Assembly (NCBI GenBank): GCA_963798085.1
Contig: CAWCRS010000003.1
Coordinates: forward strand, 640,001-704,000
Length of the DNA: 64,000 nucleotides
Source: an uncultured Gemmatimonadales bacterium
GTDB taxonomy: Bacteria; Gemmatimonadota; Gemmatimonadetes; Longimicrobiales; RSA9
Reading direction: 5' to 3'
Positions 1 through 64,000 of the stretch are shown here, one piece after another. The notes beneath the pieces are model-generated. The model made no database searches and was not told the origin of the DNA. It saw only the letters and a list, made by a program, of their open reading frames with translations. Each line of letters opens with the position of its first letter. The stretch's first letter is position 1. The position numbers were made by a program, and so were the translations under genes.

Positions 1-210
1 CTCCAGCTGTGCCGGCCGCTTGCCGGCATCGTCGACATGGAACGGCCCGTCCACGTGCGTGCCGGTGTGCGCGCTCATGTTGAGGGCCGCGACATTCACG
101 CTGTGGCCACGGTCGCGGCGCATGGTCCACGCGGTATCGCAGGGCTGGTCGCCGGGCCAGACGGCGGTAGTGCTGCCCACGGGCTGACTGATGTCACGGA
201 TGCGCGCCAC
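1..210 (-). CDS. kynB: cyclase family protein / kynurenine formamidase (5' part, runs off window)
   Basis: Manual translation from GTG 210: MARIRDISQPVGSTTAVWPGDQ...SVNVAALNMSAHTGTHVDGPFH, which contains the cyclase HxGTHxDxPxH motif. Not in the ORF track. Confidence 0.75.
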   Translation of the reverse strand, partial: MARIRDISQPVGSTTAVWPGDQPCDTAWTMRRDRGHSVNVAALNMSAHTGTHVDGPFHVDDAGKRPAQLE

Positions 211-211
211 G

Positions 212-1282
212 CTACCTCGGCACCAGGTCCGTTTCCGGCGTCAGCCCGCGCACGAACGCGGCAATGAGCCGGGCCGTCTGCTCGAGGTCGCTCACACTGA
301 CCATCTCGTTAGGCGAGTGCATGTAGCGGTTGGGCACGGACATCAGGCCCGTGGCCACGCCCGCACGCGACAGGTAGATCGCGTCCGCATCGGTCGACGT
401 GTACCTGGGCGACGCCGTGATGGTGTGCGCGATTCCGGCCTGCTTCGCAGTTGCGATGAGGCGTTCGAACACGAGCGGGTGCGCGGCCGCGCCCCTCGCC
501 AGTACGGGCCCGCTGCCCAGCTTGTGATCACCCAGCTCTTTCTTCTCGATGCCCGGCGCATCGGTGGCGAACGTCACGTCGACGACCACTGCGATCTGCG
601 GGTCGACCTGGAACGCGCTGGTACGCGCGCCGCCGCCGAAGTAGCCGATCTCCTCCTGCGTGGTGGCAACCGCCGCGACGGCGGCATTCGGGCGATCCTC
701 GGACAGGAGCCGGAGCGCCTCGAGCACGACGAAGGCGCCAATGCGATTGTCGATCGAGCGACTCGCAATGATGCCCTCGCCCATATCCACGAGGCTGCCG
801 TCGATCACGCCCGGATCGCCCACCCGTACGCCCCGCTTCTCCACCGCCTCGCGGTTCTTGGCGCCAATGTCGATCCAGAGGTCGGTGATCTTGGAGGCCT
901 TGTCGCGCTCATCGACCTTGATCAGGTGCATCGGCTTCTTGCCGATGACGCCCAGCACATCGCCGTTCTGCGTCAGCAGTCGGATGCGCTGGGCCACGAG
1001 CACCTGCGGATCCCAGCCGCCGATCCCCTCGAAGTAGAGGAACCCCTCATCGTCGATATGGGTGATCATCACGCCGATCTCATCAATGTGGCCGGCCAGC
1101 ATCACGCGCGGCGCGCCGCCCTCGTTTATCCAGGCGATGGAGTTGCCGGAGATGTCGGCATCGACCCGATCGGCGAAGCGGCCGGCTTCGTCACGCCAGA
1201 CGCGGGCGGCACGGGTCTCATGGCCACTCGGGCCTGGAGTGTCGAGCAGTCTCTTGAGGAAGTCGAATGACGGGTCTTCCAC
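212..1282 (-). CDS. M42 family metallopeptidase (FrvX/YsdC-like)
   Basis: GPSGHE, AGHIDEIG, SIDNRIG, TTQEEIG and YMHSPNE motifs. True start is probably GTG 1282 (VEDPSFDFLKRLL); the longer ORF extension is antisense to ispH. Confidence 0.92.
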   Translation of the reverse strand: MEDPSFDFLKRLLDTPGPSGHETRAARVWRDEAGRFADRVDADISGNSIAWINEGGAPRVMLAGHIDEIGVMITHIDDEGFLYFEGIGGWDPQVLVAQRIRLLTQNGDVLGVIGKKPMHLIKVDERDKASKITDLWIDIGAKNREAVEKRGVRVGDPGVIDGSLVDMGEGIIASRSIDNRIGAFVVLEALRLLSEDRPNAAVAAVATTQEEIGYFGGGARTSAFQVDPQIAVVVDVTFATDAPGIEKKELGDHKLGSGPVLARGAAAHPLVFERLIATAKQAGIAHTITASPRYTSTDADAIYLSRAGVATGLMSVPNRYMHSPNEMVSVSDLEQTARLIAAFVRGLTPETDLVPR

Positions 1283-1462
1283 GCCTTCCCTCGTTCTCGT
1301 TTTCGGGGGCCCCTGCTTTGGAGGGCAGCGCGCAAAGATAGGCAAGGCGCGGGGATCGGTCCAGTCGGCGGCGCGGCACACACATTGAATCAGCAGGTCG
1401 AGCGGGGTAACATACGGCGAGGGCGTCCGGCGCGCGGATGGCGCGTTCACCAGAGGCAACGC

Positions 1463-2680
1463 ATGGAGCAGACGTACTTTCGGCGGGGTCTCGGCCTGAA
1501 GAAGGAAGTCGAGCCGATCCTGGCGGCGGAGTACCACAGCAGCCTGGTGGACGACATCCGCAGTCGCGGGTACACCGCGGTCTTCGGCCAGCTGACGATC
1601 CGGCTGGCGGAGGATTTTGGCTTCTGCTACGGCGTGGATCGCGCCGTCGACTACGCCTACCAGACCGCGCACAAGTTCCCGGATCGGCGCATCTTCCTGG
1701 TCGGCGAGATCATCCACAATCCCCACGTGAACCGCCGGCTGCGCGATTCGGGCATCACCTTCCTGTACCCGGACAATGCCGGCGGCTTCGATTTCGCCGG
1801 CATCACGACGGAAGACGTCGTCATCATCCCTGCCTTCGGCGTCACGCTGGACGATTTCCAGCGGCTGCGCGACATCGGCTGCATCCTGATCGACACCACA
1901 TGCGGTTCGGTGCTGAACGTGTGGAAGCGCGTGGAATCGTACGCGCGCGATGGCTTCACCGCGCTGATTCACGGCAAGTATTTCCACGAAGAAACGCGCG
2001 CCACGGCGTCGCAGGTGAACACGAGCGCGGCAGGCACCTACCTCGTGGTGCGTGACATGGCTGAGGCGAAGCTGGTGATGGCGTACATCGAGCAGAGCGC
2101 GTCGGCGCTTTCACGCGATGCGTTCCTGGCGCATTTCGGCGACAAGGCGAGTCCCGGTTTCGACCCGGACAACGACCTCGCCCGTATTGGTGTGGCCAAC
2201 CAGACGACCATGCTCGCGAGTGAATCCCTCGCGATTGCGCGGGCTGTGGGCGAGAGCCTGACACGGCGTTATGGTGAGTCGGCGCTGGACGGCCATTTCC
2301 GCTCGTTCGACACCATCTGCTCGGCGACACAGGAACGGCAGGATGCGGTACTGCGCATGATGCAGGAGCCGCCCGACATCATGGTAGTGATCGGCGGCTA
2401 CAATTCCTCGAACACGAATCACCTGGCGCACCTGTGCCGCGCCTACACCACGACGTTTCACGTGGCGGACTCGACGTGCATTGATCCGCTGGAGCGGCGC
2501 ATCCGCCACAAGCCGGAGCTGGCCGCGGACGCACCGGAGGTGGCGACCGCGGACTGGCTGCCCGAGGGCCCGGTGGTGGTGGGACTGACGGCGGGCGCAT
2601 CCACGCCCAACAACAAGATCGGCGAAACCATTGTGCGCATTCTCGAGACGCGCGGCGTAGCGGCCGCAACAGGCGGTTAG
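1463..2680 (+). CDS. ispH: 4-hydroxy-3-methylbut-2-enyl diphosphate reductase
   Basis: FGFCYGVDRA, EIIHNPHV, DTTC, NQTT, DTICSATQERQ, SSNT and TAGASTP motifs. Confidence 0.96.
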   Translation: MEQTYFRRGLGLKKEVEPILAAEYHSSLVDDIRSRGYTAVFGQLTIRLAEDFGFCYGVDRAVDYAYQTAHKFPDRRIFLVGEIIHNPHVNRRLRDSGITFLYPDNAGGFDFAGITTEDVVIIPAFGVTLDDFQRLRDIGCILIDTTCGSVLNVWKRVESYARDGFTALIHGKYFHEETRATASQVNTSAAGTYLVVRDMAEAKLVMAYIEQSASALSRDAFLAHFGDKASPGFDPDNDLARIGVANQTTMLASESLAIARAVGESLTRRYGESALDGHFRSFDTICSATQERQDAVLRMMQEPPDIMVVIGGYNSSNTNHLAHLCRAYTTTFHVADSTCIDPLERRIRHKPELAADAPEVATADWLPEGPVVVGLTAGASTPNNKIGETIVRILETRGVAAATGG

Positions 2681-2685
2681 AGGAA

Positions 2686-3612
2686 ATGTCGAGAGGCGTG
2701 CGGCGACTCTTCCCCGTCGTCACGCTCGGTCTGGCGGCAGCCAGTGCGGCCTTCGCCGCGGGCTATCATCACGCCCGCCCGCGCCTGCTGCAGCCGGAGG
2801 ATGCCGTGCTGGCGGATGTGCCGCTCGATGCGGCCGGGCCGGCTGGCCGCCATCAGGCGGTTACGGATCCAGGCGACGCTGCAGCCGCCGGTAACCGGCC
2901 CGGCAGCAGTCAGGCCGGCACGATCGGAGAGCCGGCGCCGGCGGCCGAGATCGTTGCGCGCGAAGCCGCCCCACCCGCGGATGCACCCCGTCCCTCGACG
3001 CACGGCGGCAGGCGCATCCTGGTCTCGCTCGCGCAGCATCGCCTGTGGCTGGTGGACGGTGCTGACACGCTGTTGGATGTACCCGCGGCGGTGGGCATGG
3101 GCAGGGACTTCACATGGCAGGGCAGGCGCTGGCACTTCGCGACCCCCACGGGTGACCGTCGTATCCTCGCCAGGGCGAAGGATCCGGTGTGGATCGTGCC
3201 GCTCTGGCACTACTACGAGCGGGCCGCGGCCATGGGCCTGAGCGAAGTCGTGCAGCTCGAGCCGGACGCACGCATTGTGCTGGGAGACAGCAGCGTGCTG
3301 ACGGTCGTGGGCAACCAGGTGGGCCGCATCAATCAATTCGGCAACTTCGCGCCGTTCACACCGGGCACCGAGATCATTTTCGACAATCGCATCTACGTGC
3401 CGCCTCGGCACACGGCGCAGCGCGAAGTGCCCGACGCGCTCGGTCCCTACAAGCTGGACCTGGGTGGCGGTTACCTCATCCACGGCACGCATCTCTATGA
3501 CGAAGACAGCATCGGCGATGCCGTCAGTCACGGCTGCGTGCGCTTGAGTAATGACGATCTCCGGAGACTCTACCCGCTGGTGCGCACGGGCGTGGAGGTT
3601 GTGGTCTACTGA
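2686..3612 (+). CDS. L,D-transpeptidase family protein (YkuD)
   Basis: Signal peptide; C-terminal YLIHGT...SHGCVRL catalytic motif. Confidence 0.9.
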   Translation: MSRGVRRLFPVVTLGLAAASAAFAAGYHHARPRLLQPEDAVLADVPLDAAGPAGRHQAVTDPGDAAAAGNRPGSSQAGTIGEPAPAAEIVAREAAPPADAPRPSTHGGRRILVSLAQHRLWLVDGADTLLDVPAAVGMGRDFTWQGRRWHFATPTGDRRILARAKDPVWIVPLWHYYERAAAMGLSEVVQLEPDARIVLGDSSVLTVVGNQVGRINQFGNFAPFTPGTEIIFDNRIYVPPRHTAQREVPDALGPYKLDLGGGYLIHGTHLYDEDSIGDAVSHGCVRLSNDDLRRLYPLVRTGVEVVVY

Positions 3613-3798
3613 ACAATGTTGCCGGGGCTGGGGGCCCGGGCTGGTGCTTCGATGCCGCCCAATTGTGACCAAGGCCGGCGAGTACGCGTCGTGATGCTGG
3701 AGACGTGTTGCTGGTGGTCGGGCTGCCTGGTTTGTTGCCGATCACGAGACCAAACAGCGGGTTAAAGGGCTGCGTGGCCCTGGGGCCGGGGTGGATAC

Positions 3799-4023
3799 AT
3801 GGCGCTTGATTTCGCGCGGGCTGCGATGTTGTTCATGGGTACGGAGGGTGAACTGGCGCGAGCGCTGGGGATCCCGGTCGCGGACCTGCGGGCGCTCCGG
3901 GCGAACCCGCAGCGCGCGACGGATGGGCTGCTGGCGAAGCTCGGGCGCGTTCTCGTGGAGCGTGGGCGTGGTATGACGCGCGTGGGCGAAATGCTGCTCG
4001 AGGATCACGAGCCGCAGAACTGA
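3799..4023 (+). CDS. small hypothetical protein, possible HTH
   Basis: 74-aa ORF with 'ELARALGIPVADLRALR' HTH-like pattern and a GGA-containing upstream region. Confidence 0.6.
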   Translation: MALDFARAAMLFMGTEGELARALGIPVADLRALRANPQRATDGLLAKLGRVLVERGRGMTRVGEMLLEDHEPQN

Positions 4024-4329
4024 TCAATTTTCTCGGTCGCCTCCGGTTCCAGCGGGCCCGGAGTGACGGGTGAGGCGGACGTGTCGGGCAGAGCATGAGG
4101 CCCGGCAGTCCGCCGGTGTGTCAGCTGGCTGTTCGTCAGCGATTGAGGGATCGCTTCTCCGCCCGGGCAGCGCCGGCCAGCCGGTGTTCTGCGGTACAGC
4201 AAGCGACATCGAAAGCCAGCCCTGCCACTGGCCAGCCTGTGTTCCCCTGCTCCTGCTGACAGAGGTGTTCGCCGGCTCGCCGCATTGGTTCCTGCGCCGG
4301 GCAGCTGCACCGCTTCGGTCCGCGACCTC

Positions 4330-5331
4330 TCAATCGGCGGTCAGCAGATCGAAGGCGGGCGTGAGTTTTTCCAGGGCGAGGCGGGGGTCGCGGCCGGTGT
4401 GGAGTCGCCAGCCGCCGTGGCCGGCTAACAGTCGGATAGCGCGTCCGATGGTGTCGACGAATTCGTCGAAGCCGGGATCCAGCTGACCGGTCATGGCTTC
4501 TTCGAGCGCGGCGGCATCGAGGGTTTCCAGAGACGCTTCCTCTGATGGGACCAGCACGCAGATGCCGGCACGCTGCGCGACGGGGATCCCCACAGGCGAT
4601 TCCATTTCCGCCAGACTGATGGCGATTTTCTCCTTGCCGTTGGCGCGCAGCGTTGTGTGACGGCCGGCCAGTTCGGGAAAGCGCTCGCGTGCGTCCAGCG
4701 GCAGATGGATCCAGCCGGGTGTGCCCCAGATGCGGAGGCGGGGATCGAGCTGGATGTTGACGTAATCCTCCGCGAGCACGCGCAGACCCTTGCGACCGGC
4801 CACGTACGCCAGTGTGCTCTTGCCCACACCGCTGGGGCCCGCCAGCAGCAAAGCCGCGTCGTGCTGCGCGATGCAGGCGGCATGCAGCGGCTGACGATCC
4901 AGCTTGGTCAGCACACCGAGTGTCAGCGCTTCCAGCGCGCCGTAACGGAAGTGCTGGCGGTCCTGTACGAGTGCGCGCGTCGTGTAAAGCACCGCCTCAC
5001 GCCGGGCGGAATCGCCTAAGCCCACACTGCCGCGACTCTGCAGTATGATGCGCTCGTAATCCGGAATGCGGTGGCGCAGCGGCGCGTGCGTGGAGGGACC
5101 TTCGTCGCCTTCATCATCGACATAGATGCGGAAGCGCACGCGCTCGTCCGCGATGAGACGCGGCGCCTGTTCGACAATGCGCCACGCGCCAAACGCTTCC
5201 TCGGCAATGGCGATCACCGCCGGATCGTTGGACTCGAAGCTGACGGGAATGCCCAGCACAGGAATGACGACGCGGTGATCGAGCTGGACATCACGCCCGA
5301 GTGGATCCCGGGCGTCTGGCTTTTCACTCAT
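4330..5331 (-). CDS. HPr kinase-related P-loop protein
   Basis: LHAACI...LLLAGPSGVGKSTLAY...VLAED, the HprK-like signature. Its ATG overlaps the upstream stop (ATGA), making it the last gene of the polysaccharide operon. Confidence 0.75.
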   Translation of the reverse strand: MSEKPDARDPLGRDVQLDHRVVIPVLGIPVSFESNDPAVIAIAEEAFGAWRIVEQAPRLIADERVRFRIYVDDEGDEGPSTHAPLRHRIPDYERIILQSRGSVGLGDSARREAVLYTTRALVQDRQHFRYGALEALTLGVLTKLDRQPLHAACIAQHDAALLLAGPSGVGKSTLAYVAGRKGLRVLAEDYVNIQLDPRLRIWGTPGWIHLPLDARERFPELAGRHTTLRANGKEKIAISLAEMESPVGIPVAQRAGICVLVPSEEASLETLDAAALEEAMTGQLDPGFDEFVDTIGRAIRLLAGHGGWRLHTGRDPRLALEKLTPAFDLLTAD

Positions 5332-6432
5332 GCAGCGGTCAGCTCCTCGTAGAGGCCGGCGATGCGGGCTGCGCTCCAGTCCGCATCTTCCGCCACGGCG
5401 AGGCGCTGTGCAAGCTCTGCGGTGCGGAGGCGGCGCGCATCGTCTTCGAGTAACGACCGGGCCGCGCCGGCGAGAGCCTCGGCATCGCCGGGGGGCACGG
5501 CCAGGGCCGCCTCGGGCGCCCACTCGGCGATCATGCCCACGTTCGTGCCCACGGTGGGCACGCCACAGGTGGCGGCTTCGGCCAGGACAATCGGTCCGGC
5601 CTCGTGCCGCGACGACACGAGCAGCAGGTCCGCCTGCTGCAGCAGCGGGCGCAGTCGTTTCTGCTCGAGAAAGCCGTGGAAGTTGATGCGATGGCCGAGA
5701 CCCGCTTCCGCGGCCTGCTGCTGGATGCTCCCGCCGAGCGTGTCTTCGCCCACGACATCAAGTGTGAAATCAATGCGGCTCGCGTCGAGCAGGGCCGCTG
5801 TGCGCACCAGCATCGCAGGATCCTTCACGCGATGCAGGCTGGCGATGTACATCAGGCGGGCCGGCCGGTCCAGCGTGCGCGCGCGGGGCGCCTGCAGCGG
5901 CCAAGCGTCGAGCGCCACGCCCAGCGGCAGCCGGGTCACGCTGTAACCCATGGCGGTTGCCGCATCGACCACGGGCTGACTGTGCGCCGTGATGCGGCGC
6001 GCGCCGTCCAGGGCCGACTCGACACGACGCCGGCCGCTGGCATTACGCAGCTCGCCATAGTCGATATCGGGCATTGATGTGAGCTCGCCGCCGGCCAGGT
6101 GCACGAGCACGGGCGCACGCAGCATCTGCGCGGCCACACAGGCGAGGGCCCCGGAAGGCGACGCCCAGACGGCGTGCAGCAGGGCGAAGGGTCCCCGCCG
6201 GTGCTCGCGCCACAGTGCGCCAATCGCGCGCAGCGCCGTCCTGCCGCGACCCACGTGATGAATGGTGGCACCGCACAAGGAGTAGCGCGGCGGTGCGCCG
6301 TCCTGGAACAGCGCGTAGACGTGCAGGTTGTGGTGCTCCGCCAGCCGGCGGAATGAGCCACAGCAGGCAGGGTATAACACGCTGTTCACCGCCGGGGTCG
6401 ACCCCACCCGGCACGATCATGGCGATCTTCAC
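5328..6432 (-). CDS. GT4 glycosyltransferase (frameshift near 6355)
   Basis: N-terminal MKIAMIVPGG in one frame; the remainder, with SSRHEAGPIVLAEA, in another. Confidence 0.85.
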
Positions 6433-6441
6433 GTGGCCAAC

Positions 6442-7704
6442 TCAGTGCCTCATCGAGACGGTGGCGTCGTGCGGCTCGAGGGTCGCGCGCAGCTGTGCGC
6501 GCATGCGATCGCGGAAGATGCGTGGATTGAAGCGCTCCGCCTGGCGGCGCAGTGCACGCGTGTCGAAGTCGAGCGGCTCGAACCGCGCGACGGCCGCGGC
6601 CAGCGCGGCGGGTGTGGGCTGGTCGAAAAACACGCCGGTGGGCGCTTCGGCCTCGACCTCGATGAACCGTTCGTTTCGACCGCGTCCATTGCCACGCGCG
6701 TGCGCGCCACTCTCCCAATTGCCACTGTGCGGGCTCGCGCCGTTGTGGTGGAGGCGCCCATTGGCGCCAGCGGCGGCGGGCGCGGCGATCACGGTTTCGA
6801 GTGCGCCCCCGCGGCCCAGCGCAATCACGGGTACGCCCGCGGCCTGCGCCTCGACGGCCGCGATGCCGAAGTCTTCCTCACCCGGGAGCACGAAGCCTCT
6901 GGCACCGGCCAGCAATCGCGCCACCTCGTCGTCGGGCAGGCGACCGGTGAACTCGACGTTAGCGTGGGCCTTGCGCGAGAGACCATGCAGCTCCGGACCT
7001 TCGCCCACGACGATGAGGCGTCGGCCGAGCTGGTTGAACGCGCGCACGGCGATGTCCATGCGCTTGTAGGGGACGAGTGCGCCAATCGAGATGTAGTAGT
7101 CCTCGCGCCGGGGCGCTGGCGCGAAGCGCTTCACCTCGACGGGCGGATAGACCACTGCGGCGTCGCGCTCGTAATGCCTGCGGATGCGCTCGCGCACGTG
7201 TCGCGAATTGGCAATGAAGCTGGACACGCCTGCGGCCGACGCGACATCCCAGCGGCGCAGCCGCGGCATCACCAGGCTCGCGGCCATGCGGATGAGCGGC
7301 GAGGCGCGCCCCTGACTGAAGTAGTCCGCGTACTGGTCCCACACGTACCGCATGGGCGTGTGACAATAGCAGATATGCGGCACACCGGGCGGCGCGATGG
7401 CGCCCTTTGCCACGCAGTGACTGCTGGACACGACGAGATCGAAGCCGCGCAGGTCGAACCGTTCGATGGCAGACGGGAAGAAGGGCAGAAGAAAGCGATA
7501 GCGGCGATCGACACCCGGCAGTCGCCCCAGGTGCGAGACGTGGATGGGGCGCGACTCGATGCGTGCGGACACGGTACCGGGAACGTGCACCAGCGTGAAG
7601 ATCTCCGCGTCCGGAAAGAGATCGAGCAGGCCTTCGAGCACGCGCTCCCCGCCGCGCATGCCGGTCAGCCAGTCGTGAATCAGCGCCACGCGATGGCGAG
7701 CCAT
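6442..7704 (-). CDS. GT4 glycosyltransferase (WbaZ-like mannosyltransferase)
   Basis: MARHRVALIHDWLTGMRGGERVL; EEDFGIAAVEAQAAG. Confidence 0.92.
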   Translation of the reverse strand: MARHRVALIHDWLTGMRGGERVLEGLLDLFPDAEIFTLVHVPGTVSARIESRPIHVSHLGRLPGVDRRYRFLLPFFPSAIERFDLRGFDLVVSSSHCVAKGAIAPPGVPHICYCHTPMRYVWDQYADYFSQGRASPLIRMAASLVMPRLRRWDVASAAGVSSFIANSRHVRERIRRHYERDAAVVYPPVEVKRFAPAPRREDYYISIGALVPYKRMDIAVRAFNQLGRRLIVVGEGPELHGLSRKAHANVEFTGRLPDDEVARLLAGARGFVLPGEEDFGIAAVEAQAAGVPVIALGRGGALETVIAAPAAAGANGRLHHNGASPHSGNWESGAHARGNGRGRNERFIEVEAEAPTGVFFDQPTPAALAAAVARFEPLDFDTRALRRQAERFNPRIFRDRMRAQLRATLEPHDATVSMRH

Positions 7705-7706
7705 GC

Positions 7707-8810
7707 TCAGCGTCCTGCCGTGTGCGTCGGGCGGGCGCGGCGCCGGCCAGCGGCAGCCAGGCATGAGCCCAGAACTTCGTATGCGCATTCATCCCAGCTC
7801 ATGTCGTCCCCCAGCGAACGGCCCCGGCGCACCGTGTCGGCGCGGAGTTCCGCGTCGGATTCAAGCGACGACACCGCGTCCGCCCACGCGTCCGCCCGAA
7901 GCGGCACGGTCAGGCCGGCAAGGCGGGTGCGCTCGGGCAGGTCGGGTGTGTCCGCGATGAGGGAGGGGGCACCGCAAGCGGCGGCCTCGAGCGGCGGCCG
8001 GCCGAAGCCTTCCGCCAGCGAGGGAAAACACAGCGCGCTGCAGCCGGTGTAGAGCGCCTGCAGATCGCGGTCGCTGACATAACCCGGTGTTAGAACATCG
8101 GGACCGAGCGGTTCGGCCGGGCGTCCGTGCACGCGCGTCGCTGTCTGCCCCACGATCACGAGCCTGCGGGGCTGGCCGCGTGCGCGCAGCTCCGCCAGCA
8201 CGTCCAGCAGGAACGTGTGGTTCTTGCGCGGGTCGCCGAAGCCGAGAGCCAGCAGCCATTGTCCGGGCAGGCCGAAGTCCGCGCGCACGCGCGCCACCTC
8301 GCCGTCCGTTGCGGGTGATGTGAAGGGATCCAGGCCCTGCGAAACCACGAACAGGCGGCGGGGCTCGCCGAACGCGCGCACGATTTCGCGGCGACTCGTC
8401 TCGGACACCGTGATGACGGCGGCGGCGCGTGGAACCGCGCGGCCCAGCACGGCCGCGTACCAGCCGGCGAAGCGGCGGGAGAACCAGTCCGGGTGCGTGA
8501 GGGGCAGCACGTCGTGCAGTACGAGCACGTGCGGCCCGCCACGCACCGGCGCCGTGCCGGAAAGGTGAAGCGTGGCGTCGCATCCCGCTGCGCGACTCAT
8601 GTGCGGCAGCTCGAGCTGCTCCCACGCGTGACCGCCGAGTCGTCCATGCAGGACGCGCACGCGGCGAGTGAGCTGCGGCGGCTCGACACCGCGCGGCAGC
8701 AGCAGCGTGACATCAGCCAGCTCGCACAGGCGAGCCGTGACCTCGCGGGCAAAGCGCTGCACGCCGGTCACGCCGGCGCGGTAGAAGCGGCCGTTGATGG
8801 CGAGCTTCAT
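7707..8810 (-). CDS. GT4 glycosyltransferase
   Basis: INGRF...TGVQRFARE; PSLAEGFGRPPLEA. Confidence 0.92.
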   Translation of the reverse strand: MKLAINGRFYRAGVTGVQRFAREVTARLCELADVTLLLPRGVEPPQLTRRVRVLHGRLGGHAWEQLELPHMSRAAGCDATLHLSGTAPVRGGPHVLVLHDVLPLTHPDWFSRRFAGWYAAVLGRAVPRAAAVITVSETSRREIVRAFGEPRRLFVVSQGLDPFTSPATDGEVARVRADFGLPGQWLLALGFGDPRKNHTFLLDVLAELRARGQPRRLVIVGQTATRVHGRPAEPLGPDVLTPGYVSDRDLQALYTGCSALCFPSLAEGFGRPPLEAAACGAPSLIADTPDLPERTRLAGLTVPLRADAWADAVSSLESDAELRADTVRRGRSLGDDMSWDECAYEVLGSCLAAAGRRRARPTHTAGR

Positions 8811-10187
8811 ACGCGTGGCTCCGGGGCCGCGATGAGATGCCGGCGCAGACCAGCATCACGGCCTGTCCCGTGCCGTGCGCGAACGGCCACACCACCATGC
8901 CCGCGGCGCAGGTCGTGGCGAAGGACCAGAGCAGTGCGCGGTTCATGCTGCGTTCGCGCGGCGAGCGGGCCGCGTCCCTGTCTTCCGCCATGGTGCGGCG
9001 CGCCTGCAAACGCAGTGTCAGGAACATGAAGATCAGGAACACGATCAGGCCGGCAACGCCCATTTCCGCCGCCATCTGCACGTACGCGTTGTGCGGCGTG
9101 GGCAGGTAGTCCCAGAGCTGCGGGATCTGCGGGCCGAAGCGGTCCAGGCTCTCGGCGTATCCGCCCGGCCCCACGCCTGTCAGCGGGTACGTCAGGAACA
9201 TCGCGATGCCTGCGAGCATGAGCGCGGCGCGCTGCTCGATCACCCAGTCGCCGATGGTACGCTGGATGGTGTCGCGGATCATGCCTCCAGTCACGAGGTC
9301 CACCACGACTGCGATCAGCACGACGGCGAACCAATGCGCAGCACCAGGCGGCCATGTCCCGCGAACAGAAGCGCGCCCGCGCCGGCGAGTACCGCCAGCC
9401 AGCTGCCCCGCGAGAACGTGGACACGAGGCCCACCGTGGTGAGCGCCAGCGCCAGCAGTGCCACGGCCCGGCCCATGCGCGTGACAGCCGTGCGCCAGTG
9501 GTGCACGGCGAAGGGCACGACCAGCGCGAAGAACAGACCCAGGCCGTTGGGCTGGCCGAAGCCCAGCGCCGCCCGGTTGAACGCGGTGTTATAGCGCGGG
9601 AACTCGTTGGGGATGTACTGCAGCATTTCGAGCAGTGCGACAATTGCGCCCAGCGCGCTCACGGCCACCAGCGCCCGTGTGACACGGTGCAGGCGCCCGG
9701 GCACGCGGAAGCCATCGGTGGCGGCCAGGAGAAAGCCCAGCAGCACCGCGAAGTTCAGGGTTTCGCGAACCGCTGTAAGCGGGTGTTGCGCGGTCACGGA
9801 GAAGAACAGGAATGCGGCCAGCAGCGCCGCAACCGCATTGGCGGGCAGCCGCCCGGTGTGGGGCCGACGGGCTGAGGCTGCCAGCGAGAGGATCCACGCG
9901 CCCACCACCACCGCCGTCACCGGCGCGGCTGTCGCGATGCGCAGTGATTCCGTGCTGTAGAGTGCGGGCAGCGGCATGGAGAGCACGACCATCGTGGCCC
10001 CGTCCACCCAGCCGGTCGCGACGACGGCCGCGAGCGCCACGGCGAAGACGCCTGCGGCGGTCGCCGCCATGGTGATGTTGTCCGCCAGCATGCTGGCGGC
10101 GGCGAGGATCGCGGCGGCGCCGCCCAGGGCCACGAGTGCCACGCCGATGCCGGGCTCGAGCGAGCCCACCGCCCTCGCCGTGCTCAT
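8807..10187 (-). CDS. O-antigen ligase / Wzy-like polymerase (frameshifted)
   Basis: Multi-TM protein with FGQPNGLG, TFSRGSWL, PLTGVGPG and PHNAYVQMAAEMG. Split across ORFs 9315-10259 and 8713-9321; the end position is approximate. Confidence 0.85.
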
Positions 10188-11302
10188 GCGGCCGCCGCCC
10201 CGAGCATGCGCTCGTAGAAGCTCACCGTCTCCTGCGCGATGCGCCGATTGGTGAAGCATGCGAGGGCGCGCGTACGACCGCGCGCGCTCAACTGCTGGCG
10301 CGCTGCCGGCGAATCCGCCAGAGCCATCAGCGCACGCACTAACGCGCCACTATCGCCCTCGCGCACCACCAGCCCGGCATCGCCAATGACCGCCGGAATT
10401 TCGCCCAATGTCGAGCCGATCACGGGAACACCCACCGCCATGGCCTCCACCAGGATGCGCCCGAACTGCTCCATCCAGCCCGCGGTGCGCGTGGAAGGCA
10501 GTGCCACGACGTCGCAGGCATTGAGCAGTCCCGGCATGTCGTGCGCGGGCACATCGCCCAGCAGGTGCAGGCGCTCGAGCACCCCTGCCTGCCGCGCCCT
10601 GGCCTGCAGCACTCTGCGCAGCGGGCCGTCACCGGCGATCACAAGGGCCGCGTCGGGCAGCGCGGTCAGCGCCTGGAGCAGCTGCTGCACGCCTTTCTCG
10701 GGCACCAGGCGGCCGCCAAAGCCGATCGCGAAATCGGCCGCACCAATGCGGAGGCGACGACGCCACTCCGCGCGCGCGACGGGATCCGCCCGGAAGCGGC
10801 AGGTGTCCACGCCCATCTGCGGGATCACTTCGAGCGGGCCGTGATAACCCCACGCACGCAGGACTGCCGCGGCCTGCGCGGTACCCGCAATGCCGCCGCC
10901 CGCCCGCGCGAACACGAAGGTTCGCAGTCTGGCGAATGGCTGCGGAATACGCTTGTGCAGGTTCTGCCACGCGAAGAACAGGAAAGGCACGCCCTGGCGT
11001 GCGCAGTGCCTGGCCAGCTGCGCCGTGACGGCGCTGTACGGCTCCTCGTCAATGTGCACCAGATCCGGCCTGGCCTGGCGCAGCCATGCGCTGACATCGC
11101 GGTAGACATGGAAATGGTTGTGCCCGTGCAGTGCGGCGGGCACGCTTTCGAGCCATGGCTCGGCCGGCGAGGGCGGGTCTACCGGGCGAGGACCCCAGCG
11201 CTCGGGCATGACCGCGTGCAGCTCGACCAGGCCGGCCAGCTCGCGCAGCTTGTCGCGGTATGCGCCCGTGGTCATCGCCTTGGAGACGTAGAGCAGCCTC
11301 AT
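10184..11302 (-). CDS. GT4 glycosyltransferase
   Basis: MRLLYVSKA; GRLVPEKG; WMEQFGRILVEAMA. Confidence 0.92.
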   Translation of the reverse strand: MRLLYVSKAMTTGAYRDKLRELAGLVELHAVMPERWGPRPVDPPSPAEPWLESVPAALHGHNHFHVYRDVSAWLRQARPDLVHIDEEPYSAVTAQLARHCARQGVPFLFFAWQNLHKRIPQPFARLRTFVFARAGGGIAGTAQAAAVLRAWGYHGPLEVIPQMGVDTCRFRADPVARAEWRRRLRIGAADFAIGFGGRLVPEKGVQQLLQALTALPDAALVIAGDGPLRRVLQARARQAGVLERLHLLGDVPAHDMPGLLNACDVVALPSTRTAGWMEQFGRILVEAMAVGVPVIGSTLGEIPAVIGDAGLVVREGDSGALVRALMALADSPAARQQLSARGRTRALACFTNRRIAQETVSFYERMLGAAAA

Positions 11303-12753
11303 CCCGCCTCCCCGCCGGCGCCGCGCAGTGCGGCCAGCACCACGGCGCGCTCGGCGTGCGGCAGTGCACCCGCCACGGCGCAGACCACGCCGGTCGTGGC
11401 CACGAACGCCAGCGCTGCCACGGCGCTCCCGCCGGGCTCGCGCAACCACGCGAGCACGCCTGCGCTGGCGGCGGATAACAGCGCGCTAGCGAGTATGACG
11501 GCGCGTGGCCGGACGCCCGCGTGCACCCGCAGCACCGCCATCATGCCGGCTGCCAGTCCGGCCTCGGTGAGCAGCATTGCCTGGGCTGTGCCCGCCGCAC
11601 CGTGCGCTGGAACCAGCAGCCCGTTCAGCGCGACCTTGAGCAGCAATGCCGCACCATAGAGCGCCGCGACGGCGCGAATGTGACCGCCCGCCGCCAGCAC
11701 GTAGCCGCCCACAATGTTCACGGCCAGCGGCGCAATGGCAATGGCGAGCAGCGCGGTCACCGGAATGGCGGCGCTGTACGCACTGCCAAAAAGCAGCGGC
11801 ACCAGCGTGTCGCGCGCCAGCCAGAGCGTGCCCGCAGCGACCACGCCACTCAGGAGTGTCAGCTCCATGAGCCGGGTCGCGGCCAGAACAGCACTGTTCG
11901 CATTGGCCCGTGCCAGGCGGGGATAGACTGCCGCCGCGCCGGCCACGGCCAGCGCCTGGATGACATCAATGAACTTGTGCGCGGCCGTGTACACGCCCAC
12001 GTCGCTGGAGGCACGCCAGTGGCCGAGCAGGAGCACTTCCAGCTTGGAGTGCGCGGTCAGCGCAATGAAGGCGAGCGCGAAGGGCACCAGCGCGCGCAGC
12101 AACGGCCGGATGCGCGCGGGTCGTGCGCCCAGGCGAAGCCCGTGCGGCGCGCGGGCGGCCAGCCAGAGCAGCGCGACGCACTGTCCGAGCAGTGTCGCCA
12201 CGCAGAACCAGACTACACTGCGCGTCAGCACGACGAGCAGGGCGCCCAGACCGCCCGTCACCAGGCCGTACAGCGCACTGGCCTGCATCCAGATTTCCAT
12301 GCGCTCGATGGACTGGACCCAGGCGGCCAGATTCTCCGCGTACGCGCCCACCGCGTAGCCGCAGCCCAGCACCAGAGTGGCTAGCAGCACTTCGCCGCGG
12401 TAATGCAGGACGCCCCGGCCCAGCGCGAACAGCAGTGTCAGCATGAGGATGTTGCTGCCCGTCTTGACGATGTGCGCTCCGCGGAGCCAGCCGCCGCTGC
12501 CCGCCGGATCCCTCGCCATCTCGCGCACCAGCAGCGGCGACATGCCGAGTGTCGAGACGATGCTCAGCAGCACCGCGAAGGCGGCGGCGGTGCCGTATTC
12601 GCCGAAGCGGGCCGCGCCCAGCGTCCGGGCCGCGACCACCACGGCGCCGACGGTCAGCAGTCGCGGCAGTGTGTACGCGAGGAACAGCGAGAAGGCATTG
12701 GCGAAGATGCGGCGCAATGCGCGCGCGCCCTCGCTCCGCGCGTCGTCGCTCAT
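11299..12753 (-). CDS. Wzx-type flippase (polysaccharide biosynthesis protein)
   Basis: Multi-TM protein with ARTLGAARFGEY and DVGVYTAA MOP-family motifs. Confidence 0.88.
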   Translation of the reverse strand: MSDDARSEGARALRRIFANAFSLFLAYTLPRLLTVGAVVVAARTLGAARFGEYGTAAAFAVLLSIVSTLGMSPLLVREMARDPAGSGGWLRGAHIVKTGSNILMLTLLFALGRGVLHYRGEVLLATLVLGCGYAVGAYAENLAAWVQSIERMEIWMQASALYGLVTGGLGALLVVLTRSVVWFCVATLLGQCVALLWLAARAPHGLRLGARPARIRPLLRALVPFALAFIALTAHSKLEVLLLGHWRASSDVGVYTAAHKFIDVIQALAVAGAAAVYPRLARANANSAVLAATRLMELTLLSGVVAAGTLWLARDTLVPLLFGSAYSAAIPVTALLAIAIAPLAVNIVGGYVLAAGGHIRAVAALYGAALLLKVALNGLLVPAHGAAGTAQAMLLTEAGLAAGMMAVLRVHAGVRPRAVILASALLSAASAGVLAWLREPGGSAVAALAFVATTGVVCAVAGALPHAERAVVLAALRGAGGEAG

Positions 12754-13358
12754 CCGTCGTCCTGGCCGCGCAGTACGACGGGAATGGTGCGCAGGAAAAT
12801 CGCGAGGTCGCGCGCGGGCGAGCGGTGCTGCAGGTACTCCAGCTCGATGCGCGCACGCTCCGGATAATCCGGACGTTCGCGGCCGCGTGCGGTCCACGCG
12901 CCCACAATGCCGGGCCGGTCGCGCAGCAGTTCGCCCGCCGCATCGCCGTACAGCGCGAGTTCGTCCGGCACCACAGGGCGAGGTCCCACCAGCGACATGG
13001 TACCGTTCAGCACGTTGAGCAGCTGCGGGATCTCGTCCAGGTACGTGCGACGCAGCCAGCGGCCGACGCGTGTGACGCGCGGGTCTTCGCCATTGGGCAG
13101 CTTGTAGCCGTTGCGCACGTAGCTGTGGCGCAGCGCAGGCTCGTGCCGCAATCGGTCCTCGGCGCCCACGTTCATGGTACGCAGTTTCCAGCAGCGGAAA
13201 GGGCGGCCGCTCCGGCCCACGCGCTGGTGGCCGAAGAAGACGGGCCGTCCCGTTGCCAACAGCACTGTCAGCGCGGCCAGGGCCAGCAGAGGCGCCAGCA
13301 GCAGCAGCAGAATGGAGGCGCCCAGGAGGTCCGTGAGCCTGCGCATGGTGGGCTTCAC
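12750..13358 (-). CDS. priming sugar transferase (Bac_transf)
   Basis: KLRTM, DPRVTRVGRWLRRTYLDEIPQLLNVLNGTMSLVGPRP; GTGA overlap with the upstream stop. Confidence 0.93.
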   Translation of the reverse strand: MKPTMRRLTDLLGASILLLLLAPLLALAALTVLLATGRPVFFGHQRVGRSGRPFRCWKLRTMNVGAEDRLRHEPALRHSYVRNGYKLPNGEDPRVTRVGRWLRRTYLDEIPQLLNVLNGTMSLVGPRPVVPDELALYGDAAGELLRDRPGIVGAWTARGRERPDYPERARIELEYLQHRSPARDLAIFLRTIPVVLRGQDDG

Positions 13359-15356
13359 GTCCAGAGGTCGGACTTCTGCCGTTCGCGCTCGCACACCACG
13401 ATCGAGCCGACCACGACCGAACCGGCGGTGCGCAGCAGCCTGACGGAGCGCTGCAGGACATCCCGCCGCGTCCGGCCCGTGCGCACGATCAGCGCAACCG
13501 GCCCGCCATCGGCAGCCGCAGCGGCCGCGAAGTCCCCGACCGGTGGCAGGGCGACGAGATGTCGGGCGGCGGGGCCTGCCTGCTGCAGCTCGACGGGCTT
13601 GCCATTGCTGCCCGCCAGAGCGCGCGCCATGCCCTCCGCCCGCCCATCGCGCCCGGCGGCCACGAGAGCTACGCGACTGTTAGTGCCGTTCCGGCCCGCG
13701 AAGCGCACCACAGCGCTTACTTCCGCGTCGGACAGCGCGGGCAGCGCATCCCTCGCCGCAACGGTGACGGCAAGAATGGGCGCACCGGTAATGCCCTCGA
13801 TCTCTACCGCGCGGCGCACCGTGCGATCGGCGCGTTCCGCAACGTAGAGCGCGAGCAGGCCGAAGATGCCGCTGATCGAGCAGGCCCACCGCGAGTCCCA
13901 GCTTCTTGCGCGGCCAGATGGGCTTGAAGCGAATGGCCGGTGGATCGATGACCTGCACGTTGGAGAAGGTGAGCGCCTGCCGCATCTGCTCCTGCCGCAG
14001 GCGTTCCTCGGTCATGAGGATGATCTCGGAGAGCAGCCGGATGGCGCGCTGGCGGCGGCCCATCTCAATGGTCTGCGAGGGTGTGTGCGACAACGCCGTG
14101 TCCATGCTCGCGACCTGACCCTTGAGCACATCGAGGCCTCGTGCCAGCGCCGTGCGATAGCCGTGCACCAGTGAGCGCAGCGTGCTGTCCAGCGCCTGGA
14201 TCTGTTCGTCGACCAGCCGCACTTCATGGCTGGTCTCGGCGCGCCGCATGAGCAGCTCGGAGCGCTGCCCGCGCAGCTCCGTGAAGCGCGTGAGCAGCTG
14301 GCCCACTGTCTGGTTCTCGAGGAACTTCGGGAGCGTGAGCAGCACGCTCCAGTCGAGCCCGGAGTCGGGCGTGGCATCCATGCGGTCCGCGATGGCGGCA
14401 ATGGCATCCAGCTCGTAGTTCGTCTGCTCCACCTGCGTGACCAGACCGCTGTAGCGCTCGACGAAGGCTTCGCCCTGCACGTCGGGCTGCACCAGGTGCG
14501 TGTTGCGCTGCCACGACTCGAGGGCGCTCTCGGCGCTGGCCAACTCGCGGTTAGTCGAGTCCACCACCACGCGCAGCGAATCCACCGCCTCCTCGCTCTC
14601 CCGGCGCGCGATCTCGGCGCGCAGCTCGATGAAGCGCCCGATCATGGAGTTGACGACGCCACGCACGACGGCCGCATCGTTCCCGTCGTACGCCAGGTCC
14701 ACCACATTGGCATCGCGGCGGGAGCGCTCCACTGCCAGCTTCGGGCGCTGCTCGAGCACGGCCATGGCGGGCGGGATCGTGCGCACGCGGATCTTGCGTG
14801 GCCATTCCGGCCGCCGGGCTCTCAGCATCACGGTCACGCCGCCGAACTGCACAGGCTGACCGGCGGCGACCGTCGCGATGGCCGAGTCGCGGGGCGCCAC
14901 CTGGCGCACCGCGACCCTTCCATCGTCCTGCCAGGCCAGCTCGAACGTGGCCTTCGTGGTCGTGGAATCGGCGCGGAACGAAGTGAAGACGGAATCGCGG
15001 GTCCAGCCGCGCGGTTCGATCAGCTTCGCGTTGAGCGACTGATCGCGAATCACCTGTTCGGTCAGCGTCCTGCTGTCCAGCAGCTCGAGGTCGTTGGCGA
15101 ACGGATCACCACCGAGTCGCATGAGACCGAATACACTGGCCGTGGGCGAGACACCGCTGGCCGGTGGCGGCTCTCCCAGACGCAGCCGCGCGTTCGCGCG
15201 ATAGACGGGAATGGCGCGGAAGATCGTGAACACGCAGAACGCGGCGAGCGCGAGAAACACGCTGAGCGCCGGTCGCCAGCGCCGTTGCAACAGGCCGGAC
15301 CACGATTCCAGCCAGCCTTCGCGTCCGTTCGCCTCCCCCGGTTCCAGCAACTGCAT
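13355..15356 (-). CDS. Wzc/GumC-like chain-length determinant (frameshift near 13870)
   Basis: N-terminal TM, long coiled coil, NVQVIDPP...PIWP and a second TM. The C-terminal domain continues in ORF 13355-13819. Confidence 0.85.
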
Positions 15357-15358
15357 GG

Positions 15359-15970
15359 CTAACGCACGATGAAGCTGGTAGCGGCGGCGGCCGCAACCAA
15401 TGCGGCGGCGCCGATGAAGATGGGCAGGTTCTCGCTCAGCCAGCTGCGCCGCGAGATGAGCACCTGGTCACCCGAATGCAGCGGAATGGGCGGCGGTGCA
15501 CCCGCGCGCAGCTGGATGCGTTCTTCTTTCCCCGCGTGCACGAGCACGAGGCTCCTGCGGTTGGCGGTGGGCAGCATGCCCCCGGATAACACGAAAGCAT
15601 CAGCCAGCGTGCCGTTGCCATCGATCCACTGAAAGCCGGGCAACCGTACTTCACCCAGCACAGCGACGCGCTGCAGCGGCGTCACCAGCAGCTCGGGGTC
15701 CGCCAGCTCCTGCGCGAAACCCGTGCGGATGGTGGATTCGATCTCGGAAAACGGGCGTTGCGACACGTCCAGCAGCCCGATCAGCGGCAGCATGATGCGG
15801 CCTTCCGGACTGACCACGTAGCGACCCGACAGGTTTGGTTCGTTCTTTACCTGGAGCAGGAGCTGATCGCCGGGGCGCAGCTGCAGCGACGCGGTGTCCT
15901 GCGCCCGCAGCGAGGCAGGCAGAAGTGCCAGCGCCGGCACCAGCAGAGCATACACGGCAACGGAGCGCAT
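15359..15970 (-). CDS. polysaccharide export protein (Poly_export + SLBB, Wza-like)
   Basis: LRPGDQL...GRIMLPLIG...VAVLGEVRLPG...GDQVLI. Confidence 0.88.
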   Translation of the reverse strand: MRSVAVYALLVPALALLPASLRAQDTASLQLRPGDQLLLQVKNEPNLSGRYVVSPEGRIMLPLIGLLDVSQRPFSEIESTIRTGFAQELADPELLVTPLQRVAVLGEVRLPGFQWIDGNGTLADAFVLSGGMLPTANRRSLVLVHAGKEERIQLRAGAPPPIPLHSGDQVLISRRSWLSENLPIFIGAAALVAAAAATSFIVR

Positions 15971-16087
15971 CCCGGGATCTTCGCGAGAGAAGCGTAGTGG
16001 ACGGAGCAGCCGTACGGACTAAGAACGATTGGACTGCGCCGCAGTTGACGCGGCGCCGGCCCGGACAACATTCGCGACCCTAGCAGA

Positions 16088-17419
16088 GTGCTCGGACCTT
16101 CGCCAAACGAGCCATTTCGCGCGCATGCACGGCTGCCCTCGGCGCTCCGGACTTTTACGGAGCACGAGCTGGAGCTGACGGGCGCTGAAATCGCCGCGCG
16201 CTTCCGCTGGGCGCGACAGCAGGGGCACATCGCATACCTGTGGCCGCACGTGCCCGTGGACGCCTGGCGTGCGTGCCTGCGGGAGACCGAGCGCGTAGTG
16301 GGACTGGTGCTTTCGCATCACCCGGACCCGGTCGAACTGGTCACACCGCCGGGTGCGGACGCGCGGGCCATCGGACTGGCCGCCTTCACGAGCGGAACCG
16401 GCCCGCTGCTGGGCTTCTGGCTCGAGCAGGGCCGCCTCTCGGCTGAGGGTGAGCTGCCCGCGCTGCTGCGCCTGCACCTCGAACACAATCGACGCCGCGC
16501 CCGGCGCATGAACGCGGAGCTGCAACGCGCGCTCGACGTGCTGGCAGAGGCTGCGCTGCGCGCCGTCGTGGTGAAAGCGTCACACACCGGCCCCGCGTAC
16601 TTCCCGGACGCCGGCACCCGTCCCGCCGCCGACATCGACCTGATCGTGCCGCCCGCCGAAGCTGCGCTGGCCGCGCAGCGGCTCGAGCGCGCCGGCTATC
16701 GCCTGGTCAAGCGGCAGCGACATCCATGGAAAAGCGACTGGGTGCCGCCGGACTCGCCCGCAGGTGTGCGCTCCCTGGAACTCACGCACGCGGACAATCC
16801 CTTCACGATCGAATTGCACGGTGGCGCGCTGCGTGAGTTCTTCGGTGTGCGCACCCTGAGCCTGGATCCGCTGGACGAACGGAATACGCGCTGGGCTCCC
16901 GAACTGCACGGCTCCGCGCGCGTGCTGGTGCAGCCCTGGCTCACCGCGTACCTGGCCGCACACGCGTCAGAAGAGCTGCACCAGCTGCAACTGGTGCGCA
17001 TCGTCGAGCTGGCCCTGGTGATCCGGCAGGACACGGAGCGCGGACTGCTGCGCGGTGATGCCTTGCTCGCGCTGCTGCGGGAACGAGATGCCGTACGCTT
17101 CGTGTATCCCGCGCTGGAACTGGTCGAGCGACTCGTGCCGGGCACGATCGATGAGGGCCTGCGCTGCGCGCTGAACGCCAGCGCGACACCGCGCATGCGT
17201 CGCGTGCTCGAACGCCTCGGGCCCGGCACGGCGCAGCGCCTGGAAGGCACTTCACTGGACGAGCGCTTCCTCTGGACGCGCGGACCGATGGAGATGCTGC
17301 GCCGCGTGCTGCACATGCTCTGGCCAACACGCGGCAAGTCGCAGCGGCTGCGCAATGTGTACCGCGAGCGCCTGGCACGCGTCCTGCGCGGGCGCATCTC
17401 CTTACGGCGTTACGACTAA
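16088..17419 (+). CDS. nucleotidyltransferase family protein (NTP_transf_5-like)
   Basis: VVVKA...RPAADIDLIV...IELH motif pattern. Confidence 0.8.
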   Translation: MLGPSPNEPFRAHARLPSALRTFTEHELELTGAEIAARFRWARQQGHIAYLWPHVPVDAWRACLRETERVVGLVLSHHPDPVELVTPPGADARAIGLAAFTSGTGPLLGFWLEQGRLSAEGELPALLRLHLEHNRRRARRMNAELQRALDVLAEAALRAVVVKASHTGPAYFPDAGTRPAADIDLIVPPAEAALAAQRLERAGYRLVKRQRHPWKSDWVPPDSPAGVRSLELTHADNPFTIELHGGALREFFGVRTLSLDPLDERNTRWAPELHGSARVLVQPWLTAYLAAHASEELHQLQLVRIVELALVIRQDTERGLLRGDALLALLRERDAVRFVYPALELVERLVPGTIDEGLRCALNASATPRMRRVLERLGPGTAQRLEGTSLDERFLWTRGPMEMLRRVLHMLWPTRGKSQRLRNVYRERLARVLRGRISLRRYD

Positions 17420-18799
17420 CCCGCTGGTAGACACACCCTCGCCTGATCCCGCGCCCGCCCGGCGGAACAGCACGAACAGCAGTCCCGCTGCGCCCGCCAG
17501 CGCGACCGCGGCGGCAAGTGAGAAGAGCGTACCGAACGTCGTCGCCTGCAATACGAAGCCACCCGCCGTGGCGCCCGTCAGACCACTCAGGTCCGTGGCC
17601 GCGTTGCGCCAGGTCGAGATGCTGCCCTGCCGCTCGCGCGGCGCCTGCTCGAGCAGCCACTGATCGATCAGCGGATTGGTGGCCGGCGGCACGAAACCCT
17701 GCAGCAGGTAGAGCACGAATGCCGGCGCGAGTGCGGTGGTGAGCGCGAGCGCCCAGAGGAGTGGTGCAAAGGGCAAGGACCAGCAGAGCAGCAGGCGGCG
17801 TGTGCCCACGCGCGCGGCGAGGTCGCCACTCGCGAAGACGGCCAGCGCGGTGATGCCCTGCGCCACGCCGAAAAGCAGGCCAATGCGGTCGACGGCGAGG
17901 CCGTGCACGCGCAGGAAGTAGAGATTCAGGAAGGGAATCACGAGGCCGCCCGCGATCATCCAGACGAATACGACGAGCACGGGCAGAAGCAGCCGGCCGG
18001 GCAGCACTACGTGCGCCAGCAGGCGGGCGAACTCCGGCCGTGAGCGCGCAGCCTTGTCGTTCACCCCGGCTGTTTCGCCGTGTCCGCGTAACAGATTGTT
18101 TGAAGGCGACGACACGGCCTCGACGTCGCCGGCGCTGCGGGACGCCGTTCGCAGGGCCACGGCCGGCCTGTCCTGCGCTCGGGTGCGCGTGTCCTGCAGC
18201 CGGCGGCGCAGCGACAGGAACAGCAGCGCGGCCAGCGCAGGGCTGAGGCCGCCCGCCAGCAGGCCGGCGCGCACACCGGCAATGTGACTGAGGCCGAAGC
18301 CGTGCTCCAGCCACGTCGTGAATTCGCCGGAAACCGCGGTCCACAAAGCGCCTGCACCGAGCAGGAGTGCAACGTTCCACGAGAACGCGCGCGCGCGGGC
18401 GCCACGCGCTGCGAGCTGCATCAGCAGCGGCCCCATGGCCACGCGCCAGGATGATGTGCCGGCGCCCGCCAGCAGCGCGGCCAGATAGATGGTGACGGGT
18501 GTTCCGGCCCATGCGCCCAGCGAAAGTCCCGCTGCCGTGAAGGACGCAGCCAACAACCAGGTGGGACTCGCCCCAAGCCGGTCCACCAGTTGACCCGCGG
18601 GAATCAGCGCCAGCAGGCCGCCCGCCGTCAACGCCGCCGCGGCGCCGCCCATCACGCGCGCGTCGAGGCGCAGTGCGTCCAGGTAGAAGTTGTACAGGAA
18701 GCCGTGCGAGAAGAGGCCGGCGGCAAACAGAACGTTGCAGCCGAAGAAGATCGCGAGTGCGCCCCAGTCTCCGCCCTCAGGCTTTTCTGCGGATTTCAA
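17402..18799 (-). CDS. MFS transporter
   Basis: Two bundles of TM helices; GQLVDRLG and GDLAARVGTRR motif-A-like loops. Confidence 0.85.
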   Translation of the reverse strand: MKSAEKPEGGDWGALAIFFGCNVLFAAGLFSHGFLYNFYLDALRLDARVMGGAAAALTAGGLLALIPAGQLVDRLGASPTWLLAASFTAAGLSLGAWAGTPVTIYLAALLAGAGTSSWRVAMGPLLMQLAARGARARAFSWNVALLLGAGALWTAVSGEFTTWLEHGFGLSHIAGVRAGLLAGGLSPALAALLFLSLRRRLQDTRTRAQDRPAVALRTASRSAGDVEAVSSPSNNLLRGHGETAGVNDKAARSRPEFARLLAHVVLPGRLLLPVLVVFVWMIAGGLVIPFLNLYFLRVHGLAVDRIGLLFGVAQGITALAVFASGDLAARVGTRRLLLCWSLPFAPLLWALALTTALAPAFVLYLLQGFVPPATNPLIDQWLLEQAPRERQGSISTWRNAATDLSGLTGATAGGFVLQATTFGTLFSLAAAVALAGAAGLLFVLFRRAGAGSGEGVSTSGLVVTP

Positions 18800-19045
18800 A
18801 GCGACGACGCTGCCTCCCGTTTACAACATACTCTTACGCGTGTCATGCGGGACGTGAACCGTACGGGTTTTCACGGATGCGTGTCCAGCCGACCCTCCTG
18901 CATGTGCGATCACCTCACGACCCGGCGGGCCGCAATGTCAACGGATCGGGCTCTCGGACATTCTTCTAGGACTCGGCGGGCCACGAGCAACACGCGTGCA
19001 GCCACGGTCCGCGCAATACTCACCGGGCGTCGAAACGAAGACTTC

Positions 19046-21087
19046 ATGCTCAACGCATACACGTCCTCGACTGCGACAGCGAGGCGGTGGAAGACGCTGC
19101 ATCCGTGCTGCGCCGCCGCTGCCCTCGCCGCCATCGCATCCGGCGCGGGTGCACAGGTGCGCGACACCGCACGCAGCGACACGACGAACAGGCTGATCCG
19201 GCTGGATCCCATCGTCGTCACCGCGGCACGCGTGCCTGTACGGCAGACGCGCACGGGCTTTTCCCTCTCCATGCTCGGTTCCGCTGCATTGCGGCTGCAG
19301 CACGCGCCCAACGCGGTGGAAATGCTGCGCAATCTGGATGGCACGTTCATCGACGAAGCCAACGGTCCCGGCGGTCCCACGATCGTGCGGCTGCGTGGGG
19401 GCGAAGAGGTGTTCACACAGATCGTGATGGATGGCGTCGAGCTGAACGAGAATGGCGGCTTCTTCGACTTCCAGGGCTTCGCTCCCGTCAATCTCGATCG
19501 TGTCGAGGTGGCGAGGGGCCCGCAGAGCGCGTTGTTCGGTTCGTCGGCGATGAGCGGTGTCGTGCAGTTCATCACGCGTAGCGGGGAAGTGGGCCGACCC
19601 CGCATCAGCGTGGCCGGCGAGGGCACTGGCGCCACGCGCGACGGCGGCGGCTATCGCGGCGAGGCCGACATCTCGGGCGGCTCGCAGGCGCTGCGCTATG
19701 CGGGCGGCTTCGGCTGGACCTTCAATCGGGGCATCTACCAGCTGCCCAACGACACGAAGACGCGCGACGCATCGCTCCGCCTCAATGCCTCGCCTTCCGA
19801 CCGGCTTTGGCTCAGCGGCACGCTGCGCTTCCTGGGCATGGACTCCAATCTGCCCGTGCGCGACCCGGGCGCCACACGCGTGCCGCTCGATCCCAATGCC
19901 CGCGACGAGCGCGACCGGCTCATCTCGTCCGTGAGCGCGCGCCTCGTGACATCGCCGCACATCGACCAGCAGCTGCGCGGCACACTGTACCGCCAGGATT
20001 TCACCTACGACGACAAGGGCGACAATCTCTCGGCCAGCGCGAGCTACCCGTTCTTCATCTTCAATGCCACCTTCCATCAGGACAGCCGCGTGGTGCGCAA
20101 GGGACTGGAGTACGACTTCGAGTATCGCAGCCGCGGCGCGCGCGATGCGGTGGTGCTCTCCTGGGGCGTGCGCGGCGAGCGCGAGTCGCTCGATAACAGC
20201 ACGTTATTCGAGGGCAGTCCGGACAGCCAGCAGCTGGCGCGCAATTCCACTTCCGTCTTCGGCGAGGCGCTGCTGACGCCGTCGTCGCGGCTGGACCTGC
20301 TGGCCGGCGCGCGCGTGGAGAAGTTCGACGGCCTGGACGCGGCCGTGACGCCGCGCGGCAGCGCCGTGCTGCACCTGGTGCCCGGACAGCTCTCGCTTCG
20401 CCTTGCCGCAGGCCGGGCGTACAAGGCGCCCAACATTCAGGACCAGTACGCGAACAACCCCTTCATCGTCTCCAACCCGGACCTCAAGCCGGAGACCAGC
20501 ACCAGCATCGAAGGCGGCGTGGACTGGCAGTCGCGGGATGGGCGCGTGAGCTCCGGCGTCACCGTTTTCCGCCAGAACTTCCGCGACCTGATCCGTGCGG
20601 TGCAGTTCGACTCCACGCGACAGCAGAACCGCAATCTGGGTGAGAGCCGCGCCACCGGCGTGGAAGCACGGTTCGAGTTGCGACCGGCAGCGCGCTGGAG
20701 CGCGGGCATGAGCGGCGGCTGGCTGCGTACGCGCGTACTGAACGCGACCGGGTTGCCGGCAGAGTCGTTCCCTGAAGGCGAAGAGCTTCCCTTCCGGCCG
20801 CGCGCCATCGGCGCCGCCTTCCTGGCGGTGACACCCGCACCCGGTCTGGACCTGCGTCTCCGGGCACAGTACGTGGGCGCGCAGACCGTGCTCACCGAGC
20901 GCTTCAGCGGCAGCCGCGTACGCCTGAACGCCTACGTGCTGCCCGGGTTAACCGCGAATTACAGCGTGCGCGGTGGCTGGAGCCTCTGGGCCAGGCTGGA
21001 CAACGTCGCTGACACCAGATACCAGACCGGCTTCGACCGGCACGGTATCCCCCGACGGGCGCCGTCGGCATACGCTGGCAGAACTGA
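19046..21087 (+). CDS. TonB-dependent receptor (frameshift near 21060)
   Basis: DPIVVTA TonB box; plug with RVEVARGPQSALFGS; NPDLKPE. The natural C-terminus VGIRWQN-TGA (21085-21087) lies in a shifted frame. Confidence 0.9.
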
Positions 21088-21106
21088 CCACCATCACGGA
21101 GCTGCA

Positions 21107-22183
21107 ATGACAAGTGAGAGCCGAATCTTCGTTCTGCGCCATTGCCGGCGTCTGCTGCCCTCCCTTGCATTGCTGGCGGCCACGGTCGGGGCGCGGCCCG
21201 CCAGCGCGCAGTCCGTGCTGGATCGGCCGCCCAACATGGGCGGCACCTGGACGGGTGATCCGGGCATGCTGTACTTCACCTTCATTCACCGCTTCGTGGC
21301 AACACCCGCACCGGAACGCAAGGTCATCAACGTGCCCACGTTCCTGCTCGCGGGCGCCGCGCCGGGTCACACGCTCTGGGGTTTTCGCTACGCCACCAAT
21401 TCCGGCGTCAAGCCGGCCGTGCCCAACGAATGGGAGTTCTTCGGCCGCTGGAACCCACTGGCGGAATCCCGCGGCGCGCCGGTCGACCTGGCTGTGCACG
21501 GCGGCTACAACACCGCCGCCCAGAGCGTGGACGGCGAGCTGGCGCTGTCGCGCCGGCTGGGACGCCTGCGCCTGCTGGGCGCCGGCCGCGCCTTCTCCAG
21601 CGCGTACGACTCCAGCAAGGCAAGATTCGCGGTGGCGGGCGGGGCCACGCTCATGCTCACCTCCAACATTGCGTTAGCCGGCGACGTGGCTGGCACGCTG
21701 GATCGCAAGACCTACGGTCAGGACATCGCGTGGGGCGCGGGACTCCAGCTGCACATCCCCTACACACCGCACACGTTTTCTCTGCAGGTGACCAACACCA
21801 ACAGCGCCACGCTGGAGGGAGCGTCCGTGGGCAGCGGCCGCAGGCGCTACGGCTTCGAGTTCACGATTCCGCTCACCATGCGCCGCTACTTCGGCAGCCG
21901 CAGCACTGCGGCGCCCGCCGTACAGGCCAATGGCGATACCGTGCGCATCATCATGCAGGGTCTGCAGTACCAGACGCCCAGGGTGGAGATCCGGCCCGGC
22001 ACGACGGTGGTCTGGGAGAACCACGACGCGGTTCCGCATACGAGCACATCCGACAAGGGACTCTGGGATTCCGGCCTCATCGATGCGGGCAGGTCCTGGG
22101 CGCACACCTTCGGCGACCCCGGCACGTACGCATTCCACTGCACGCCGCACCCGTTCATGAAAGGCGAAGTGATCGTGCGCTGA
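21107..22183 (+). CDS. exported beta-rich (barrel-like) protein with C-terminal cupredoxin domain
   Basis: Own ATG after a GGAG element, and a signal peptide. C-terminal VPHT...YAFHCTPHPFMKG type-1 copper ligands (amicyanin/plastocyanin-like). Confidence 0.82.
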   Translation: MTSESRIFVLRHCRRLLPSLALLAATVGARPASAQSVLDRPPNMGGTWTGDPGMLYFTFIHRFVATPAPERKVINVPTFLLAGAAPGHTLWGFRYATNSGVKPAVPNEWEFFGRWNPLAESRGAPVDLAVHGGYNTAAQSVDGELALSRRLGRLRLLGAGRAFSSAYDSSKARFAVAGGATLMLTSNIALAGDVAGTLDRKTYGQDIAWGAGLQLHIPYTPHTFSLQVTNTNSATLEGASVGSGRRRYGFEFTIPLTMRRYFGSRSTAAPAVQANGDTVRIIMQGLQYQTPRVEIRPGTTVVWENHDAVPHTSTSDKGLWDSGLIDAGRSWAHTFGDPGTYAFHCTPHPFMKGEVIVR

Positions 22184-22538
22184 CGTACGTGAAGTGGAAT
22201 CCTCAGAACGAGGATCGCGCGAACTGCACTCCCGGCTCACTCAAACTGCCGGACCGTTCCGGCCTGACTCCAGCGCATACCCCCGCCTCGCACGGTTGCG
22301 TGAGGGCGGCGTACTGGTGGGCGGGGCAATGCGGGCGCGGAGATGGCAGCGCGTTGCGTACGACCGACGTCGCCTCCCGTTGCGCATCTGGCACTGTGTC
22401 CTGTGAACCCGGGTGACCTGACCATTGCGCCGGATCGGGGTTCCCAGTCGTGCATTGGCGGAACGCGTCCCGGCCGATATGTACCCGATTGAGGCGAGCA
22501 CAACGCTGCCCATCATCGTGCGGGAAGGCGTGGCGATT

Positions 22539-22712
22539 TCGGACCGTCTTGGCGTTCTTGGGTTCTGGCCGGTTCATGCATGAATGCATGGTAGCAGGGG
22601 TCGGCGCGGCCCCATTACGCATGCGGCGATAGTGGCACCGGCCAAAACCCAAGAACGCCAAGACGGTCCGATAGGGGGAACGCCAGGACAGGAAACGCCA
22701 AAACGGTCCGAT
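22539..22712. repeat. REP/REPIN-like inverted repeat unit, copy A
   Basis: TCGGACCGTCTTGGCGTTCTTGGGTTCTGGCCGG (22539-22572) pairs with 22638-22671 (1 mismatch); a partial third copy lies at 22693-22712. Confidence 0.8.
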
Positions 22713-25324
22713 CAGTCTGTCCGAAGCACCTCCGCCGGACGGACGCGCAGTGCCCGCCGGGCCGGCACGCCGCTGCCGGCCCAGGCGGCGGCCAGCAGCA
22801 GCGCCGCAGCGGCGAGGTACGTCAGTGGATCCTGCGCGGTCACGCCGTAAAGCATGCTGCTGACGGCGCGCGTGACCACGAGCGCGAGCCCGCTGCCGAT
22901 CACCACGCCGGCCAGCGCCGGCCGCAGTGTAGCGCGCTGCAGTCTGCCGAACTCCTTCCACGGGTGCGCGCCCAGGGCCACGCGGATGCCGATCTCGCGA
23001 CGCCGCCGCTCCACGGCATACGCCACCACGCCGGCACTGCCGATCACCGCGAGCAGCGCGGCGACGCCGCCGAAGACGGACAGCAGGATCAGCGAGAAGC
23101 GCTGCGTGACGTAAGTCGCCACCAGCCTCTCATCGATCGTGCGCAGCGATACGGGCACCTCGGGATCGAGACCGCGCGAGCGCGCCCGCACGCCAGCGGC
23201 GACAGCGCTCAGATTGCCGTGGTAGCGCAGCACGAATGTCATGTCGGATGCGCGCAGGCCGCGCTGTGTGTAAGGCACATAGACCTCATGCTGCGAGTTC
23301 ATGGCGCTGGCCCAGTGCCGCACGTTGCCCACCACACCCACCACGGTGAGCCACGTCCTCTCATCCTGCACGCCGAAATCGTTGTTGTGACGCAGGTGCT
23401 TGCCCAGCGGACTCTCATCGGGCCAGAGGCGCCTGGCGAGCGATTCCGAGATCAGCGCGACGTCGGGCGAACCCATGCGGTCCGAAGGCCGGAAATTGCG
23501 GCCGCCCAGCAGCGGAATGCCCATGGCGGAAAAGTAGGCGGCATTGACAATGCGCAGTCCCGCCATTGACACGTTGTTAGCCTGATAGCCGACGTCGGGC
23601 TGATACGCCGGCGCGGTGTCCGCGTAGCGGTCCAGCGGCAGCTGCGTGGTGGCGCCGAGAGCCGTCACACCCGGCACCTGTCGAAGCGCGGTCGTCAACG
23701 CATTGACGTAGCGGATGCGCGCGTCGCCATCCGCGTAGCGCGAAGGCGGCAGCGCCACCTGTACAGCGAGCAGATCCCGCGGATCCCAGCCCAGTGAGGC
23801 TCCGCGTATCGCCACCACGCTGCGCACCAGCAGGCCCACCCCTACCAGCAGCGCCATGGCGGCCGCGATCTCGCTCGCCACCAGCACGCTCCACGACCGG
23901 CCCCGACCGCGTCCCACGACACGCAGCGTGGTCGCGAGCGCCTTGCGTGTCGTGAGCAGCGCCGGGCTCAGACCGAAGAGCATCACGCTGACCATTCCGG
24001 CGAGAACCACGAAGAGCACAACAGCGCCATTGAGTTTCACCTCCGAGAGGCGAGGCACCAGGTTGGCGCCAAACGCGCGCACCAGGTACAGGCCGCCCCG
24101 CGCCAGCAGCAGCCCACCGGCCGCGCCCAGCACCGCTAACACCATACTTTCGGTGAGGAGCACGCCTGCCGCGCGGGCGCGCGATGCGCCCAGTGACAAC
24201 CGCACCGCCAGCTCCCTCGCCCGCGCCGTGCCGCGTGCCAGCAGCGCACTGGCGACATTGGCGCAGGCGACGAGCAGCACGAAGCCGGCGGCGGCGAACA
24301 GGGTGAGCAGCGTTTCCCGTACCCCGGCCACCGCCCAGTCGCGCAGCAGCACGACGTGTGCGCCGGAGGCGAACGACGTCTGCTCGCTCCGGCCGCTGAT
24401 GCGCTTCGCGATGGCGCTCAGCTCTGCTTCCGCCGCAGCGGCGGTGACGCCATCACGCAGGCGGCCGAACGCACCGAACGCAGGCCACGACCGGACCTCC
24501 CAGATCGGCTCACGCTCGTGCAGCACCCAGATGTCTGTCGGCCCCAGAAACTCGAAACCGGGCGGCATGACGCCGATCACGGCGTGCGGCGCTCCCAGAA
24601 GGTCGAGCGAAATGGCGTTGAGGTCGGCGCGGCCGCCGAACAGTCGCTGCCACGCGCCCCAACTGAGCACTGCGACCGGCGGTGGCTGCCGGCCCGATTC
24701 CGCGCTCGAGAACGTGCGCCCGCGAACGGCCGCGACACCCAGCACATCGAAGAAATTCGCGGACACGCGCTGCACGCGCAGCCGGGCCGCGTCATTGCCA
24801 CCCAGCACGGTCTCGGCGGTCAACGGGAGGTAGCTCGCAATGCCGGTGAAGCTCTTCTGCAGGTCGTTCCAGTCGCGCCAGTCCGGGCGCGAAATCGGAA
24901 TGATCCCACCGTCGCCGGTGCGCGTGTCGACACGCACCAGACGGTCACTCGCGGGGAACGGCAGCGGGCGCCTTAACACGCCGTTTACCACGCTGTAGAG
25001 CGCGGCCACCGCGCCAATGCCCAGGGCCAGCGTGATGACGGTCGTAAACGTGAACGTGGGCGTGCGTCGCAGCGACCGGATGGCCCAGCGCACCTCGCGC
25101 AGCACGCCCGTCAGTGAAAACTGCTCGCGCTGCAGCACCAGCGCGTCCAGCGGCGCACCCAGCGCCCGCCGCGCCAGCCCGCGATCGTCTTCGTGCGCAC
25201 GCGCCCCCAATTCCGCTTCCCATTCCTCACGCCACTCGCGCCGCCGCTGCCGCGGCACGAGCCACGACGTGGCGCGCACGATCACGCGCGCCAGCCAGCC
25301 GCGGTCCTGTGCGGGTCCGGTCAT
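22712..25324 (-). CDS. ADOP-family duplicated ABC permease (MacB/FtsX-like)
   Basis: LALGIGA, LLVACANVA, RELAVRLSLGA, REIGIRVALGA and PARRA motifs. Confidence 0.92.
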   Translation of the reverse strand: MTGPAQDRGWLARVIVRATSWLVPRQRRREWREEWEAELGARAHEDDRGLARRALGAPLDALVLQREQFSLTGVLREVRWAIRSLRRTPTFTFTTVITLALGIGAVAALYSVVNGVLRRPLPFPASDRLVRVDTRTGDGGIIPISRPDWRDWNDLQKSFTGIASYLPLTAETVLGGNDAARLRVQRVSANFFDVLGVAAVRGRTFSSAESGRQPPPVAVLSWGAWQRLFGGRADLNAISLDLLGAPHAVIGVMPPGFEFLGPTDIWVLHEREPIWEVRSWPAFGAFGRLRDGVTAAAAEAELSAIAKRISGRSEQTSFASGAHVVLLRDWAVAGVRETLLTLFAAAGFVLLVACANVASALLARGTARARELAVRLSLGASRARAAGVLLTESMVLAVLGAAGGLLLARGGLYLVRAFGANLVPRLSEVKLNGAVVLFVVLAGMVSVMLFGLSPALLTTRKALATTLRVVGRGRGRSWSVLVASEIAAAMALLVGVGLLVRSVVAIRGASLGWDPRDLLAVQVALPPSRYADGDARIRYVNALTTALRQVPGVTALGATTQLPLDRYADTAPAYQPDVGYQANNVSMAGLRIVNAAYFSAMGIPLLGGRNFRPSDRMGSPDVALISESLARRLWPDESPLGKHLRHNNDFGVQDERTWLTVVGVVGNVRHWASAMNSQHEVYVPYTQRGLRASDMTFVLRYHGNLSAVAAGVRARSRGLDPEVPVSLRTIDERLVATYVTQRFSLILLSVFGGVAALLAVIGSAGVVAYAVERRRREIGIRVALGAHPWKEFGRLQRATLRPALAGVVIGSGLALVVTRAVSSMLYGVTAQDPLTYLAAAALLLAAAWAGSGVPARRALRVRPAEVLRTD

Positions 25325-25641
25325 GAGCGACCCCGCTCCGTCACCAGACGCGTGGAAAGCAGGCGCTTCGCGCTCGCGAGCTTGTCCGCCGACGCCGCAA
25401 TGGCGCGTTCGCCGTGGGCGGTCAGCTCGTACAGACGACGACGCGGCCGGCCGTCATCCAGTGCCTGCGTCGCCGCCTCCCAGCGCGAACGCAACAGGCC
25501 TTCGCGCTCCAGGCGCCGCAGCGCGGGATAGACAGTGCCGCTCGCCAGCCCGGTCGCGTCCATCACGTCGAAGCCATAGCGATAGCCCGCCGCGATGGCG
25601 CGCAGGACCAATGCCGTGATGTGGGTCATGCGAATCGTCAT
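25321..25641 (-). CDS. PadR family transcriptional regulator
   Basis: YGFDVM...SGTVYPALRRLE...RPRRRLYELTAHG; coupled to the permease. Confidence 0.92.
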   Translation of the reverse strand: MTIRMTHITALVLRAIAAGYRYGFDVMDATGLASGTVYPALRRLEREGLLRSRWEAATQALDDGRPRRRLYELTAHGERAIAASADKLASAKRLLSTRLVTERGRS

Positions 25642-25871
25642 GGGCCTGCACCACCTGTCTTGTCGTGTCACTCACCCTGCTGGTCCACCACTACGAGCGT
25701 GTCCGATGCCAGCGATGAAGCCGTGTCAGTTCGTCCGCCGGCGTTCCCGCCGTCGGCGCGGCATTGTTTCTTCAGGTGTCGTCTTCTACATAGATAGCGA
25801 AAGCGCCGGCCGCGTTGCAGACCTGCCGGGCGGAGGGGTGAATGGCTGCCGGGTCGGGCCAGCATGGATTC

Positions 25872-26050
25872 TCGGACCGTCCTGGCGTTCTTTCCTTTCG
25901 GTCCCTGCGGCCATGCCGGCGGCCCACCTGCGTATCGATTGACCAGCTTTCATTCCTCTGTGGGTCGCGCTGATTTCCGTAGCGGCCGGAAAGCAAGAAT
26001 GCCAAGACGGTCCGATAGGTCCAGGCAAGAATGCCAGACTGGTCCCGATA
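25872..26050. repeat. REP/REPIN-like inverted repeat unit, copy B
   Basis: TCGGACCGTCCTGGCGTTCTT (25872-25892); inverted copy at 25984-26015; degenerate third copy at ~26027-26050. Confidence 0.75.
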
Positions 26051-26174
26051 GCATCACGCGAGCATGCCACTGCGCTGACCCAATCCCATTACAGCCTCCG
26101 CGGCAGATCGGGCAGACAGGATGCCTGGGACGCCCGACGACGGGGGCAGGGCCTGGCGGGACGGATCGCGATCG

Positions 26175-27656
26175 CTAGAGGGATGCGAGGAAGCGCAGCA
26201 GCAGCGTCTGCGAGGCGGCGTCCAGCTGGGTGAATGCGTCGCGGGCGCGCTGGGCTTCGCCGTCGTGCGCGAGTATCGCGGCGCGGGGGGTCGTAGCGCG
26301 ACCATTGTGCAGCAGGAGGGTCCGGAAACGCAGGCCCCAGAGCGGGGACGTGCGCCATTCGGCGGGCGCTGCGTTGTGGCCGCAGATGTCGCCCATCGCT
26401 GTGCCCATGTCGTGCAGCAGCAGGTCGGAATACAACGGCACGCTACGCCGGTCGAATACGGCGCGTTCGCTTTTCGCGGTGCGCAGGGCCGGCGTATGGC
26501 AGCTGGCGCAGCCGATGCGCTGAAACAGCTGCGCGCCGCGCGCAGTGGAATCGGCAGCAGCTCCGCTCAGCGGCTCGCGCGGCGGTGGCGCGAGAAAGCG
26601 CACGTAGTCGCGCAGCAGGTCGATGCCGCGCTGCTCGATCTCGGGCTCGGGCATGGGATCCACGCCGGTCGGGAGCGGCACGCCGTTGGGTTTTTCCTCG
26701 ACGGGATGCGTCGGCGTGGTGAGCCCGATCTCGAAGCGCAGCGCGGTGTCGATGAAATCCGGGATGGAGGCGACGTCTTCCTTCCGGCTGAAGCGGCCGC
26801 TGCGCCCATTGGGCGTGCGTCCGACACGCCCGGAAATGCCGTCGCCATCGGCGTCCGCGGAGTCCGCGCGCGCCGCGATTTCGGCGTCCGGGATGGCCGC
26901 GATCAGACCCAGACCGAACAGTGGCGGGGCCACGATGTGAGCGACGCCGCTGGCATCGGCGGGCACATGCTCGGAGGCAATGCCGCGTGCGCTGAGCAAC
27001 GGTGTCGCGTGCTGCTGGATGTTGTCGCCGCCTTCGTTCTCCAGCACATCGCATCGGCCCGCACTGAAGCGCGTGGCTCTGGTCACGAGCAGGGTGCCGG
27101 ACCCGCCTGAAGCGGGCACGTTGTGGCAGGCGCTGCAGCGCTCGGCGTTGAACAGCGGTCCCAGGCCTTCCTCCGGCACTGCGAGCCGCTCGAACACCGC
27201 GCGTCCCAGCAGGAACCGCCCCAGGTCCTCCTCACCCAGCCCGGGCAGCGGCTCGCCCGGTGCCGCTGACACGGCGTTAGTCGGGCCCCGGCCGCAGGCC
27301 ATGACGCAGAGGGCAACGCCGGCGAGCCGCAGAGCGAGTCCACCTGCCCGTCGCGGGCGTGCGGTTCGCGCGTCGCGGCAGCAGCTCGGAGTCGCGGCGG
27401 AAGGCCCACCGCGACCGGGGAACCCGGCCGGCCCCACCCCGCCTGCAACCGGTCCGGCTGCGTCCATTGGGGAACGGTTCGATACCGCGCAGAGCGCAGC
27501 GCCGCGGCCTAAACAGCGTGTCAGGTCCGGCAGGACCGCACCGGGTGTGCGCCGCCCGCGCAACCGGGCGTCCGCCGCGACGCCGCGGCGTGCACCATCG
27601 TCTCGTTGCGGTGAAGCGGCGAGGCGGAGTCGTCGCATGGAATCCGTGCGGCTCAT
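26175..27656 (-). CDS. di-heme oxidoreductase (DHOR) family cytochrome c
   Basis: GLGPLFN, CSACH, PPLFGLGLI, CASCH, YSDLLLHDMG and WRTSPLWG motifs; start uncertain. Confidence 0.88.
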   Translation of the reverse strand: MSRTDSMRRLRLAASPQRDDGARRGVAADARLRGRRTPGAVLPDLTRCLGRGAALCAVSNRSPMDAAGPVAGGVGPAGFPGRGGPSAATPSCCRDARTARPRRAGGLALRLAGVALCVMACGRGPTNAVSAAPGEPLPGLGEEDLGRFLLGRAVFERLAVPEEGLGPLFNAERCSACHNVPASGGSGTLLVTRATRFSAGRCDVLENEGGDNIQQHATPLLSARGIASEHVPADASGVAHIVAPPLFGLGLIAAIPDAEIAARADSADADGDGISGRVGRTPNGRSGRFSRKEDVASIPDFIDTALRFEIGLTTPTHPVEEKPNGVPLPTGVDPMPEPEIEQRGIDLLRDYVRFLAPPPREPLSGAAADSTARGAQLFQRIGCASCHTPALRTAKSERAVFDRRSVPLYSDLLLHDMGTAMGDICGHNAAPAEWRTSPLWGLRFRTLLLHNGRATTPRAAILAHDGEAQRARDAFTQLDAASQTLLLRFLASL

Positions 27657-29083
27657 GGCTGGCGCGCGCGCGGCGAGTCGCGTTTCACGGTATCGCCCGC
27701 GGCGGCGAGCAGGCGTTGCGCGCGCGTCACGGCCGCGTCCACGCCCGGCGCGAGGATGCCTGCGTCCTTCTGCTGCTGCAGCAGGTGGAGCGCCAGCAGC
27801 GGCGGCACCGGCTGCAGTTCCGTCTGGCGAGAGGCGACCGCATCGAGATAGCGGTCGACTCGCCGGGCGGCGCTGTCGGCGCGCGCCCGGCCCCCGCCGG
27901 CGGTTGCGAGCGCAGCGGCGTCGAGGTGCGTGGCGCCCTCGAGCGCCTGCAGGTCGGTGCGGTAGCGACCGCGGATGGCCGCGCGCACGCTGTCCGGCAG
28001 CTGGAAGCCTTCGGCCTCGGCCTGTGTAGCGATCAGCTCGCGCGCGACAATGGGTCGGAGAAACGAAAGCGCGTCGCTGCTGTCCGCCGAGGCCAGCTGC
28101 GCGCGTGTGTCGGGCGGCAGAAAGAGCACATACCGCGCGAGTTGACCGGCGTTGAAGCTGCCGCCCTGCCAGCGAGCGACGGTGTCGGTGGCGCCGGCCT
28201 GATTCCACGGATCGGCGGCGACGTGCAGCACGAGTGCCGCCGCCGCGGCCGCCAGCTTCAGGCCGCGCGCGTTCACGATCGAATCCGTGTAGGCGGAATC
28301 GGCGCGCGCGCTGGCTTCCTCGGCCAGCAGGCGCACGAAGATCGGGCGCACGTCGTTCAGGCGGGGGCGATGGATGATGTGGAAGCCGAAGCGGGTCTCG
28401 ACGACAGGCGAGAGCTGCCCCGGCTTGAGCGCGAACGCGGCACGCTCGAACTCGGGCGCCATGTCCCCGCGGCGCACCAGGCCGAGAATGCCTTCCGCGG
28501 CCTTCGCATCCTCATCCTCGCTCTCCTGATTGGCGTCCTTCCAGGAGCCGCCACTAACGAGTTGTTTAAGAATGCGCACCGCGGTGCGGCGCTGCAGCTC
28601 CTTTTCTTCCGGCCGCATTTCTTCGCCCACGCGCCGGAAGATGTGCGCGAACAGACGCACGTCGCCGGCATTGTAGACGCTGTCCGCAACGCCGGCGGCC
28701 TGCGTGGTGGGCTCGGGAAAACGGGCGCGCAGGAAGGCGTCCGTGAGTGCATCGCGGGTGTCGAGCAGAGTGGCGTCGTGCACGACGCCGGGTTCGAGCA
28801 GCGAATCGCCGGCAGCGAGCTGCTGCGCGAAAGCGGTCAGGTGCAGCCACGCGCGGGCCAGTTCGCCCGCAACATCGCTGCGCAGGGGCAGGGGCTGCGA
28901 GAGCACGAGAATGCGAGCCAGGCGCTCACTCGAGAGCGACTGCCGGCCGAAGCGCGCGGCGGCGGCGCCGGCGGCAGCGCCGGAATCCGAGCCGGCGCAG
29001 GCGGCCGCGCCCGCGAGCAGCAGCCAGCACACCGCCTGTTGTGCATGGCAAACGAGGGGAGCCGGGCGTCGATGCGATTTCAT
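27653..29083 (-). CDS. PpiC/parvulin-type peptidylprolyl isomerase
   Basis: MAPEFERAAFALKPGQLSPVVETRFGFHII; lipoprotein-like leader. Confidence 0.88.
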   Translation of the reverse strand: MKSHRRPAPLVCHAQQAVCWLLLAGAAACAGSDSGAAAGAAAARFGRQSLSSERLARILVLSQPLPLRSDVAGELARAWLHLTAFAQQLAAGDSLLEPGVVHDATLLDTRDALTDAFLRARFPEPTTQAAGVADSVYNAGDVRLFAHIFRRVGEEMRPEEKELQRRTAVRILKQLVSGGSWKDANQESEDEDAKAAEGILGLVRRGDMAPEFERAAFALKPGQLSPVVETRFGFHIIHRPRLNDVRPIFVRLLAEEASARADSAYTDSIVNARGLKLAAAAAALVLHVAADPWNQAGATDTVARWQGGSFNAGQLARYVLFLPPDTRAQLASADSSDALSFLRPIVARELIATQAEAEGFQLPDSVRAAIRGRYRTDLQALEGATHLDAAALATAGGGRARADSAARRVDRYLDAVASRQTELQPVPPLLALHLLQQQKDAGILAPGVDAAVTRAQRLLAAAGDTVKRDSPRARQP

Positions 29084-29346
29084 GCGCAAGTGCGGAACCT
29101 CCGATCGACCTCCAGCCGCCGGGTCGCTGATTGCGTGTGCGTCGGCGGCGCGCGAAATGTGGCGGTGCATGTCTTACGTTAGTCTGTCGGGCGCCGGGAT
29201 GCAGCGGGTCCCGGCCGGCCGCGTGTTCGTTGACGGCGTGTGGCTGTCCGCGGGCGGATCCCATGTCTATGTTGCGGCAACCGCCCGGAACGGTGCAGCG
29301 CATCCTCGGTGCGTGTGGTGTTCCGGCCCGAATGCAGGCGGCACTC

Positions 29347-29823
29347 ATGTCATTCGCTCGCTCCATGCCACGGTTGTATCTGCCGGTGCTGCTGCTGCTG
29401 AGCCCGCTCGCGCGCGCAGCGGCGCAGGCGACGCAGCTGCCCGAGGGTTCGCGCGTGCGTCTCGTTGCGGTGGGCGGCTACAGCGCGGAAGGCAGCGTGT
29501 TGCGTTTTACGGGAGATTCACTGGCCGTGCGTGCCGCAGTCGGCGATCTGGTGCTGCCGGTCGCCGCGCTGCGGCGACTGGAAGTACTGCGGGCGCAGAC
29601 GGGCGGGTTTGCCGCGTTCCGCAAAGGTCTGATGTGGGGCGCCGGTCTGGGTGTGGTGGCGAGCGCGGCTGCGGCCATCGCCAACGGCGGCTCCGTGGAC
29701 ACGAAGATCACCACACCGCTGATCGGCGCGTCCACCATCGCCGGCGGACTTGTGAGCCTGGTGTTCATGCGCGGCCACTCGTGGCAGATCGTGGCACTGC
29801 CCGGAAGGGCGAACCAGCGCTGA
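29347..29823 (+). CDS. hypothetical exported/membrane protein
   Basis: Signal peptide, short beta domain, two C-terminal hydrophobic segments. Confidence 0.65.
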   Translation: MSFARSMPRLYLPVLLLLSPLARAAAQATQLPEGSRVRLVAVGGYSAEGSVLRFTGDSLAVRAAVGDLVLPVAALRRLEVLRAQTGGFAAFRKGLMWGAGLGVVASAAAAIANGGSVDTKITTPLIGASTIAGGLVSLVFMRGHSWQIVALPGRANQR

Positions 29824-29856
29824 TCGGGCAGACGACGCGCCGTCGCCTCGATGGTA

Positions 29857-30960
29857 CTAACGCGCCCCACGCTGCCAGATCAGGACGGAACCACACCCGT
29901 CATCGTAAGGCATGGGCGCGGCCGCTCCGACGTACACCTCCATGGCCTCGATGTGGTCCGGCGTCAGGAAATCGAGGTCGCCTGCCTGGTGGTAGCCGAT
30001 GGGATGCCCGTCCACGTAGACCTTGGGCAGGCACCAGCCGCCGCTCGAACTCTTGAAGCTCAGCGCGGTGCGGCCGGCACCATAGAACTCGATGTGCGCG
30101 GCACTCACCCGCGCGAACAGGTCCGGGAACGTCATCATGCCGCGGCTCTCGATTTCCTTGCGATCCACGAAGACCGCCCGCCCGCTCGCCTCATCCTTGC
30201 GCATGAAGTAACCCACGCGGTCGAGCAGATCCGAACGCACTGTTACCTCGAGCGCCGGCAGCTCGATGGGTTTCGTCGAGATGGGCACGGTCACTTCCAG
30301 TGTGCGGCCCGCCTGCGGTTCGACGGGTGCGATGCGTTCCTGGTATCCCAGCATCTCCACCTGCAGTGCCTGCGTTCCCGTGGGCACACCGAACAGCACG
30401 AAGCGGCCGCGCGCGTCACTCACGATGCGCAGGGACGTGCCGTTGATGGTGACGACGGCGCCCGTCAGGGGCCGCCCTGTGCCGGCATCGGTCACCGTGC
30501 CCACCAGCACGGCGGGGGCAGCGGCGCGCGCGGCATGCTGCTGCTGTGGCGGCGGTGACGCGGCGGGCGGTGGCGCCTGCGCCGCCTGTGCCTGCGGCCT
30601 GGGTGACCCGGCGCCGGCGGCCTGCGCCGGAATGCGCAGCAGCAGGTCCGTCGCGCCCCCCGGTTCCAGCCGCACGTTCACGTAATCCGCTGTTATACCC
30701 AGCGAGTCGAGACGGGGGTGGCGGAAAACGACCGCGTAAACGCCGGCCGGCACATTGGGGATGAAGAAGCGGCCGTCCTCGTTGGTCAGCGCGAACAGCG
30801 GACTGCCCAACAGCACGACGCGCGCCCCGGCAAGCGGCTGGTTGCGCGTGCTGTCGAACACGGTGCCCATCAGACGGGCGTCCTGCGCGCACAGAGCGGA
30901 CGGCGCCAGCGCCAGTCCGGCGGCCAGCGCCAGGGTCCCCTTTATCATTGCGTTAGTCAT
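29857..30960 (-). CDS. CarboxypepD_reg-like repeat protein with TonB plug-like C-terminus
   Basis: Two GTVxD...PLxGAxV...GRF repeats; C-terminal VYVDG...IEAMEVY...GCGSVLIW. Confidence 0.8.
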   Translation of the reverse strand: MTNAMIKGTLALAAGLALAPSALCAQDARLMGTVFDSTRNQPLAGARVVLLGSPLFALTNEDGRFFIPNVPAGVYAVVFRHPRLDSLGITADYVNVRLEPGGATDLLLRIPAQAAGAGSPRPQAQAAQAPPPAASPPPQQQHAARAAAPAVLVGTVTDAGTGRPLTGAVVTINGTSLRIVSDARGRFVLFGVPTGTQALQVEMLGYQERIAPVEPQAGRTLEVTVPISTKPIELPALEVTVRSDLLDRVGYFMRKDEASGRAVFVDRKEIESRGMMTFPDLFARVSAAHIEFYGAGRTALSFKSSSGGWCLPKVYVDGHPIGYHQAGDLDFLTPDHIEAMEVYVGAAAPMPYDDGCGSVLIWQRGAR

Positions 30961-31524
30961 GGCTCGCTGCTCCGGATGTTCGCATTGCAGGCGACACCGC
31001 CGTTCTGTGCTCCAGCGCGCTGGCGCCCGTGCTGCGCGCCGGCCGCAGCGCCGCAGCGGTAACGCTTTCGCCATGGTCGCCGCACTTCGGCAGGTTGCGC
31101 GTGCACTCGAGCACCATGCCTGACAGGCGGGCGGGCTGCGCGATCACCCGGCCCGGCAATCCACCCGCCAGCCGCAATGCGGCGCACAGCAGCGGGAGAA
31201 CGCGGGCGAACGGGCAGCGACTTCATTGGCGGATCGGCCTGCCGTGGTTCGAGAGACAACTACTGTCACAGTAAGACGCCCGGCCGGGTTTCGCCATTCA
31301 GGCAGCGTGCATTCCGCTGCCATTTGCGCTGCGCCTCCTGCGCAGGACGCGCGCGTGGCGGCCCTCGGCGTGAACGCGTCGCGCCCACCGCCTGCACCCC
31401 GAGGTGTTCGACAAGCCTGGCGCTGAGCCGAATGGCGGCGTCGGGCTGCGAGCCCGGGTCGCGCGAATAGCGGACCGGGACGGAATCGGCGGTGGCCGGG
31501 GGGTTGGGAGGCGATATATCGCTC

Positions 31525-31700
31525 CGGACCGTCTTGGCGTTCATGGGTTGACCATCCAGGTGAACCGTCTGGCGACCCATTCTCACCTTCATGCCCACTT
31601 GATCATATGGCGGCGGGCCGTTCCGAAGTGCCTGGCCCCCCTTCCCCGACGGACACCATGTCTTGACCGGCCGGAAGCCAAGAATGCCAAGGTGGTCCGA
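31525..31700. repeat. REP/REPIN-like inverted repeat unit, copy C
   Basis: CGGACCGTCTTGGCGTTCATGGGTT (31525-31549); inverted CCGGCCGGAAGCCAAGAATGCCAAGGTGGTCCGA (31667-31700). Confidence 0.75.
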
Positions 31701-31909
31701 GGGTTCTGGAAGCCAATGGGGGCAGTCGCGGCAACCGGCTTCGATCCGGCGACGGCCCACCGGATCACCGGCCCCGCGGTTCCCCGTCGCGCATGCCCTG
31801 CGGCGGTCGGACCCCCGTCGTCGCCTGCCATGATCGGTTTCAGCCGGGATTCCTGCGTTAATGTGCGGAGGCGGATGCGCGCCTCCGTGGCAGCACCCGG
31901 GAGGACTTC

Positions 31910-34081
31910 ATGCCGAACCCCAGGAAAACAGGCCCCGCAGTGGCGGGCGTGCTCACGGCGCTGACTCTGCTGTTCGCGTGCAGCAAGGACAGCAGCGAGC
32001 CGGGGCCGTCCGTTGCTTCCATCGAGCTGAGCGCGACCCTCAAATACCTCGAAGTCCAGAGCACGCTGCAGCTGGCGGCCACGGCCCGCGACGCCGCGGG
32101 CGCGGCGCTCACGGGCGTGCCCATCACGTGGACGAGCAGCGCGGCGACAGTCGCATTGGTGGACGGCAACGGCCTGGTGACGGGCAAGGCGGCGGGCGCG
32201 GCGAGAATCACGGCCAGCGCGGGCGGGCAGAGCGCCAGTGTGGACCTCAACGTGCGCGATAACGCTCCATTAGCAACGACGCTTGCTGGCCGTGTGGAGC
32301 GCGTCGACATCGTGCTGGAAGCGGGCAAGACGTACCACGCCACGGCCGACCTGCAGCTGGTGGCGGACCGCATGTTGCGCATCGACGGCACGTTGACCTA
32401 CGACCCGGGTGTGGCCGTGAGCGTGGGTTCGCGCGACAGCGTGATCCTCAACGGCGACATCAAGCCGGCGGGCGGCTCCCTTCCCGGCCGGGCGCGCCTC
32501 GCCGCGGCGGGCCTGAATGCGGGGCTGGGCCAGGACGTGGTGGTCTGGGGCCGCAACATGAACGTCGGCAGCGCCAATCGCTCGGGCACCCTCCAGGGCG
32601 AGGGCAACGTCTACGTGGGTGGGCTGGCCGATCCCGCGGCACCGATGATCGAGGGCGTCGTTCACTTCCAGAACGTCCTGATCGCGGCGGGTACCGGCTC
32701 CAACGGCACGGCGCAGGCGAAGGATGGGACCGCGGGCGGCAACCTCGAGATCGGGACAGCGCTGGCGCAGAACGCCGCGGCCCAGGCCTCGGGCAACGGC
32801 ACCGGCCAGACGTTTAGTGCCATTGTGTTTCTGGGGGACACGCACTTCAACGGCGGAACCGGCGGCAATGGCTACGAAATCGGCTCGCACGCTGATGCCA
32901 CCGTGGCCGGCAATCTCGTCACGGCGGTTGCCGGGCGGGGCGGACCGGGCGGTCATGTCAACATCCGGGTCAGCGGCGACTTTTCCATGCTCATTGCCCA
33001 TTCGGTGGAGATCGTGGGCGGATTCGGCGGCTTCGGCGGTGCAGTCGACTTCGAGTACAACACGGGGGAAGAACACCTGCTCGACGGTTCGGGCCCGAAC
33101 GGCGAAGGCGAATCCCTGATGGCGACCACGGGCGCGGGCGGGCTGGGCGGCCTCGTCCGGCTGACGGTGGGCCAAATCCTCAACCCCCAGTTCAACCCGG
33201 TGATCATCGGCGGCACCGGTGGCGGCAACGGCTCCCTGTTCGTGCAGGGTGGCAACGGCGTGAACGGTGCTAGCGGCGGCAATATCACGGCGCGAATGGG
33301 TGCGGCGGGCACGGCCGGCGATGCCAGCGCCGAGACGCTGACCGGCTCGAAGCAGTACAGCGTGGGCAATGCGGCGCACCAGGCGGCCGTCTCCACAACC
33401 AACGCGCTTTGGGGTGGTGCGGCTCCGGACAACAGCAGGCCGGGCGGGCCGGGCGGCACGGTGGACGTGCAGGAAGAAGGCGGCGGGCCACCCTACGTCG
33501 GTACCGAGATCAACCTCGATGCGACCAGCGTCGGCGGCAAAGGCTTCAACGGCTGCAACAGCAATCCGCTCACGAACGGTACGGATGGCGGGCCGGCCGG
33601 CAAGCTCAATTTCCCTGGGACGAAAGTGCCGAACATGTTCGGCTCGTACCGTGGCGGGGATGGCGGCGATGGCAATCAGCCGGGCGTGGGCGGCGCGCAG
33701 GGCCAGGACATTTCGCGCGGCACGGCGATCGGCTCGAAGGGCCAGAACGGCAAGGCGTGCCCGCAGCTGATCACGGTGAGCCAGACGTCGATCGCGTTCA
33801 CGCACCACGTCGGCATGACGGCCTGCCCGCAGCTCGCCGCCACGCTGAACATCCAGAATCTCACGGGCAGCACGGTGGCCGTGACGGTTCAGATCCTCAA
33901 CACGACTTCGCTGACGGCTTCGCCCAACAGCCTGGGCCTGGGACCGAATGGACAGCTGCCGGTGAACATCTTCTTCAACTGCAACCGCACCAGCTCGTTT
34001 ACCGGTACCGTGCGCATCAACGCGATACAGAACGGGGTGACGCAGACGATCGACATTCCCGTGACGGCCACGGTGTCGTGA
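31910..34081 (+). CDS. Ig-like (Big_2) lipoprotein with glycine-rich repeats
   Basis: Lipobox LFAC; ITWTSS...VDGNGLVTG Big_2 motif; recurrent GGxGGxG segments; C-terminal Ig-like domain. Confidence 0.8.
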   Translation: MPNPRKTGPAVAGVLTALTLLFACSKDSSEPGPSVASIELSATLKYLEVQSTLQLAATARDAAGAALTGVPITWTSSAATVALVDGNGLVTGKAAGAARITASAGGQSASVDLNVRDNAPLATTLAGRVERVDIVLEAGKTYHATADLQLVADRMLRIDGTLTYDPGVAVSVGSRDSVILNGDIKPAGGSLPGRARLAAAGLNAGLGQDVVVWGRNMNVGSANRSGTLQGEGNVYVGGLADPAAPMIEGVVHFQNVLIAAGTGSNGTAQAKDGTAGGNLEIGTALAQNAAAQASGNGTGQTFSAIVFLGDTHFNGGTGGNGYEIGSHADATVAGNLVTAVAGRGGPGGHVNIRVSGDFSMLIAHSVEIVGGFGGFGGAVDFEYNTGEEHLLDGSGPNGEGESLMATTGAGGLGGLVRLTVGQILNPQFNPVIIGGTGGGNGSLFVQGGNGVNGASGGNITARMGAAGTAGDASAETLTGSKQYSVGNAAHQAAVSTTNALWGGAAPDNSRPGGPGGTVDVQEEGGGPPYVGTEINLDATSVGGKGFNGCNSNPLTNGTDGGPAGKLNFPGTKVPNMFGSYRGGDGGDGNQPGVGGAQGQDISRGTAIGSKGQNGKACPQLITVSQTSIAFTHHVGMTACPQLAATLNIQNLTGSTVAVTVQILNTTSLTASPNSLGLGPNGQLPVNIFFNCNRTSSFTGTVRINAIQNGVTQTIDIPVTATVS

Positions 34082-34121
34082 GCGCTCATGGCAGGCGACG
34101 ACTGCGTCTTCATCCGCCGGC

Positions 34122-34751
34122 TCAGTGCGGCCCGGCGTGCCAGCGCACGCCCAGTTCTGCGCGCGTGCGGTGCGCGTCGGACAGATCGACGTCGCGGTAG
34201 ATGGGAGAGCCCTCGGGTCCGACATTGCGGCGCGCATCGCCCACCGCAGCGAGCAGCGCGCCCGCCAGCCGCACCGCGATGCGCTCGCCCAGGTACAGCT
34301 GCACGCCGGCACTGGCGTCCAGGTGCGTGAACGCCGTGCCGGTCCAGCGCGTCCGGCCCGCTCCCCCGCCGGCAAACGGCATGATCCGCCCGCCGCCCGG
34401 CAAGCGGACCTCCACACCTGCCGAAAGATCGTTGTAGCCGGAAGATTCCGACCCGGCGGCGTCGCTGTAGAGCGTGAACGAGCCGGTCGCCCACGGTGCC
34501 AGCCAGGGCGTGAAAGCCCAGTCGACGCTCAGTCCGAGACCTGTGGCCGCGGGGAATCGATGCTCGTCCGTCGAAGCGATTTCCGGAATCGCTTCGGTGA
34601 ATCCCCACGCGGACGTGCGCAACCCGTCGACCCCCAGGCTCAGCCCCTTCCGCACCCGCGACCCGTCGGGCCGCTGTGCCTCCAGCCGGCCGCCAGGCAG
34701 GGAGAGCAGCAGCACGGCAACGATCATCCTTCCGCCCGCATTTCTCTTCAT
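34122..34751 (-). CDS. small outer-membrane beta-barrel protein
   Basis: Signal peptide; alternating strands; PFAGGGAG; terminal ELGVRW. Confidence 0.7.
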   Translation of the reverse strand: MKRNAGGRMIVAVLLLSLPGGRLEAQRPDGSRVRKGLSLGVDGLRTSAWGFTEAIPEIASTDEHRFPAATGLGLSVDWAFTPWLAPWATGSFTLYSDAAGSESSGYNDLSAGVEVRLPGGGRIMPFAGGGAGRTRWTGTAFTHLDASAGVQLYLGERIAVRLAGALLAAVGDARRNVGPEGSPIYRDVDLSDAHRTRAELGVRWHAGPH

Positions 34752-35070
34752 TGGCACAACCTCCCGCGCGTGTGCGCCTGCCATTGCGTGCTGGCACGGG
34801 GCAGGCCGGGGCGTTCGCAAAGCCGGGCAGCAGTGTGACCGCAGAAGAATAGGCACAACGGCGACGGCGCGACGGCACCGCCGGGATCGCTGGCAGCAAT
34901 GCGGGTGCACCCGACGCGATTCGCGGGACCGCGCGAGAATGGGGAACCCGCTCAACGACTTTCCAACGGCGCGCGTCTGTCGTATCGTGCACACTGTGCG
35001 CCCGGAAGGGCACGCGTCTTTCCGGTTCATGCATGTACCGGCCAACCGGCCCACCCTCGAATTGAATCGT

Positions 35071-35720
35071 ATGAGAGGCCCAACGCGTCGAACGATCGCG
35101 CCCGCGATCCTCGCGGTCGCGGCTCTGGCCGCCTGCAGCAGCGCCACGCGCTCGCCCGCGGCCGCCTCGCCCACGCCCGTCGCCAATGCCAACATTGGCC
35201 CGGGCTCGCGCTACCCGTTCACGCCCGCCGATGTGCACTTCATGACGGGCATGATCCATCACCACGCGCAGGCGGTGCTGATGGCGGGCTGGGCGCCGAC
35301 GCACGGCGCCAGTGCGTCACTCCAGTCGCTCTGCGCCCGCATCAAGGTGGGGCAGAGCGATGAGATCCTGCTCATGCAGAACTGGCTGCGCGACCGGCAC
35401 CAGCCGGTACCCGACGGCAACCCGTCGCACGACATGATGCCGGGCATGGAGCACATGATGATGCCGGGCATGCTGACGCCGGAGCAGCTGAAGCAGCTGG
35501 ACGACGCGCGCGGCACCGAGTTCGACCGGCTGTTCCTCGAATTCATGATCATGCACCACCAGGGCGCGCTCACCATGGTGCACGAACTGTTCAGCACACC
35601 CGCGTCCGGTCAGGACGACATCATCTTCAAGTTCGCATCGGATGTGAACGCGGATCAGACCACAGAGATCGATCGGATGGGGAAGATGCTCGACGCGTTG
35701 TCGGCCGGAGGGCAGACCCC

Positions 35721-35724
<4 letters not shown>
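35071..35724 (+). CDS. DUF305 (ferritin-like) lipoprotein
   Basis: DVHFMTGMIHHHAQA, FDRLFLEFMIMHHQGA and QTTEIDRM motifs. Confidence 0.92.
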
Positions 35725-37700
<1,976 letters not shown>

Positions 37701-37758
37701 TCGAACCAGCCGCGCGGAAGTCGGTTGCGCGGCACGGCGCTAATGGTGTGTCAGGAAG

Positions 37759-37796
37759 GATGAGGGCGGTGGCCGACACCGCCCTCATCTGTTTCC
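37759..37796 (+). terminator. intrinsic terminator-like hairpin
   Basis: Perfect 13-bp stem GATGAGGGCGGTG/CACCGCCCTCATC followed by TGTTT. Confidence 0.65.
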
Positions 37797-37812
37797 GGAA
37801 AGCAGGGATTCC

Positions 37813-38214
37813 ATGACGGCACAGGCCGAGATTCAGCAGATCGTCCGCAGCATCAATGCCGCATGGACGGAAGGCCGACCCGATGACCTGGGCCGATTTC
37901 TGGCACCCGATGTCGTCTTCGTGATTCCGGACGCCGGGGCTCGCGCAGCGGGCCGCGACGCCTGCGTTCAGACCTACCGCGACTTCCTCGCGCAGGCCGT
38001 GCTGCACCGTTTCGTCGCCAGTGACGCGACCGTGGATGTGGCGGACGCGACGGCGGTGGCACTCTGCCCCTACGAAATCGAGTACGAGATCGGCGGCAGG
38101 CGCTGGCGGGGCGACGGACACGATCTGCTGGTGTTCACGCACACCGATGGCGGCTGGCGCGTCGTCTGGCGTACCATGCTGAGCAAGCCGGAACAGGAGA
38201 TGGGGACGGGCTGA
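37813..38214 (+). CDS. NTF2/SnoaL-like (DUF4440) protein
   Basis: Size and pattern fit (FLAPDVVFV...GRDA...DGGWRVV). Confidence 0.8.
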   Translation: MTAQAEIQQIVRSINAAWTEGRPDDLGRFLAPDVVFVIPDAGARAAGRDACVQTYRDFLAQAVLHRFVASDATVDVADATAVALCPYEIEYEIGGRRWRGDGHDLLVFTHTDGGWRVVWRTMLSKPEQEMGTG

Positions 38215-38349
38215 TCCGCCCGGCTCGGCCGTTTCACCAGGCACCGTTCCTCGCGCATGGGTTCGCGAAACGCGTAAACACGCGTTGCCTCCAGCGGATC
38301 CTTCATCCGCGTATCCTGCATGGGCGCCCTTCGTGCTGAGTGAGGGTTC

Positions 38350-39661
38350 ATGCGACGATTCAGTATCGTGCTCTTCAGCGCGCTCGCGCTCGGGTTCGTG
38401 CCCCTGCCGGCTCCCGTCGCGGCACAGGCGCCTGCGAAGTCCGTCACGGCTCTCGTGGATGCAACCGTCATCGATGAGGCCGGCAGCGCGCCGCTGGCGC
38501 ATCGCACGATCCTGATCGAAGGCGATCGCATCACTGCCATTTTTGCGACCGGATCGCGACCGCTGCCCGCGGGCGCCACGACGGTTTCGCTCACCGGCCG
38601 ATTCGTGATTCCCGGCCTCATCGACACGCACGTCCACCTGGCCACGGATCCGTCGGGCGAGGATGCGCGGCCGCGGGCGGAACGGCGGCTGCACACGGCG
38701 CTGGTCGGCGGCGTGACCACGGTCCGCGACATGGCCGGCGATACGCGCGCACTCGGATCGCTCGCGCGCGACGCACTGCTCGGCTCGATCCCGAGCCCGG
38801 ACATCTTCTACGCCGCGCTGTTCGCGGGACCCTCGTTCTTCGCGGATCCACGCACGCACAGCAGTGCGCAGGGCGCCGTGGCGGGCGAAGTGCCGTGGAT
38901 GCGCGCGGTCACCGATGCGACCGATCTGCGACAGGTGGTAGCAGAAGCGCGCGGCACGGGCGCGACCGGCATCAAGCTCTACGCCGCGCTGGACTCGGCG
39001 CTCGCCCGGCGCATAACGGAAGAAGCGCACCGGCAGAAGCTGCGGGTCTGGGCGCACGCGTCGCAGGGCGTACCTGGCAGGTCGGTCGGGGCGACGCCGC
39101 TCGGTGTGGTCCGCGCCGGCGTCGACGTCATTCTCGCACGCCGACATGCTGCGCTACGCGCTGGCGCGCGCGGCGGTCGATTCCGCGCTGGCCGCCATGC
39201 GCGCCGGACGGCCGCTGGAACTGTCGTCGCCCGAATTGAATACGGTGTTAGACGAAATCGTGCGTCGCGGCACGATGCTCGAGCCCACCCTGTTCGTCTA
39301 CGGTGATGCCCCCGAGCGCCTGGCCGTTGCCGCGGCGATCACGCGGCGGGCCCACCAGGCAGGCGTGGAGCTGACGGCCGGCACCGACTCGATCGCCGGC
39401 ACGGACGCGCTGATCCCGAACCTGCACGAGGAGCTGCAGCTGCTGGTGGAGCGCGCGGGACTCACACCCGCGGAAGCATTGCGCGCCGCCACGCGCAACG
39501 CGGCCGAAGCCATTGGCGTGCTCGATTCACGCGGCACCATCGAGGCGGGCAAGCTCGCCGATCTCGTCGTGCTGCGCGCCGACCCGCTGCGCGATATCCG
39601 CAACACCCGCCAGATCGAAATGGTCTTCAAGCACGGGAAGGCATACCGGCCAGGCGACTGA
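38350..39661 (+). CDS. amidohydrolase family protein (frameshift near 39135)
   Basis: PGLIDTHVH, GVTTVRD, AGTDS and GTIEAGKLADLVVL motifs. Confidence 0.88.
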
Positions 39662-39745
39662 ATCGCCGGCGTGAATGGCAGCGAGGATGTCAACCCACCC
39701 GTGAATCTGGTGGAATCCACTCGCTGTTCGCGCGGGGCGGTGCAG

Positions 39746-40147
39746 CTAACTCGCAGGCTTCAGCACGACGTCGACATCCTGCCGATCCACGTGTCCGCAG
39801 GTATTGCAGCCTGCTTCGGTGCCGGTGATGGTCAGACTCAACTGGGTGGATTGATAGCCCGGAGCGCTGAGCTGGACCTGGTAGGTGCCGGGGCCCCCCA
39901 TGATGTGGCAGAGGGTCACCGGCGCCTGCTGGCAGGGCCCGCTGCTGCTCGCCGCACCTGTGACGGTGGCCACGAGCCCGGGAATCCCATCCGGCGCGTT
40001 GGCCGCCGTAACGGATACGGTCGCGGCTTCCGGCACGGCGCAGGGCAGGTAAATGCAATCGGCAGCATTGGAGCACGCCAGCAGCGCGCCACCGGCGGCG
40101 GCGATGCGGGCAAGCCGGGCCGCCGCATGTGGCCAACGATTGAGCAT
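39746..40147 (-). CDS. hypothetical Cys-containing lipoprotein
   Basis: Lipobox LLAC; GTYQVQLSAPGY prealbumin-like pattern. Confidence 0.6.
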   Translation of the reverse strand: MLNRWPHAAARLARIAAAGGALLACSNAADCIYLPCAVPEAATVSVTAANAPDGIPGLVATVTGAASSSGPCQQAPVTLCHIMGGPGTYQVQLSAPGYQSTQLSLTITGTEAGCNTCGHVDRQDVDVVLKPAS

Positions 40148-40189
40148 CGGTCCTCCCTGGTTCAGGCAGCGGCTGACGTTGCTCGGTCC

Positions 40190-40879
40190 TCACGCACGGG
40201 TGTCGCGTTTTCCGGTTGCCGCGGCGTCCGGCTCGGCAGCCCGTGTTGCGCACGCTGCAGAATAACACGCAGCCAGCTCGGCCTCCGTCGTGACGCACAT
40301 GCCCAGATCCCGGAGCAGCCCATCGCGCAGGCCGTAGATCCAGCCGTGCACGGCAAGGGTCTGGCCGCGCGACCATGCGTCGCGGACGATGGTCGTCTGG
40401 CAAACGTGTGCGACCTGCTCGATCACGTTCAGCTCGCACAGGCGAGCATGCCGCTCCGCCTCCGTCTCGAGCGCGTTGAGCTGCGACCGGTGCTTGTCGC
40501 GCACGTCCTGGACGTGGCGCAGCCAGTTGTCGATCAGCCCGAGTTTCGTCTCGCGCAGAGCGGCCAGCACGCCGCCGCAGCCATAGTGCCCGCACACGAT
40601 GACGTGACGCACCTGCAGCACATCCACTGCGAACTGGAGTGTTGACAGGCAGTTCAGGTCGGTGTGCACCACCACGTTCGCCACATTGCGGTGGACGAAC
40701 ATCTCACCGGGCCGCAGACCCGCGATCTGGTTGGCGGGCACGCGACTGTCCGAGCAGCCGATCCACAGGAATTCCGGCGCCTGCTGGTGGGAGAGCCGCT
40801 CGAAGAACTCCGGATCCTGCCGCACCATGTCCGCGGCCCAGTCCCGGTTCTTCTCGAATATGTGCGTAAGAACTCGCAT
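40190..40879 (-). CDS. can: beta-class carbonic anhydrase
   Basis: WIGCSDSRVP, FVHRNVAN, GHYGCGG. Confidence 0.95.
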   Translation of the reverse strand: MRVLTHIFEKNRDWAADMVRQDPEFFERLSHQQAPEFLWIGCSDSRVPANQIAGLRPGEMFVHRNVANVVVHTDLNCLSTLQFAVDVLQVRHVIVCGHYGCGGVLAALRETKLGLIDNWLRHVQDVRDKHRSQLNALETEAERHARLCELNVIEQVAHVCQTTIVRDAWSRGQTLAVHGWIYGLRDGLLRDLGMCVTTEAELAACYSAACATRAAEPDAAATGKRDTRA

Positions 40880-41214
40880 CCATCCCCAATGCGGCGTCGC
40901 TGAACGCCTGCGTTGTGCGGCGGCCGGATCAGGATCACGCGCCACGCGTCGCGGGCGGATCCGGAGAGCATCATAGCCGGGACCGACCGAGGTTCGCCAG
41001 CCACGCCGGCGCGCAGTCCCGCGCCGGGCGGTGCTGTAACAGTCTGTTAGAGGGCCGGGCCGGGCGATCCCGGCGCCGGGGTGCGTGCTTCGTCCCGCCA
41101 CCACGCCGGCCCGCGTCCGTTCCGCTCCACCTGACCCTGCGGTCTTTCGCCTCGCCCACCGCGACCCCAGGTTAGGCGAAAACCGGCGACCGCCACCCAC
41201 ACATACGATCTACC

Positions 41215-42561
41215 GTGACCACGATCATCGGCGACCCCTCGCCTCCACCGCCAGCGGCTTCGCCCGCAGAACGGCAGAGCGATCCTGCCAACCCGGCCGC
41301 GCCACTGCCTCCGCACTCCCTGGCGCTGCGCGCACTCGAGCGCTTCGCGTTCATCGCGTTCGCGCTGTATCACCTGCCGCTGTTCGTCAACAACTATCCA
41401 TCGCTGGGCGGCGGCGGGTTCAACAATACGGGCCTCGCACCGAAGTGGGGACACGTATTCACGCCGGTCGGCATTGGGTGGCGCGCCACCTGTTCCACAT
41501 GAGCGGGCCCATGACGCAGGCGGCGGCCGGCGACAACGGCGATGTGGGCGAGGAATGGGCGAGGCTGCTGGTGGCGGTGGTGATCGGCATCATTGGTGCG
41601 CTGGTGTGGACGTTCGCGGACCGCAAGCGCCCGCGCGGCCAGTGGGTGGGCAATGCGCTGCAGCTGCTGCTCCGCTACTCGATCGCGCTGGGCCTCATCA
41701 GCTACGGCATCGCCAAGATCTACCCGCAGCAGTTCCCGCCCATCGGCCCGTTCGAGCTGGAGCAGCGCGTGGGTGATCTCACGCCCATGGCGCTGCTCTG
41801 GGAATTCATGAAGTACTCGCGGCCGTACGCGCTGTTCGGCGGCCTGATGGAACTGCTGGCGGTGGGGCTGCTGTGCTTCCGGCGCACCGCCACGCTGGGC
41901 GCGCTCGTCTGTCTCGTCGTAATGACTAACGTCGCGTTAATGAACTGGGCGTATGGCGTGCCCGTCAAATTGTATGCGACGATGCTCGTTGTGTCCGCGA
42001 TGGTGCTCGTGCTCTACGATCTGCCGCGGCTCATTGCGGTGTTCGTCACGAACCGGCCGACATCGCCCTCGCCCATGTCATCGCCATTGCAGGATCGCAT
42101 TCCGGCACCGTTCCGCTGGACGCTCAAGATCGCCGTGGTCGGCAGCGTTGTGGTGTCATTCGGTGATCGCGATGGCGCCATCGGCGGCGCGGGCGACGGC
42201 GGCGTCCCCGCTGGAGGGGACGTGGCTGACAACCGCGTTCGCATGGAACGGCGCGTCGCTCGACTCGACGAGCAGTCCCTTGCGCTGGCAGCGTGTCATT
42301 GTGCAGGGCGGCACCATGCTGGTTCGCCTGCGATCCGACGCGCTGTTTGCCTGCCGCACCACGCCTGGCGGGGAGGACGCCACCCTCACGCTCGCCTGCG
42401 CCGGCAACCGCAAGGGGACCCTGCACTGGGCGCGGAGCGGCGATCAACTCACGCTGGCGGGTACGATGGGCAGCGACAGCGTGTCGCTGTCGGCGAAGCA
42501 CATGAATCTGGACGAGTATCGGCTGCTGGGAACGAAGTTTCGTTTGATATCAGACCGTTAG
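41215..42561 (+). CDS. DoxX-like multi-pass membrane protein (two frameshifts)
   Basis: YGIAKIYPQQF...GDLTPMALLW...LLCFRRTATLGAL...GVPVK; three consecutive frames. Confidence 0.7.
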
Positions 42562-42574
42562 CACGAGCCGTCGC

Positions 42575-43030
42575 TCACTCCCCCATCGTCGGCAGCTGGG
42601 ATTTGCCGGCTGCATCCCGTGCGCGTTGTCGCGCATCGGCGGCGTCGAAGGTGTGCCAGAGGTTCCAGACCCAGAAGGCTACTCCAAGGCCGTACAGCGT
42701 CCCGCCCGCGCCGGTCAGATAGATGCCGGCGTTCAGGGCGTGCGGTCGCACGAGGAATCCGAGAACGAGACCGGCCAGGCCCAGGTTGGCCAGGTACAGG
42801 TGCGCCACCGCCAGACGCCGGCTCATGAGCGGATGACCGAAGAGTCTGGGCAGCAGCTGATAGCCCACGCCGAACACCAGCATGGTCAGGAACCCCACGA
42901 CATTCATGTGCGCGTGCGCCGGCAGGTAGATCACCCACGCGGGATGGATGGCCATGGCGATGCCGAGCAGGATGCCGGCCGCGAACCACAGCAGGGACGA
43001 GCGAATGAACGCCTTGATGTACGATTCCAT
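42575..43030 (-). CDS. 4-TM protein resembling a heme-copper oxidase subunit I segment
   Basis: AHAHMNVVGF and GVGYQLLPRL motifs. Confidence 0.65.
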   Translation of the reverse strand: MESYIKAFIRSSLLWFAAGILLGIAMAIHPAWVIYLPAHAHMNVVGFLTMLVFGVGYQLLPRLFGHPLMSRRLAVAHLYLANLGLAGLVLGFLVRPHALNAGIYLTGAGGTLYGLGVAFWVWNLWHTFDAADARQRARDAAGKSQLPTMGE

Positions 43031-43167
43031 TTTGCCGGATGTGGGGTTCGCAGGACTGTTGCCCCAGTATCGCGCCTGCAATCAGCTGCGGGCAATCCCC
43101 GCTGCGGGATCACGGCTTGCTGGCTCGATCCTTCGTGGGTGCGTTCTGCACCGCGCGCGAAGATCGG

Positions 43168-44103
43168 CTAACGCGCTGTATCGCGCAATGCGAGCAGACT
43201 CAGGCGGATCGACGCTGACGTGGCCGTAGCGCACCACCCAGTGCAGGTGGGGTCCGGTCACTCGCCCGGTCGCGCCCACGCGGCCAATGACCTGCCCGGG
43301 CTGTACGGTATCGCCCACGGCCACGTCCTGGTGGCTCAGGTGGAAGTACGCCGAGACCAGCCCCTCGCCGTGATCAATGTAGATGACGTTGCCGGCCAGG
43401 AAGAAGGAAGCGACGAGGGCGACGACGCCCCGGGCCGCGGCCCGCACCGGCGCACCCACCGCACCGGCGAAGTCGGTGCCCAGGTGACGGCTCTGCACCT
43501 GGCCGTTGAACTCGCGGCCGCCGCCATAACCGCTTGTTATACGCGTGGCGCGCGGGCGCACCACGCGGCCATCGAAGAGCAGCGGTTCGTCATGCGAGTG
43601 CGCCGAGATGGCGAAGGCGCGCTCCTGCTCGCCGCGGATGCGCGCGGCGGTCGCGGAATCCGGCGGTGCGCCGAACTTCGGCGCGACGGTCAGCTTCTCG
43701 AGGTGATAGGCGCCGCGCGCGACCGTTATCGCGGCCGCCAGCGTGTCGGTGCGGCCATCGCCATGCGACAACACCAGCGGCAGGTGAACCGTGCCAGCGG
43801 CATCCACGGGCAACGCGGCCAGCGCGTTCCATGTCGCGCCGGTCGCGTGATGGAAATGGAGCGGCTCGCCCGCGAGTGTCGCGCGGATGGCGCTGATGCT
43901 GTCGCCGGGCGCTGCCGTGACGCTCACGCGGAACAGTGTGCCCTGCACGGGCTGCGGCGGCTGCAGTGTCACGGTGGGTGCAGTGTGCTGGGCGGCGGCG
44001 GTGGACGCGAGGGCGGCGGTCAGCGCGAGCGGCGATGACGGGAGCGCGTCGCGTGTGCTCGATGGCGGCTGCGGCAGGCCCTGATCGGAAGGAACTGCAT
44101 CAT
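43168..44103 (-). CDS. M23 family peptidase (frameshifts near both ends)
   Basis: HLGTDF, IDHGEG, YFHLS and GATGRVTGPHLHW motifs. Confidence 0.88.
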
Positions 44104-44261
44104 CACCTGTCTGACTGCGATGGTTGTGTTGCACAGTGATAGAGCGTGGCTCGGCATGACGCAATGGCGAGTGCGCGCGAGGTCCGCGTGTCGGGTAGAA
44201 GTTCCGCGATGGGCGGCTGCCGGCTGTTCAGCGGGTGGCCTGCCTCCCGTGCCAACGAAGC

Positions 44262-44729
44262 TCAGTGCAGGCTCTTGAGCCACATCTGATGATTGAGCCA
44301 AAGCTTGACAGTGCCTGGCCTGCCGGTGCGAAATGCCTCCTCGCCGGCACGATGGATACGCGCGATAAGAGGAGGTTCGTGAGCGTCGAGGAACGACACA
44401 ATGCGTGGCATGGTCTGGATGAGGTTCTGAGCGAGAGCTTCATGCGTATGTTTGCCGACAAGCATAAGCAGGGCAACCCCTGCTCGCATCACCATGTCTC
44501 GCTCGATCGTGTTGTAGCGGATCTCTTTGTTGTGGGTAAGAGCGATCCAACCGCGACGACCAATTTCCCGCAGCCACTCTGTGTCTGGCGTGTCAGGCGC
44601 GAAATGTGTGTCGTGGCGTTCCACACGGAATCCTGCCCGCACCAGCGCGTCTGGGATGATGCGACCGAGATCTCGATCTGCAAAGAATATGCGATCAGGC
44701 TGCGGCTTCGAAGAGGATCGCCTCTTCAA
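44262..44729 (-). CDS. VapC45-like PIN-domain toxin
   Basis: IFFADRDLG, PDTEWL, GWIALTHNKEIRY; downstream of the DUF433 gene. Confidence 0.8.
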   Translation of the reverse strand: MKRRSSSKPQPDRIFFADRDLGRIIPDALVRAGFRVERHDTHFAPDTPDTEWLREIGRRGWIALTHNKEIRYNTIERDMVMRAGVALLMLVGKHTHEALAQNLIQTMPRIVSFLDAHEPPLIARIHRAGEEAFRTGRPGTVKLWLNHQMWLKSLH

Positions 44730-45417
44730 GCTCCGCTTCCCCGAGATTGTAATCGCGCATTACTTCTTCCGGAGACTCACCGGAATCCAGGCGCTGCGCC
44801 ACTGCCCGGGTCGAGACACCGACGCGTCTGATGATGGGGCGCCCGAATGAAATGAAGGGTGCGATGAGAATGACTTTCTGGCCAGCATTCTGCGGGAGCT
44901 TCTCCAATGGGAAGAACTCCGAAGGAAGTTTGCTGGAGTCGTACTCAATGCGCTCAAGGTACTGTTCAAGTATTGTTCGCATCGCCAGTTGTTGGGAGCG
45001 TGAGAGCTCAAGGATGTGCGTATAGCGATCCAGGAAGAGCTGCTTGGCGGAGGTCTTGAGCTGTGGATCAAGCAAGAGCCTGGTGATGCCAAGATCCTGC
45101 TCAGCGATCGCCAATGCATCGCGAATCGTGGAAAGGGTTACTTCGTGCACCAGGCGGAGCGCGCGAATGATGTGAGCCTCTACGAGATTGAAGAAGGATA
45201 GCCTCGCATCCGACGTGGCCGGCCTGTCCAATACTGGAACGAAGAAGCCGAGGTCAGCTTTTCTGCGGTAGGCCTGACCCACCGTCCAAGCTCGGAGCGT
45301 GCTTGCCGGAATCCCGGTAGCTCGAGCTGCCTCCGGGTAGGAGTACCGCGGTTCGTCGCGCGGATCGGCACCGCCGTAAAGGCTCAGGTCTACGGCACTT
45401 GTGGCGGTCTGGATGAT
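44695..45417 (-). CDS. DUF433 / VapB45-like antitoxin with N-terminal HTH
   Basis: YSYPEAARATGIPASTLRAW, LSFFNLVEAH and FGRPII motifs. The open frame extends to ATC 45417 behind GGAGG. Confidence 0.82.
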   Translation of the reverse strand: MIQTATSAVDLSLYGGADPRDEPRYSYPEAARATGIPASTLRAWTVGQAYRRKADLGFFVPVLDRPATSDARLSFFNLVEAHIIRALRLVHEVTLSTIRDALAIAEQDLGITRLLLDPQLKTSAKQLFLDRYTHILELSRSQQLAMRTILEQYLERIEYDSSKLPSEFFPLEKLPQNAGQKVILIAPFISFGRPIIRRVGVSTRAVAQRLDSGESPEEVMRDYNLGEAELEEAILFEAAA

Positions 45418-45779
45418 CGCTCCCTCCGCGGTGACACTGCAAATTTAGGGTGTTGCAGCCAACTTGCGCCAGTCTGCCTTACGTGGGGTGGCAAACAACT
45501 TGTTGTTCGGTCAGGATGAGTCAGCCAAAGCGGGCTTTCCGGCATTGCGGTAGACGGCAACCCTGCCGCGCGCATCGTGGTAGGCCGCTTCACGGGCGAC
45601 ACGCGATTCGTGCCTGATCCACCCACCGTCGAACAGGCGCAGGGCTGGGCAGGTGAATTCCAGGACAAAGTGCGTAGCGGAATAGATGGGTCGCGTCCAC
45701 CGCGGGAGCCAATTCCGCGTCACGCTCGTCCTGCCTGGCGCTGTTTCTCTCGCCACTTCGTGTGGCTCACACACGGACC

Positions 45780-46010
45780 CGATCGATCACTTGGTTCATC
45801 GAGTGAAACGCACACCTCGGGGTTACCGGATTACGGCGAGGACTCCACGTGGCTCGATCCGCGGCGGGACTACTCGGAGGACGAGCTCATGCGGATCATC
45901 GCGAACCATCCTTTGCTGCGCGCCCCCGGCGGAATGGATCTACAGCAATGCCGGCTACACGCTGCTCGGCATGATCATCCGAAGCGTCACGGACGCGCAC
46001 TGGGGAGCGC
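45780..46010 (+). pseudogene. serine hydrolase (beta-lactamase family) fragment
   Basis: HTSGLPDY...RRDYSEDEL, then WIYSNAGYTLLG in another frame; no intact ends. Confidence 0.6.
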
Positions 46011-46199
46011 GTTGCTCCACACGGTTGCAAGGGGGTTGGCGAGCCGCCAGGAGATCCATACGATCCTCGGAGGGCGGCTTCCCGGCCGCCCGAGGCTCGG
46101 CGCGGCGAGGGCTGGCGAACGGCTGTGCCCGTCCTTCGGATGGCCGGGTCGTCGAACAAGCGAGGTGTTCCATCCACGACCCCACGGATCCCGGGATCC

Positions 46200-46996
46200 C
46201 GTGCCGCTCCGGCGGCATCGACGAATACTACCGCGTCCTCGCGCCATGGCTGGATCGGTCGCTGCAGGGGCGAGGAGATAGTGGATGGTGGCAGGAGCAG
46301 GTGCGGGATGAGCCGGGCCCGGTGCTCGAGCTCGGGTGTGGCACCGGCCGCATCACCGCGGTCCTCGCCGGAAGCGGGCGCCGGGTCATCGGGCTGGACC
46401 GATCGGGAGCGATGCTGGCAAGGGCGAGCGAGCGGTCGGCCGGGCGCGACGAGGTCCCGCCGAGCGGCATCGAGCGTCGTCGCGGTTTTCAGCTGATCCG
46501 CGGCGACATGAGGAGCCTGCCGGTGCGGAGTGCCTCGATCGGGTGTGTAGTGGCGCCGAACGATCCGCTCATCCATCTGACCGACAATGGCGATCGCCAG
46601 CGCGCGATCGACGAGGCCGGGCGCGTGCTCGCGCGCGGCGGACGGCTCCTCCTGGAGCTCCTCTGGTGGACGCCGTCGAAGGAGGCGCGTGCGCGGTCGT
46701 CGGATGGGTTGCGGCGGTCCGAGGTCGTTCTGGACGCGCGCGGCGCGACGATGACGGTCGATGAGCACTGGTCGGAGACCGGCCGCGGATTCGTGCATGC
46801 TGCCTACCGGTATCGCGTTCCGGGTGGGGATGGCGTCGAAGCATCGTTCCGGGGTCGGCGCTGGACCGAGGCGGAGCTGGGCGACCGGCTGCGCCGGGCC
46901 GGTCTGCGGCGGGTCCGCGCATGGGGTGGTTTTGACGGCCGGCCGTTCGAGCCGGATACCGGGGAAGCACTTCTGGTCGAGGCCGCGCGGGATTGA
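46200..46996 (+). CDS. class I SAM-dependent methyltransferase (start uncertain)
   Basis: VLELGCGTGR, GLDRS, GDMR motifs. Confidence 0.8.
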
Positions 46997-47072
46997 GTCG
47001 CGCCGACCTGCGACGCTGCGCGATCGAGCTTCAGGATGGGAGGCGCCACATGGCCGGACTCGCGAAGGAGCC

Positions 47073-48200
47073 ATGCGTTCCGTGCACGGGCGACACGCCG
47101 CGTGTCGACCGGGAGCCGACCGGGTGCGGATCGCGCTGATCTCGTCCTGGCCGGGCGACCCGGCGGCGGGCGGCGGTACGGCGATGGCCGTGCGGGGGCT
47201 CGCGCGCGGCCTGGCGCAGCTCGGCCACGACGTCGAGCCGTTTCCGGGCGCCGACGAAGGTCGCAAGAGCCTTATCTCCCGCGTCGTCTTCAACTGGCGG
47301 ATCCGCGAGCGCGACTTCCGCGCGTTCGAACTCGTGATCGGCGTGGACCTGGACGGCTTCGCGCTCCGCATCGACCGACCGTACATCGTGATGCTGAAGG
47401 GCGTCGCCGCCGACGAGGCTGCCCACGAGCGAGGACCGGCCGTCCTGGAGCGGCGGCTCGCGGCCGCGTTCGAACTGGCGAACGTCCGACGCGCGGATCG
47501 CGTCGTGGTTCCGAGCCGGTATGCGGCGGGCATCGCCACCGACCGATACCGCATCGCGCCAGAGCGCGTCGCCGTGGTGCCCGAGCCGGTGATGCGGTTG
47601 GCGGCCCCGGCCGCGGCGTCACGCGCGCGGCCCACGATCCTCGCCGTCGGCCACCAGTATCGTCGCAAGCGGACCGCCGACCTGCTGCGTGCGATCCCGC
47701 TCCTGCCGCCGCATCTCGCCGACGCGCGCGTGCGCGTCGTCGGCGACGGTCCCGAGCTGCCGCGTCTTCGCAGGCTCGCGAGCAGGCTCGGCATCGCCGA
47801 TCGCGTCGACTTTCTCGGGCGCATCGATGACCAGGCGCTCGCGCGCGAGTATGCCGGTGCCGACTGCTTCTGCCACCCGAGCGTTCAGGAGGCGTTCGGC
47901 ATCGCCGTCGTCGAGGCCATGGCGGCGGGACTGCCGGTGGTCGCCGGGCGCGCGGCGGCACTCCCCGAGATCGTGCGGGATGGCGTCACCGGCCTGCTCG
48001 TCGCGCCGCGCGATCCTTCAGCGATCGCCGCCGCGCTCGCGCAGCTGCTGGACGACGGCGAGCTGCGCGCATCCCTGGGCGCGGCGGGACGTCTTCGCGC
48101 CGCGCTCTGGAGTCCGGTCGCGCACGCGCGCCAGGTGCTGGATGTGAGCGGCGTGCGGGTGGAACCGTTGCCGGCGGCGGGTGCGCCTCAGCCGGGCTGA
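47073..48200 (+). CDS. GT4 glycosyltransferase
   Basis: HPSVQEAFGIAVVEAMAAGLPVV. Confidence 0.88.
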   Translation: MRSVHGRHAACRPGADRVRIALISSWPGDPAAGGGTAMAVRGLARGLAQLGHDVEPFPGADEGRKSLISRVVFNWRIRERDFRAFELVIGVDLDGFALRIDRPYIVMLKGVAADEAAHERGPAVLERRLAAAFELANVRRADRVVVPSRYAAGIATDRYRIAPERVAVVPEPVMRLAAPAAASRARPTILAVGHQYRRKRTADLLRAIPLLPPHLADARVRVVGDGPELPRLRRLASRLGIADRVDFLGRIDDQALAREYAGADCFCHPSVQEAFGIAVVEAMAAGLPVVAGRAAALPEIVRDGVTGLLVAPRDPSAIAAALAQLLDDGELRASLGAAGRLRAALWSPVAHARQVLDVSGVRVEPLPAAGAPQPG

Positions 48201-48432
48201 AACGGCGGATGGGCGCTCGAACCGGCGCTCCGCCGCGAGTCGTCACGAGCAGCGTGTCGCCGCGACCGTGTGTCAGGGCGATGCTGCCGATGGATCGAAG
48301 GCTGAGACTACTGTCCACCGATCCAAAGCCGCCAGCCGGCGTCAAGGTGAGGCGATGCAGACCAACCGGGTCGCTTCCACGACAACCCGCCGCAATCATC
48401 GCCAACGCCAGTCCGCAAAAAGTGAGTTTCAT
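48200..48432 (-). pseudogene. short lipoprotein gene, probably a truncated cassette
   Basis: MKLTFCGLALAMIAAGC lipobox starting just downstream of the decayed attC; 3' end unclear. Confidence 0.45.
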
Positions 48433-48453
48433 TTCGCGCGATTGAGGTCAGTG

Positions 48454-48598
48454 GCAGATCGTTTCTTCTGTTCACGACGCGCCGGAGGCGACAGCAAGGG
48501 CGGCGCAAGCATGTCCGCGCCCTTCGTCGCGTGGCCCGATCAACAGCCTGCCGGGCCGGCGGCCGACAGACCGCCGAGCGTGAAATGGCGTGCTAAAT
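48454..48598 (-). other. decayed attC site
   Basis: Aligns with attC 55705-55845 (TTCACGACGCGCCG...GGCGCA.GC.TGTCC...GTGAA), but the core boxes are mutated (GCAGATC / GCTAAAT). Confidence 0.65.
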
Positions 48599-48600
48599 GC

Positions 48601-49051
48601 CGTGGTGGTTCGGCAGAGGCTGATCCTATTGCACATCGTTCGGGGGTGATGGTTTACAGTCGCCATGGTAACGTGAGCCTTCCCTTTGACGGGAGGCTCC
48701 ATGCTCTGGAGGACGCAGACCATCATGGACGAACGTGCTCGCTTTGCGATCGAGGCCTCGCACTCGACGCACCCGTTTGCGGAGACCTGCCGCGGTTTCG
48801 GGATCAGCCGGCCCACCGGCTACAAGTGGCTCCGAGCGCTATCGTGACGGGCAATTCGCCGGGCTCGCCGAATCGCTCGCACCGGCCCACAATGCCCTCA
48901 CGCGACGCCACAGCCCGTCGTGCAGCGTATGCTTGCGCTGCGCCAAATGGAGTGCGGTACCCGCAAGATCCAGCGCTTGCAGGGTGTTCGACACCGTGGC
49001 CTGCCACTGCTCAGGACAACGGCTGGGATCGGCCACTGTCTCGGGTCTACA
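48601..49051 (+). mobile_element. internally deleted IS481-family element
   Basis: Near-copy of the 5' end of 51145-52494 (GAGGCTGATCC...GATGGTTTACAGTCGCC...ATGGACGAACGTGCTC); retains the right-end motif GGATCGGCCAC. Confidence 0.8.
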
Positions 49052-49056
49052 GTGAT

Positions 49057-50136
49057 TCATGTCTTGGCCTTTTGCTGTCGCCGGACGGGCGGCCTGGAAG
49101 TGACCGCTCGGAATTCGTTGGCGTCGGCAAGTTTCTCGACCAAGTGCCTTATCCAGGCCTCCTTGTACCCGTACGCATCCGCGAAGGCGTCGTACACGCA
49201 GAATTGCTCGATTGTTTTTTCCTTCTGCTTGCTGTTCGTTGGCGGCCTGACGTTGTAATGCCTCCACGCTCGTGTGTGTGTATCCTGCGTGAAGACATAT
49301 GGCAACTCGGCGGCAACGCGCTTCACGACCTCGCTCGGTTTGAGTAGGTCGGCAAATGCGACGGGAACGCGGCGCTCCTTGATGAGCGCGGCCACCTTCG
49401 CGAGCTGGGCCATTTCCTCAGGCTTCGTGGGATCGTACGGGACGAACTCGATCGACAAGTCAGAGGCACTCTCACGATTGGCGAGCTTCGGTACCAAGAA
49501 CACACTCAACGTGTACTTGGGGCTTGCAAGAACCTCTGGCGGCAGGCCGGCTCGGTAGGTCCGGACAAACTCGAGGAGATCGCGGGCGGCGGATTTCTCG
49601 AGGCTTCTTACCGCCGCGGCTTGGGATTCCGGACGTAGGGCTGAGAATTGAAGGGATACTGCTAGGGAAGCCGTGAGCGCGTGGTTCGGGGTAAACTCGT
49701 GGACCAAAAGATCCTCGAAGTTCATCAGCAGGGCTTGGCATTCGCCGTAGAGCGCCGGATCAAGCTCCGGGTGATCGCGGTGCTCAATGCGGTTCCTGAT
49801 CTTGATGAAGAACTCGAAGTTGCTCCGCTCCGGCGGGTTCTTGTCGCCCCAGTACTGCCGGAGACACTCCCCGAGTTCCCAATGCTTTGGTTCGCCGTCG
49901 ACCCGTGTGTAACGGAGACCCTTACCGGAGCCACCTTGCACGTACCAAGGCTTGATCCCGCGTGCGTAGAAGATCGCGTGGAAAAGCGCCGTGGTGGCCA
50001 TCACCATCAGGACTGCATACGTGCGAGTACGAAAGCCGCCGCCTGGCCGGTTGTAGTTCTCAACAGCGCACAGAGCACTCGCGCGCGCCTTCTGGAGATG
50101 TTGACGTGCAAGCCGGGGAATGCGCTTTCTTGACAT
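49057..50136 (-). CDS. DUF3644 domain protein (HEPN-like)
   Basis: KARASALCAVENYNRP DUF3644-type N-terminus, HWELGECL, and an RNRIEH (Rx4H) motif. Confidence 0.8.
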   Translation of the reverse strand: MSRKRIPRLARQHLQKARASALCAVENYNRPGGGFRTRTYAVLMVMATTALFHAIFYARGIKPWYVQGGSGKGLRYTRVDGEPKHWELGECLRQYWGDKNPPERSNFEFFIKIRNRIEHRDHPELDPALYGECQALLMNFEDLLVHEFTPNHALTASLAVSLQFSALRPESQAAAVRSLEKSAARDLLEFVRTYRAGLPPEVLASPKYTLSVFLVPKLANRESASDLSIEFVPYDPTKPEEMAQLAKVAALIKERRVPVAFADLLKPSEVVKRVAAELPYVFTQDTHTRAWRHYNVRPPTNSKQKEKTIEQFCVYDAFADAYGYKEAWIRHLVEKLADANEFRAVTSRPPVRRQQKAKT

Positions 50137-50193
50137 CACGCTTCTATCCTACACCGGATCTGTTTGCTGACTGTAACTGTTGCCCGCTTGCGC

Positions 50194-50239
50194 CTTTTAT
50201 GGATTGTGTGCTGTCAAGCCCTACGGTTCCGAGCGACAC
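50194..50239 (-). mobile_element. orphan IS110 right-end fragment
   Basis: CTTTTATGGATTGTGTGCTGTCAAGCCCTACGGTTCCGAGCGACAC closely matches 58109-58153. Confidence 0.7.
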
Positions 50240-50304
50240 AACCCCCCCTCGGACGGGACAGCCCACATGCTGGCTGAGGCCGTGGCCTCGCCGGTCCTTG
50301 CGGC

Positions 50305-50943
50305 TTACGGCTCAGAATGCCGACCCGTGGCCAAGTCGATTGATTCAACGATCAGAAGAGCGCGATTGACGATTCGGCGATATCCTTCGTCGAGCATTGC
50401 CAGTACGCTCGCGTGGCTCTCTGCGCTGATCGCAGAATCGAAGGTCTTCTCAAACAGCAGCATCAATAGATCGACCTCCGAGTTGTAGAAGTCAAGCTGA
50501 TCCCTAAGCCAATGCAGCATCTGTTGCAGCTCCAAAGAGAGGATGACGAACCCGACTGTTTGGCTTCCCAAGAATGGAGCCGTGTAGCGAACCAAGTGGA
50601 GAGGCCTGCTCGGACGGCCTTGGGCGTGGCTCAGGGCGTTGAGATCTGGCGCTGACATGCCTGCGAGTCGGCGCATCCCGAGAATGCCGTCAACATCGTC
50701 CTCCGGACCCGCCGTCACCCTAGCGATTCCTGCTCGAATTCGCTCAAGCAGTCGATCGTCCAAGAGGGCGCGGCGGTAAGCGACGGTCAGAGCCAGAATG
50801 GCAAAAGTATCGCGAAGCTGTCCAAGCTCTGCGAACAACGCCGTCTTGAGCTTCTTGCGTTGACGGGGACGATCAATGACCTCGGCAAGGGGGCCAGAGA
50901 ACAGGCCCAATGCCCAGCCTAAGATCAAAGTCAGGACGGGCAT
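50305..50943 (-). CDS. hypothetical cassette protein, N-terminal TM plus helical domain
   Basis: 212-aa ORF directly downstream of attC 51007-51142. Confidence 0.7.
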   Translation of the reverse strand: MPVLTLILGWALGLFSGPLAEVIDRPRQRKKLKTALFAELGQLRDTFAILALTVAYRRALLDDRLLERIRAGIARVTAGPEDDVDGILGMRRLAGMSAPDLNALSHAQGRPSRPLHLVRYTAPFLGSQTVGFVILSLELQQMLHWLRDQLDFYNSEVDLLMLLFEKTFDSAISAESHASVLAMLDEGYRRIVNRALLIVESIDLATGRHSEP

Positions 50944-51006
50944 TGGGTCAGCATAGTCCCAGGTGTATGTCAGCCATCTTCACGAACAAGTCCCTCGCAC
51001 GATTCC

Positions 51007-51142
51007 AGATAACGTCTCAGAGTTTCATGTCGGGCCGGAGCCGCTTGCGGCACCAGCCCGTTCACGCCATTCAAGAGCTACCCGCCTCGGCCGTTGCGCG
51101 GCGGGGTCGCGCCAGCGATTCCGCATGAACCTGTTGTTAGGC
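51007..51142 (-). other. attC site
   Basis: Plus strand AGATAAC-7nt-AGTTTCATG...CATGAAC-CTGTT-GTTAGGC. On the minus strand R''=GCCTAAC and R'=GTTATCT. Confidence 0.8.
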
Positions 51143-51144
51143 GC

Positions 51145-52494
51145 CGTCCGGGGTTCGGTCGAGGCTGATCCTTTACACATCGTTCGGGGGCGATGGTTTA
51201 CAGTCGCCTTGGTAACGTGAGCCTTCCTTTTTTGACGGGAGGCTCCATGCCGTGAAGGACGCAAACCATCATGGACGAACGTGCTCGCTTTGCGATCGAG
51301 GCCTCGCATTCCACGCACCCGTTTGCGGAGACCTGCCGCCGGTTCGGGATCAGCCGGCCCAGCGGCTACAAATGGCTCCAACGCTATCGTGACGAGCAAT
51401 TCGCCGGGCTCGCCGATCGCTCGCACCGGCCGACGAGCTGCCCTCACGCCACGCCACAGCCCGTCGTGCAGCGCATCCTTGCGCTGCGGGACCAGATGGA
51501 GTGCGGTGCCCGCAAGATCCAGCGCTTGCTGCGCGACAAGTTCGACACCGTGCCTTGCATCGATACCATTCACGACATCCTCTGCCGGCACCAGCGCGTC
51601 ACGCCGCGCAGGCCTTCCCGCCGACGTACCCATCCCGGGCCACCATTCACGTCCATGGCCCATGCCAACAATGTCTGGACCGCCGACTTCAAGGGTGAAT
51701 TCAAGACGGGCGATGGCCGCTCCTGCTTCCCGCTCACGATCCAGGACGGCTACTCCCGCTTCCTGCTCGAGTGTCGTGCCTTCACCCGCCTCGATCTCAA
51801 AGCACGGCACGGCGATTCGATCACCTCTTCCACACCTGTGGACTGCCGAATCGCATCCGTACCGACAATGGCCATCCCTTCGCATCCCGTGCCCTTGCAC
51901 GCCTCTCCCAGCTCTCCGTTGACTGGATCAAGCTGGGCATTCTCCCCGAGACCATCGAACCCGGCAAACCCTATCAGAACGGCCGGCATGAACGCATGCA
52001 TCGCACGCTTGGCGAGCGCACCGCCACCCCACCCGCTCCAACGCTTCGTGCGCAGCAGCGCCGCTTCAACGAATTCCGCACCTTCCACAATACCGTGCGT
52101 CCACATGAAAGCCTGGGCCAGGAGACCCCCGCTTCCTTCTATACGCCGTCCGCGCGTCGGCTCGCACGCACCCCTTCACCGCTGGTCTATCCCCGGCACT
52201 TCGAACAACGCCTGGTCAGTCAGCTCGGCTCCATCCGCTGGAAGAAGCGCTTCATCCATGTGAGCCGCCTGCTCGCGCACGAATACGTCGCGCTCGAACC
52301 GATCGCCGTCTCCGTCTGGTCCGTCTATTTCGGTCCCATTCACCTGGGTTGGCTTGACGAAACAACGATTTCCGTATCATGGACGCACGACGACTGCAGC
52401 AACGACAACGCTGACCATCAACCCCCGAACGTTCTGTAAACGATCACCCCCACTGCTCAGTTGCAAAGGATCGGCCACGCCTACTGCAACTACG
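51145..52494 (+). mobile_element. IS481-family element with disrupted transposase
   Basis: ATG CCG TGA (W to stop) at the start; GYKWLQRY, WTADFKG, RTDNG and QNGRHERMHRTL DDE motifs; frameshift near 51810. Imperfect terminal IRs (GATCCTTT...GGTTTACA / TGTAAACG...AAAGGATC). Confidence 0.88.
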
Positions 52495-53477
52495 ACTTCC
52501 GGCGGCCGGCAATCACAGCGGTGAGGGCTAGGATGACGACGCCCACGAGAATCGCGAGAAATGCGATTGTGTTGCCAGTCAGTTTGCCTTGAGCGAAAGA
52601 CACGCCGCCATACATTATCGGGCCTGCAGCAATGATGATACCGATCATCATCAGCACTTTGCGCTCAAACAACAGCTCGACCTTCTCAAGAACGCTCTGA
52701 CGGCCTGCCTCGATTTTCTCAGAAAGCACCTTGGTCTCGTGCTCGATCGTCTTCGCAAGGCTCTGTGTGCGTTCTTGGAACTCGTCCTTCATTATTCGCA
52801 CGTCAGATACAACCTCGAATTTACCATGCAAGTTGGTCAGTTCCGTACCAATGTGATCGAACGGGTAGCCCGCCTCGCGTAGTTGCTTCTTTGGATCGAG
52901 CTGCCCGAAGCTCGAGGCAACCAGCTTACGCTTCGGAATGTCCGCAGGTATGCGGCGGCCGGAGCGGACAACGCCCTCCGAATCTTGGTATCGGTGGCTC
53001 GGGTGGGAACCATAAGGGAAATCAGGTCGCTCTTCGCCCTCAAGGACGAGGATGGTCAATTTGAAGATCGGTTCCCCATACTGAATGATGAGATCCTTGA
53101 CAGAACCGTTTCGAAGGCCCCAATTCAGCGAACCCCGGAACCCGGCATCGATCTTCGTCGCAACTTGCGAGATTCCCTCTCGCATTATCGTGGTTGTGGG
53201 CGTAATGAAGCCCATCAACATGCGGTTGGGCAGCACCTTGTGAACTGCTTCGGCCGTGAAGTCAATAGCCTCTAGGCTAGAAATGACCACGCTTTCGCCG
53301 GGCAGACCTTGAGGAACATACCCTCCTCGAGTTCGGCCTCCTCCCCCGTTGAGTGAAAGAGGACCTCTTTCCCGAGTCGAAGTTCGATGCCATTGGGGTT
53401 GAGAAGCTCCTCGCTCGCGTTCTGGAGAACGGAACCAAGAAGTCTCTTTACATTCGGTCAGCGAGCAGCTTGGCCAT
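52490..53477 (-). CDS. dCTP deaminase/dUTPase-fold protein with coiled coil and two C-terminal TMs (frameshifts near 5' end)
   Basis: Reconstructed N-terminus MAKLLADR-VKRLL...NPNGIELRLG; then PGESVVISSLE, IDAGFRGSL, GEPIFKL and YQ motifs. Confidence 0.75.
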
Positions 53478-53530
53478 AACACGCCTCGTCGGTCCTTAGA
53501 GTCTATAATGTAATGCGCGAAGACCATGGC

Positions 53531-53676
53531 GGCCAACGTCCCGCGGTTTACGACGCCGCGAGAGCCCGGCGACAGCCGGGCGAAGCGCTGTCCGACGCCT
53601 CCCCGTGCTACCCCTTTCCCGTGCCTGCGGCGGCCAGCGGCTGCAGGCCGCGCAGCGTAAACCCAGCGTGTTATGC
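53531..53676 (-). other. attC site
   Basis: Plus strand GGCCAAC-7nt-GGTTTACG...CGTAAACC-6nt-GTTATGC. On the minus strand R''=GCATAAC and R'=GTTGGCC. Confidence 0.85.
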
Positions 53677-53752
53677 GCCGTTCGATCCGCCATGTTGCGG
53701 GCGGCCCGGCTCTAGCAGCACAAGTCCACCGGCACAACGGAGCTCTGGGGCC

Positions 53753-54892
53753 TTAGAGTATTTTCGCCCGGTATGGAAACCTCACGCTGAACGTTGTCAT
53801 ATACATTCCGCGGTACCCCGCATCAGGCTCCTCATGTTGTTCCACGGTTATCTCTGTTCCCAGGTGTTCCTTCGCAACCAGTTGGCTCAGATACAGACCA
53901 TATCCTGCGCCTTCCTCGACGGCCTGAAGCGCAGCCTCACCACGGAAGAATGGTCTGAAGACCTTACGGATTTCGTCCTTCAGAATCTTCGGCCCGAGCG
54001 AGGAGACCTCCAGTACGATCCCGTCACGTTCATCTTGGACGAAAATCTCAATTGTAGAGCCAACTGGGGCGTACTTCACGGCATTGTCGATAAGGGTGTG
54101 CGGGATTACGGACGACGCCTGCGGGTTTGCGACGACGTTGGCATAGCTCGATCCAGCTACAGTCACCCTGAGGTTCTTGGCGTCGAACCACGACTGATAG
54201 ATACGGACATACTTGATCACAGCGCCATGCAGGCGGAACGCAACGCACTCCGATGCGATGGTGAGCCATTCCGGGCGTAGCAGAAATTTCGCCACATTGA
54301 GCTTTTCTCCAAGGAACCGAGCTGCTTCATAGATCGCGCGTTCGGCCCGCGATGCACGGCCTAGTTTATCCTCGAACGTCCCGCCAGGGTGCAGTTCCTC
54401 GATGATCACATTGATGTTCTGACTGATCTGCGCATTGATCTGCTTGTAGTCATGTACGAACGCAAGGCCACGTTGTATGTCTTCCTTCAGGGACTTGAGA
54501 TAGTCAACCCGAAATTGGTCCACGTCGAGAATGTCTTCCCGTTCTTCGGTAAACCTAATCTCCCTTTCTTCTTTTCGGCGACTGAGAAGGGCGCGGTAGT
54601 AGTCAAGTGCCGCCTGGAATTCCTTGTTCGGAACAGGGACCACTTGACGCCGGCGACTTTTGCGTGCCGGTGTCGCGTAAAGCCAATCCTCAAGGACCAC
54701 GCCCGCGACCAGCAATTTGCTATCGACTCGTTGGTAGTTGAAGCCGTACTTGCAAAGCTGCGCGCCCTCCTTACTCTCGTGCTCACAAGGCCGATCCATG
54801 CAACGGAGGCATCGCGACGGCCACGGGCGGAGGCTGCCATCGCCGTAATGGCCATTGTAGAGGTGCGGGAATGGGAAGAAAAGGGTATCCAT
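53753..54892 (-). CDS. soluble histidine kinase with Cys-rich N-terminus
   Basis: H-box FVHDYKQ, N-box LIDNAVKY, F-box VFRPFFRG and G2 GAGYGL; Cx2Cx4Cx10C at the N-terminus; no TM. Confidence 0.85.
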   Translation of the reverse strand: MDTLFFPFPHLYNGHYGDGSLRPWPSRCLRCMDRPCEHESKEGAQLCKYGFNYQRVDSKLLVAGVVLEDWLYATPARKSRRRQVVPVPNKEFQAALDYYRALLSRRKEEREIRFTEEREDILDVDQFRVDYLKSLKEDIQRGLAFVHDYKQINAQISQNINVIIEELHPGGTFEDKLGRASRAERAIYEAARFLGEKLNVAKFLLRPEWLTIASECVAFRLHGAVIKYVRIYQSWFDAKNLRVTVAGSSYANVVANPQASSVIPHTLIDNAVKYAPVGSTIEIFVQDERDGIVLEVSSLGPKILKDEIRKVFRPFFRGEAALQAVEEGAGYGLYLSQLVAKEHLGTEITVEQHEEPDAGYRGMYMTTFSVRFPYRAKIL

Positions 54893-55540
54893 CAGTGCAC
54901 CAATAGCTGCAGGACCGCTATGCCAGCCTGCGCGACTTGCAGTATGAGGCCAACTGTCTGCCGTTCCTCTCGGGCGTCACGAAGATAGCTGGCCAGTGAG
55001 TCTGTGTCGCGAAGTAGAATGGCTCTTTTGGCCACCTCCTGGAGCTGCCTTGGCTCGATGTCGGCGGAATGGGATAGCGAACCGATCCGGTCTAGGTAGA
55101 AGGCAAGCGAAAACCGTCGTTGTAGCAAGTCATCAATGGTTCGTTTGAATTCAACGTAATCCGCGCGCTTATCAAGTGTCGCGTCCGCAAGATCGAAGAA
55201 TTCCTTGTATTTCAGGGGCCAATCAGCGTTTGAATACGCGACGATGACTTGGGCCGGCGCGACCTTCTTCAAATGCCGAAGGACCCCGAGGCCTGCGTCT
55301 TTGGAGATGGCTGTACCCACGCCGTGGATGTCAAGCAGGATAACATTCGAAGTAGCCAGCCTCGAGTTTCGGCAAGTCAGTGACGTCTTGCCATTGTTCG
55401 ATGGTATAGCCATCGCGTTGGAATAGCTGGAGATAGAAGAACTCCGCGTCGTCGAGGACGAGCAAGCGAGCTCGCTTCGCAATTTCCTCGCTCGAAACAT
55501 GAGGCCAAGGCTTGGGACGGCGCTTGAATGGCCAACGCAT
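54892..55540 (-). CDS. receiver-domain protein (frameshift near 55345)
   Basis: LLVLDD, VILLDIHG, IVAYS, LDK; short helical C-terminus; its stop overlaps the kinase ATG. Confidence 0.8.
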
Positions 55541-55704
55541 GGTTCCCGAACTCGTTCAAGGGGGACGCCAACTAGCCCGGTCTTGGGATGTTTAGACTCT
55601 CCAAGCGCAGTGTCAAGGACGACAAGTCGAGGCGGCCGTCGTTACGGGTCTATGCACGCCGGTGTTTTCACGTCGAGACACGATGCCGGTTGGCATCGCA
55701 TTGC

Positions 55705-55845
55705 GCATAACGTTCATTGATTCACGACGCGCCGAGAGCCGAGCGAAGCCCGGCGCAGGCGTGTCCAACGCCTTTCCCAATCTACACCTATCCCAGCCCG
55801 GGTTGGCACAGCCGAAGGCTGCGCCGGGTGAATCTGGTGTTAGCG
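55705..55845 (-). other. attC site
   Basis: Plus strand GCATAAC-7nt-GATTCAC...GTGAATC-TGGT-GTTAGCG. Its R' (GTTATGC) is the exact complement of the next cassette's R'' (GCATAAC at 53676). Confidence 0.85.
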
Positions 55846-55942
55846 GCCGTGCGTCCGTGCCTGAATACACGTGGTTCTGTGGCGAAGCGGGCATCACCAC
55901 GCACCCGCCTTGGCGGGCCGACCGGTTGTCTCCTCTCAGCAG

Positions 55943-56957
55943 CTAATTGCAGGGCCATACACCCCCGCGTAGCACAACGCCTGCTTCCCGAAGGTAGCTG
56001 TTGCGGCTCGTGGACCATCGCCGGTCAATGCCACTCCTGTCGAGCAATTCGCCGTGCAGGTTCGATACGAATCGGTCAAGCAGGATCGTCAGATACATTA
56101 GGAGGTGAGCAACCGCGCGTGGCGCGGTTGCGAGGGCGCCCGCCGAGACAGGAACGGCCGATTCGAATCTATCGATTACGTCGTTAATCTCTAGAACCCT
56201 GTCAGTGTCCAGCGTACCAGATTCGCCCAAGCCGCCCAGACCGCCTGACCGCATCATAGCCGAACCCCGGACGATAGTTTATGGCATTGCGTATGGCGCT
56301 CGGCCATTCGCGACCGAGGATGTCGCCTGACCGCTTGATTGCGCGAAATGCGCGTTCCTCACCGGCTGAGCCGGTTCCGCTTGGGTACTTCTGAAGCCAC
56401 TCAGTACAGATATCAAACCACGCCCTCCAGACGTTGTCGTGGAGCCTGCCGTGCGCCTTTCGCAAGGAGATCTCTCTCGCGGTAGCGCCGACGCTCGTCC
56501 CGCAGTTGACCCGGTAGGTACCTGACCCGGCCTTCCGCCCAGCGGCTCCGGCTGCCGCCAGGACTCGGCTAACGTCCGCGTCTACGAACCACGCAGTCCT
56601 ACCGATAAGACGCGTCGCGGCGAGCACCAAGAAGAAGGCCCAATAGTACCAAGTGATCACAAGCCACGCCGGACTCCAAGTACCACCGCTACTCTGCGCG
56701 CGCCAAAGGAACACTTGGTGCTCAGCTGCGTGGTCAAGCAGGTACTCCGCATTCCCGATGAGAGCCGAGCCGAACTCCATCGCTGGCACAACGAGCGTGT
56801 ACCCTTTGCTCGATGATGCGCTAACGGTAAAGTATCCCGCTTGCGTCCACGAGCCAAGCGTGTTGGGTCGCCCGAACGTGTGCGAAACGCCGATCGGGAT
56901 TGCATCCAGCGCGAGCGACCTTGCCTCTTGCCAGACGTTGCCCTTGGGGAAGCTCAA
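55943..56957 (-). CDS. hypothetical, HEPN-like protein (frameshift near 56230)
   Basis: ITWYYWAF, GRLHDNVW and IRNAINY motifs; continues in ORF 55943-56257; overlaps the DGQHR gene stop. Confidence 0.65.
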
Positions 56958-57972
56958 AGCATTGCCTCGGAGATCGGAGTCCCTTTGCGGAGAGCGGCGT
57001 GAAACAGTGCAACTATTCCGCGCTTGGTGAGGGTGGCGCGTCCGGTGATTCCAGAACTGAGGTCAAGGCGTGCAAGTGGTCGGACTACCATTTGTATATC
57101 GGCCTGCTTGGCACTGCCGCGTTGATTTATCGCGGTCCGGACAACTTCATCGAGCACTTCAAACATGGCCTCAAAGAACGCCGCCTTTGTGAGATTGCGC
57201 TTATCGATGAGTTCGGCGTCGAAAGCATTGAGATAGTTCAAGATGAGTTTGAACCGCATGTCAGGGTCAACATCCAAAAGAACACCACTGTCAAGGATCT
57301 GCGACAACGCGCGATTGAACGTAACGCGCGAGATCTTTCCGCTGAGCGATCTCGCTGCACTCAGGCGGCCCGCAAGGGGGGATCGGGGATGCTTCTGGAG
57401 CTTGTCGAAGTACTCCCGGAGGATCTGTTCCTTCGCGCTTTCGATTTCTGCGACTTGCTTGATATCGAGAAGCAAGGCGGCCGGTACTCCACGCTGAGTC
57501 GTGTTAATATCGATGAAGAGTTTTGCCTCCTCAGTGCGCGAGAGACCGTCGTATATGGCTACTGGAACGCGATGACGAACCGAGCACTTTTGATAACCCC
57601 AGAGCCTGTGCTGACCATTGATTACGAGAAAGGCTCCCTGCACTCTTGCAAAGGATAAGGACTTGGTCCGGCGGGCGTACGAGAACTCGGCCACATTTGG
57701 GCGGATAGGACGATGTTGCTCGGAATCGATCCAGAACCCGCTGCCAGGTAGGCGGCGATGTCATTTGCGCGCGTCTCGTTCAACGCTCTCTGAAATCCAG
57801 TTGCGGGATCGTCATCACGACGGGAAACGAAGCAACTTGGAAAAAGATCATCCACGGGGATCGTGGCAAAATAAAAGCGGTGGCGATTCTGTGTCATGAG
57901 CAGCGCTGGATACGAGATCGGCCTTCGCACACGCCGGCTCGCTGCTTTGGCAGTAGGTTTCTTGGATGACAT
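56954..57972 (-). CDS. DGQHR (DndB/ParB-like) domain protein (frameshift near 57695)
   Basis: GFQRAL, IPSNIVL, VINGQHRL and LFIDINTTQRGV motifs. Confidence 0.85.
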
Positions 57973-58108
57973 GGCAACGTGCCTTATCCTTGGGAATTAC
58001 TGATGGTGACGCCCCGGTCTCAGGACGGCTGTCACAGCACCTGGCAATCGGAGCGCCGTAATCTGAGGCCACCTGGGCACTAATGCAAGCTACAAGGACC
58101 AATGGCCG

Positions 58109-59547
58109 CTTCTATGGACTGTCTGCTGTCAAGCCCCACGCTTCAAGCGACACGATTCCGTTCAGTGCTGTTCACACTGTTCCAGCGAACGGCTCGACGT
58201 CGGCGGCTTCGTGAGTTTGTGCGGCAGGCTGCGCCGTCACGCCCTTCTATCCGTGCCGGCCGCAAGGGAGCCGGTCACCCTCTACTGCATGCGCGCGATC
58301 CACTCGTGCGCCCTGGAAGCCGCTGTCGGGATGGGCTCCATTTAACGTACGGTTTCCTCATGGGAGAACCACCCGCCATAACGAGCTCCACCTCTCGACG
58401 TCGTCTGTCAAACAGCGGTGCTTGCTTCCGATCAGGCCGTACGCAGCTTCGCGCCTTCCGGTACCACGCCCGCATCCGCATAGCGCCAGAGCGCAATCAG
58501 CAGCTTGCGCGCCAGTGCCACAATGCCGATCCGCCGCATGCGTTTCCCGCCATGACCGAAGCGCGCTTCGTACCAGCGGCTCAGCTGACTTCGCGGCTGG
58601 AAGCGCAGCCAGCACCAGGCAATCTCGATCGCCATCGCCCGGACCTGCCGGTTCCCCGCCTTGGTGATCCCCAGCTCGTGGTCCATCTCGCCGCTCTTGT
58701 GCGGCGTACCCACCAGTCCCGCCAGCGCTCCCACCTGACGTCGATTGCGGAACTGTCGCCAACTGAAGAATTCCATGCTGAAGGTCCAGGCACTGTTCAA
58801 GCCGATCGCTTTCAATGATCCCAGGCGACGCACCATTGTGTACGCGGGCTCACTCGACGTGCGGAGCAGTCGCCGCCGCTCCGCTTCCACTCGCCGGATC
58901 TGCTGCTTCACCAGCAACACTCGCTCCCACTCCCGCTCCAGCCGTGCCCGCAGGGCCGCAGGGAGCTTCGTCCGGTTCCAGAGCCGCGCACGGCTCAAGC
59001 GTGCGAGAAAGTCCGTGACCAGCTCGAGCCGCAACCCCTGACTGGCCAGCAGTCCCTTTCGGTTCGTCAGCCGCGTCTGCTCGTGCTTCAGCGTTTCCAG
59101 CTCCCGGTGCAGCTGCCGCCGGTCTTCCTCTTCCACACTCGGAACCTGCACCACGCTCCAGGTGCGCACCTCTCCGCCACAGTACTCCACCAGCATGCGC
59201 AGCAGCTTCGTCAGATCCACACGGTCCGTCTTCACTCGCCGCCGCCCTGTCCGCACCTCGAAGCTCGTCGCATCCACCACCAGACTTCTCACTCCGTTCG
59301 CCTCCATAAACCGGTGCAGCCAGAATCCCTCACGTCCCGCTTCGTAGCAGCACACCACCTTCGCATCGCTCTTCAGACTGAAGCGCCGCTTCGCACGTGC
59401 CACTTCCTCCAGAAGCGCTTCTCTGTCCCGTGCCTCGATCACTCGCTCGCGTACCGGTTGCGCCGGCGCCGTCTTGAACCCCAGATTCCACTTCGACTGG
59501 CCGATCTCGATCGCCATGTAGCTGCTGGCCGGCTTGGAACCACGCAC
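58109..59547 (-). mobile_element. IS110-family element: transposase 58432-59547 plus 3' non-coding end
   Basis: AIEIG, CYEAG, KTDRVD, GLVGTPHKSG, ITKAGN and VALARKL motifs. The right end reads CTTGACAGCAGACAGTCCATAGAAG; the left end appears missing. Confidence 0.9.
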
Positions 59548-59551
59548 CCGC

Positions 59552-60466
59552 TCATTCGCTCACTTGGAAGTAATCGGAGTCGAGCCGCTTGAGCTCGTAC
59601 GCTTGAACGCGGGCAACGCCAATGTCATGATCGATCATGAGCCCTGCCAGCGCCTGACCATCGACTAGTACAATCTTGCTGTCGATGTTGGCCGCGTACT
59701 GCGTGGCATCTGCCGTGAACGATGAACTGGTGATAAAAATCCCCTTTCGAGCGCGAACACCCTGCAGTGCGCCCGCGAACTTCTGGATTTCAGGTCGACC
59801 TACCGTCCCTTCCCAGCGCTTTGCCTGAACGTAAATAGTGTCCAGACCGAGGCGATCCTCCTTGATGATTCCGTCGATGCCGCCGTCGCCGCCACGGCCG
59901 ACCGCCCGACCCGCGTCAGCTCTTGACCCGCCATAACCCATGGCAACGAGAAGCTCGACGACGAGGTTCTCAAAGAACGACGGCGGACAGATTCGAACTC
60001 GCTCGAGGAGGTCGGTCACAAGCTTGGTTCGAATCTGCTCGTAACCGTATTCGATGTGTTCCTCCGGAGTGAGGTCGTCAATTGGTGGCTTCGGGCGCGT
60101 AGGCTTGGCCGGCCCATCGCCGCGTCCTGCGCGGTAGCCAACGTATTCCGGGAACTGCTCAAGGGTCTTCATGCTGATGCGGCCAGGCGTACTGGCGAGA
60201 ACCTCACGGCCTCGCGCAGTGATCCGATAAACCGCTCGACGAGGTGATTCGATCAGGCCAGCCGCTTTGAGATGCGATTTTGCCCACGCGACCTTGTTGA
60301 CGAAGATGGTCTGCTTGCCACTGGGCAGGAGTTGAGCGCGCTCATCTGATGTCAGGGCGAATTGCTGGGCCAGCGCCTCGAGTGTTTCATCGTTGGGATG
60401 TTCCCGACCGTCCGCCATGTGCTCCAGCAGCGGCCGCATCAGCGTTTGAAAGTCAGGAATCGGCAT
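59552..60466 (-). CDS. mrr: Mrr restriction endonuclease (type IV)
   Basis: MPIPDFQTLMRPLL Mrr_N; GDGGIDG, YVQAKRW and KGIFITSS motifs. Confidence 0.93.
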   Translation of the reverse strand: MPIPDFQTLMRPLLEHMADGREHPNDETLEALAQQFALTSDERAQLLPSGKQTIFVNKVAWAKSHLKAAGLIESPRRAVYRITARGREVLASTPGRISMKTLEQFPEYVGYRAGRGDGPAKPTRPKPPIDDLTPEEHIEYGYEQIRTKLVTDLLERVRICPPSFFENLVVELLVAMGYGGSRADAGRAVGRGGDGGIDGIIKEDRLGLDTIYVQAKRWEGTVGRPEIQKFAGALQGVRARKGIFITSSSFTADATQYAANIDSKIVLVDGQALAGLMIDHDIGVARVQAYELKRLDSDYFQVSE

Positions 60467-60994
60467 TGTGATCAGGGGTTGAGCTTGTGCGCGTAACGAT
60501 ACAGCCTCGGGCGTGCGCGGGCCAGTTGCGCCTACACCAAAACTCTGAACGTCGTCAACCGGAGAACACACCGCCGATCGTGCCCGCCCTCGCCCAACAG
60601 CATTGAACCCTGTCTCACGTAGCTCGTCGCCAACATGCCACCGAACCGCCCATGCCTTCAACTTCTCAGTAACGCACACGCACAATGGATATTGACCGCC
60701 CTGGCCCGCCCAATTCCCTTCCCCGGCCCGTTCCGCCGTTGCCCGGCAGTAACCCTCCCATCACCCCCGGCCGGCTCGGCGGACAAGACGGCACGACCTG
60801 CCGCGGACCCGCACCGGCGCGCCCGCCGAAACGGCGAAGTCAATCCTCGGCACGACTCTGCCCACTGGAACGCGCTCGCCCGCTCACAATGGCTCGGACC
60901 GCGCTTCGTCGTCTGAAACCGTGACAGCCCGCATTTGCGAATACCGCACTGACCGCCTCCAAGCCGAGTCCGCCGCGCGCAATGAGCAGAACGC

Positions 60995-62701
60995 TCAAAC
61001 GACAGAGAGAGCACGCGCGCGGCGCTCGACGCGGTCGAGTAAAGCCAGCTCGGCCGCAATGGCCTCTGCGCCTTCGCTCCACAGTTCGCGCGCTCGATCG
61101 AGCGCGAGGGTAGCGGCGTCCAGGGTCGAGCGCAGTGCCTCGCGCACCTCACCCGCGAGGCGGCGACGGCTCTCCAGCACGCGATCATCGAAATCGTTGC
61201 GGATGCGGGTGGCATTCACTTCGATCAGGCGCTGCAGCAGTTGCGGCATGCTGCGCTGCAGGGAGCGGCGCAGGGAGGCGGTGCCACGCAGGCGGTCGCG
61301 CAGTGCGGTCATGCGCAGCGGCGCGGAGCCGGGCTCGAGCTCGGTGAAATAGTAGCGTGGGGCCGTGCGCAGTGCGGCATCCGCATCGAGCGGCGGTGAC
61401 AGGGCGTCTGCTTGCACGGCGCCACTGGCCGCGAGCCGCTGGATGAACGGGTTGGCGCAGGCGACGAGGCGATCGGCCAGCTCCGCGTACAGGGCCTCGA
61501 CTGCCGGGGCTTCTTCCACGAACCAGGTCTCCACCGAGCGGCGGGCAATGGCGCGGGCCTCCATAACGCTCTGTTTGCGCAGCTGCGGTCCGGCGGCCCG
61601 GTCGAACCAGTGCTGGAATGCCTGCTGCGCGGCGGGTACGGCGTGTTGCAGGAAGGCGTTGCGGCGGCGGTCCAGCTGTGCGCTGACGCGCTCGTGTTCG
61701 GCCGCGAAGCGGTGGGTCAGGTGCAACAGGTCCTGTTCCGCGTCGCGCACGATCTGCTGCAGCATCTCCAGACGCTGCTGCGAGGCGGCGACCGGCTGTA
61801 CCAGCGCGGCGCGTCGAGCGCCGATCGCAGCCAGCACCTGGCCGGCGAGTCGTCGCACACCCTGCGTTGCCGCGCGGCGCACGAGTGCGCTGCCGGCTGC
61901 GTCGCGCAGCGACGTGAGCTGCTGCACCAGCCGGTCCCAGTCGCGGGGCGGACCGCGCTGCTGCAAGCGCTCGCGGGCACTGACGTGCAGCACGGGGCCG
62001 GGGCGGCGGCCCAGCCGTCGCTCGAGTTCGCGAACAGCGAAGTTCGCAGCGACCTCGCGCTCCTCGCTCTCGTGGCGGTCCGCCTTGTTGAGCACCAGGA
62101 TCAACTGGTCGACGCGCTGTGCCACCTCCTCGATGAGATCCAGTTCCTCACCGGAGAGCGGTGGGTCCGTGCCGATGACAATGAGCGCCACATCGATATG
62201 CGGCAGGAACGCGCGTGTGGTGCGGGTGTTGATCGGGATGACGGAGCCGAGGCCGGGCGTGTCCACCAGGCAGAGGCCGTTCTCGAGAATGGGCGAGGGC
62301 AGCTCGACGAGCACCCTGTCGACCGCCTTGCGGTTGCCGGGGTTGCGCTCTTCCGCGACGAAATCGGCGATGGCGTTCAGCTCGATCTGCGCCGGTGGGC
62401 CGTCGGCATACTGCACCATTGCGCGCGGCTGTGGGCCCCACGCCAGAATCGTGGTCGCGGTGGTGACGGGGGTGATGCCGGTGGGCAGCACGTCCGTGCC
62501 GGCGAGTGCGTTCAGCAGTGTGGACTTGCCGCGCTTGAACTGACCGATGCAGGCGACATGGAAGCGGCCGGCAAGGACGCGCTCTTCCAGTTGTGCGATG
62601 TCGCGGCTGACGCGATCGAGTCCGAGCTGGCTGGCGAGGCTGGCGAGTTCTGCGAGGCGAGCGTCGCGCACGGTGCTGGCGCTGGCAGTGTCGCCTGGCA
62701 T
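60995..62701 (-). CDS. dynamin family GTPase
   Basis: GQFKRGKST, DTPGLG and LNKAD motifs; helical stalk. Confidence 0.9.
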   Translation of the reverse strand: MPGDTASASTVRDARLAELASLASQLGLDRVSRDIAQLEERVLAGRFHVACIGQFKRGKSTLLNALAGTDVLPTGITPVTTATTILAWGPQPRAMVQYADGPPAQIELNAIADFVAEERNPGNRKAVDRVLVELPSPILENGLCLVDTPGLGSVIPINTRTTRAFLPHIDVALIVIGTDPPLSGEELDLIEEVAQRVDQLILVLNKADRHESEEREVAANFAVRELERRLGRRPGPVLHVSARERLQQRGPPRDWDRLVQQLTSLRDAAGSALVRRAATQGVRRLAGQVLAAIGARRAALVQPVAASQQRLEMLQQIVRDAEQDLLHLTHRFAAEHERVSAQLDRRRNAFLQHAVPAAQQAFQHWFDRAAGPQLRKQSVMEARAIARRSVETWFVEEAPAVEALYAELADRLVACANPFIQRLAASGAVQADALSPPLDADAALRTAPRYYFTELEPGSAPLRMTALRDRLRGTASLRRSLQRSMPQLLQRLIEVNATRIRNDFDDRVLESRRRLAGEVREALRSTLDAATLALDRARELWSEGAEAIAAELALLDRVERRARALSVV

Positions 62702-62705
62702 CCGT

Positions 62706-63110
62706 TCACTCGTCCGTGGGAGTGACCTCGAGGTATGCGGCGGCGCGCTGCACGCGCATGAGCCGGTCGGCCAGATCCTCGACCGCGGGCTCGAGCAGCG
62801 CCGCGGCCTCGGGATGGACCTGGCCCCAGCCGCGCAGGGCGCGCGGCCCGCAATCGAGCACGGTGGCCCACCAGCTGGAGGCCCAGGCCTGCAGCCGGCG
62901 CCGCGGATCGGGTGGATCGGTCTGCACCGAGATGCCCAGCCGATCCGCCAGCGCGCGCGTTTCCGCGGAGAGCGCGCGCAGCTGCGCGGCCAGTGCGGCG
63001 GCTTCATAACCGCGTGTTTGGAATTCGTCGGCCATCCGCTCGGCCTCGCGGACGAGACCCGCGAAGCACACGCGCAGGTGACGGTTCTGGCCCTCGGTCA
63101 GCGGGATCAT
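62706..63110 (-). CDS. hypothetical helical protein
   Basis: 134-aa ORF translationally coupled to the DUF190 gene; PRALRGWG motif. Confidence 0.7.
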   Translation of the reverse strand: MIPLTEGQNRHLRVCFAGLVREAERMADEFQTRGYEAAALAAQLRALSAETRALADRLGISVQTDPPDPRRRLQAWASSWWATVLDCGPRALRGWGQVHPEAAALLEPAVEDLADRLMRVQRAAAYLEVTPTDE

Positions 63111-63526
63111 GCGGGTTCGGGCGGACTCTCCGATTCCGCGGACTCGAGGCCCTCGATGCGGTGCTGCCAGCGCTCATCCTCGGGCACGTCGTGCGGCCGG
63201 TAGAGGATGACGTGGGCGCGCTCGAGCGTGACCAGGCCGCCATCGATCATGGTGTCGAGATCGGGCAGGACCCGGGTGATCTCATCCTCACGCGCCACGA
63301 CCTCCACGATGATGGGCAGGTCGAGCGAGAGGCGGAGGATGCGGTCCGTGTGCATGCGCGCGTGCGCGCCGAAACCGGCGATACCGCGCAGCACGGTGGC
63401 GCCGGGAAAGCCGCGCTTGCGCAGCAGCTCGACCAGCGCTTCGTACAGCGGCCTGCCGTGATAACGGTCGCGTTCGCCAATGAAGATGCGCATCAGCGTG
63501 CGCTCGCCCTTGAACGTGTGTGTCAT
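63107..63526 (-). CDS. DUF190 (PII-like) protein
   Basis: LMRIFIGE...GATVLRGIAGFG...LSLDLPIIVEVV. Confidence 0.92.
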   Translation of the reverse strand: MTHTFKGERTLMRIFIGERDRYHGRPLYEALVELLRKRGFPGATVLRGIAGFGAHARMHTDRILRLSLDLPIIVEVVAREDEITRVLPDLDTMIDGGLVTLERAHVILYRPHDVPEDERWQHRIEGLESAESESPPEPA

Positions 63527-63528
63527 GG

Positions 63529-63909
63529 CTATCCTCTCAGCGCCAGGACCGAGGCGGCGATGCGAAAACCCAGCAGTGTTCCATACAGACTGATCAGCAC
63601 GCTGCCGCCCATGTACAGCAGTGCACGGGAGAACTGCCCGCCCTGCAGCAGGCGGATCGATTCGTAGCTGAAGGTGCTGAAGGTGGTGTAGGCGCCGCAG
63701 AAGCCGATCGCCAGGAATCCCCGCCATTCCGGCCTCGCCGCGAGCGATTCCAGCAGCTGTATGAGAAACGCCAGCAGGATGGAGCCGGTGATGTTGATGA
63801 TGAGCGTGCCCCACGGGAAACCGGAACCGAGTCGTTGCTGCGCCCAGCCGCCCAGTCCGTACCTCGCCACGGCTCCGAGCGCGCCGCCCAACGCGATGGC
63901 AAAGAGCAT
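63529..63909 (-). CDS. crcB: fluoride efflux channel Fluc
   Basis: GGALGAVARY, FPWGTLIIN and GFCGAYTTFSTF motifs. Confidence 0.96.
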   Translation of the reverse strand: MLFAIALGGALGAVARYGLGGWAQQRLGSGFPWGTLIINITGSILLAFLIQLLESLAARPEWRGFLAIGFCGAYTTFSTFSYESIRLLQGGQFSRALLYMGGSVLISLYGTLLGFRIAASVLALRG

Positions 63910-63959
63910 TTCCTCCCACTCCGGATGAAGAAAACCTCCCCGGGCGAGCGTGCCCGCGG

Positions 63960-64000
63960 GAGGAGTCATCAGCGGCCTGCAGCGGCCACGGTTCAGGCGA
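63960..64000 (-). ncRNA. fluoride (crcB) riboswitch, 3' part
   Basis: Minus strand TCGCC-TGAACCG-...-GCTGATGACTCCT matches the aptamer consensus upstream of crcB; the 5' end is beyond the window. Confidence 0.85.

Follow-up and report, generated by a model that had tools for sequence, protein, structure and literature searches.

The IS1111-attC group of insertion sequences is reportedly the subject of papers by Tetu and Holmes from 2008 and by Post and Hall from 2009. Its members ISKpn4 and ISPst6 are specialized on integron attC sites and, as described in the available text of PMC11187229, use a DEDD recombinase and an RNA guide, encoded in a long non-coding region, to insert at one attC end. 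Group IIC-attC introns are likewise attC-specialized mobile elements, but according to the accessible part of PMC3001079 they are RNA retroelements with unrelated chemistry. For ISAba32 and ISAjo2 of the IS1202 family, the available parts of PMC10132070 and bioRxiv 2022.12.17.520857 describe a single TnsB-like DDE transposase of 441–457 aa with the order HTH-HTH-DDE-barrel, extra inner binding repeats, TGT ends, a 5–6 bp duplication, and oriented insertion at constant distance from a tyrosine-recombinase site (xrs/dif), the left end always leading; by what means a single DDE transposase picks out such a constant position is described there as open. Another site-specific element is the REP-targeting IS481 of P. 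fluorescens SBW25 (Ngan et al. 2024, PMC11708052), which in the text available is about 1.3 kb long, has a single transposase starting with MPW, TGT at both ends and a 4-bp duplication, and places one end constantly at the same position of the repeated site. For the IS481 family, target duplications of 2–15 bp are given in the accessible text of PMC10045372, citing ISfinder. In the openly searchable literature, we found no report of an attC-targeting IS481.

Here, we analyzed two IS481-type sequences in a stretch of 64,000 nucleotides, in the following called the window. Both appear to be old, broken members of one IS481-type clade inserting a short distance beyond the R'' box of integron attC sites (Table 1). 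The copies are 89% identical across 410 bp. As an earlier sequence-only reading had stated, they have the same orientation and lie each between a cassette gene and its attC. Also, the adjoining attC sites were confirmed as two different sites (no blastn alignment between those at 48455 and 51007), both belonging to the genome's attC family of 63 nhmmer hits. Copy 1 is only a relic beside a degenerate R'' box; its homology ends at about 49004, followed by a degenerate right-end remnant. At each end of copy 2 there are two to three inner repeats, spaced by about 25 bp. The transposase pseudogene of copy 2 has a stop at codon 3 and a frameshift near 51750–51800 and loses similarity after 52376; it shares 59% and 51% identity in two frames with an intact relative (tblastn) and retains the catalytic motifs WTADFKG, TDNG, and HERMH.

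Table 1. Positions of IS copies, attC sites, and cassette genes in the window.
Feature	Position	Strand	Remarks
IS copy 1	48607..49036	+	relic: GGT left end, frameshifted 5' transposase part, degenerate right-end remnant; about 0.9 kb gone; right terminus approximate
IS copy 2	51152..52488	+	1337 bp; ends 5'-GGTT and 5'-TGCA; no target duplication
IS481-type transposase pseudogene (copy 2)	51247..52439	+	tblastn against intact relative, NF033577 best family, motifs
attC 1	48455..48600	-	degenerate; R'' box 48592-48598, one mismatch in core triplet; nhmmer E 1.7e-28
attC 2	51007..51144	-	R'' box 51136-51142; nhmmer E 1.7e-20; de novo score 12; fold z -2.1
attC 3	53531..53678	-	no IS; nhmmer and de novo scoring
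attC 4	55705..55847	-	no IS; nhmmer and de novo scoring
DUF3644 cassette gene	49057..50139	-	PF12358 E 8.5e-44
212-aa cassette ORF	50305..50943	-	no Pfam match
dCTP-deaminase-like cassette gene	52490..53341	-	TIGR02274 E 1.5e-7, under cut-off; own TAG 52490-52492; start approximate

The attC sites show R''/L''/L'/R' boxes, a 5-bp R''-L'' spacer, an extra base in L'', and array context. They were called with a custom scorer and nhmmer, not with IntegronFinder, and the scorer thresholds were chosen after the first loci had been inspected. Those in the window have decayed in part, with fold z values between -0.7 and -2.1; attC 1 folds no better than its shuffles (z -1.0). With four attC sites within 48.4–55.9 kb and no intI nearby, this region corresponds to a CALIN; the integron integrase model TIGR02249 had no match on the window's contig, and its sole match over the cut-off in the genome lies on another contig. 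The box adjoining the elements had been taken as R'', and this was upheld against R' by the direction of the longest cassette ORFs (34/50 agree) and by relatives, in which 66 of 72 attC-adjacent sites score better with a model of R'' than with one of R'.

The true ends were derived from relatives, which start with GGT(A/T)C or TG(A/T/C), reach the first ACA of the inner repeat 25–26 nt further in, and have duplications of 3–4 bp precisely at the GGT/TG boundaries; the left ends of both window copies and the right end of copy 2 were therefore placed as in Table 1. The sequence-only reading had misplaced them as CGT..ACG, and for this reason it also arrived at a shared 2-bp offset ('GC') and at a restored deaminase frame AAG TGC GCC TAA. 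In fact, the window copies end 15 and 16 bp from the start of the R'' box, with unequal gaps of 8 and 9 bp outside it. The letters GC are part of the attC consensus after the box (GA 32 and GC 23 of 62 sites), with CGT next in 18 of 62. Since the deaminase-like ORF has its own stop, 1 bp outside copy 2, there is no frame to restore; its product has a hydrophobic stretch at the C-terminus.

For comparison, 233 related elements were surveyed in discovery, metagenome, phylum-genome, and viral sets, those of the metagenome and phylum sets having been found by protein only. The element type is about 1.3 kb long with one DDE transposase of about 390 aa and asymmetric ends, 5'-GGT and 5'-TG; in the clade, 63 of 65 elements have one GGT and one TGA end. 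A GTTR starting 12–17 bp from the end was found at 92/170 GGT ends (discovery 28/57, metagenome 44/67, phylum genomes 20/40, viral 0/6), compared with 4/166 TG ends (0/58, 2/58, 1/44, and 1/6, respectively) and 42/1230 random positions. The distances at GGT ends peak at 15 bp (62 ends), followed by 14 (18) and 16 (6). Hairpin scores of at least 9.5 were reached at 68/166 GGT ends, 1/160 TG ends, and 12/1230 null positions, and further attC sites occurred in the flanks of 28/41 attC-adjacent loci versus 7/33 outgroup loci. In the modal arrangement, the R'' box is separated from the GGT end by 5 bp and then by the duplicated target of 3 bp. IS-free alleles in genome G438, the empty sites that had been called for, fit this 5+3 arrangement; for the window itself, no sequencing runs that might show an IS-free allele were listed. 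Whole-genome censuses of identical copies gave 7/7 full-length copies on target in G438, GTTA at 15–16 bp in 8/9 copies in G265, and 3/3 copies on target in G439, there with the gene reversed; in G440, only 2/7 copies are clearly on target. One element (L022) lies inside an attC, and 41 of 130 in-clade GGT ends lack a GTTR at 12–17 bp. Among R'' boxes no preference was seen (GTTAG at 62/72 targeted versus 55/67 background boxes). Thus, the core idea of an IS481-type element targeting attC beside R'' in fixed orientation is borne out by about 90 insertion sites in relatives, and the clade almost certainly targets attC. In the surveyed loci, the attC is seen to remain intact with the element at the 3' end of the cassette gene, and the GGT end to face attC regardless of transposase gene direction.

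All 52 attC-positive intact transposases fall into one clade of 74 (support 0.94) and none of the 35 scored outside is positive, although this clade was defined by the same attC adjacency that is counted and its parent node has a weak support of 0.71. The positive transposases are diverse (46 clusters at 90% and 20 at 70%, median identity 56%). Assignment by blastx gave 89/130 attC-positive ends in the clade versus 0/34 outside, and a quick tree placed 23/23 attC rows within a 36-row clade (SH-aLRT 98). The clade is widespread, occurring in genomes that carry at least seven phylum-level names in their record titles. Intact relatives have the domains HTH_32/28, LZ_Tnp_IS481, rve, and rve_3, and the window copy has the same domains in broken frames. 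NF033577 was by far the best family, although two intact relatives score slightly below its cut-off of 224 bits (220.6 and 219.4, compared with 127 and 111 bits for the IS3 model); among plasmid relatives none was close (best match 48%), and several are annotated 'IS481 family transposase'. In the prokaryotic IS481 family, terminal inverted repeats usually start with TGT at both ends. Because inverted repeats are present but TGT at both ends is absent, the lineage is best filed as divergent IS481-type rather than as a typical member.

Membership in IS1202 was rejected owing to the length of about 390 aa, the 3-bp duplication, the attC target, and only 28–32 bits with the IS1202 model NF033594 (cut-off 250). 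The likeness to ISAba32/ISAjo2 as described in the sources above lies in the transposase architecture, the inner repeats, and the oriented insertion at fixed distance, but in the attC clade the GGT end leads even with the gene reversed. Judged by likeness rather than tree position, the SBW25 element belongs to the same broad lineage as far as its published description goes: size, transposase start, short duplication, and constant position of one end agree, as do, by eye, the 25-bp-spaced inner end repeats; target, ends (GGT/TG here), and duplication length (3 bp here) differ, and its barrel, also by eye, is without the S-x-N-G-G-x-R motif of the attC clade. The IS1111-attC group differs from the clade, which has a DDE enzyme, short ends, and a 3-bp duplication and inserts fully outside an intact attC; membership was ruled out, on sequence data only, by the DDE/RNase H fold and the short non-coding ends (81–96 nt upstream and mostly 27–57 nt downstream, 117–160 nt in 4/37, largely end repeats). 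The clade adds DDE transposons to the short list of elements homing to integron cassettes. Because it leaves attC whole and sits within the cassette, such an element could in principle travel with cassettes, and copy pairs can delete or rearrange arrays.

Targeting probably relies on the transposase's own reading of DNA rather than on a guide RNA. We lean slightly towards a direct read-out of the R''-L'' arm, in which the transposase would itself recognize the L''-spacer-R'' arm of about 20 bp as double-stranded DNA with the core G-x-x-A-G, most likely via its C-terminal beta-barrel with the clade-specific S-x-N-G-G-x-R-W motif, and would need neither guide RNA nor integrase. A one-mismatch GTTAG at 14–16 bp was found at 14/41 in-clade off-target ends, compared with 2/128 TG flanks, 0/34 outgroup ends, and 1–4/41 in other distance windows. 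At 12 of these 14 sites a hairpin is absent, and five of the 12 keep a 3-bp duplication; the use of such sites at the same distance suggests direct reading, although they could be attC sites that decayed after insertion. The 14 nt upstream of these one-mismatch sites still resemble the attC arm (mean -0.8 versus -9.9, p 5e-6). As GTTAG occurs 2268 times in the window's genome, the core alone cannot supply specificity. Residues specific to the clade are concentrated in the barrel (S328 100% versus 6%, G332 97% versus 0%, R334 100% versus 16%, W339 85% versus 0%; numbering of element L042), which may be a mere mark of shared ancestry. The predicted fold (79 sequences, pLDDT 86, replacing a first fold of 19 sequences with pLDDT 61) is DDE/RNase H with IstA, TnsB, and retroviral integrases as top structural matches; alignments to solved chains mostly end at about residue 315, short of the barrel, whose likeness to Mu-transpos_C comes from Atlas leads (0.86–0.90) and a weak IstA match (E 0.008).

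Alternatively, targeting could be mediated by a protein, the barrel docking on attC-bound integrase or host factor, a mechanism that has been put forward for the IS1202 family at xrs sites occupied by XerC. In IstA and TnsB it is a protein-docking surface (PMC11208146, in the part available), transposase-XerC/D contact is one option for xrs targeting listed in the accessible text of Siguier et al., and an integron integrase over the cut-off is present in 4/5 checked genomes with on-target copies as well as in the window's genome. This is nevertheless unlikely, because hairpin-less one-mismatch sites are used at unchanged distance, sister clades adjoin unrelated repeats with no recombinase evident, and G439 (completeness not given) has no integrase match despite its 3/3 on-target copies. 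Moreover, IntI is described in the available sources as binding a folded single bottom strand, but from the staggered 3-bp duplication we infer a duplex target. Recognition of an extruded attC hairpin or cruciform, with insertion into the duplex beside its base, would agree with most targets being full palindromes of 51–168 bp with unrelated centers, and with the palindromic repeats adjoined by several outgroup clades and, per the available text of PMC11708052, by the SBW25 element. We consider it quite improbable. Both feet of a symmetric stem should be equally available, but insertions favor the R'' side by 66 to 6; half-sites and one-mismatch sites that lack the partner arm also serve as targets. 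The distance is set from the GTT box, and no attC-clade elements were found beside the other hairpins that outgroup elements use. Loose insertion with survival only in harmless cassette ends or spread by cassette shuffling is hardly credible although arrays are dispensable DNA and about one third of in-clade ends are off target, given the single-base peak at 15 bp, the asymmetry between GGT and TG ends, young identical copies each at a different attC (G265, G438), and 0/34–35 outgroup elements at attC.

As a whole, an attC-homing clade with recognition by its own enzyme is the likely explanation. The question of site finding becomes directly testable through sister clades that differ in target, through the barrel residues specific to the clade, and through off-target sites that occur naturally. 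Only tentatively, this IS481 lineage may be read as a family of site-directed integrases that work as single proteins and without RNA. A short C-terminal barrel hairpin would set the target, which would be attC in one clade and, in other clades, REP-like palindromes, tandem heptamers, or an A-rich palindromic repeat. The GGT end would set the orientation, and the TG end of the attC clade would have evolved stops in every frame, allowing cassette genes to survive insertion. If so, a barrel swap between clades would redirect the element to another target.

The window copies are atypical for the clade in their distance of 15/16 bp, the variant barrel motif LVSQLGSIRW, and the missing target duplications, which had been proposed as a check and were found in relatives, at neither window copy. 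For a third related element of this genome, the distance to its box is 25 bp. Where both ends are known, duplications of at least 3 bp, in keeping with the range given for the IS481 family, occur in 17/61 attC-adjacent and 31/74 other elements. With evenly balanced prospects, spacer may be carried over from the donor: transposition would proceed via a circle whose junction holds 2–4 nt of donor flank, sometimes retained instead of a duplication. No circle junctions were found in 268 loci, and seven pattern matches in viral contigs were scored as chance. In duplication-free copies, the 3-mers at the two ends resemble each other no more than shuffled ones do. Alternatively, duplications can be removed by inter-copy recombination, adjacent deletion, or chimeric assembly. 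For swapped flanks, cassette complementarity averaged 7.8/9 in six duplicated copies and 6.9/9 in 14 others, six of which reached at least 8. Carry-over would explain many duplication-free copies and their wider distance spread; 16/17 duplicated copies but 26/44 others are at distance 15 (p 0.012). A new SBW25 insertion with four copied donor bp and no duplication is described in the available text of Ngan et al. (PMC11708052), and in G438 the left 3-mer of two copies is missing from three IS-free alleles of their cassette family.

Element ends were defined on 79 loci of relatives, whose ends carry two or three repeats with a spacing of ~25 bp, GGT at one terminus and TG at the other, and 3-4 bp duplications exactly at the GGT/TG boundaries. 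Applied to the two IS481-type copies of the window, this rule places the termini at 48607, 51152 and 52488, with the GGT ends 8 and 9 bp outside the R'' box (GTTR) of the adjacent attC. The sequence-only reading had let both copies start with CGT after a 2-bp 'GC' offset. Instead, 'GC' is attC consensus (GA 32, GC 23 of 62), 'CGT' after the box is common to 18 of 62 attC flanks, and the true end is GGT. The supposedly restored deaminase frame also had to be abandoned, the deaminase-like gene having its own TAG stop 1 bp outside copy 2.

For statistics on relatives, 80 metagenome and 14 viral loci as well as loci of related genomes (sets of 61 and 401) were added by protein similarity only. The later sets are clade-enriched because attC-adjacent elements supplied most of the query alignment; flanks played no part in finding them. 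Of 237 elements, 233 were left once repeats were removed, and ends with a weak call, a flank <20 nt or a start other than GG/TG were excluded. GTTR starts 12-17 bp from 92/170 GGT ends compared with 4/166 TG ends (random rate 42/1230), which upholds the proposed attC targeting by an IS481-type element. By set, the box was found at 28/57 GGT ends in the discovery, 44/67 in the metagenome, 20/40 in the phylum genome and 0/6 in the viral set; the metagenome and genome sets alone gave 64/107 GGT versus 3/102 TG ends, where p = 8e-21 overstates the contrast because relatives are not independent. The pooled counts include unpublished genomes, namely two of the 20 genome-set positives (L084 and L092, G015), one of the 14 near-matches described below (L188, G116), these three being the sole support for no claim, and one TG end (L215, G224). 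Our own hairpin score was passed by 68/166 GGT ends, 1/160 TG ends and 12/1230 random positions. The box nearest the element is R'' at 66/72 attC-adjacent sites of relatives; in the host genome, the strand of the longest ORF makes the IS-side box R'' in 34/50 cassettes. Additional attC sites occur in the flanks of 28/41 attC-adjacent and 7/33 outgroup loci.

The expected constant distance was confirmed in part: 62 of the 92 boxes start 15 bp from the GGT end (box, 5 bp and the duplicated 3 bp), while 18 start at 14 and 6 at 16 bp. IS-free alleles, which had been suggested as a check, were found in genome G438 and agree with this layout. When every copy in each of five genomes was inspected, 7/7 were on target in G438, 8/9 in G265 (the ninth at a degenerate arm), 3/3 in G439, 3/3 in G366 (one with a GTG box), and only 2/7 in G440, where three left ends are truncated or unresolved.

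In a FastTree phylogeny of 124 intact transposases, all 52 box-bearing sequences (forming 46 clusters at 90% and 20 at 70% identity) fall into one 74-row clade (support 0.94, parent node 0.71), whose remaining members are 13 off-target and 9 unscored rows. Of the scored rows beyond this clade, 0/35 have the box. Because this clade had been drawn round the feature, all elements were also sorted by blastx, giving 89/130 in-clade and 0/34 outside. The window copy best matches clade members (416 versus 321 bits). Judged from these sequence comparisons, clade-wide attC targeting with the corrected geometry is almost certainly real. Outgroup clades qualitatively adjoin repeats of their own at the GGT/TGT left end, i.e., an A-rich palindrome, REP-like hairpins and tandem heptamers (groups L047, L052, L055, L060, L065, L076, L147; L071, L148, L165, L167, L168; and L066, L157, L202).

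The transposase gene is reversed in 5/72 attC-adjacent elements, with the GGT end still at attC. Such reversal relative to the GGT/TG ends was seen at L013, L014, L027, L112, L120, L127, L138 and L143, the intact ones spreading over at least two branches. The in-clade element L022 has a 3-bp duplication and interrupts an attC 9 nt inside one R box. A third, different and frameshifted clade element in the C2 array of the host genome (55-63% amino-acid identity in pieces) lies beyond an R'' box 25 bp from its first G, about one helical turn past the usual distance.

The cassette-facing end starts with TGA in 63/65 in-clade versus 5/38 other elements, and its first 27 nt contain stop codons in each of the three frames in 44/65 versus 2/38. 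Many cassette ORFs run 3, 19 or 23 nt into the element before they terminate. These stops may make insertions less harmful to cassette genes, or they may go back to a single ancestral accident; the window copy has TGC, not TGA.

The four attC sites of the window (C3:640001-704000 of the host genome) belong to a genome-wide family of 63 HMM hits, the majority in the long C2 array. Only one integrase, on C1, passes the TIGR02249 cut-off, and the window cluster is therefore an isolated array. The C1 integrase gene shares the direction of the cassettes, with 28 kb between it and the first attC that was detected downstream in the order of the array (C1 stretch 476299-482481); array pieces on C1, C2 and C3 terminate at contig ends. 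Copy 2 comprises 1337 bp, its transposase gene being disrupted by a stop at codon 3 and by frameshifts, and copy 1 is 89% identical to it across 410 bp before jumping to a degenerate right-end remnant; the breaks may be decay or read errors.

Features of the window and of the host genome G000 (contig named where outside the window)
Feature	Coordinates	Basis or remark
attC 1	48455-48600	HMM match
attC 2	51007-51144	HMM match
attC 3	53531-53678	HMM match
attC 4	55705-55847	HMM match
PIN_10/DUF433 toxin-antitoxin-like pair	44262-45282	
Histidine-kinase-like + small-ORF cassette	53753-55500	
DGQHR gene	56954-57972	split into two ORFs
IS110-family element	58109-59547	NF033542 over cut-off
Mrr nuclease	59552-60685	
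IS110 non-coding remnant	50194-50239	85%, 46 bp
IS110 non-coding copy	C2:393013-393343	97%
Third clade element	C2:384942-386258	
Integrase gene	C1:447332-448435	
Split integrase-like match	C12:7972-8781	below cut-off

Target duplications are present in 17/61 attC-adjacent relatives and absent from both window copies. Complementarity of cassette ends is low at the three IS-bearing cassettes (5/9, 7/9, 6/9; means 8.0 over 52 adjacent pairs, 6.5 over all pairs). Both would be expected if the window copies are old and rearranged. Among relatives, a donor spacer of 2-4 nt could be retained in place of the duplication, which would widen the distance spread; the box lies at 15 bp in 16/17 duplicated copies and 26/44 others (p = 0.012). 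In two G438 copies the left 3-mer is absent from three IS-free alleles of their own cassette family, and in G265 two copies share a short word with the flanking sequence of an intact copy. A fresh SBW25 IS481 insertion is reported to have copied 4 donor bases, read by the authors as insertion into a break (Ngan et al., PMC11708052). No circle junction was found among 268 loci searched. With these small samples, the chances that spacer carry-over accounts for the missing duplications appear evenly balanced. Adjacent deletion and chimeric assembly are possible alternatives; recombination between copies is possible too, but would not widen the box distance as a retained spacer would.

In the predicted transposase fold (pLDDT 86), a DDE core is accompanied by two helical domains and, at the C terminus, by a beta-rich domain. 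The top structural matches of the fold are IstA, TnsB and integrases, in which the C-terminal domain itself is unaligned; this domain may resemble a Mu-type barrel. Clade-marking residues gather there (S328, N330, G332, R334, W339, N341), which may reflect ancestry alone, and the window copy has a variant of this motif. GTTAG with one mismatch occurs at 14-16 bp in 14/41 in-clade off-target ends, compared with 2/128 TG flanks, 0/34 outgroup ends and 1-4/41 in other windows. The hairpin is absent at 12 of these 14 sites, five of the 12 having an intact duplication, and the 14 nt upstream retain attC-arm likeness, which counts for direct read-out of duplex DNA. The counterpart of the C-terminal domain can contact target DNA in Mu and retroviral complexes. 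Against direct read-out, the GTTAG core is far too common (2268 occurrences in the host genome), so that recognition would have to extend over a longer arm, and the IstA and TnsB barrels dock partner proteins (PMC11208146). On these sequence patterns we lean slightly towards a transposase that reads the attC arm directly in the duplex; the element offers little room for a guide RNA.

In the literature, IS1111 elements (PMC11187229) and group IIC introns (PMC3001079) target attC, IS1202 inserts at a fixed distance beside a recombinase site (PMC10132070, bioRxiv 2022.12.17.520857), and the SBW25 IS481, whose end architecture by eye is the same as here, targets REP (PMC11708052). No attC-targeting IS481 was found in the open-access literature searched.

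With its PIN_10/DUF433, histidine-kinase-like, DGQHR and Mrr genes, the neighborhood is defense-island-like. Downstream of the IS110-family element lies a long non-coding stretch, with a copy inside the large C2 attC array and a remnant inside the window array.
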